Shown: positions 1-32,000 of the stretch, piece after piece | How the letters are laid out: each line of letters starts with the position of its first letter | Numbering within the stretch: position 1 is the stretch's first letter | Origin: Cupriavidus necator | Lineage (GTDB): Bacteria > Pseudomonadota > Gammaproteobacteria > Burkholderiales > Burkholderiaceae | DNA: 32,000 nucleotides | NCBI RefSeq assembly: GCF_016127575.1 | Contig: NZ_CP066020.1 | Span: forward strand, 420,001 to 452,000 | Direction of reading: 5' to 3' | The notes under the pieces: model-generated | Database searches by the model: none | What the model saw: only the letters and a program-made list of their open reading frames with translations | What the model was told of the DNA's origin: nothing | Translations under genes and position numbers: made by a program

Positions 1-906
1 GGTGTACTCCATGGCCTGGTGGATTCGCTCGTCGTTGTACAGGTCGCGGTTGGTAATAATCTCGTTGAATTCGGACTGGTTGAGGGCGAACTCTTTGCGC
101 AACGTCTCATAGACGTTGCGAAGCACGATGAACGCGGTCTTTTGCTCGTTGGGCTGCTCGGTAACGTTCAATCGGAATCGGACTTGGCCGATTTTTTTTG
201 AACCGGGCACATTAAGTGTAAGCATCTCAATGTGGAGTCCGGTCACTTCGCGAATTTCGGAGATGGCTACCTCAAGGACTTTACTTCGGAAGTGCTTGAA
301 GAGATCGTAGGTTTTCTTCTCGCACTCTAGCCAAGCTCGTAGGGCTTGAACTTCGAACCAAGGGGTAATGCCCTCAACCATGAATTGTTGTAGTCGGTCG
401 TACAGGACCTTAGAGTGCACCGACTTGAATACATAGCGCAGGCTAAGAAAGTGGGAAGATTTTGGGTTCTTGATGGCGCGCTGTAGCCGTTCAGGAAGCT
501 CGAAGATGAACTCCCCTTTTTCGATGAATGCTGAGCCCATTAGGGGCACTGCACCCCAGCGATCTTTGGAAGGGTCTTCGACGTCGATCTCGTTAAGCTC
601 GATAGCCGCTTTCTGGGCTTCGCGAACGAGCTTGCTTAGGTGGCGTCTGTTGTTGCTCGTTGTGGCCAGAAGCCACTTGAACAAGCCGACATCGACCCGG
701 TATTCGCGCCGGACTTCTTGGTCTTCAGCTACAAGAAAGTAAGCAACATCGATAAGGCGACGGCCTGCCAGACTGAGGTCGATGATTTTGACGAAGGCAT
801 TGCTGCGACGGAAGCCCAAATCCTTGGGTGCTTCCGTGACGCTCTGGCCTCGAGGAGCGAAGTCCTCGAACAATGCCAAGGCTAATTGTTGCGATGCGCT
901 TTCCAT
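1..906 (-). CDS. repA: Replication initiator, Rep_3/RepA-like (iteron-binding winged-helix protein). N-terminal 302 codons only; the C-terminus is beyond the left edge
   Basis: Absent from the ORF track because it runs off the window. My own reverse-strand translation from ATG 906 is open to base 1: MESASQQLALALFEDFAPRGQSVTEAPKDLGFRRSNAFVKIIDLSLAGRRLIDVAYFLVAED...KTYDLFKHFRSKVLEVAISEIREVTGLHIEMLTLNVPGSKKIGQVRFRLNV...IHQAMEYT. GGAGGG Shine-Dalgarno (complement of 914-919). The RSNxF..I.LSL..RRL segment and the FK.FRSKVL..AI.EI..VTGL...GKKI..V.F segment resemble the two winged-helix halves of Rep_3 initiators. Iterons lie immediately upstream. Confidence 0.85.
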   Translation of the reverse strand, partial: MESASQQLALALFEDFAPRGQSVTEAPKDLGFRRSNAFVKIIDLSLAGRRLIDVAYFLVAEDQEVRREYRVDVGLFKWLLATTSNNRRHLSKLVREAQKAAIELNEIDVEDPSKDRWGAVPLMGSAFIEKGEFIFELPERLQRAIKNPKSSHFLSLRYVFKSVHSKVLYDRLQQFMVEGITPWFEVQALRAWLECEKKTYDLFKHFRSKVLEVAISEIREVTGLHIEMLTLNVPGSKKIGQVRFRLNVTEQPNEQKTAFIVLRNVYETLRKEFALNQSEFNEIITNRDLYNDERIHQAMEYT

Positions 907-950
907 ACCACTTCCCTCCTTCGGGCAGGAGGTTGCAGGGGAAAGGTCGA

Positions 951-976
951 AAAGTCAAAACATTTCTTGTGACTTT
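951..976. promoter_or_regulatory. Inverted repeat AAAGTCA-N12-TGACTTT made of iteron half-sites in the repA leader; candidate RepA autoregulatory operator
   Basis: Lies 45-70 nt upstream of the repA ATG. The right arm is part of a reverse-oriented iteron copy (959-977, revcomp CAAAGTCACAAGAAATGTT). Rep_3 initiators commonly repress their own promoter through an inverted repeat related to the iterons (established for pPS10-type replicons). Binding here is inference. Confidence 0.4.
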
Positions 977-1159
977 GCCTTCCCTGTCGTCTGGTCGGCG
1001 TCCCAGCGATGGTGTGGCCGAATTTGGTCAACGATAGGAATTTGCGGTCGCGGTTCGGGACAATTCTGGTGACCGTTCTTGGAGTCGGATGCTTGGTTCC
1101 TGCGGTGGGGGTTGTTCGACGTGCCCGGCTTTAAGATCTGTCTATAGGAGCGCGGGGTG

Positions 1160-1240
1160 GGTTAGTTTGTTGTTTTTATAAACAGAACACCACTTACTAG
1201 AGGCAGCAGGCTTGTCAATAAAATCAATGACTTAGTTTGG
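1160..1240. other. AT-rich tract adjacent to the iterons; candidate DNA-unwinding element of oriV
   Basis: GTTAGTTTGTTGTTTTTATAAACAGAACACCACTTACTAG...CAATAAAATCAATGACTTAGTTTGG is clearly AT-richer than its flanks. It contains one 8/9 DnaA-box-like site, TTATAAACA (1176-1184). Function is inferred from position between repA and the iterons. Confidence 0.35.
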
Positions 1241-2004
1241 AAAGGTCACTTTTGTGGTTCCAAAGGTCGCCGATTTTGTCGGGCAAGGTTACTAGATGTG
1301 GTCGAAAGGACACCGGATTTGGCCGGGTCTCCCAGATCGATGGACTGTCGGCTCTGACAAGGTCACCAAAATTGTCCTCAAGGTCACAAGATTTGTTCGA
1401 TTCCGGTCCTAAGCCTAGCCCCACAAGGATCTGCGAGCGGTTTGGCCGACGCACGGTCACAGGAATTGTATTTCTGCGGGGAAGGGCTTGGTACGCAGCC
1501 ACAGATGGAGCAAGGTCACCAAGATTGTCCGTAATTGCGGCAACAACAGGCTCGCTGAGATCGCTGGATTGACCCTACACGGGCAACAAGGTCATCAGAA
1601 TTGTCTGTCCGGTTGCTGGAGTGGGAGCCAAGGTCACAAGATTTGTACGATCTGGGCCTCTAACCATCTGGCAAGGTCACCAGAATTGTGCGAGCTACCC
1701 GCGGGTTACTGGCGGAAGGCACATTGCGCAGCAGTCACCTATGGAGTTGTCAAGAAGTTGGTGGCCTTTTTTTGCCAGTTGCCGGTGATGAGTATTCCGC
1801 AGCAGCCAAAGTCGCCGGTCTTCATCCGTTGTTTTAAGGGATAGCAACGCCCGTAGGAACGTGGTGACCTTTTCCGCATAGCGATGCGTACAATTTTGGT
1901 GACTTTGCCCGGGTAAGGTCGCTAGTAGAAGAACTCCGCTGCGGGCCCGACGCTAATCTGCAGAACCACAAAACAGTGAATTCGTACAATTGATGGTGAC
2001 TTTG
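1241..2004. repeat. Iteron array (oriV-type), consensus CAAGGTCACnAnAnTTGTnC
   Basis: Strong plus-orientation copies: 1358-1377 CAAGGTCACCAAAATTGTCC, 1379-1398 CAAGGTCACAAGATTTGTTC, 1511-1530 CAAGGTCACCAAGATTGTCC, 1587-1606 CAAGGTCATCAGAATTGTCT, 1629-1648 CAAGGTCACAAGATTTGTAC, 1672-1691 CAAGGTCACCAGAATTGTGC. Weaker plus copies at 1241-1260, 1262-1281, 1284-1303 and 1452-1471. Reverse copies at 1857-1873 (weak), 1888-1907 (revcomp CAAAGTCACCAAAATTGTAC) and 1984-2004 (revcomp CAAAGTCACCATCAATTGTAC). Neighbour spacings of 21, 21, 22, 42 and 43 bp suggest helical phasing. Confidence 0.8.
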
Positions 2005-2233
2005 CCTATTACCCAAGGATTCACCGGTCGTGGTGCGCCGTTCGGTGTCTTCCGCGTGCGGTCTTTATGGAGGCGACGGCTTAAGTCAATCTTTTCCCCC
2101 GCGTGAGTTACGCTCTGGGCCGGACTGGCCTCATCAGATACGGCGAATCGCGCACATAGAGCCCCCCTGGGCGTCACTTTTTCGCCAAAAGTGCGTACAA
2201 ATACGTGAAGTTTCCCCGTTGGTCGCGTATTCT

Positions 2234-2263
2234 ACGTTTCATCCTGAATTTCACATGGAACGT
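2234..2263. promoter_or_regulatory. Imperfect inverted repeat ACGTTTCAT-N12-ATGGAACGT abutting the parA start; possible ParA/ParB operator
   Basis: The arms match 8/9. Type Ia ParA proteins carry an N-terminal HTH and autoregulate at an operator upstream of parA (established for P1/F). Assigning this repeat to that role is inference. Confidence 0.25.
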
Positions 2264-2268
2264 TGAAT

Positions 2269-3465
2269 ATGGTGGTGAAGAGCGAATTAACCGAGATTGA
2301 CCGGACTGTCACGATTGGTTCAATGAGTGACTTTTCGAAGAAGCTTCAAAAACTTACTGAGGAACTTCGCGAACATATCCTGGCACCTCGCCCTCGGAAA
2401 AGTCCGCCCACGTTCACCTCCACCCAGGTTGCCGAAATGTGCGGTATCGACCGTGCGCGGCTTCATTATCTGGCAACGAAAGACGGGAGCACACTTCCGG
2501 CCGGTGAGCTTCATGGGCGCGTACGCCAATTTACGCTTGGTGAGACTCGGAAGTGGGTTCAACAAGCTTCACAGGTGAAGCCGTCCCCGCTACTAAGAAA
2601 GGGCGAAGCGGATGGTCGCGTTCTGATTTCTGCCAACTTCAAGGGTGGTAGTTGCAAGACGACTTCGAGTATGTGCCTGGCGCAGGGATTAAGTTTGCGC
2701 GGCCGCAAGGTGCTGCTGGTTGACTTGGACCCTCAGGCATCGCTGACCGAATTGTGCGGCCTGTATGCCGAGAAGATGATTGTCGAGGAAAGCACCGTTC
2801 TGCCGTACATCTACAGCCCTGAAGACTTTACGCTTGAGAGCGTCATTCAGGAGACGTATTGGGATGGGGTTGATGTCATCCCTGCGCATCCATCTTTGTT
2901 CTCCGCCGAGTTTCATATCCCGGCGATGGCAAGCAAGTCGGCGAATTATCGCTTCTGGACGCTGTTACGTAAGGGCTTGGAGCCACTTCGAAAAAAATAC
3001 GACTATATCGTGTTGGATTCGGCACCTTCGCTATCCTACCTGACTATCAACGGCCTGATGGCTGCGGACGCCATGGTGATGCCTTTGGTGCCGGAAAGTC
3101 TCGACTTCATTAGCTCGGTATCGTTCTGGAGTCTGTTCTCCGATATGGCGGACAGCTTCAAGAACATCGAAGGAAACAAAACCTACGACTTTGTGAGCAT
3201 TCTGCTTTCGAAGGTTGACTATGGCGTAGCGTCTTCGGCTCCGATAGTTCGCTCCTGGGTACAACGAGCCTATGGCGATTGGATGAGCCCAATTGAAGTG
3301 CCGGCGAGCTCCGTGATGAGTAACGGGGCTCTCGCACTTGCGACGGTCTTCGACATTAGTAAGTTCGAGGGCAGCAACAAGACATTCCAGCGTGTGCGCA
3401 TTCCGTTCGACGAATATTGCCGTTGGGTGGATGAGTTTTACGCCGGAAAGTGGGAGGACGCTTAA
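2269..3465 (+). CDS. parA: Partition ATPase ParA, type Ia (long form with N-terminal HTH extension)
   Basis: ORF track 2263..3465 (TTG 2263; I prefer ATG 2269; the N-terminus is uncertain). Deviant Walker A NFKGGSCKTTSS, followed by VLLVDLDPQASLT and a length of about 400 aa. Immediately followed by parB. Confidence 0.9.
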   Translation: MVVKSELTEIDRTVTIGSMSDFSKKLQKLTEELREHILAPRPRKSPPTFTSTQVAEMCGIDRARLHYLATKDGSTLPAGELHGRVRQFTLGETRKWVQQASQVKPSPLLRKGEADGRVLISANFKGGSCKTTSSMCLAQGLSLRGRKVLLVDLDPQASLTELCGLYAEKMIVEESTVLPYIYSPEDFTLESVIQETYWDGVDVIPAHPSLFSAEFHIPAMASKSANYRFWTLLRKGLEPLRKKYDYIVLDSAPSLSYLTINGLMAADAMVMPLVPESLDFISSVSFWSLFSDMADSFKNIEGNKTYDFVSILLSKVDYGVASSAPIVRSWVQRAYGDWMSPIEVPASSVMSNGALALATVFDISKFEGSNKTFQRVRIPFDEYCRWVDEFYAGKWEDA

Positions 3466-4452
3466 ATGAATATGCGCAAGCGCATGCTGGAGCAAACCGC
3501 AAATTTGACTCCTGCTAATGAAATCAAAGTGGAAATCGCCCCCCAAGTTGCAGACCGGCCGAAAACTGCACCAGGGATGATGGCGGCCTTGAGTGCGGCA
3601 CAGCTTCGGATTCAAGAATTGGAGTCCCAAGGGGCTGCAAGCACCGTTCCGGTCGAGAAGATTCGGCCGAATCCCTGGCAGCCGCGGATAAAGTTTGACG
3701 AGAGCAGTCTCACTGAGCTCGCGGAGAGCATTAAGGAACTGGGCCTAATGCAGCCCATTCTCGTTCGACGAGTCACGCCGGACAACGGAGAATCCTATTT
3801 CGAGCTGATTGCCGGTGAGCGCCGTTGGCGCGCTCACCAGGTGCTGGGTCTACAAGAAATCAAGGCGCTCATCACGGATGCGTCAGATGCAGATATGGCC
3901 GTCCTCGCTTTGGCCGAGAATGTCAGCCGTGAAGACCTCACCGACTACGAAATTGGCAAGGCGATGCGCCGTGCCGAGAAGGAATTTCCAGACAGGAAGC
4001 GGATGGCTGAATCCATGGGGATGAGCCGGAGCACGCTCTATCGATATTTTGCCTTCGACAATCTACCCGAATTCATGCGTGTAGATCTGGAGAAGAACCC
4101 TTCGCTTTTCAGCGGTACCGCGGCAAGTGACACCTACGCCGTGCTCAAGAAGCATGGCGAGCCAGCTGTTGCAGCGGCTCGCGAGGTCTGGAAGCAACTT
4201 GTAGATGGTAGCCTTGAGCAGTCGAAGGTCGCCAAGCTGCTGGAGGCTTCGCTACTTCGTCGTGAAGCGACGCCTGTAACTTCCCAGCGTGACATTCATA
4301 AAGTCTATGCCGGCAAGACTCAGGCCGGCAGTATTACCAAGGACTCCGTGAGCTTTACCGTAAAGCTTAAAAGTGCTGTCCTGACTGCCGCTCAAGAGGA
4401 GCGGATACGGACGGTTATCAATGAACTTTTCGACGGAGGACCGCAACGTTAA
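3466..4452 (+). CDS. parB: Partition protein ParB (ParB/Spo0J N-terminal domain plus HTH)
   Basis: 328 aa. Motifs IRPNPWQPR, LMQPILVR, LIAGERRWRA and an HTH-like MGMSRSTLYRYF. GGGAGGA Shine-Dalgarno; the ATG directly follows the parA stop codon. Confidence 0.9.
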   Translation: MNMRKRMLEQTANLTPANEIKVEIAPQVADRPKTAPGMMAALSAAQLRIQELESQGAASTVPVEKIRPNPWQPRIKFDESSLTELAESIKELGLMQPILVRRVTPDNGESYFELIAGERRWRAHQVLGLQEIKALITDASDADMAVLALAENVSREDLTDYEIGKAMRRAEKEFPDRKRMAESMGMSRSTLYRYFAFDNLPEFMRVDLEKNPSLFSGTAASDTYAVLKKHGEPAVAAAREVWKQLVDGSLEQSKVAKLLEASLLRREATPVTSQRDIHKVYAGKTQAGSITKDSVSFTVKLKSAVLTAAQEERIRTVINELFDGGPQR

Positions 4453-4476
4453 CAGTTGTCGTCTCCAGACTATTCG

Positions 4477-4500
4477 AACCCCTCACTGAGGGGTTTTTTT
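4477..4500 (+). terminator. Rho-independent terminator of the parAB operon
   Basis: AACCCCTC-ACT-GAGGGGTT stem-loop (4477-4495) running into a run of 7 T (4494-4500), 25 nt after the parB stop. Confidence 0.8.
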
Positions 4501-4519
4501 GTGTTCTGAGTCGGAGTGG
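4501..4519. repeat. Degenerate copy of the 19-bp palindrome (candidate parS)
   Basis: GTGTTCTGAGTCGGAGTGG, 14/19 identical to the perfect copies. The left half is intact and the right half eroded. Confidence 0.4.
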
Positions 4520-4585
4520 CCTTGTCAGAAGCGGAGTTTGTCGGTGCGAACGGTGCAATGTGGTCCCATCGACAGCCCGAGCAAC

Positions 4586-4604
4586 GTGTTCCGAGTCGGA
4601 ACAC
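4586..4604. repeat. Perfect 19-bp palindrome GTGTTCCGAGTCGGAACAC; candidate ParB-binding centromere site (parS)
   Basis: Perfect dyad, extendable to a 21-bp perfect palindrome CGTGTTCCGAGTCGGAACACG (4585-4605). It sits downstream of parB, where type Ia centromeres lie (P1 parS, F sopC). Binding itself is inference. Confidence 0.6.
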
Positions 4605-5118
4605 GACGTCATCAGGCACACGATCCCAAACGATTCGAACGGCTGCACCGATGCGCTCATCGACGCCTCCGGGTGTACTGGAAGCCGGCGCGCCGCATAG
4701 TCGAAGCCTACTTCGAGTTGATGTTGAACCCGCACATCCATTGCGTGCCTCGGTGCAAGAGCGACTTCAACACGCGATGCGGATTGATCTGCTCGCCCAT
4801 AGCCTGATCCGGTCGAGCTTCGAGCCTCACCCCACGATGCTCACGCAGCATCTGGATACCATTGGAGCCTCGGAGCACACGCCCGCCAACTAGACGCCAT
4901 CGTGGGACAAGCGTTGGCGCCGATCCGATTGCACGCTCGCCTGCTGACCTACCTCTCTGAGGTGAGCAACATGACCGCTCCGCTCCTGTTGGTTGAGATC
5001 GTCTCGGAACGGCGCGTTAACAAAAGCACTATCGCCTGCCCAAACGACTCACGGCTTTGCTGCCAACAGGAGACCCCCCAGATGAATAACGCTTCCGAGT
5101 AAGTCACTGGAAGGCTTC

Positions 5119-5137
5119 GTGTTCCGACTCGGAACAC
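5119..5137. repeat. Second perfect copy of the palindrome, GTGTTCCGACTCGGAACAC; candidate parS
   Basis: Identical arms to the 4586 copy; only the central base differs (C instead of G). Confidence 0.6.
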
Positions 5138-5194
5138 CGAAGCTCAAAGGTCTGAAGCAGCATCACCCGACTAAGGCGGGTCGTGCGGGTGTCC

Positions 5195-5213
5195 GTGTTC
5201 TGACTTGGAACGC
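5195..5213. repeat. Degenerate copy of the palindrome (candidate parS)
   Basis: GTGTTCTGACTTGGAACGC, 16/19 identical to the perfect copies. Confidence 0.45.
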
Positions 5214-5572
5214 AGCTGAGTTTGTCCCGGCGATACCTCGGGCGAGCGCATTATGGGCGTCAATGGAGGTCGCTTACGGGGACCCTTGTAGGGCAGGCAC
5301 TGCAAACGGACAGCAGCAATAGCTTTGCGGCGCAAGATCGCGCTGTTATGGAGCGCTGACGGCCGAGGACACGTCGCCTGAAAGAGTGCGACATGATAAA
5401 GGCGGGCGCCGAGCGCCGGCTCTCATAGGGGGACCGAGTTTGGCATCCGTGGCCACACCTCTCAATGAGTTGCCTTACGTCACCCAGAGCTTGCATGCCC
5501 CGGATTCGTCTCGTCTCAACTTGCGACATACCCTCGCGGGATCCCGCGACACGATGGCGCAAGGACCGACAG

Positions 5573-5724
5573 CAAGGTCACAAAGTTTGTACGAATCCTA
5601 GTTGCAAGGCCTCCGTAAGCCCTGTGCGCGGACTTGTTTAGCGCCGGACTCTGCCGCTAACGGACAATCGACGGTGACCTTGCCTGTTGGGGAGCATCGG
5701 AACAGAACAATATTGGTGACCTTG
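5573..5724. repeat. Second iteron cluster (three strong copies) distal to parAB
   Basis: 5573-5592 CAAGGTCACAAAGTTTGTAC (plus orientation). 5662-5682 revcomp CAAGGTCACCGTCGATTGTCC and 5705-5724 revcomp CAAGGTCACCAATATTGTTC (minus orientation). A weak AAAGGTCAAC lies near 5794. Same consensus as the 1241-2004 array. Confidence 0.7.
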
Positions 5725-6149
5725 CGAGAGCCTGCCTGCCGCGCTACGCATTCCGCTGCCTCCACAGAAGGATTCCGGATCGGGGGCATCCTGGAAAGGT
5801 CAACGCGCTCCCGTACTCGCCGGCTGAGTGCCATTGCCCGTCTGTTGGCCAGAAGGGCAGTGAGGGGGCCCGGCGCCGCAAAGGGCTTGCCGGCGAACGC
5901 ACAAGCCACTTCTTCCAGTGCCTAGTGGGTGGCGTCGTGCTAGCGTTGCGGTGACCCAAGGGCGGGCCGTACGTCGGTCATGGCACGCCAGCTGCAGCAG
6001 ATGCGTGGCATGCGCATGCTGCAGTCAGTGCGTCGACGCGGCGCGCTGCCTGGGCCACCTGCTCGCCTTGGCCCTCGCGCTCCAGGCGGTCGGCCGCCTC
6101 GGCGAAAGCCGCGCGCGCGATCGCGTAGACACCCAGTCCTGGAAAGCCG

Positions 6150-8006
6150 CTAACTTTGGATGCTGTACAGCTTCGCCATGGCGGCAATACCGCGCCTGCG
6201 TTCCGCGCGGACATACAGCGAGGTCGTTTGCAGCGAGGCGTGGCCCAACAGCCTTTGGAGGACATCGGTGGGGATATCGTTGGCCACCGCGTGCGTGGCG
6301 AAGGTGTGCCGCAGCGCATGGGGCGCGGCCTTGCGCAGCAAGTGGCGCTCGGCCTCGTCAATCGGCAGGGTACTGTCTTCCGCGATGCGAAGCAGCGTGG
6401 TTGTCAGCACCCGGTAAAGCCCGTCTGGCGAAAATCCCTCTCCGCTCAGGACCGGCAAGCCCTCCCGCAGCGTCAGGTGCTTGCTGCGGGCGGTGCGCGT
6501 CGAGGGCAGCGACACCGGCGACAGCAACGCCAGATCCTGGTGCACGTCTTCAAAATCGTGGCCCCGATCGGCCCAGTGCGCCCGCAGCGCCTCGATCACG
6601 CGTGGCGGCAGGAACACCGTGCGCCATTTGCCGCGCTTGCCGAGCAGCGCCAACTCCCACAGGCCATCGGGGATGCCGGCCTGCTCGGGGACGGGCTTCA
6701 GGTGACTGCGGCGCGCGCGGGCGACCTCCTCCCGGCGCGCCCCACTGCAGCCCATCAGCAGCACCGCTGCGCGCGCTAGGCGACATTGCGCACCCGGTGT
6801 GTCGGCGTCCTTTGCGCTCAGCGGGCCGGCTGGCGCCGTCGCGCTGAACCTGACACAAAGCCGGTCGAGGAGGCCGTCGCGCCGCGTCAGCGACTCCCAC
6901 AGCTGACCGGGCAAGGCCTTGTCGATCGCCATCGGCACCTCTCGCTGCGCGATGATGGGATCCTTGACCATCAGCCAGGGATTGCCGCCCAGATAGCGCA
7001 CGCCCACCAGCCAGGCAAAGAAACCCCGCAGCACCAGCACCGCATAGCGCTGCGACTCCGGCTGGAGCGGGCCGGCGAAGGGGCGCCAGCGCGCGGAGGC
7101 GCGTGGCGCCTTGGTGCCGATCCACGCCGGGTCCGGCTGCGCCAGGAAGTCCTTGTAGCGCTCGCAGTCGTCGGCGCCCACGCTCGACAGCGCGGTGCGG
7201 CGAGCGCAGATGCACCAGAGCAGGAAGCGCTCCAGTTCCTTCTGGTAGGCGCGGGCGGTCTTGTCCCGCTCGCGGAAGCGGGATAGGTAGGCCTGCACGG
7301 CCTCCAGGTCGTCGCGTGCCGCGATCAGGCACCAGCCGGGCGCGCGATTGCGGCCCTCGCTGCCGTCGAGGGCCGGCACCACCCGCCGCACCTGCTCCAG
7401 CGGGACCAGACAGCTAGCGCCGTCCGCTCCCAGGTCCACGCGGTCCTCGCGCGGCGTGTCGTCGGCCACCACCAGGGTGCCCAGCGCTTCCGCCTGGGCC
7501 TGCAGCCACCGCTCGATCGCCCGTGCCTTGCCCGTGCCCAGCCGCGGCACCGGTAGATACCAGCGCTTGCCGCGCAACGTGATGTACGCCATCAGCTGCG
7601 CCAGCGTCTGAATGTCCTCCTGCCGCAACGCGCGCGACACGATGGGGCGGAACCAGGCGGACACCGGGTCTTCGGGCTGCGGCCGCGACACGTCGTGGTC
7701 GGCGGCGCGCACCAGGTAGTCAATGGCGGTCTTCGGCCAGCGATTGAAGCGCCGTGCATCCGCCAGGCTTGCCGACAGGTATGGATTGCTCAGGCAGACG
7801 CGTTCGACCAGATGGTCGCGCATCGCATCGAGCCGGGCCTCCAGCTGCGCCGGCGTGCCGATGCCGGCCTTGGCCAGCGCTTCCTCGTCATAGACGCGCT
7901 CGAGGATATGCGCGGTCGGAATGCGGTTGAGCCGAAAGCGCAGGGCCGTGAAGTCGGCGCGGGTATAGCGAATGACGGTGGTGGCGACCTGGTTGTGTTG
8001 GGCCAT
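6150..8006 (-). CDS. Tyrosine recombinase / phage-integrase-family protein, unusually long (618 aa) with a roughly 240-aa N-terminal extension
   Basis: The C-terminal catalytic domain shows GARREE (Arg I), HALRHTFATH (His-x-x-Arg), LLGHASLQTT (His/Trp position) and SLYV (Tyr nucleophile). A SAM-like core-binding segment ARAYQKELERFLLWC...CERYKDFL lies upstream. G+C is visibly higher than in the rep/par module to its left. Confidence 0.9.
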   Translation of the reverse strand: MAQHNQVATTVIRYTRADFTALRFRLNRIPTAHILERVYDEEALAKAGIGTPAQLEARLDAMRDHLVERVCLSNPYLSASLADARRFNRWPKTAIDYLVRAADHDVSRPQPEDPVSAWFRPIVSRALRQEDIQTLAQLMAYITLRGKRWYLPVPRLGTGKARAIERWLQAQAEALGTLVVADDTPREDRVDLGADGASCLVPLEQVRRVVPALDGSEGRNRAPGWCLIAARDDLEAVQAYLSRFRERDKTARAYQKELERFLLWCICARRTALSSVGADDCERYKDFLAQPDPAWIGTKAPRASARWRPFAGPLQPESQRYAVLVLRGFFAWLVGVRYLGGNPWLMVKDPIIAQREVPMAIDKALPGQLWESLTRRDGLLDRLCVRFSATAPAGPLSAKDADTPGAQCRLARAAVLLMGCSGARREEVARARRSHLKPVPEQAGIPDGLWELALLGKRGKWRTVFLPPRVIEALRAHWADRGHDFEDVHQDLALLSPVSLPSTRTARSKHLTLREGLPVLSGEGFSPDGLYRVLTTTLLRIAEDSTLPIDEAERHLLRKAAPHALRHTFATHAVANDIPTDVLQRLLGHASLQTTSLYVRAERRRGIAAMAKLYSIQS

Positions 8007-8390
8007 GGCAGTAGGAGTCGGCAGGTGGCCTCATCTTACCTGATAACAATATGCTGCCGTACTCTGTCCCGGATTGTCGCAGGCCACGTTGCGGTCGCGG
8101 AGTAGCATGGGGGACTCCCTGCGCAGCCCCACCGGCCGGGGCCACCAGACCACCGGGCTCGCGACCGGACACCGGAGGGAGGAGATCCCAGCCGCGCAGC
8201 ACCACCGGCAGGTAGCGGGGTGGTCGCCGGCGCATTTTGTGGCTACACTGGTGCTGTCCAACGGTCGAAAATGAGCTTGGCCGCGCTGGATTGCCATTCT
8301 CTTTCCTGGCCAGCGCCGTGCTTGCGGCGGACGCGCCGCCCCCGATCCCCGAAGTGAAGCCAGCAAAACCCGGCAAAATCCACAAAAATT

Positions 8391-8420
8391 CAAGCCTGAT
8401 AATACGCGTTATCAGGCTTG
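8391..8420. other. dif/cer-like core site: 12-bp perfect inverted arms around a 6-bp asymmetric spacer (CAAGCCTGATAA-TACGCG-TTATCAGGCTTG)
   Basis: Perfect 12/12 arms. The inner ends ...ATAA-N6-TTAT... match the layout of Xer-type sites such as E. coli dif (GGTGCGCATAA-TGTATA-TTATGTTAAAT). It sits in a locally AT-richer patch 385 bp upstream of the recombinase start. An alternative reading is a hairpin terminator for the minus strand (followed by AATTTTTG). Confidence 0.45.
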
Positions 8421-9013
8421 ATGGTAAAAGAGATCTATGGTGCACTTCCTCATTCGCCGCTCACACAACTAAAGAATGTAACGCTCGTCCGCGCGGCCGA
8501 ACCCTGCCGCCTGGTCGTTGGCCCCGGCCCTGTCACCATGATGGCGCGCGCGGGCCAGAAACCAAAGGGTCATCCTCCGCGGCGGGCAAGATCCGGCAGG
8601 GCGCGCGCACGCCGTGAAGTGTTATTACCGGCTAATCGAGGGCGGCCCACGGGGCCGGTGTTCCGCCGAGCCAGCTGGCCGCCTATACAGTCCGACAGCT
8701 GAGCCGCCCGCGGCTTTTTCACGGCCGTCGAAAGCGCCTCCCACGGAGCGGCGACTAGGCCAAGTGTGGCGCTGGCCAGGTGAACGGCACCTTGGGCGGA
8801 GTCTTTCTCTGGGACCTGGTGGTGCCAATTGGCAATCGCCGGGCGAGGAGGGCGTGGTTGTCTGCTGGCTGGAGGGCGGTGTAAGCGTTGCCGGATGGCA
8901 GAGGGAGGAATTCCGCCACATCGAATCCGCGTATGGCGAACTAGCCACAGGCACCAGGCCGTTGTAAGATCACGGCAACTAATAACCCAAGCAGTTTAGG
9001 TTTGGTACAATCA

Positions 9014-9263
9014 ATGCCGACGGTCCTATCGATTTTCGGCCTGCGCGTGGTGATCTACCCCAACGACCATCGCCCGGCCCATGTCCACGTGATGGGCAAA
9101 GGCTGCGAAGCCGTCTTCAACCTGCACTGCCCGGCGGGGCCGCCGGAACTGCGCGAGAACTATGGCTTTTCGGCCAGGGACCCTGGGGAAAATCATCGAC
9201 GCACTGGTCGCCCATCTGGCGGCGTTGTGCCGCGACTGGAGAGGCATCCATGGAAATTACTGA
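9014..9263 (+). pseudogene. DUF4160-family small protein gene with an apparent 1-nt insertion (frameshift) near 9181-9183
   Basis: Frame 1 from ATG 9014: MPTVLSIFGLRVVIYPNDHRPAHVHVMGKGCEAVFNLHCPAGPPELRENYGFSARD, the DUF4160 hallmark (YxNDHxPxHxH). Skipping one C of CCC 9181-9183 continues as LGKIIDALVAHLAALCRDWRGIHGNY* (stop 9261-9263). That gives a family-typical 82 aa overlapping the next ATG by 14 nt. As written, the frame instead runs on to 9364 through arginine-rich nonsense. Confidence 0.6.
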
Positions 9264-9675
9264 CGACGTGCTGGCCGCTGCGAATGCGCGCGGCGCGGCC
9301 AAAAAGGCCGCCTTCCCGGCGGTGGTGTCGGTGCGCTATGACCGGCGCGTCTCGCGCGTGGTGATCGCGCTGGCGTCCGGGCTCGAACTGGCGTTTTCGC
9401 CCAAGGCGGCGCAGGGTCTGGAACACGCCCACCCGGCGGACTTGGCCGACGCCGAGATCAGCCCCTCGGGGCTCGGCATCCATTTTCCGCACCTGGACGC
9501 GGATCTGTATCTGCCGGCGCTGCTCGAAGGTTTTCTCGGCTCCAAGCGTTGGATGGCGTCAGAGCTGGGCAAGCGCGGAGGCGCAGCCTCGACGGCCGCC
9601 AAGGCGGCGGCCGCCAGGGAAAACGGTAGGCTTGGCGGACGCCCCCGCAAAAGCAAGTTGCCAGCCGCCGCATGA
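9250..9675 (+). CDS. DUF2442-family protein with a basic C-terminal tail
   Basis: 141 aa. The segment VVSVRYDRRVSRVVIALASGLELAFSPKAAQGLEHAHPADLADAEISPSGLGIHFPHLDADLYLPALLEG fits the DUF2442 pattern. The tail ...AAARENGRLGGRPRKS is typical of small DNA-binding or antitoxin-like partners. DUF4160-DUF2442 is a recurrent gene pair. Confidence 0.7.
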   Translation: MEITDDVLAAANARGAAKKAAFPAVVSVRYDRRVSRVVIALASGLELAFSPKAAQGLEHAHPADLADAEISPSGLGIHFPHLDADLYLPALLEGFLGSKRWMASELGKRGGAASTAAKAAAARENGRLGGRPRKSKLPAAA

Positions 9676-9714
9676 AACAAGGAGCGCCCCTTGACGCTTC
9701 AACAGTGACCAACC

Positions 9715-10013
9715 ATGACGCACTATCGTTGCGAAATTGACCCGCGCCCGGCCGAACTGGGCGGTGGTTGGCGCCTTCAATTGCTCGAAGATGGCGAGGA
9801 AGTTGGCGGCGCCGTGTTTCCCGCCGATCCCAATGCGGACCCGCATGCCGGCATGGTGTGGTTCAACGCGCTCGCGGAGCCGGAACGCGCCAGGCGGTTG
9901 GAGCAGGGCTGCAGTGCCCGGCCTGTAGACGCCTGGGCGGCCTGCCACCGCTGGAAGCCTATAACGACGCGGAGGCCACGGCCCAGGGCTGGCTGGCGTC
10001 ACGGCCTCAATAA
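9715..10013 (+). pseudogene. Small hypothetical protein, probably frameshifted
   Basis: The N-terminal part from ATG 9715 is MTHYRCEIDPRPAELGGGWRLQLLEDGEEVGGAVFPADPNADPHAGMVWFNALAEPERARRLEQ.... The listed 214-aa ORF then overruns the next well-formed gene. A second frame ends ...LEAYNDAEATAQGWLASRPQ* at 10013. A -1 shift around 9930-9950 would give a product of about 99 aa. This is a subjective call. Confidence 0.35.
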
Positions 10014-10075
10014 AAGGCTAAGGCGCCCAAGGGTACACCGCGGTAGCTCATCGGCAGACGGCCCCATCGCTCTGA

Positions 10076-10336
10076 ATGGAGACCACCAATTTGCCCCAGC
10101 GACTGCCCGGTCCGATCCGGATCGTGAATGGTGTCATCAGCCTGCTGGCATTCTTTGCCGGACTGTACTTCCTGCAGAGTATGTATCTGGCGTCCACCGA
10201 GCACACGCCGATCTTAATGGGGAAGTACCAAAAGCTGGTGCAATACGAAAACCGCCCCATCCTGTATCTGTTCTCTGCGACATTCACCGCGGTCGCGGCC
10301 GCTGCCGCAACAGGGTGGGCGTTTGGGGGATGGTGA
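10076..10336 (+). CDS. Small membrane protein, two predicted TM helices, unknown function
   Basis: 86 aa. Hydrophobic stretches IRIVNGVISLLAFFAGLYFL and ILYLFSATFTAVAAAAATGWAF. Third codon positions are G/C-rich. No obvious Shine-Dalgarno. Confidence 0.5.
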   Translation: METTNLPQRLPGPIRIVNGVISLLAFFAGLYFLQSMYLASTEHTPILMGKYQKLVQYENRPILYLFSATFTAVAAAAATGWAFGGW

Positions 10337-10452
10337 AGGCACTTTTGGGTCGTCCATAGCGAAACCATGCTGCCAAACTGCTATTGAAGGAAAACGCCCA
10401 GTGGTTATCTGGCAAAGCCGAAAGGGTTCGCCATCAACCGTCGAGGATCGTC

Positions 10453-10683
10453 ATGCAGCGCCTGCAGCTTGTTATCAGTCCCGCCCACTTCGTAGATCGC
10501 TTCGGTCGCCGCGTCTTGACCAATGCTGGCCAGCCTGGCATGGACGGCAAGGAGGGGGTCGGTTCGACCACTGAGGAACAGCGCAACCGCGTGGCGGCCG
10601 CGATCTATGCCAATTGCGAGCACCTGGACAATGCGCAGCTCGATGAGATCGTTGCGTGGGTGCGGTTGTACAGGAAGAAGTGA
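10453..10683 (+). CDS. Small hypothetical protein (76 aa)
   Basis: ATG 10453 is preceded by GAGGA at a 5-nt spacing (the track ORF starts earlier, at TTG 10384). G/C-rich third positions in ...TTEEQRNRVAAAIYANCEHLDNAQLDEIVAWVRLYRKK*. No recognisable family. Confidence 0.5.
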   Translation: MQRLQLVISPAHFVDRFGRRVLTNAGQPGMDGKEGVGSTTEEQRNRVAAAIYANCEHLDNAQLDEIVAWVRLYRKK

Positions 10684-10814
10684 CGGCCGCGATGTTGGGG
10701 ACGCCGCTGTGGCCTTGGGATACGTCTGGGGCGGCGCAGGCCATTGGCTGTCCTAGCTAGTCCTAGCTGCGCGCTGACTTGTTTGAAAACGCCCCGACAC
10801 CATAGGAAGGCCAG

Positions 10815-11108
10815 ATGCAGAGAATCACCGAAGCCGTCGATTGCGCGCTGTGCCACATGCCGGCATCGCGCTGGGCATTGCGGCAGAGCTCGGATGGCTA
10901 TATGTATGACTGCCCGGCCTGCGGCGGGCGCTACAGCATTGGCACGTCGGCATTGGCGCGGGCGAAGAATGGAGAGGTGCCGCCCGGCCTGCTGGCAGAC
11001 GTGCGCCACGCCATTGCCCGCGGCGACATCCCCCGGGTCGGCAGGACTGCGAGCGAATGGCATCCACTGGACGTCGTGGGACGCCAGGACGCGGATGCCG
11101 ACCTTTGA
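10815..11108 (+). CDS. Small zinc-ribbon-like protein (CxxC...CxxC), unknown function
   Basis: 97 aa: MQRITEAVDCALCHMPASRWALRQSSDGYMYDCPACGGRYSIG.... AGGAAGG Shine-Dalgarno upstream. Good G/C third-position bias. Confidence 0.6.
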   Translation: MQRITEAVDCALCHMPASRWALRQSSDGYMYDCPACGGRYSIGTSALARAKNGEVPPGLLADVRHAIARGDIPRVGRTASEWHPLDVVGRQDADADL

Positions 11109-11459
11109 GTGAAAACGTCCCTAAATCGCACCGGGACAAACGCTATGCCAGAGGACGACCGCGAACGCCAGTTTGGCGACACCATACCGCCTCCCCGCAA
11201 TCGCTTCAGGGAGCGGATCTTGATGGTCCGACTTGGGCCGATCCCAGACTCCACGGCCCACCACCACCATTCCTCTTCTTGTTGACGAACGTGGGCGAGC
11301 CCGCCAGCCTCGTGCCGGCTGCACGAGCTCACCCGCCTGTGATGGCGATCGGACTAGCGTGTCCAGCAGGACAAGGCAGGCCGGTCGTAATGAAATGGTC
11401 AGCCCGATCCCCCGATGCATCGCCTAGGCTGGAGGGGTCACTTTCCGGAGGAGGCTGCC

Positions 11460-11507
11460 ATGAGCGAAGTCACGTTGATCGGCATTGATCTCGGCAAACA
11501 TATGTAA
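11460..11507 (+). mobile_element. Relic of an IS110-family (DEDD) transposase gene: first 15 codons only
   Basis: GGAGGAGG Shine-Dalgarno, then ATG...: MSEVTLIGIDLGKHM*. The xTLIGIDLGK start (first catalytic Asp) is characteristic of IS110/IS1111 transposases. No further similarity in any frame downstream. Confidence 0.35.
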
Positions 11508-12002
11508 AGCTGCTACCTCGAGGCTGCACAAGAGATTCGAGCCGATTGCCATAACCCACTGCGACAGGTCACCTGGTAGGGGCTCAGCGTCGCGCCAAGT
11601 GTGGCAGCCGTGGCGTCGGCCAGCGAAGAAAGCGCCCCGCGGCGGTGCAGATTTCCGGCGGGTTGCCGAGAAAGGAGGCTCAAATGTCCTCACAGGAAAA
11701 CAGCGGCCATGTCGAACAAGGCAATGGCAACCGTGTCGAAGCTGGCGCTAGCGGGGCTGCGGCATGGCGCCGGTGCGGTAGCCGGAGCCCGGCGCGGCGC
11801 CAAGCAGATACGCAGGCTTCTGCCGGCAGACTCCTTCGCGCGTTCGGCTGCGCAGCGCCGCTGCGCCGTCAGTCGTCACGCGGGCAAATTTCATTTGTTG
11901 GCAGCGATGGCGAGCAACGCTCGAGGGAGCGATGTAGATACGCGTTGAAACATGGATCTCTTATGTTTATACTTGTATCAACATTGTTTGGAGGCATCTA
12001 TT

Positions 12003-12257
12003 ATGCGAAAAAGCGCAACCCTGACGATTCAAAAGTGGGGCAACAGCTTGGCGGTTCGAATCCCCACTGCGGTGGCTCGTTCTGCACATTTCGCCGAGGG
12101 CCAGGAAGTGGAGGTATCCGTCGATGAGATTGGCGTAACTGTTCGACCAGTTGGTCGTCGTGCCCTCACTCTCGCGGAAAAGCTTGCTCTGTTTGACCCC
12201 ATCAAGCACGGCGGCGAAGCTATGGCCACGCAGCGTGTCGGCGCGGAGGCCATGTAA
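12003..12257 (+). CDS. mazE: Antitoxin, AbrB/MazE/SpoVT-type
   Basis: 84 aa from ATG 12003 (GGAGG Shine-Dalgarno at 11990-11994; the track ORF starts further upstream). MRKSATLTIQKWGNSLAVRIPTAVARSAHFAEGQEVEV is the swapped-hairpin AbrB/MazE motif. The stop overlaps the next start (ATGTAATGG). Confidence 0.85.
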   Translation: MRKSATLTIQKWGNSLAVRIPTAVARSAHFAEGQEVEVSVDEIGVTVRPVGRRALTLAEKLALFDPIKHGGEAMATQRVGAEAM

Positions 12258-12619
12258 TGGCGGGCAAGCTATGGGCGCCTGAACGACGCGACATTATTTG
12301 GATCGACTGCAATCCGCAAGCCGGCCGCGAGATGAAGGATATGCATCCGATGCTGGTTCTTTCACCGCGGCCGTTTAATGAAAGGACTAGTATTGTGATT
12401 GGCTTGCCGATGACTACGGCAGCCTACAACGAGACCAATCCGTTTGCGATCAAGCTTCAGGGACCGAAGGGAAAGGACAGCTACGTTCTGGCTCATCAAC
12501 CCAAGTCGTTTGACTGGCGAGCCCGAAACGCAAAGGCTCACCCCTGGAAGCAAGCGCCCTTGGAGGTTTTTGCTGCCGCTTGCGAGCAGCTAAACCAGAT
12601 TATCGCGATCGCGGAGTAA
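12257..12619 (+). CDS. mazF: Toxin, MazF/PemK-family endoribonuclease
   Basis: 120 aa. PERRDIIWIDCNPQAGREMKDMHPMLVLSPRPFNERTSIVIGLPMTT...YVLAHQPKSFDWRAR matches the PemK/MazF fold pattern. Translationally coupled to mazE. The cassette is visibly AT-richer than its surroundings. Confidence 0.85.
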   Translation: MAGKLWAPERRDIIWIDCNPQAGREMKDMHPMLVLSPRPFNERTSIVIGLPMTTAAYNETNPFAIKLQGPKGKDSYVLAHQPKSFDWRARNAKAHPWKQAPLEVFAAACEQLNQIIAIAE

Positions 12620-13063
12620 CCTCCATGCTTGACCGCATGGCGCGTTGTCTTGGCGAACACGCCGAGCCGTCGCAAGCTGGTCACTGCCAGCGCACACATG
12701 CGGCTCGACTGGATGAAGCCAGCCACGGTAGACGTAGACGTGATCAGCACATCAACCTGACCACCGAGCAGATCATTGATGGCCGACCCGGCGCCCTTGT
12801 ACGGCACGTGCTGCAGCGGCACGCTGCTGTTCTTGTCGAGCACAACGCCTATCAGGTGCAACAGCGTGCCGATGCCGGGCGTGGCGTAGGTGATCTTCTG
12901 CAGTTGTGCCTTGGCCTGTGTGGCCAGCGCCGGGCAGTGGGCGGGACTCGTCGCGCCGCGCGGTCCGCGTGCCGAAGTCACTGCGCCGCCCAAGGTTCGC
13001 GCTGCGGAACTGGGCGCCGGCCTGCGTGAGCGTCAATGCTGGCGGCGGCCCCCCCGGCAGCAT
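12620..13063 (-). pseudogene. Internal fragment of a Bug/TctC-family solute-binding protein gene, truncated at both ends and frameshifted
   Basis: Minus-strand frames read ...AQFRSANLG / ...ALATQAKAQLQKITYATPGIGTLLHLIGVVLDKNSSVPLQHVPYKGAGSAINDLLGGQVDVLITSTSTVAGFIQSSRMCALAVTS.... These align with the central third of the three intact Bug proteins in this window (e.g. HIPYKGSGPAMSDMLGGQVD). There is no N-terminal signal peptide region and no C-terminus. Homology stops at the mazF stop. Confidence 0.75.
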
Positions 13064-13114
13064 GGCGCGCCGCCAACCCCATGTTGAGGTTGTGTCCCGG
13101 CGCTACTGGTCAAC

Positions 13115-13269
13115 GCGCACAATCAACCTCACCTGGCGCACAACCTACCTCACCGATCCCTGCCGGCTGTTTCCTTCCAGCCTTTGTCCAGCTTGGGAGA
13201 TAAGACATATGCACAGGTCACGCACAATACATCTCACCTTAGGGGCATCAACACAACAAACCTCACCTT
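13115..13269 (+). repeat. Four copies of a 21-bp direct repeat, consensus (G)CGCACAAnnAnCCTCACCT
   Basis: 13115-13135 GCGCACAATCAACCTCACCTG; 13136-13156 GCGCACAACCTACCTCACCGA (abutting the first); 13220-13240 ACGCACAATACATCTCACCTT; 13249-13269 CAACACAACAAACCTCACCTT. All are in the same orientation, in a non-coding, AT-richer gap between the Bug fragment and the cyclase stop. Confidence 0.7.
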
Positions 13270-13358
13270 CTTGGGGCGGCTTCGGATGCGGTGCCGTTCA
13301 TCAGGCATCGTGTCCGCCGTAACGGGGATGTCGATGTACAAACAGTAGTCGGCAAACA

Positions 13359-14600
<1,242 letters not shown>

Positions 14601-15604
14601 TCACCTCCTGGTGTCTCGTCGCAGCGCCACAGGGGCCGGCTCTGACAGCGATGCGGGCACAGCTCGCGCCCCATTGTGGCCGGCGCACGCCGAGCACGGG
14701 CCCATTCCATGAGAAGGCCGTGACCACCTTGAACCATAGCTTGTCGCCGCCAAACCGGTCCTTTGCATACGCCTCGTGCCGCCATTGGGGGAAGAAGCTG
14801 GTTCCCCTAGCACTCGTATAAGACACACTCGCGCCGATTGCAAGTACCTCGCCACGTCGGCCCCGGCTCCAGACGCCGGGCAATTCCGGTACCACGGCGC
14901 TAGGCGTTAATGGGATGGACGCCCCCTCCCCGTGAAGGTACATGAGTGCCAAACTGGTGAGCCTGGCAACCTCTCAAAACAGGAGCATCCCTCATGAAGG
15001 TCACGACGATCGGACCCGACGAGGCTTCGGAGAGAACGATCCAGTTCCCGTCAGAACTCCGCTGCTCCGTTCACAACCCGGCGCTGACGTACGTTAGCCG
15101 GATTGATTGGCTTCGCCCGCGAAGGTGTGGTGTCGTTTCCAAACGGCCAGCATCGCGCTCGCTATCTGGCCTTTGCTGGCGTAGGCAGCCTGCCGGTCGA
15201 GGTCCATGAAACTGAGGCGGACCGCTCGAGCGTTTTTGCGGTTGGGGTCGTTAGCAAACGTCTGAACGCTTGACGGGCGCGGCTAGGGAAGAGTCTTTGC
15301 CTGGTTGCCGATTGAACACGGTGACCGGCGCCGCATGCCAATCAGCGGCTGTCCTGGCCGAAACCGATCGTCCGGCACGCCCGGCGTAAGTCATTCCCAT
15401 GAGGTCGGAGTACCGCACGTACCGAGCGATGCCGAGGTCCGTGGCCAGCCGAAGCGGGATTGGGCCCGTTTCGCCACTCGCATGAAGCGGATCCGTCCGG
15501 ACGTGCTGGTGAGTAAAGTCCTGTCAAAGGCAGCGGGTATCGCCTTGCCGGCGCGAACCTTCCAGCGCCGGAAAGGGGTTATTTCGATTCAGTGGTGAGG
15601 CTGC

Positions 15605-15880
15605 TCAGATCGCAGATGGATGTCGTGCCAGCGGCGTGACCTGGATGGTCATGTAGGGGAACAGGGGCAGTGATGACAGCAGTTCGTGCAACTCGTCATG
15701 GCATTCTACATCGAAGATGCTGATATTGGCGTAGCGCCCCGCCACGCGCCAGAGGTGTGGCCATTTTCCGGCCTGCTGGATTTCGATCGCCCGCGCCTTT
15801 TCAGCCGCCTTGATGGCTTCGGCACGGTCTGCGGGGACTGAGTCGGGAATCTTCACGTCCATCTGTACGCAGTAAAGCAT
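15605..15880 (-). CDS. catC: Muconolactone delta-isomerase
   Basis: 91 aa. MLYCVQMDVKIPDSVPADRAEAIKAAEKARAIEIQQAGKWPHLWRVAGRYANISIFDVECHDELHELLSSLPLFPYMTIQVTPLARHPS matches the CatC family end to end. AAGGAGA Shine-Dalgarno. Confidence 0.9.
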   Translation of the reverse strand: MLYCVQMDVKIPDSVPADRAEAIKAAEKARAIEIQQAGKWPHLWRVAGRYANISIFDVECHDELHELLSSLPLFPYMTIQVTPLARHPSAI

Positions 15881-15972
15881 GGTGTCTCCTTGTCTGTTCC
15901 AGGTAAGTGGGACCGGAGCCGGACCGCCTCCGGTCCGGCTTCAGCCTATGCGCAAATCGGGTAAGGCGGTGC

Positions 15973-16314
15973 CTAGCCAGCGCTACTCTGGCCGACGACA
16001 GATGCGGTGCGAAATGGCTTGAGCCGGCCGATAAAGGTCTTGCCGTGTTCGAACCACGCCTTGCGGATGTCGGAAGCCATGTAGCGGTCGTAGTCAGCCT
16101 CGTTCTCGAACCAGCACTCGCCGATGGCGTCTACATGCCCGATGTCGAAGAAAGGCACGTGGGTGTCGGTCGGTTGCCCGGCGACGAGGCGCACCTCGTA
16201 CCGATGCAGGCCAGGCACATCGTGCGACATCTCGTAGTGGCGCAGGCATTCGGCGCGGAATGCTTCGTCGGTCATGCCTTCTGGCTTGACCAGCAGGTAC
16301 AGCATGCGAATCAT
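15973..16314 (-). CDS. EthD-domain protein
   Basis: Preferred start is ATG 16314 (AAGGGGG Shine-Dalgarno), giving [41 protein letters not shown].... The track ORF extends to 16350. Small dimeric alpha/beta-barrel EthD pattern. Confidence 0.7.
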
Positions 16315-16384
16315 GTGGATCCCCCTTGTTGTTGGAATAACCGTGGTCAATGGCCCTGTGGGCCTGGAAATCGTCCGACGCCCT

Positions 16385-17668
16385 TCAGGAAGGCGCGCGC
16401 GCCGGGTTGGCTATCGTGACCGTGTCGCCGTCGTCCTCGGTGCCGATGTTCTCGATGACAATACCTCGAGTCTCGGGCAGCAGCAGCATGCCGAAGACCG
16501 CGAACGCATAGGCCGCGAGGCAGAATGCGCCCATGGCATTGGCCAAGCCGATATGGGTGGACAGCACGCCCACGCCGACGACGGAGCCGGCGCCAACTGA
16601 CTTGCCCACGTTGTAGGCGAAGCCCATGCAGGTCGTGCGCACGTTGGTGGGAAACAGTTCGCTAAGGAACGGTCCCAGCGCGGCGAACATGCCGATGGCC
16701 GAGAAGCCCACCAGGAACCCCAGGATGGCGGTGAGCGTCGGGTTCAGCGGCAGCAGCATATAGCTGACGGTGACGATCCAGGCACAGATCGACAGCATGA
16801 TCAGCGTGGGGCGGCGCCCGATGCGATCGCACAGGTCGGCCGCCACCGCGAAGCCGCAGAACGAGCCGAAGGCCATGATGAAGACGGTGACGATTCGCGA
16901 GGTGGCGGCGACCTCACGCTGGCTCAGCAGGGACGGCAGCCAGACCAGGATGGCGTAGCAGCCGGCCTGAAGCCCGATCACCAGCACGCTCGACAGGATC
17001 AGCGAGCGCGCGTACCGGCGATTGAACACCGAAGCCAGCGACGCGCGCGGCGCGCTGCTCTGCCGGGCACGCTCGAACATGGGAGCATCCTTGATATGCC
17101 GGCGGATAAACAGCACGATTGAGGCCGGGATGATGCCGATCCAGAACGCCGCCCGCCATGCCATGTCCTGCGGCAACCAGGCCAGCAGCAGCGTTGCGAC
17201 CACCGCCGCCAGCGCCCAGCCGAGAGCAAAGCCGGATTGCACATAGCCCATGGCCTTGCCGCGGTGCTTCGGGTCGATGACTTCAGCCATCAGCGCGGCG
17301 CCGACCGCCCATTCTCCACCGAAGCCGAGACCCTGCAGCGTGCGTGCCATCAGCAACTGGTGATACGTCTGCGCAAAGCCGGCCAGCACGCCGAAGAACG
17401 TGAACCAGACGATGGCAAAGACCAGGATGCGGGCACGGCCGTAGCGATCGCTGAGGATGCCGGCGCCCCAGCCGCCGATCGCCGTGACGATCAGCGCCAC
17501 GGTGCCGAGCACGCCGACCTCCGCCTTGTTCAGCCCCCAAGCGAGCGTCAGCGCGGGTAGCAGGAAGCTGAACATCTGCATGTCGAATGAATCCAGGGCC
17601 CAGCCGGAATAGCAGGCCCAGAATGTCTTCTTTTGCTGGGGTGTCCCAGTCTTGTACCAAGTCAGCAT
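16385..17668 (-). CDS. MFS transporter, organic-acid:H+ symporter type (MucK/PcaK-like)
   Basis: Preferred start is ATG 17668 (GAGGAG Shine-Dalgarno), [29 protein letters not shown].... The MFS signature [13 protein letters not shown] is present, with about 12 hydrophobic segments. The link to muconate/beta-ketoadipate uptake comes from gene context only. Confidence 0.8.
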
Positions 17669-17756
17669 GTTTGTCTCCTCTCTGTGTCGATCCGTCTGGA
17701 TGGGCGGCCGGCGTTGCACCCTGTGTTTGAACAGGCACCGGCGCGGGCGCCCGGTT

Positions 17757-18428
17757 TCATGCGTATTCAGGCCGTAGCAGGGTGGTAAAGTCGAGTTCCA
17801 CGTCGGTCACCGACTGCAGCGCCTGTGGCGACATGTCGCCGACGGCTTCGATGACCGACACGCCGCGCGGGCCGATGGCGAAGGTGCCGAGTTCGGTGTA
17901 GACGCGGTTGACGCAGCGCAAGCCGGTCAAGGGATAGCTACACTGGCGGCGCAGCTTGCTGGCCCCATCCCTGGTGAGATGGTCCATCATGACGAACACC
18001 CGCCGGGCCCCGATGGCCAGATCCATCGCGCCGCCCACGGCCGGGATGGCATCGGGCGCGCCGGTGTGCCAGTTGGCCAGATCGCCCTGCTCCGATACCT
18101 GGAACGCGCCAAGCACGCAGATGTCGAGGTGGCCGCCGCGCATCATGCCGAAGGCATCGGCATGGTGAAAGAATGCCGCGCCTTGCTCCAGGCGGATGGC
18201 TTCCTTGCCGGCGTTGATCAGGTCCCAGTCCTCCTGTCCCGGTTCCGCAGCCGACCACTGACCGAGCACACCGTTTTCGCTGTGCAGGATGACTTCGCGA
18301 TGCCGGGGCAGGTGGTTGGCCACCAGCGTGGGCAACCCGATGCCGAGGTTGACATACGATCCGTCGGGGATGTCCCGCGCCACACGCGCGGCCAGCATGT
18401 TTCTTGCCAATTGATCCATCGTTCTCAC
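17757..18428 (-). CDS. pcaJ: 3-oxoadipate (3-oxoacid) CoA-transferase, subunit B
   Basis: 223 aa with the family I CoA-transferase beta-subunit motif LHSENG (catalytic Glu). The GTG start overlaps the subunit A stop (GTGA); ATG 18419 is an alternative. Confidence 0.8.
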   Translation of the reverse strand: MRTMDQLARNMLAARVARDIPDGSYVNLGIGLPTLVANHLPRHREVILHSENGVLGQWSAAEPGQEDWDLINAGKEAIRLEQGAAFFHHADAFGMMRGGHLDICVLGAFQVSEQGDLANWHTGAPDAIPAVGGAMDLAIGARRVFVMMDHLTRDGASKLRRQCSYPLTGLRCVNRVYTELGTFAIGPRGVSVIEAVGDMSPQALQSVTDVELDFTTLLRPEYA

Positions 18429-19123
18429 CCTGCCTGCATGACTTCAGCTTGTGCGACCGCGCCGTCGCGCAGAACTACGCGGCTAACGAAAATCCCGGGC
18501 GTCACGACGTCCTCGGGGTCGAGCTCGCCTAGTTCGCATACGCGAGCTACGGCCGCGATCGTCTGGCTTGCTGCCATTGCCATGACGGGCGCGAAGTTGC
18601 GTGCGGTCTTGTTATAGATAAGGTTGCCCCAGCGGTCGGCGGCCGCGGCGTTGATCAGCGCGACATCGACAGGGAGGGGGTACTCGAGTACGTAGCCGCG
18701 ACCGTCGATCTGGCGGGTCTCCTTACCCTCAGCCAGCAGCGTGCCGTAACCGGTGGGCGTGTAGAAGGCGCCGATGCCGCTTCCGGCGGCGCGCAGGCGC
18801 TCAGCTAGCGTGCCTTGCGGCACGACTTCCAGCTCGATCTGGCCGGCGCGGTACAGTTCCTCAAATACGTAGGCATCGCGCTGGCGCGGGAAGGAACACA
18901 CCAGCTTGCGTACCCGGCGGGCCTTGAGTAGCGCCGCCAGCCCGGTGTCACCGTTGCCGGCGTTGTTGCTGACCACCGTGAGGTCCTTGGCGCCCTGCTC
19001 GATCAGAGCGTCGATCAGTTCGTCGGGCATGCCGGCGCCGCCGAATCCGCCAATCGCGATGGTGGCGCCATCGGGGACATCGTCCATGGCTTCCCGCGCC
19101 GTTCTGTAAAGCTTATCGATCAT
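18425..19123 (-). CDS. pcaI: 3-oxoadipate (3-oxoacid) CoA-transferase, subunit A
   Basis: 232 aa. MIDKLYRTAREAMDDVPDGATIAIGGFGGAGMPDELIDALIEQGAKDLTVVSNNAG is the typical alpha-subunit N-terminus. Substrate assignment rests on the cat/pca context. Confidence 0.8.
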   Translation of the reverse strand: MIDKLYRTAREAMDDVPDGATIAIGGFGGAGMPDELIDALIEQGAKDLTVVSNNAGNGDTGLAALLKARRVRKLVCSFPRQRDAYVFEELYRAGQIELEVVPQGTLAERLRAAGSGIGAFYTPTGYGTLLAEGKETRQIDGRGYVLEYPLPVDVALINAAAADRWGNLIYNKTARNFAPVMAMAASQTIAAVARVCELGELDPEDVVTPGIFVSRVVLRDGAVAQAEVMQAG

Positions 19124-19376
19124 GTCTCGCGTCCTTGTTGTCTGCGAGAGTAGGTTGCCATGCAGTCGGTGGCCTTACAATTTCGGGTTCTGCAAGCAGC
19201 CTTAGCGTTGGGTTAAGGCGTGGGGAAGCCGGGCAACAGCACGCTTGCTTGCGGCGGGAGGCGCGCTATGCTCGTCAATCTCCATAGCTGCGAAGGCGGG
19301 CGACAACGTACCCACGCGAGCCGGTCTCGTGGCTGACACCAAGCGGGTACGGGGCAGGTGCAAGCAGGGAAGGGAG

Positions 19377-20291
19377 CTAGCCAGCGCTGCCGCCCGGTGC
19401 GTAGCGGCCGATCAGCCGGTTGGCGAACTCGCGGGCGAAGCTCGACAGGCCTTCCAGGTCTCGCGCGCAAACCTGGAAGGTGCGGATGGCCCAGTCATCG
19501 CGCAGGTTGCAGGCGCCAATCGGCTGCTCGCCCTTGAGGCGCGCGAATGCGGCCTTTGGCATGATGGCGATGCCAGCCCCGGCGGCGACCATGCGGCAGA
19601 TGGCGTCGTAACTGGCCACATGCACGCGGATGGTCATGGGCTTGTGCAGCGCGCCCGCAGCACGCGTCATGAACATCTGGAAGGCACTGCCTTCGAGCAG
19701 CGCGACGAAGGCGTATTCCAGCGACTGCTCGAACCAGACCTCGCGCTGCGCAAGCAGCGGATGGCCGAGTGGTGCAACCAGAATCAGTGCGCTTTTGACG
19801 AAGGGCACCGCCTGCAGGCCCGCGGTGGGCACATTGCCGGAGATGATGCCCAGATCGGTGGCACCTTCGCGCACCAGGCGGACGATGTCGTCGCTCAGGC
19901 GCTCACGTACGTCGATGCGCACGTCCGGGTGGCTGGCGAGATAGTCGCCGATCACCGGTGGCAGGTACTCCGTGATGGCCGTGGTGTTGGCCACCAGCTT
20001 GAGCTGCCCCGAAAGGCCCGCAGTGAACGGCTGGAGGTTGCCTGTGAGCCGCTCCAGTTCGGCGAGCACCACGCGGGCGTGCTGGAGATAAACTTCGCCG
20101 GCCGCCGTCAACGCTACCCCCTGGGGCGAGCGCTCCAGTAAGCGCACACCCAGCGTGTCTTCGAGATTCTTGATGCGGTTGCTGACTGCCGGCACGGAAA
20201 GGAAGGAACGCTCCGCACCACGGGTCAGGCTGCGCGTCTCCGCTACATTGACGAAGAGTCGGAAATCGGTGATGTCGAAGGGAACGGCCAT
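19377..20291 (-). CDS. LysR-family transcriptional regulator
   Basis: 304 aa. The N-terminal HTH reads FRLFVNVAETRSLTRGAERSFLSVPAVSNRIKNLEDTLGVRLLER. Confidence 0.9.
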   Translation of the reverse strand: MAVPFDITDFRLFVNVAETRSLTRGAERSFLSVPAVSNRIKNLEDTLGVRLLERSPQGVALTAAGEVYLQHARVVLAELERLTGNLQPFTAGLSGQLKLVANTTAITEYLPPVIGDYLASHPDVRIDVRERLSDDIVRLVREGATDLGIISGNVPTAGLQAVPFVKSALILVAPLGHPLLAQREVWFEQSLEYAFVALLEGSAFQMFMTRAAGALHKPMTIRVHVASYDAICRMVAAGAGIAIMPKAAFARLKGEQPIGACNLRDDWAIRTFQVCARDLEGLSSFAREFANRLIGRYAPGGSAG

Positions 20292-20389
20292 GCCGCAGTT
20301 CTCACGCAGAAACTGACTGTGCCACGCTCATACCCGCGAGGGCGGGTAGGCGCGCGGCGGGAAAGCGGCCGTGCCGTGGCTACCATTGG

Positions 20390-21280
20390 TCACCAGGTGG
20401 CGGGCTCGAAGCGAAAGCCTTCGCCCTGTCGGCGCACGTAGCCGCAGTAGGGCTCGCCGAAATGCACCGGCAAGACCAGTGACTCGCGGTCAGCGGCCTG
20501 GTTGAGGAAGGCCAGGCGCGTACTGCGCGCCAAGTCGGGGCGGATGCAATAGCCGGAATTCACGTCAGGGCGCACGATTTGCAGCGGACTGTGCAGGATG
20601 TCGCCGCAGAAGATCGCTTCCTCACCCCGCGAGCGGACGCGGAACACCACCTGGCCAGGGCTATGGCCCGAGGCGGGCTCGACCTGCAGGCAGTTGGCGA
20701 TCTCCTGCCCGGGCAATATCATTTCTGCCAGGCCTTCCGTGACCACCGGCATGACACTGTCAAAAAAGGACTCGCCGAATACATCCACCACGCCCGGTTC
20801 CTTGTTGCGACCCTCGTCGCAGAAGTCAAAGTCATCCTTGGGGATGTAGTAGCGCGCATTGGGGAAGGTTGGTACCCAGCGGTTGTCCTGCCAGGTAGTG
20901 TTCCAGCCGACATGGTCCGCATGCAAGTGCGTCATCACCACATGCGTGACCTTCTCCGGTGGTGCGCCGGCGGCGATCATCCACTCGCGCACCAGCGTGT
21001 TGAGCATATTCATACGCGCAATGCCGGCGCGCGGCTTGAAGTTGCCCACGCCGGTATCCACCACGATGATGTTGTCGCCGGCGTGCACTACCCAGAACTG
21101 GATCGTCACGATCAGCTTGTTCATGTGTGGTATCCAATGGTGCGGTGCCATCAGGTCAGCGTTGGCATCGAGCACGGCGCGGTCGATGTCCGGGAAGAGG
21201 AAGGCAGGATCATGCGTGGGTCCCGCGTATTCGAGGATGCGGGTGACCTTCAGGTCGCCGAGGGTGCGCGATTGCATCAT
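20390..21280 (-). CDS. MBL-fold metallo-hydrolase
   Basis: Preferred start is ATG 21280 (GGAGA Shine-Dalgarno), MMQSRTLGDLKVTRILEYAG.... The track ORF extends to 21355. Zinc motif THLHADHVGWN (HxHxDH). Confidence 0.85.
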   Translation of the reverse strand: MMQSRTLGDLKVTRILEYAGPTHDPAFLFPDIDRAVLDANADLMAPHHWIPHMNKLIVTIQFWVVHAGDNIIVVDTGVGNFKPRAGIARMNMLNTLVREWMIAAGAPPEKVTHVVMTHLHADHVGWNTTWQDNRWVPTFPNARYYIPKDDFDFCDEGRNKEPGVVDVFGESFFDSVMPVVTEGLAEMILPGQEIANCLQVEPASGHSPGQVVFRVRSRGEEAIFCGDILHSPLQIVRPDVNSGYCIRPDLARSTRLAFLNQAADRESLVLPVHFGEPYCGYVRRQGEGFRFEPATW

Positions 21281-21490
21281 GTGCCGTGTCTCCTTTTCTG
21301 GTGTTGCGATGGCCCGCCTTGGGACCTGTCTTTGCGGTATGGCCAAGGCCCGCATTGGCCGGCGTCAAGCATCGGTGATCTTCATCCCGCCGCCAATTTT
21401 GCATTCCAAAAGAGGGGTTTCAGGCAGATTCACACGTGCGGTGCATTTCACACTCGCATGTATGTCAGAGTATGAGTTACAAGTCTTGGG

Positions 21491-21948
21491 GTGTCCAAGA
21501 CTGAAAATGTTGGATTCGATATCTACAGGGTATCGCAGCGCCTTGGCGAATCAACAATACGTCGTGAAACCTCCTGGGTTCTCGCATTGCTGCGGGAAGG
21601 CTCGCAAAGGGAAGTTCGCGGTTCTGCGGGTGACCAGCGCCAAGCGCATGCGCTCCAAGCTGGTGGCGGTCAAAGAGCAACTGCGCAGGCGCATGCACCA
21701 GACCATCGCGGAGCAAGAGAGGTATCTGAGCGCGATGGTGATCCGGCATGTGCGGTAGTCCGGGATGCCGCGCAACGGACAGCGCCGCTAGACCGCTTCC
21801 ATATTTGCATTGCCCGACTGTGGTACCGCACTTTGCGTCGCCGGGGTCAGAAGTGCGGCCTAACGTGGCAGCAGATGACCCGTCTCATTTCGCATTGGGT
21901 GCCTCCCACTTACATTTGAGCGCGTGGCCGAGCATAGCGTGGACCTAG
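21491..21948 (+). pseudogene. 5'-truncated, multiply frameshifted relic of a group II intron reverse transcriptase/maturase gene (thumb/X and C-terminal parts only)
   Basis: Three frames stitched together read SKTENVGFDIYR... / ...PGFSHCCGKARKGKFAVLRVTSAKRMRSKLVAVKEQLRRRMHQTIAEQERYLSAMVIRHVRY / ...MPRNGQR.LDRFHICIARLWYRTLRRRGQKCGLTWQQMTRLISHWVPPTYI / LSAWP.... This follows the conserved C-terminal layout of bacterial intron-encoded proteins (...LGF.H.CGK.RKGKF...RRRMH...YYG.P.N...L..F...RLW.R.L.RRSQK...W..M.RL...W.PP..I.HPWP). The finger/palm RT domains are absent. Confidence 0.7.
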
Positions 21949-22102
21949 AGCCCGATGCGGAGCACGTCCCGGAGCTGGCGACTAGCGAGTTGCTCGCGCT
22001 TGAAGCCAAGCAATCAGGTACCGAACCAGCGTATATGCGAGCGTCAACAACTGCGCTGGTCGCCGAACAATGTCCATTTGGTCGACCAGGCACGATGTGC
22101 GG

Positions 22103-23110
22103 TCAGTCGGCGCGAATACCACGCTCGCGGATCAGCACGCCCCACTTCTGGCTTTCTTTCGCCAGGTGGTCGCGCAGGGCGGAGGGCGTGCTGCCGATCG
22201 GCTCGGCACCGATCAAGGCCAGACGCTTCTGCACCTCCGGTTTCTTCAGTGCCTCGAGCATGGCTCGGTTCAGCGACTCGATCACTGGCTGCGGGGTCTT
22301 AGCCGGCACGAAGGCGGCGAACCAGGGCGATAGCTCATAGCCCGGAAGTCCGGCTTCGGCCACCGTCGGCACGTTCAGCAGGGCACTGGAGCGCTTGGCA
22401 GTGGTTACTGCGATGGCGCGTAGCTTACCGGCGTCAATTTGCGGCTTGGCCGACGTGATGCTGTCGAACATATAGTCCACCTGCCCGCCCAGCATGTCGG
22501 ACATGGCAGGGCCGCTGCCCTTGTAAGGGATGTGCAGCATGTCGATGCCGGCCATCGAGTTGAAGAGCGCAGCCGCGAGGTGGATAGAAGTACCGTTGCC
22601 AGCCGAAGCATACGTGTACTTGCCGGGCGAAGCCTTGGCGTGGGCGATCACCTCCTTGACGGTGCCTTCTTGCCTTCGGTTCTTGTTGACGACCAATACA
22701 TTGGGCACCACGGCCAGCAGCGAAACGGGCGCAAAGTCCTTGACAGGATCATACGTCAGTTGGCCGTATAGCTCGGAGTTCACGGACATGCCGTTGCCTA
22801 CGATAATCATTGTGTAGCCGTCGGCCGGCGAGCGCGCGACCATTTCGGCGCCGATATTGCCGCCGGCGCCAGGTCGATTCTCCACGACGACCGGTTGACC
22901 GAGCGTGCGCGACATGTCGTCTCCCAGCGTGCGGGCGATATTGTCAATGGCACCGCCCGCTGGAAACGGCACTACCCAGCGGATGGCGCGGTCGGGATAG
23001 GCGGCATGCGCGGCCGCAGTTGCGAAAGCCAGTGCAAACGAAAGGCCTGTGGCGAGTGCCACTGTGCCTGCGCGGCCGGTGTTTCCCCGCAGCTGGAACA
23101 ATGTCTTCAT
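22103..23110 (-). CDS. Bug/TctC-family periplasmic solute-binding protein (tripartite tricarboxylate transporter receptor component)
   Basis: 335 aa. Signal peptide ...ATAAAHA/AYPDR, then IRWVVPFPAGGAIDNIAR and HIPYKGSGPAMSDMLGGQVD, the hallmarks of the family. GAGGAG Shine-Dalgarno. Confidence 0.9.
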   Translation of the reverse strand: MKTLFQLRGNTGRAGTVALATGLSFALAFATAAAHAAYPDRAIRWVVPFPAGGAIDNIARTLGDDMSRTLGQPVVVENRPGAGGNIGAEMVARSPADGYTMIIVGNGMSVNSELYGQLTYDPVKDFAPVSLLAVVPNVLVVNKNRRQEGTVKEVIAHAKASPGKYTYASAGNGTSIHLAAALFNSMAGIDMLHIPYKGSGPAMSDMLGGQVDYMFDSITSAKPQIDAGKLRAIAVTTAKRSSALLNVPTVAEAGLPGYELSPWFAAFVPAKTPQPVIESLNRAMLEALKKPEVQKRLALIGAEPIGSTPSALRDHLAKESQKWGVLIRERGIRAD

Positions 23111-23164
23111 AGTCTCCTCTCAGGGTTCAGGTTCAAATACAGCGACTAACTCAATGGTGCGGCA

Positions 23165-23460
23165 CTCATCGAATCGACGATGGGTGCTTCGCGAGCGGCG
23201 TGGCGCGGATCTTCGTGTACGGGACGAGCGGCAGGGCCGACAGCAGCGTGTGCAGGGCTTCGTTCGATTCCACGTCGAGGATGCTGTAGCTGGCGTATTG
23301 GCCGACGACGCAATAGAGCTTCTGTCACTTGCTTTCTTGCCTTCTTGCCTTCTTGCTGCAGCTGCTAAGCGTATGCGTTTTCGGGCGCCTTGATGTCGTC
23401 GGTCTGCGCGAGGGACATGTCGTGCGGCAGGTTCACATTTATACGGACCAGATAGAGCAT
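23165..23460 (-). pseudogene. catC: Second muconolactone isomerase gene (catC paralogue), inactivated by two nonsense codons and a 16-nt tandem expansion
   Basis: From ATG 23460: MLYLVRINVNLPHDMSLAQTDDIKAPENAYA-TAG(23365-23367)-QLQQEGK.... After a frame change: K-TGA(23325-23327, at the conserved Trp40 position)-QKLYCVVGQYASYSILDVESNEALHTLLSALPLVPYTKIRATPLAKHPSSIR*. Removing two 8-nt units restores the frame exactly. Confidence 0.85.
23329..23356. repeat. 8-bp tandem repeat (TTGCTTTC TTGCCTTC TTGCCTTC TTGC...) inside the catC pseudogene
   Basis: Read directly on the plus strand. On the coding strand it is GAAGGCAA GAAGGCAA GAAAGCAA, where one GAAGGCAA would encode the conserved E-G-K of QQEGKW. 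Confidence 0.85.
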
Positions 23461-23487
23461 GGCAATCCTATTTCAGAAACTGTGCGA

Positions 23488-24606
23488 TCAGGCTCGACGG
23501 TAGTGCGCCAGTTTGGCTTCATCAATCGTGAGGCCCAGGCCCGGGCCTTCGGGCAAGTGCAGGCGGAAATCGCGGTACTCGGGGCGCTTCACGACGATAT
23601 CGTCCTTCACCAGCAACGGGCCCAACAGTTCGGTGCCCCAGGCCAGTTGCGGCAGGGTGCAGAAGCCATGCGCGGCGGCGATGGTGCCCACGGTGCCTTC
23701 CAGCATGGTGCCGCCATAGAGCGCGATGCCGGCGGCGTCGCCGACGGCGGCGGTGCGCAGCATGCCGAAGATGCCACCAGACTTGGCGATCTTCAGCGCG
23801 AATACGTCGGCGGCACCCAGGCGAGCCAGATCCATGGCATCTTCCGGCCCGCAGACGGCTTCGTCTGCCATGATCGGCACAATGAAGCGCGCGGCCAGCC
23901 GGGCCAGCGCCGTCCGCTGCTCGCGCGGCGTGGGCTGCTCGATCAGGTCGATGCCAGCGGCTTCCAGCGCGGCGATGCCGGTGGCGGCGTCGGCCTCGTT
24001 CCAGGCCTGGTTGACGTCGACGGTGACGCAGGCGCGATCGCCCAGCGCGCGCTTGATCCCGGAGACATGCGCCACGTCGTCACGCACGCTGCGGCGGCCG
24101 ATCTTCAGCTTGAAGGTGTTGTGCCGGCGCTCGGCCAGCAGGCGCTCGGCTTCCTCGATGTCGCGCGCGGTGTCGCCGGAGGCCAGCGTCCACAGCACCG
24201 GCAGGGTGTCGCGCACCTTGCCGCCCAGCAGCGTGGCCAGCGGCACGCCGAGGCGCTTGCCTTGTGCGTCTAGTAGCGCAGTCTCCAGCGCCGACTTGGC
24301 AAAGCGGTTGCCGCGCGCCACCTTATTCAGCCGTGTCATGGCGGCGTGGACGTTCGTGGCGTCCTGCCCGGCCAGCGCGGGGGCGAGGTAGGTGTCGATG
24401 GTCAGCTTGATGCCTTCCGGACTCTCATCGCCGTAAGACAGCCCACCGATGGTGGTGGCCTCGCCGATGCCCTCGATGCCGTCGCAGCAGCGCAGCCGCA
24501 CGATCACCAGCGTCTGCTGCTGCATGGTGGCCATGGCGAGCTGGTGTGCCCGGATGGTAGGCAAGTCGACCAGAATGGCTTCTATCGATTGAATTGTCGC
24601 CTTCAT
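23488..24606 (-). CDS. catB: Muconate cycloisomerase (muconate-lactonizing enzyme, enolase superfamily)
   Basis: Preferred start is ATG 24606: MKATIQSIEAILVDLPTIRAHQLAMATMQQQTLVIVRLRCCDGIEGIGEATTIGGLSYG..., 372 aa, typical of CatB. The track ORF starts at GTG 24651. Confidence 0.9.
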   Translation of the reverse strand: MKATIQSIEAILVDLPTIRAHQLAMATMQQQTLVIVRLRCCDGIEGIGEATTIGGLSYGDESPEGIKLTIDTYLAPALAGQDATNVHAAMTRLNKVARGNRFAKSALETALLDAQGKRLGVPLATLLGGKVRDTLPVLWTLASGDTARDIEEAERLLAERRHNTFKLKIGRRSVRDDVAHVSGIKRALGDRACVTVDVNQAWNEADAATGIAALEAAGIDLIEQPTPREQRTALARLAARFIVPIMADEAVCGPEDAMDLARLGAADVFALKIAKSGGIFGMLRTAAVGDAAGIALYGGTMLEGTVGTIAAAHGFCTLPQLAWGTELLGPLLVKDDIVVKRPEYRDFRLHLPEGPGLGLTIDEAKLAHYRRA

Positions 24607-24808
24607 GTCTGTGCAGGGTATATAGCCCGGAATGGAGTGTTCGAATGCCACTACCGACAGTGTTCAAGGTGACGTCAGCAAGACAGATCTGACGGGAGAG
24701 CCTTTTCAGATTCGAGCCCTTTCCACTAGATCCCACGGTTCCGAGAAAGTCGGATACCGCCGTCACAGTGATTGCACTTGTGTTGCGCGATGCTCTTTTG
24801 TCTTGGGA

Positions 24809-25786
24809 TCAGGGCAATCGTGCAATACGATCGCGCGCAGCAACGTACTCACGACTAAGTCGTCTCACGATCTCGGAGGTGGTAGGAATGTCATGGATCT
24901 GCGCCACGCCATGCCCGGCGCCCCAGATATCCTTCCAAGCTTTTGGCTTGGAGCGACCATCCGCAAAGCTCATCTTGGATTTCTCGCCTTCTCTCAGATT
25001 ATCGGGATCCAACCCAATACGCTCGATGCTTTCGCGGACGTAGTTTCCGTGCACACCGGAAAATAAATTGCTATAGACGATGTCAGACGCGCCGGCCTTG
25101 ATCAGCGATTGCTTGTAGTCCGGGCTCGCATTGGCTTCCTCGCTGGCGATGAAGCGCGTACCGATGTAGGCAAAGTCAGCGCCCATGGCCTGCGCCGCAA
25201 GAATTGCATCGCCGGTGGCGATAGCGCCGGACAGCGCGATGGGACCGTTGAAGCGACGACGGACCTCACCTACCAAAGCCATCGGCGACAGTGTTCCAGC
25301 ATGTCCACCGGCACCGGCAGCGACAAGAATCAGCCCGTCAACACCAGCTTCCAATGCTTTCTCTGCATGGCGCAGATTGACCACATCATGGAAGATAATG
25401 CCGCCATAGGAATGGACGGCTTCGACGATCTCCCGCACCGGCGCCCGCAGTGAGGTGATGAAGATTGGCACGCGATGGCGCACGCACGTTGCTACGTCTT
25501 GTTCCAGCCGCACATTGGAAGTGTGGGCAATCTGGTTGACCGCGAGCGGCCCGACAATCGCGCCGGGATTGGCCGCCCGAAAGGTGTCGAGCTCCTCCCT
25601 CATCAGCGTCAGCCATTCATCGAGCAATTCCGGCTGACGCGCATTCAATGCGGGAAATGAACCCACGATGCCGGCCTTGCATTGGGCTAGCACCAATTCC
25701 GGATAGCTCACCGTGAACATTGGCGACGAGATGACGGGCAAGGTCAGGTTCTGCAGGATGGGAGGCAGATGGGGGGCGGTAGCCAT
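24809..25786 (-). CDS. Nitronate monooxygenase / 2-nitropropane dioxygenase-family FMN oxidoreductase (FabK-like)
   Basis: 325 aa. LTLPVISSPMFTVSYPELVLAQCKAGIVGSFPALNAR..., ...LILVAAGAGGHAG... and ...PIALSGAIATGDAILAAQAMGADFAYIGTRF fit the NMO TIM-barrel family. Confidence 0.8.
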   Translation of the reverse strand: MATAPHLPPILQNLTLPVISSPMFTVSYPELVLAQCKAGIVGSFPALNARQPELLDEWLTLMREELDTFRAANPGAIVGPLAVNQIAHTSNVRLEQDVATCVRHRVPIFITSLRAPVREIVEAVHSYGGIIFHDVVNLRHAEKALEAGVDGLILVAAGAGGHAGTLSPMALVGEVRRRFNGPIALSGAIATGDAILAAQAMGADFAYIGTRFIASEEANASPDYKQSLIKAGASDIVYSNLFSGVHGNYVRESIERIGLDPDNLREGEKSKMSFADGRSKPKAWKDIWGAGHGVAQIHDIPTTSEIVRRLSREYVAARDRIARLP

Positions 25787-25819
25787 GATGGTGGTTCCCT
25801 TGAGTTGATTAAGTTCGGC

Positions 25820-26797
25820 TCAATCGAGCGACACACCGGAAAGTTTCACGCGTTCGCTCTGGATTCTTCGGTCTTGTGCCAGAAAATCCTTGAAGGCCGC
25901 TGGTGTGGAGCCCACCGCGACATAGGAGAACGCATCGATATACTTTCTCCGGAAGTCTGGAGACTGGACGATGCGGCTGACGTCAGAGGAAATCTTCTCC
26001 ACTAGCGCGGTCGGCGTGCCATGCGGCGCCACAAGGCCGATATTGAAGACCGCATTGATCTCCTTGATCCCTAACTCCTTGAAGGTGGGCACATCGGGCA
26101 GCGCCGCCGAGCGCGTGTCCGCCGAGACGGCGAGGGCCTTGAGCGCGCCCGACTTGACGTGCTGCTCGATCACCGAGACGCCGAGCACGGCGGCATCGAT
26201 CTGCCCTGAGATCACTTCTGGGATCAGTGGCGCGGCACCCTTGTAAGGGACGTGCACCATGGTCAGATTCTCGTTATGCGTGAACATCGCCATGGGTAGG
26301 TGCGCGATGCCGCCGGCGCCAGAGGAGCCGTAGGTCATCGGCTTGCTTGCCGAAACCTTCTTCGCGAGCGCGATGAACTCCTTGAGTGAATTGGCGGGCG
26401 AGGTCTTCGGCACGAAGAACACCAACGGTAGTGCCACGAGTCGCGACACCTCGGCAAAGTCCTTGTCTGGGCTGTACGGCAGCTTCTTGTACAGGAATTG
26501 GTTCATGGTTAGCGCAGCTTCCGTGCCAGCAAACAGCGTGTAGCCGTCCGGCGCGCTCTTGGCGACGAACTCGGCGCCGATGATTTCATTGGCGCCAGGC
26601 TTGTTCAGCACCACCACCGGCTGCTTCCACGCATCGGCAAGCCGTGGCGTGAGCCCTCGCACGAAGCTGTCCACCGGCCCGCCGGCCGAGTACGGCACGA
26701 CGATGGTCACCGGCTTGCTCGGGAAGCTCTGTGCCGCTGCGGTGCCGGCAACCGTTAGGGCGACCAGCATGCCGGTCAGTCTGATAAGGGATTGCAT
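25820..26797 (-). CDS. Bug/TctC-family periplasmic solute-binding protein
   Basis: Preferred start is ATG 26797 (AGGAGA Shine-Dalgarno): MQSLIRLTGMLVALTVAGTAAAQSFPSKPVTIVVPYSAGGPVD.... HVPYKGAAPLIPEVISGQID is also present. Confidence 0.9.
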   Translation of the reverse strand: MQSLIRLTGMLVALTVAGTAAAQSFPSKPVTIVVPYSAGGPVDSFVRGLTPRLADAWKQPVVVLNKPGANEIIGAEFVAKSAPDGYTLFAGTEAALTMNQFLYKKLPYSPDKDFAEVSRLVALPLVFFVPKTSPANSLKEFIALAKKVSASKPMTYGSSGAGGIAHLPMAMFTHNENLTMVHVPYKGAAPLIPEVISGQIDAAVLGVSVIEQHVKSGALKALAVSADTRSAALPDVPTFKELGIKEINAVFNIGLVAPHGTPTALVEKISSDVSRIVQSPDFRRKYIDAFSYVAVGSTPAAFKDFLAQDRRIQSERVKLSGVSLD

Positions 26798-26926
26798 GGT
26801 GTCTCCTGGTGTTCGTCTGGGGTTGCAATGCGCCACCGCACGGGCGGTCGCGGACAGGGGCCCCGATTCTGCGATCGGATACCCCGCTGAAACGGATCAA
26901 GGGGAGAGCGGCGATGTGGCGCGCGC

Positions 26927-27412
26927 TCAGGCTGCCTGGGCGTCGCGCTTGAGCACCAGCACGTCGGTCGTGCCGTCCTGGATCACGCCACCGGTCTGGT
27001 CGATTAACTGCAGTCGCCGGTTCACGCGCCCTACGCGCTTGCTGGTGCCGGCCTCTGTTTCTAGGATCTCCATTCTGAGCCGCAGCGTCTGGCCAACGAA
27101 AATCGGGGCCGCGAAGGTCCAGTTCTGCAGCGACATCATGGCCACGGCTGATTTGTCAAAGACTCCGAGCTGATGCAGCATGCCGGTGGCCAGTGCGATG
27201 CCTAGCGCACCGTGGACCACACGTTGTCCGAAGCGCGTGCCCCTGGCGAATTCCGCGTCGGCATGGATCGGATTCCAGTCTCCAGACAGCATTGAGAACA
27301 TCGTCAGGTCGGTCTCGGTGATGGTGCGGCCAGTGCTCTCGAACACCTGCCCGCGAAGGAAATCCTCGAAATAAAGCGTAGTCGGCATGAAATTTTTCCG
27401 GAAGGGGTTCAC
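26927..27412 (-). CDS. MaoC-family (R)-specific enoyl-CoA hydratase/dehydratase (hot-dog fold)
   Basis: 161 aa. FSMLSGDWNPIHADAEFARGTRFGQRVVHGALGIALATG is the MaoC hydratase motif. The GTG start overlaps the upstream stop (GTGA); ATG 27388 is an alternative. Confidence 0.8.
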   Translation of the reverse strand: MNPFRKNFMPTTLYFEDFLRGQVFESTGRTITETDLTMFSMLSGDWNPIHADAEFARGTRFGQRVVHGALGIALATGMLHQLGVFDKSAVAMMSLQNWTFAAPIFVGQTLRLRMEILETEAGTSKRVGRVNRRLQLIDQTGGVIQDGTTDVLVLKRDAQAA

Positions 27413-29016
27413 GCGCCGGCGGCCGGGACAGGTTCCGCCAGCCGCGCCAGTGCCAGGTCGCGCAGCCTGTTGCGCTGGGTCTTCACGCCGTTGGAGCTCA
27501 GCGTGACCGGATAGGCATCGACGAACCAGACACGCGCGGGCACTTTGAACGGCGCCACTTGGGCGCGCATCTGGGCCATGACATCGGCCTCGGCTAGCCG
27601 GGTACCGTCGGTGAGGATCAGAAAAGCGACCACGCGGGTCTGCCCATCGATTTCCACGGCGACCACTTGCGCATCGGCGACACCCTCGAAGCGCTTGAGC
27701 ACGGCCTCGATTTCGACCGGGTTGACCAGGAACCCGCCCAGGCGAATCGCATCGCCCATGCGCGTTTCATACACGAAAGTGCCGTCGGCGCGTAGATGGC
27801 CAAGGTCGCCGGTTCGGAAAAAGCCGTCGGGACGTATCGCTTCAGCGGTGGCGTCCTGATCGTGGTCATACCCCAGGAACAAGCTCGGTGCGCTGATCTC
27901 AATCTCGCCGGACTGTCCAGCTGGCAGCAACGCCCCCGTCTGGACATCACGGATGCGCACGGTGGCCTCGCCCCGTGCCACCGGGAGGCCGCCTCCTTCG
28001 ATGCGCGCCTGCGCCGGCAGCGTCATCGGCTGGCAGGAAAACAATGCGAGGACTTCGCTCGATCCGTACAGCCCTGCGAGTGGAATGCCCCGTACGCAAG
28101 CCTCGCTGGCATATTCGGAGAAGCTTGAAGTAAATGCACCGAAGCCGAATAGCCGCGCGGCCGGAAATGGCCGGTCCGCCGGTGCCGTGTCCAGGATGCG
28201 GCGATACATCTCATCGCTGCCGAATGTGTGCGTGACACGCTGGTCAGCCAGCAGCCTGGCGGCCTGAGGCCCCTCAAACGTCTCGAGCAGTACCACGGGC
28301 GCGCCCCCCGCGAACGCCGCCAGCACGCCATTCAGCCCGAATACGCCGCAGAACGGCAGCATGGCCAGCATGACCGCACCATCCGCATCCATGCCATAAG
28401 CGTCTGCACAACGCCAGGCATGATCGACGAGCGTGCGTTGGGGGTGCATCACCAGCTTGGGGCCTTTGGTGGTACCCGAGGTCGTGAACAAAATGGCGCA
28501 GGCATTGGGATCGGATTCATCCAGCCCTTGCACCGGCTCGCGCAGATGCAAATCGAAAGGCACCACCGGGCGGCCTAACAGACGGGCGGGCGTTGCCGGA
28601 CTGGCATCCACCACCGCGATGGCTTGCAGCGTGGGCAGCGAGGCGGGATCCATGGCATCGAGAATCCGGGAGAAGTCGATCTTTCGGAAGCCCGGTTGCA
28701 GCACCAGCAGGCGGGCGCCGCTCTTTTCGATGAGGTAGCTCACCTCTTCACTACGATAGCGCGTGTTGACCGACACCAGCGTCGCGCCGACGCGCGCCAG
28801 GGCAAAGAACAGCGCCAGCCATTCGATGCGATTGACGAGCCACACACCTACCCGGTCTCCCTTGCCGATACCCTGGGCGTCCAACCAGGCGACTGTGCGA
28901 CGGCACAGCTGATCGAACTCTGCATGGGTGATGGCGCGCTCACCCTCTATGAATGCGACCGCATCCGGGTGCTCTGCCAGGTGCGCGTCGATCAGGCTCC
29001 ACAGATTCGTCTTCAT
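27409..29016 (-). CDS. AMP-dependent synthetase/ligase (acyl-CoA ligase)
   Basis: Preferred start is ATG 29016 (GGGAGG Shine-Dalgarno): MKTNLWSLIDAHLAEHPDAVAFIEG.... AMP-binding motif ILFTTSGTTKGPKLV, later FFRTGDLG. Confidence 0.85.
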   Translation of the reverse strand: MKTNLWSLIDAHLAEHPDAVAFIEGERAITHAEFDQLCRRTVAWLDAQGIGKGDRVGVWLVNRIEWLALFFALARVGATLVSVNTRYRSEEVSYLIEKSGARLLVLQPGFRKIDFSRILDAMDPASLPTLQAIAVVDASPATPARLLGRPVVPFDLHLREPVQGLDESDPNACAILFTTSGTTKGPKLVMHPQRTLVDHAWRCADAYGMDADGAVMLAMLPFCGVFGLNGVLAAFAGGAPVVLLETFEGPQAARLLADQRVTHTFGSDEMYRRILDTAPADRPFPAARLFGFGAFTSSFSEYASEACVRGIPLAGLYGSSEVLALFSCQPMTLPAQARIEGGGLPVARGEATVRIRDVQTGALLPAGQSGEIEISAPSLFLGYDHDQDATAEAIRPDGFFRTGDLGHLRADGTFVYETRMGDAIRLGGFLVNPVEIEAVLKRFEGVADAQVVAVEIDGQTRVVAFLILTDGTRLAEADVMAQMRAQVAPFKVPARVWFVDAYPVTLSSNGVKTQRNRLRDLALARLAEPVPAAGA

Positions 29017-29090
29017 GCGGCCTCCCATACCATATTGCTGCATTCGCAGCGTGTTGATTGTTGTTCATCCATACACTTGCTGCCGCTTGT

Positions 29091-30626
29091 TCAGATCCTG
29101 CGCCCGGCATGCTGCCAGTAGCCATCGCGCAGCTTGCGCTTGTGTATCTTTCCGCTTTCCTGGCGCGGCAGTTCGGTGCGCAGTTCGATCACCTTCGGCA
29201 CCTTGTAAGCGGCGAGCCGGTCTTTCAGCCACGCACGCATTTCCTCCGGATCCAATCCCGTGCCGTCAGAGGGCTGTACTACTGCCACGACCATTTCGCC
29301 AAACTCTTCGTGGGGCACGCCAAACGCCGCGCAGTCCGCCACGCCCGGCATGCCGGACAGCGCGTCTTCGATTTCGGCCGGGTAGATGTTCACACCGCCG
29401 GAGATCACCATATCGGCCTTGCGGTCGCAGATGAACAGGAAGCCGTCGGCATCCACGTAGCCCATGTCGCCTACGCACGCCAGTCCTTCGCAATCCATCG
29501 CGGCGCGCGCCTCAGGGCGATTGTGGTAGGTAAAGTCCGCATAAGCAGGCTGGCGCACATGGATGTTGCCAACCCCTCCTGTGCCGAGGCGGCAGCCCGC
29601 GTCGCTGTAGATGCGCACCTCGGCCTCGCTCACAGGCCGGCCGACCGACCCGGGCTTGCGGATGGCGTCCGCGGACGAAATCACGGTGATCATGCCCATT
29701 TCGCTGCACGCATACGATTCGTTGATCACTGGCCCCCACCAATTGATCATGGCCTGCTTGATGGCAACGGCAAAGGGCGCGCCTGTACAGGCGACGAAGC
29801 GCACGGACGACAGGTCGTAGCGGTTGCGTACGTGTTGCGGCAACGCCAGCAGGCGTACGCACATGGTGGGCACCAGGTACAGGTGCGTGATGCGATGGCG
29901 CTCGATGGCGCGCAGCGTGGCTTCGGCATCGAAGCGGGGATCCAGCACGACCAGCCCGGTCGCCAGCATGGCCTGCATACCGTAGAGATTGGGGGCGCCG
30001 TGATACAGCGGCGCGGACAGGTACACGCGCGCATCCGCGGAAAAATCGAACACGGCCTTGACGGTATCGCGCAGCAGGCGCGGCTGCTCTGGATGCAGGC
30101 CCTGCGCGAGGCGCCGCACGCCTTTTGGACGTCCAGTAGTGCCGGAGGTATAGGCGAAGCGTCCGCGCGGCCGGTGCGACGGACCGCTGTACGCCGCCTG
30201 TGCGCTGCGCCATGCTTCATAGCGAAGGACGTCTGCCGGCACTTCGCCGGTAACGCGCGAAGTGGGATAAGCCTGCAAGGCCAACGGTTCTGGCGTGACC
30301 GCCAGTACGCGCACCCCTTCCGGGATCGCGGCACGCAATGTTGCTAACAGGTCCGCCTCGATGAACAGGACACAGGCACCGCTGTCCTGCAGGATATAGC
30401 CCAGCTCATCCACGGTGAACCGCCAGTCCACCGGACAGTGATACGCGCCGACGCGGTTGCATGCCAGCGTGATCTCGAACAGCGCGGGCGCGTTGCGAAG
30501 CACGATGGCCACGACATCGTCCTCTCCCACGCCCAGGGCAGCCAGGCCGCCGGCAACCTGCGCGGCGCGGCGTTCGATCTCAGCGCCGTCGAACCGGGCT
30601 TCGCCATATTGCAGTGAGGCTACCAT
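29091..30626 (-). CDS. AMP-dependent synthetase/ligase (acyl-CoA ligase), second copy
   Basis: Preferred start is ATG 30626 (AAGGAGAG Shine-Dalgarno; the track starts at TTG 30629). Motifs FAYTSGTTGRPKGV, GDMGYVDADGFLFICDRKADMVISGGVNIYPAEIE and the final lysine in ...SGKIHKRKLRD. Confidence 0.85.
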   Translation of the reverse strand: MVASLQYGEARFDGAEIERRAAQVAGGLAALGVGEDDVVAIVLRNAPALFEITLACNRVGAYHCPVDWRFTVDELGYILQDSGACVLFIEADLLATLRAAIPEGVRVLAVTPEPLALQAYPTSRVTGEVPADVLRYEAWRSAQAAYSGPSHRPRGRFAYTSGTTGRPKGVRRLAQGLHPEQPRLLRDTVKAVFDFSADARVYLSAPLYHGAPNLYGMQAMLATGLVVLDPRFDAEATLRAIERHRITHLYLVPTMCVRLLALPQHVRNRYDLSSVRFVACTGAPFAVAIKQAMINWWGPVINESYACSEMGMITVISSADAIRKPGSVGRPVSEAEVRIYSDAGCRLGTGGVGNIHVRQPAYADFTYHNRPEARAAMDCEGLACVGDMGYVDADGFLFICDRKADMVISGGVNIYPAEIEDALSGMPGVADCAAFGVPHEEFGEMVVAVVQPSDGTGLDPEEMRAWLKDRLAAYKVPKVIELRTELPRQESGKIHKRKLRDGYWQHAGRRI

Positions 30627-30653
30627 CAACTCTCTCCTTTGCGGTACGTGCAG

Positions 30654-31607
30654 TTATTCTGGCTGCAGCCCGGCGTCCTTCACCAGGCGGCCATGGACCG
30701 CCAGTTGGTGTTTGATCAGACGACCGAACGCTTCAGGTGAAGAAGGCGTCAACGGAAAGCCCAGCCGGTCCATCTGTTCGCGTACCTTCGGATTGTTCAT
30801 CGCGGCAACGAATGCCTGGTTTAGACGGGCCACGACGTCCTTGGGCATGCCCGCCGGCCCGACCAGACCCGCCCACGGCATGATCTCCAAATCCTGCATG
30901 CCTGCCTCGCGCAGCGTCGGCACATCGGGAAGTAGGCTGTTTCGCTGGGCATTGATGGAGACCAGTGCGCGCAGTTTGCCCTCGCGCAGATAGGACGCGC
31001 CGATGGTCGTACCGATCATGGCCTGGGTGCGGCCGGCGATCAGATCCAGCATGGCCGGCGGCTCGCCCTTGTAGGGCACCTGGGTCAGCTCGATGCCTGT
31101 GAGTGTCTTGAAGTGCGAGAACGCGACCACGCCGGTGTTGTTGCCGGTGCCGTAACTCAGCTTGCCGGGATTGGCCTTGGCGTAGGCGAGGAACTCGTTC
31201 AGGTTGCTGGCCGGGACGGCAGGGTTCACGTACAGGAAAAAGCCGAAGCGACCGACATCGGCGATGGGCGTGAAATCGGTCAGCACGTCGTAGGGCGGCT
31301 TCTTGCGCAACGCCGGCACCAACGACAGGTTGCCCGACGTGGCGAGCAGCAAACGGTAGCCGTCCGGTGTCGCTCGGGCCACCTCCTGCGCGGCCACTTG
31401 CCCTTCCGCGCCTGGCTTGTTGTCGATCACGATGGGCTGGCCAAGCTGGGCCGATGCCGCCTGGCCGACCACGCGGGCCACTGTATCCGTCGTTGCGCCG
31501 GCGGGAAAAGGCACCACTAGCGTGATGGGCCTGACGGGATACTCGGCCTGCGCATTCGTTGCGATTGTCGCACTACAAAGCAGTAGCGCGGGTATGATCC
31601 GCTTCAT
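30654..31607 (-). CDS. Bug/TctC-family periplasmic solute-binding protein
   Basis: 317 aa. Signal peptide MKRIIPALLLCSATIATNAQA/EYP, then ITLVVPFPAGATTD and QVPYKGEPPAMLDLIAGRTQ. GGAGGAG Shine-Dalgarno. Confidence 0.9.
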   Translation of the reverse strand: MKRIIPALLLCSATIATNAQAEYPVRPITLVVPFPAGATTDTVARVVGQAASAQLGQPIVIDNKPGAEGQVAAQEVARATPDGYRLLLATSGNLSLVPALRKKPPYDVLTDFTPIADVGRFGFFLYVNPAVPASNLNEFLAYAKANPGKLSYGTGNNTGVVAFSHFKTLTGIELTQVPYKGEPPAMLDLIAGRTQAMIGTTIGASYLREGKLRALVSINAQRNSLLPDVPTLREAGMQDLEIMPWAGLVGPAGMPKDVVARLNQAFVAAMNNPKVREQMDRLGFPLTPSSPEAFGRLIKHQLAVHGRLVKDAGLQPE

Positions 31608-31695
31608 GTCTCCTCCGCCTTTTTAACAAGCAAATCGGGCTTTGGGAGAGTATTGCATCCACTTTTCAGGCACGTAAGCCTGCGCTTGCGCACAG

Positions 31696-31715
31696 GTGCG
31701 TTGCGCGCAGCGCAC
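31696..31715. promoter_or_regulatory. Near-perfect 20-bp palindrome GTGCGTTGCGCGCAGCGCAC in the divergent LysR/Bug intergenic region; possible LysR operator
   Basis: 18/20 self-complementary, preceded by TGCGCTTGCGCA (31681-31692). It lies 18 nt upstream of the LysR ATG. The role is inferred from position only. Confidence 0.25.
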
Positions 31716-31732
31716 CAATCGCTGCTCAAACC

Positions 31733-32000
31733 ATGGAACTCGACGCTTACTTGTTTTTCGCCACGGTTGTGGAATCTGGCAGCTTCATGAATGCTTCGCT
31801 CAAGCTTGGCATTGACCGCTCCAATGTCAGCCGGCGCATCCGTAAGCTGGAGCGCGATGTGGAGGCGCAGCTCGTACGGCGGAGCACGCGCCGCATGAGT
31901 CTGACGGAAATAGGCGAGGCGTTTTACGCGCAATGCGCCGTCATCCGCGCCGAGGTAGAGCGCGCGGACGAACTACTGCACACCTTCGGCACTTCCATCC
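31733..32000 (+). CDS. LysR-family transcriptional regulator, N-terminal 89 codons (runs off the right edge), divergent from the Bug/acyl-CoA ligase operon
   Basis: Not in the ORF track (edge). My translation from ATG 31733: MELDAYLFFATVVESGSFMNASLKLGIDRSNVSRRIRKLERDVEAQLVRRSTRRMSLTEIGEAFYAQCAVIRAEVERADELLHTFGTSI. This is a classical LysR HTH. Confidence 0.85.
   Translation, partial: MELDAYLFFATVVESGSFMNASLKLGIDRSNVSRRIRKLERDVEAQLVRRSTRRMSLTEIGEAFYAQCAVIRAEVERADELLHTFGTSI

Follow-up and report, generated by a model that had tools for sequence, protein, structure and literature searches.

The palindrome at positions 8390–8421 of the window, the 32,000-nucleotide stretch of DNA analyzed here, is probably the core recombination site of the DUF3701-containing tyrosine recombinase encoded beside it, and would probably serve the resolution of plasmid multimers or cointegrates. 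We hold this reading with moderate confidence. An earlier note on the same DNA had put the element forward as a candidate core site of the adjacent 618-aa enzyme, and that proposal is supported by the finding that 19 loci keep the palindrome upstream of the orthologous gene. The window matches the megaplasmid pHG1 of Cupriavidus necator H16 (NC_005241.1) at 100% identity, with window position 1 corresponding to position 388857 of that record.

The 30-mer CAAGCCTGATAA-TACGCG-TTATCAGGCTTG is located at 8391–8420, with the letters reported earlier. It had been described as two 12-bp inverted arms around a 6-bp non-palindromic spacer; the arms in fact pair perfectly for one more base on each side, giving a 13-6-13 element in which the gene-proximal arm TCAAGCCTGATAA (8390–8402) and the gene-distal arm TTATCAGGCTTGA (8409–8421) are identical to each other in inverted orientation. 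The spacer TACGCG (8403–8408) is indeed non-palindromic and reads CGCGTA on the recombinase-sense strand. This is the sole inverted repeat with arms of at least 12 bp and a spacer of 3–9 bp in the whole 32-kb window, for which 100 first-order Markov simulations give an expected mean of 0.01, and a pattern search of the window returned one match versus 0.00 expected. The local setting is also as described, with a G+C content of ∼0.60 over the surrounding 300 bp versus 0.65–0.75 in the flanks, and with 384 bases (∼385 bp in the earlier description) between the palindrome and the ATG of the recombinase gene. Scans of the whole window for tRNA, tmRNA and Rfam families at the gathering threshold gave no match, and an Rfam search of 8200–8800 at E ≤ 1 gave no known RNA. 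The lack of a tRNA or tmRNA match indicates that there is no tRNA-type att context.

The palindrome lies within an interval, 8007–9091, that is empty in the RefSeq annotation. The gene order is repA, parA (2263–3465), parB (3466–4452) and then the 618-aa gene on the minus strand (6150–8006), convergent with the plus-strand parA–parB partition genes (2263–4452); its product is annotated in RefSeq as WP_041688756.1, 'phage integrase family protein'. The partition genes form a conserved backbone context, and recombinase–parAB synteny is found on seven plasmids, pHG1 and six further ones. The protein contains an N-terminal DUF3701 domain (PF12482, residues 105–181, E = 1.2e-24) and a C-terminal Phage_integrase match (PF00589, E = 1.7e-12). 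The R-K-H-R-H pentad and the tyrosine nucleophile of tyrosine recombinases are intact (R424, K457, H563, R566, H589 and Y598), and these residues are invariant in an alignment of 12 sequences that includes Tn4401 TnpR. Among named or solved proteins the Xer-type enzymes (XerC, XerD and XerA) are nearest, in the catalytic C-terminus only, and Tn4401 TnpR is 30.7% identical over residues 108–590, 78% of the pHG1 protein. Judged by DUF3701 and this homology, the pHG1 recombinase is a member of the 'TnpR subgroup' of simple tyrosine recombinases, in which DUF3701 is N-terminal to the core-binding and catalytic domains and which is named after the presumed Tn4401 resolvase (Smyshlyaev et al. 2021, PMC8138268).

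A tblastn search with the recombinase identified full-length relatives on 275 plasmid records, nearly all of Burkholderiales origin, and loci were sampled across the identity range, each oriented on its recombinase gene. A scan of genome contigs with the recombinase alignment was swamped by the generic PHxxRHTF motif and gave few useful matches. A palindrome of the same design is present upstream of the orthologous gene in 19 loci that span 34–78% protein identity and nine genera plus metagenomes: four Cupriavidus plasmids (76–78%), C. necator NH9 (57%), Polaromonas, Thauera and Azonexus (51–55%), Collimonas, Massilia, Janthinobacterium, three Caballeronia, the Burkholderia/Paraburkholderia representatives B. 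glumae and P. acidisoli, and Limnohabitans (38–43%), and two metagenome contigs (34–41%). The earlier note had suggested looking for ATAA-N6-TTAT palindromes near orthologous genes, and this comparison recovers the same arms, spacer length and polarity down to 34–38% identity. Because the palindrome is retained upstream of orthologs in all 19 loci, its reading as a core site is supported.

In the sense of the gene, the consensus of the site is nnnnCCTGATAA-N4(T/C)A-TTATCAGGnnnn. The inner TGATAA is kept in 19 of 19 left arms and in 18–19 of 19 right arms, and the CC/GG arm positions are retained in 15 of the 19 loci. The spacer is 6 bp in every locus except that of Collimonas, where it is 7 bp; its sequence varies between loci, but its last two bases are always (T/C)A on the gene-sense strand. 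Site polarity relative to the gene is identical throughout. The site lies 76–1088 bp from the ATG: 310–414 bp in pHG1 and its closest relatives, 100–240 bp in the group of 40% identity and ∼1 kb in NH9 and Limnohabitans. On the gene side, nearly all 19 loci have a T-rich flank next to the proximal arm; Cupriavidus sites show AATTTTT... and those of the 40% group show CGTTTAATGG...TAAAAT. Apart from these elements, upstream sequences cannot be aligned between most loci, and the conservation is therefore specific to the site. The element thus has, on sequence, the inverted arms and the short, asymmetric and variable spacer of a core site, and it travels with the recombinase gene.

The motif has relatives at its margins. 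A variant, CYGCTAA-N6-TTAGCRG, occurs in two further loci. No such palindrome was found within 2.5 kb upstream of two operon-embedded Burkholderia recombinase genes, or within 1.3 kb upstream of more distant DUF3701 recombinases (C. metallidurans BS1 and Methylomonas). A Ralstonia Tn3-family element with a DUF3701 recombinase carries CGATAA-GCGATC-TTAGCG at −86, which hints that the site design may be shared across the TnpR subgroup.

The stretch between core and gene, 300–400 bp in length, was compared in an alignment of the five closest Cupriavidus loci, where conserved islands are found amid divergent DNA. Three tandem 10-bp units with phased A-tracts, CCAGCAAAAC CCGGCAAAAT CCACAAAAAT (8360–8389), abut the gene-proximal arm and are aligned in the Cupriavidus loci; on the recombinase-sense strand they constitute the T-rich flank AATTTTTGTGGATTTTGCCGGGTTTTGCTGG, and the C. 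oxalaticus X32 plasmid has five such units. A conserved flank block, ...GGCTTCACTTCGGGG in the recombinase sense, lies ∼40 bp from the core at 8343–8359 (minus strand), and the islands include the CACTTNGGG block. At 8233–8250, again on the minus strand, there is a leader box, CAGTGTAGCCACAAAATG in the recombinase sense, in which AGTnTAGC...AAA is invariant in the five loci and which takes the conserved form CAGTGTAGCC(A/G)(C/A)AAAAT among them.

A half-site upstream of the recombinase ATG had likewise been reported. It is present, with the octamer CCTGATAA at 8039–8046 (three copies in the window versus 0.38 expected) forming part of a third arm-like 12-mer, CTTACCTGATAA (8035–8046), that ends 28 bp upstream of the ATG, and only the five closest Cupriavidus loci keep it, at −40 to −43. 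This half-site repeats the gene-proximal arm in direct orientation, ∼340 bp away from the core; on the recombinase-sense strand it reads TTATCAGGTAAGAT and contains a −10-like TAAGAT. Its location at the gene promoter suggests autoregulation. All of the accessory features in the Cupriavidus loci are on the gene side of the core. A small ORF between core and gene is interrupted by stops in all frames in relatives, indicating that there is no conserved leader peptide, and the window contains no equivalent of the 119-aa gene beside the C. taiwanensis site.

An arm-like half-site over the promoter region of five Cupriavidus loci is also what would be expected if the palindrome were only an operator, to which the recombinase or another regulator binds, together with the −40 half-site, for transcription control, with the crossover site located elsewhere. 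Several other features point in this direction. A consensus scan identifies a promoter-like TTTACC-18-TATTAT across the pHG1 palindrome, and the conserved YA followed by TTAT creates a −10-like TATTAT in most sites. In the 40% group, where the palindrome is close to the ATG (100–240 bp), the TTATCA of the proximal arm is 18 bp from a −10-like TAAAAT box, an arrangement that could be the recombinase promoter. However, the palindrome is 310–414 bp from the ATG in the pHG1 clade and ∼1 kb away in NH9 and Limnohabitans, and Cupriavidus already has a separate half-site at the promoter region; this distance and the second element indicate that the palindrome has a role beyond repression there. An operator would also leave unexplained why the spacer is fixed at 6 bp with free sequence, why polarity is conserved and why homology breaks at the arm edges, as described below. 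We therefore consider an operator-only function doubtful. Resolution sites commonly double as operators, as is established for Tn3 res, and an operator activity would consequently complement the core-site function that we favor. Likenesses to what we take to be Fur, LexA, FNR, ARG and sigma-54 boxes were dismissed on spacing.

Homology between related plasmids ends at the element itself. B. glumae p79s3p, B. gladioli Lv-StA and B. glumae BGR1 bglu_3p have an identical 30-mer, including the spacer CTCGTA, and 92–97% identity continues from there into the gene; immediately beyond the gene-distal arm, starting with the first base, the three plasmids are unrelated. In this Burkholderia comparison, the match starts at query position 388 or 389, corresponding to the arm edge, in 21 records. 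For pHG1 and the C. oxalaticus T2 plasmid, homology covers 8386–8612, beginning 5 bp outside the proximal arm and extending across the site, and the common part comprises an identical spacer and ∼190 bp on the gene-distal side. The gene-proximal side of T2 differs from that of pHG1 and contains mazEF. With the Burkholderia break on the distal side and the pHG1/T2 break on the proximal side, either flank would appear to be exchangeable at the element. The breakpoint pattern is suggestive, in that reciprocal site-specific recombination between like-armed sites would leave such a pattern, but sharp homology boundaries can also arise from unrelated insertions beside a conserved module. A search for close relatives of the C. 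taiwanensis site region, aimed at further breakpoints, returned none, and none of the loci compared shows a natural recombination product, in which an inverted or excised segment would lie between two sites. The mazEF/palindrome junction of T2 was also considered as a circular permutation of pHG1 8386–12631 and rejected, there being no site-like sequence at pHG1 ∼12631.

The same enzyme–site pair could instead have integration or module exchange as its main outcome, with replicon fusion or the capture of foreign DNA on the gene-distal side, similar to attI or attP. We think this unlikely. The gene-distal flank is unrelated between close plasmids exactly from the arm edge and is different in every Cupriavidus plasmid, as this model would predict, and the identical spacer in pHG1, T2 and X32 would make mutual recombination possible. 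However, no attB-like second copy, hybrid site or integrated form was found in the DNA scanned, with the host chromosome lying outside the scan, and constant synteny with parAB on large low-copy plasmids fits a maintenance function better. Resolution is therefore the outcome that we prefer for the pHG1 core site.

The outer arm positions vary in a symmetric manner. In an alignment of 17 sites, 88% of arm positions are complementary and changes on both arms are seen in 6 of the 12 position pairs. Compensated cells number 27, versus 10.5 ± 2.1 in shuffled alignments (none of 500 shuffles was as high), and the covariation signal is lost when the partner column is shifted. The 12-bp arms are perfect in seven sites, and these use six different outer tetranucleotides. 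The target sites of Cre-like recombinase orthologs are known to differ in their arms and yet remain symmetric, and the arm symmetry seen here is what a symmetric protein-binding site would show if it co-evolved with a reader that acts as a homodimer. Symmetric covariation would fit a protein site and an RNA hairpin alike, so that symmetry does not separate these two readings.

Such a hairpin could be a minus-strand intrinsic terminator that takes no part in recombination and shields the recombinase gene from transcription arriving from upstream. The earlier note had set a terminator against the recombination site, and the element does have a 13-bp stem and a 6-nt loop followed by AAUUUUUGUGG on the minus strand, is called by a consensus scan and dominates the predicted fold. 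In nearly all orthologous sites the stem leads into T-rich DNA, compensatory changes preserve the pairing, and C. taiwanensis SWF66294 and Thauera have a gene in the same direction that ends a short way upstream. What this model fails to account for is the invariance of the inner arms, the fixed spacer and the polarity. The six inner stem pairs do not change in sequence over 34–78% identity, and the loop length and the last two loop bases (YA) are fixed, none of which is required of a terminator; these features consequently count against it. In pHG1, moreover, there is no annotated minus-strand gene upstream and the next genes run in the opposite direction, and the neighboring gene is divergent in C. 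pinatubonensis HN-2 and C. necator N-1. The flank in the 40% group is a specific CGTTTAATGG with three T only, the X32 plasmid has the half-site and A-tracts without the hairpin, and only 5 of the 13 stem pairs are G-C. A terminator with no other role is improbable, whereas insulation of the gene is possible as an additional role of the palindrome.

The element had been called dif/cer-like, with host XerCD named as a possible enzyme. The description is apt for the architecture, with its 11/12-6-11/12 geometry and inner ATAA/TTAT as in dif, but not for the arm sequence, since only ATAA/TTAT is in common with the predicted H16 dif sites, AAAGCGCATAA-TGTATA-TTATGTTAAAT and TGCGCGCATAA-TAAGTG-TTATGTCAAAT (Kono et al. 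2011, supplement). That the palindrome is a plasmid dif/cer-type substrate of host XerC/XerD is very improbable given these unlike arms, because the conserved XerD arm TTATGTTAAAT has only TTAT in common with TTATCAGGCTT, distinct XerC and XerD arms are absent, a perfect palindrome fits a single recombinase rather than a XerC/XerD pair, and the site tracks the plasmid recombinase gene, not the host, across nine genera.

The association was also examined in the reverse direction, by an exact-pattern scan of metagenome contigs. This reverse association is weak: the scan returned 120 stretches, and the recombinase lies downstream, at the usual distance and polarity, in only two of them; many of the 120 are isolated or repeatedly sampled loci. 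About 27 contigs represent one Gallionellaceae chromosomal locus (group A) with arms ATTCCTGATAA/TTATCAGGAAT, variable N4TA spacers, a T-tract flank, a variable left flank, a conserved 137-nt leader and a 74-aa ORF. This near-identical site is next to toxin–antitoxin modules: in the chromosomes of Gallionella and Nitrotoga it is positioned between a GGDEF/EAL gene and HipBA/HicB modules. No tyrosine recombinase is encoded within 10 kb, and the 74-aa ORF matches no Pfam or NCBIfam family and no plasmid. Group A is unlikely to be the dif site of a chromosomal terminus because the called genes on both sides all run the same way. With no recombinase nearby, the motif at this locus could be served in trans by a related enzyme, or another protein could read it. 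Mainly because group A is unaccounted for, our confidence in the core-site interpretation of the pHG1 palindrome is kept at a moderate level.

The mechanism we propose for the pHG1 site is as follows. Two recombinase monomers would bind the inverted nnnnCCTGATAA arms and would exchange DNA strands across the asymmetric spacer of 6 bp, which would set the direction of the site. Dimers or cointegrates of pHG1 would thereby be converted to monomers, as part of the rep–parAB maintenance backbone. The one-sided DNA between core and gene, with its phased T/A-tracts, two boxes and half-site, would act as an accessory and regulatory region, through which the recombinase probably represses its own gene. 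Binding, strand exchange, resolution rather than integration, and autoregulation are what we infer from the comparisons above.

A bolder and rather dubious extension is that nnnnCCTGATAA-N4YA-TTATCAGGnnnn might be the shared target of a Betaproteobacterial family of recombinase–site pairs that do more than resolve dimers. On megaplasmids the site could be a point at which accessory DNA is swapped onto a constant rep–par–recombinase backbone, with the Gallionellaceae site as a trans-acting counterpart and the same logic extending to the Tn4401 res site. Such swapping, if true, would explain why homology ends exactly at the arm edge.

The type of mechanism is well known; the site family is previously undescribed and belongs to an abundant, uncharacterized recombinase subgroup. 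In the searchable full-text literature we found no description of the pHG1 site or of the DNA target of any TnpR-subgroup member. The presumed resolvase of Tn4401, the main blaKPC carrier, is a member of the subgroup, and a conserved polar 12-6-12 site with a free spacer offers a concrete substrate for biochemistry. The site also points to a way in which megaplasmids stay monomeric, among them pHG1, the carrier of the hydrogen-oxidation genes in C. necator H16, a strain used in biotechnology. If the sharp boundaries reflect site-specific exchange, the site would help to account for the mosaicism of Burkholderiales megaplasmids, and the family could supply naturally diversified recombinase/site pairs for genome engineering.

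By analogy, the design of the pHG1 site is that of a standard tyrosine-recombinase core, as in dif, cer, loxP, FRT and IRS. It resembles the Xer sites (dif and cer/psi) in its ∼11-bp arms, 6-bp center, inner ATAA/TTAT and proposed role in dimer resolution, and cer/psi in having accessory DNA on one side of the core; the catalytic C-terminus of the recombinase is also most similar to XerC/XerD/XerA among named or solved proteins. Unlike Xer sites, it is a perfect palindrome, implying one recombinase, and that recombinase is plasmid-encoded, 618 aa in length and equipped with an N-terminal DUF3701. In the Cre/loxP system of the phage-plasmid P1, one self-encoded tyrosine recombinase acts at an adjacent site with perfect 13-bp arms and an asymmetric spacer to resolve plasmid dimers, and ResD/rfsF is likewise a self-encoded single enzyme with a symmetric site by its gene on a low-copy replicon. 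The pHG1 system shares with Cre/loxP the perfect 13-bp arms and the single adjacent recombinase. It differs in that the spacer is 6 bp rather than 8, the protein is twice as large and of another subgroup, and the core comes with a third half-site and a flank conserved on one side.

Transposons provide the other close parallels. In the TnpI/IRS system of Tn4430, an inverted-repeat core is located just upstream of the gene with extra recombinase-binding motifs on the gene side, and resolution has built-in directionality (PMC2847244). The pHG1 site resembles the Tn4430 IRS and other Tn3-family tyrosine-recombinase modules in the position of the core just upstream of the recombinase gene and in having an extra arm-like motif on the gene side; only one such motif is recognized, however, it is ∼340 bp from the core, and the module belongs to a plasmid backbone rather than a transposon. 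For Tn4401, whose TnpR is of the same protein subgroup as the pHG1 recombinase, the 109-bp tnpA–tnpR gap contains ATAA-TCGTTA-TTAT, with a spacer ending in TA and a T-tract flank, 49 bp upstream of tnpR; the searchable literature yielded no description of it. The palindrome of this Tn4401 element is weak (TGAAATAA / TTATCGCG), and the element, unlike the pHG1 site, belongs to a transposon. Of the systems compared, the pHG1 site appears closest in logic to Cre/loxP and ResD/rfsF, and closest to Xer in its inner arm bases and in the catalytic domain of its predicted enzyme.

Three Burkholderia plasmids carry an identical 30-bp site (L217, 2312–2341; L226 and L227, about 1500–1530; each in its own numbering). 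The leader that separates this site from the recombinase gene is 92–97% identical among the three plasmids, and past the gene-distal arm their sequences are unrelated from the first base on. The plasmid backbones also differ, being of MOBH and MOBF types.

On pHG1, the gene-distal side of the palindrome (the 13-6-13 inverted repeat at 8390–8421, a candidate recombinase core) continues into a non-coding block at 8421–8612 that is 76–81% identical to the DNA that the C. oxalaticus T2 plasmid has beside its copy of the palindrome. C. necator N-1 and Cupriavidus sp. KK10 also carry the right part of the block (8525–8612), on large replicons. The block is G+C-rich, contains internal inverted repeats and has indels whose lengths are not multiples of three; a comparison with Rfam gave no match. 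Two small addiction-type gene pairs, one DUF4160/DUF2442 and one mazEF, lie near the pHG1 maintenance region at 9002–9675 and 12003–12619. On the T2 plasmid, a mazEF pair 86% identical to that of pHG1 directly abuts the palindrome.

A sigma-70-like promoter match (TTTACC-18-TATTAT, 8399–8428, minus strand) overlaps the palindrome, with the −10-like TATTAT made up of the conserved spacer end (TA) and the TTAT of the gene-proximal arm. Toward the recombinase gene, about 70–100 bp of the pHG1 leader (within 8100–8230) are missing from the leaders of the other four Cupriavidus loci, and this pHG1-specific DNA contains a 19-bp direct repeat, GCGCAGCCCCACCGGCCGG at 8121–8139 and GCGCAGCACCACCGGCAGG at 8194–8212.

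A pHG1-type site on C. oxalaticus X32 plasmid unnamed4 (L003, 4001–6106) is interrupted by an insert of ∼2.0 kb, which carries a tyrosine recombinase of 292/318 aa together with a truncated IS91-family transposase and has GCGTT at both junctions. No DUF3701 recombinase gene lies next to this split site; parAB lies 570 bp from it, and the 10-bp A-tract unit is present in five copies, compared with three in pHG1.

Near-identical palindromes, ATTCCTGATAA-N4TA-TTATCAGGAAT, occur in Gallionellaceae/Nitrotoga chromosomes (the ‘group A’ contigs among L096–L215; L221, a Gallionella chromosomal contig, about 9840–10225), with spacers that differ among contigs, a flanking T-tract, a variable left flank and HipBA/HicB modules as neighbours. 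A conserved 74-aa ORF that matches no known family lies 137 nt downstream, and no tyrosine recombinase was found within 10 kb.

Those Tn3-family transposons that use a DUF3701 tyrosine recombinase carry weaker ATAA/TAA-N6-TTA(T) elements directly upstream of its gene. Orthologous recombinase genes are also preceded by a second motif class that has GCTAA in place of GATAA and retains the 6-bp spacer, as in CTGCTAA-TTCACA-TTAGCAG on B. cenocepacia J2315 pBCJ2315 (L012, about 3673) and ATGCCGCTAA-GTCGTG-TTAGCGGCAT in Caballeronia udeis (L018, 1515–1540). Of the transposon elements, that of Tn4401, TGAAATAA-TCGTTA-TTATCGCG, lies at position −49 in the tnpA–tnpR intergenic region (L011, 4159–4267), and the Ralstonia element, CGATAA-GCGATC-TTAGCG, at position −86 (L229, about 2150–2180); both are candidate res cores.
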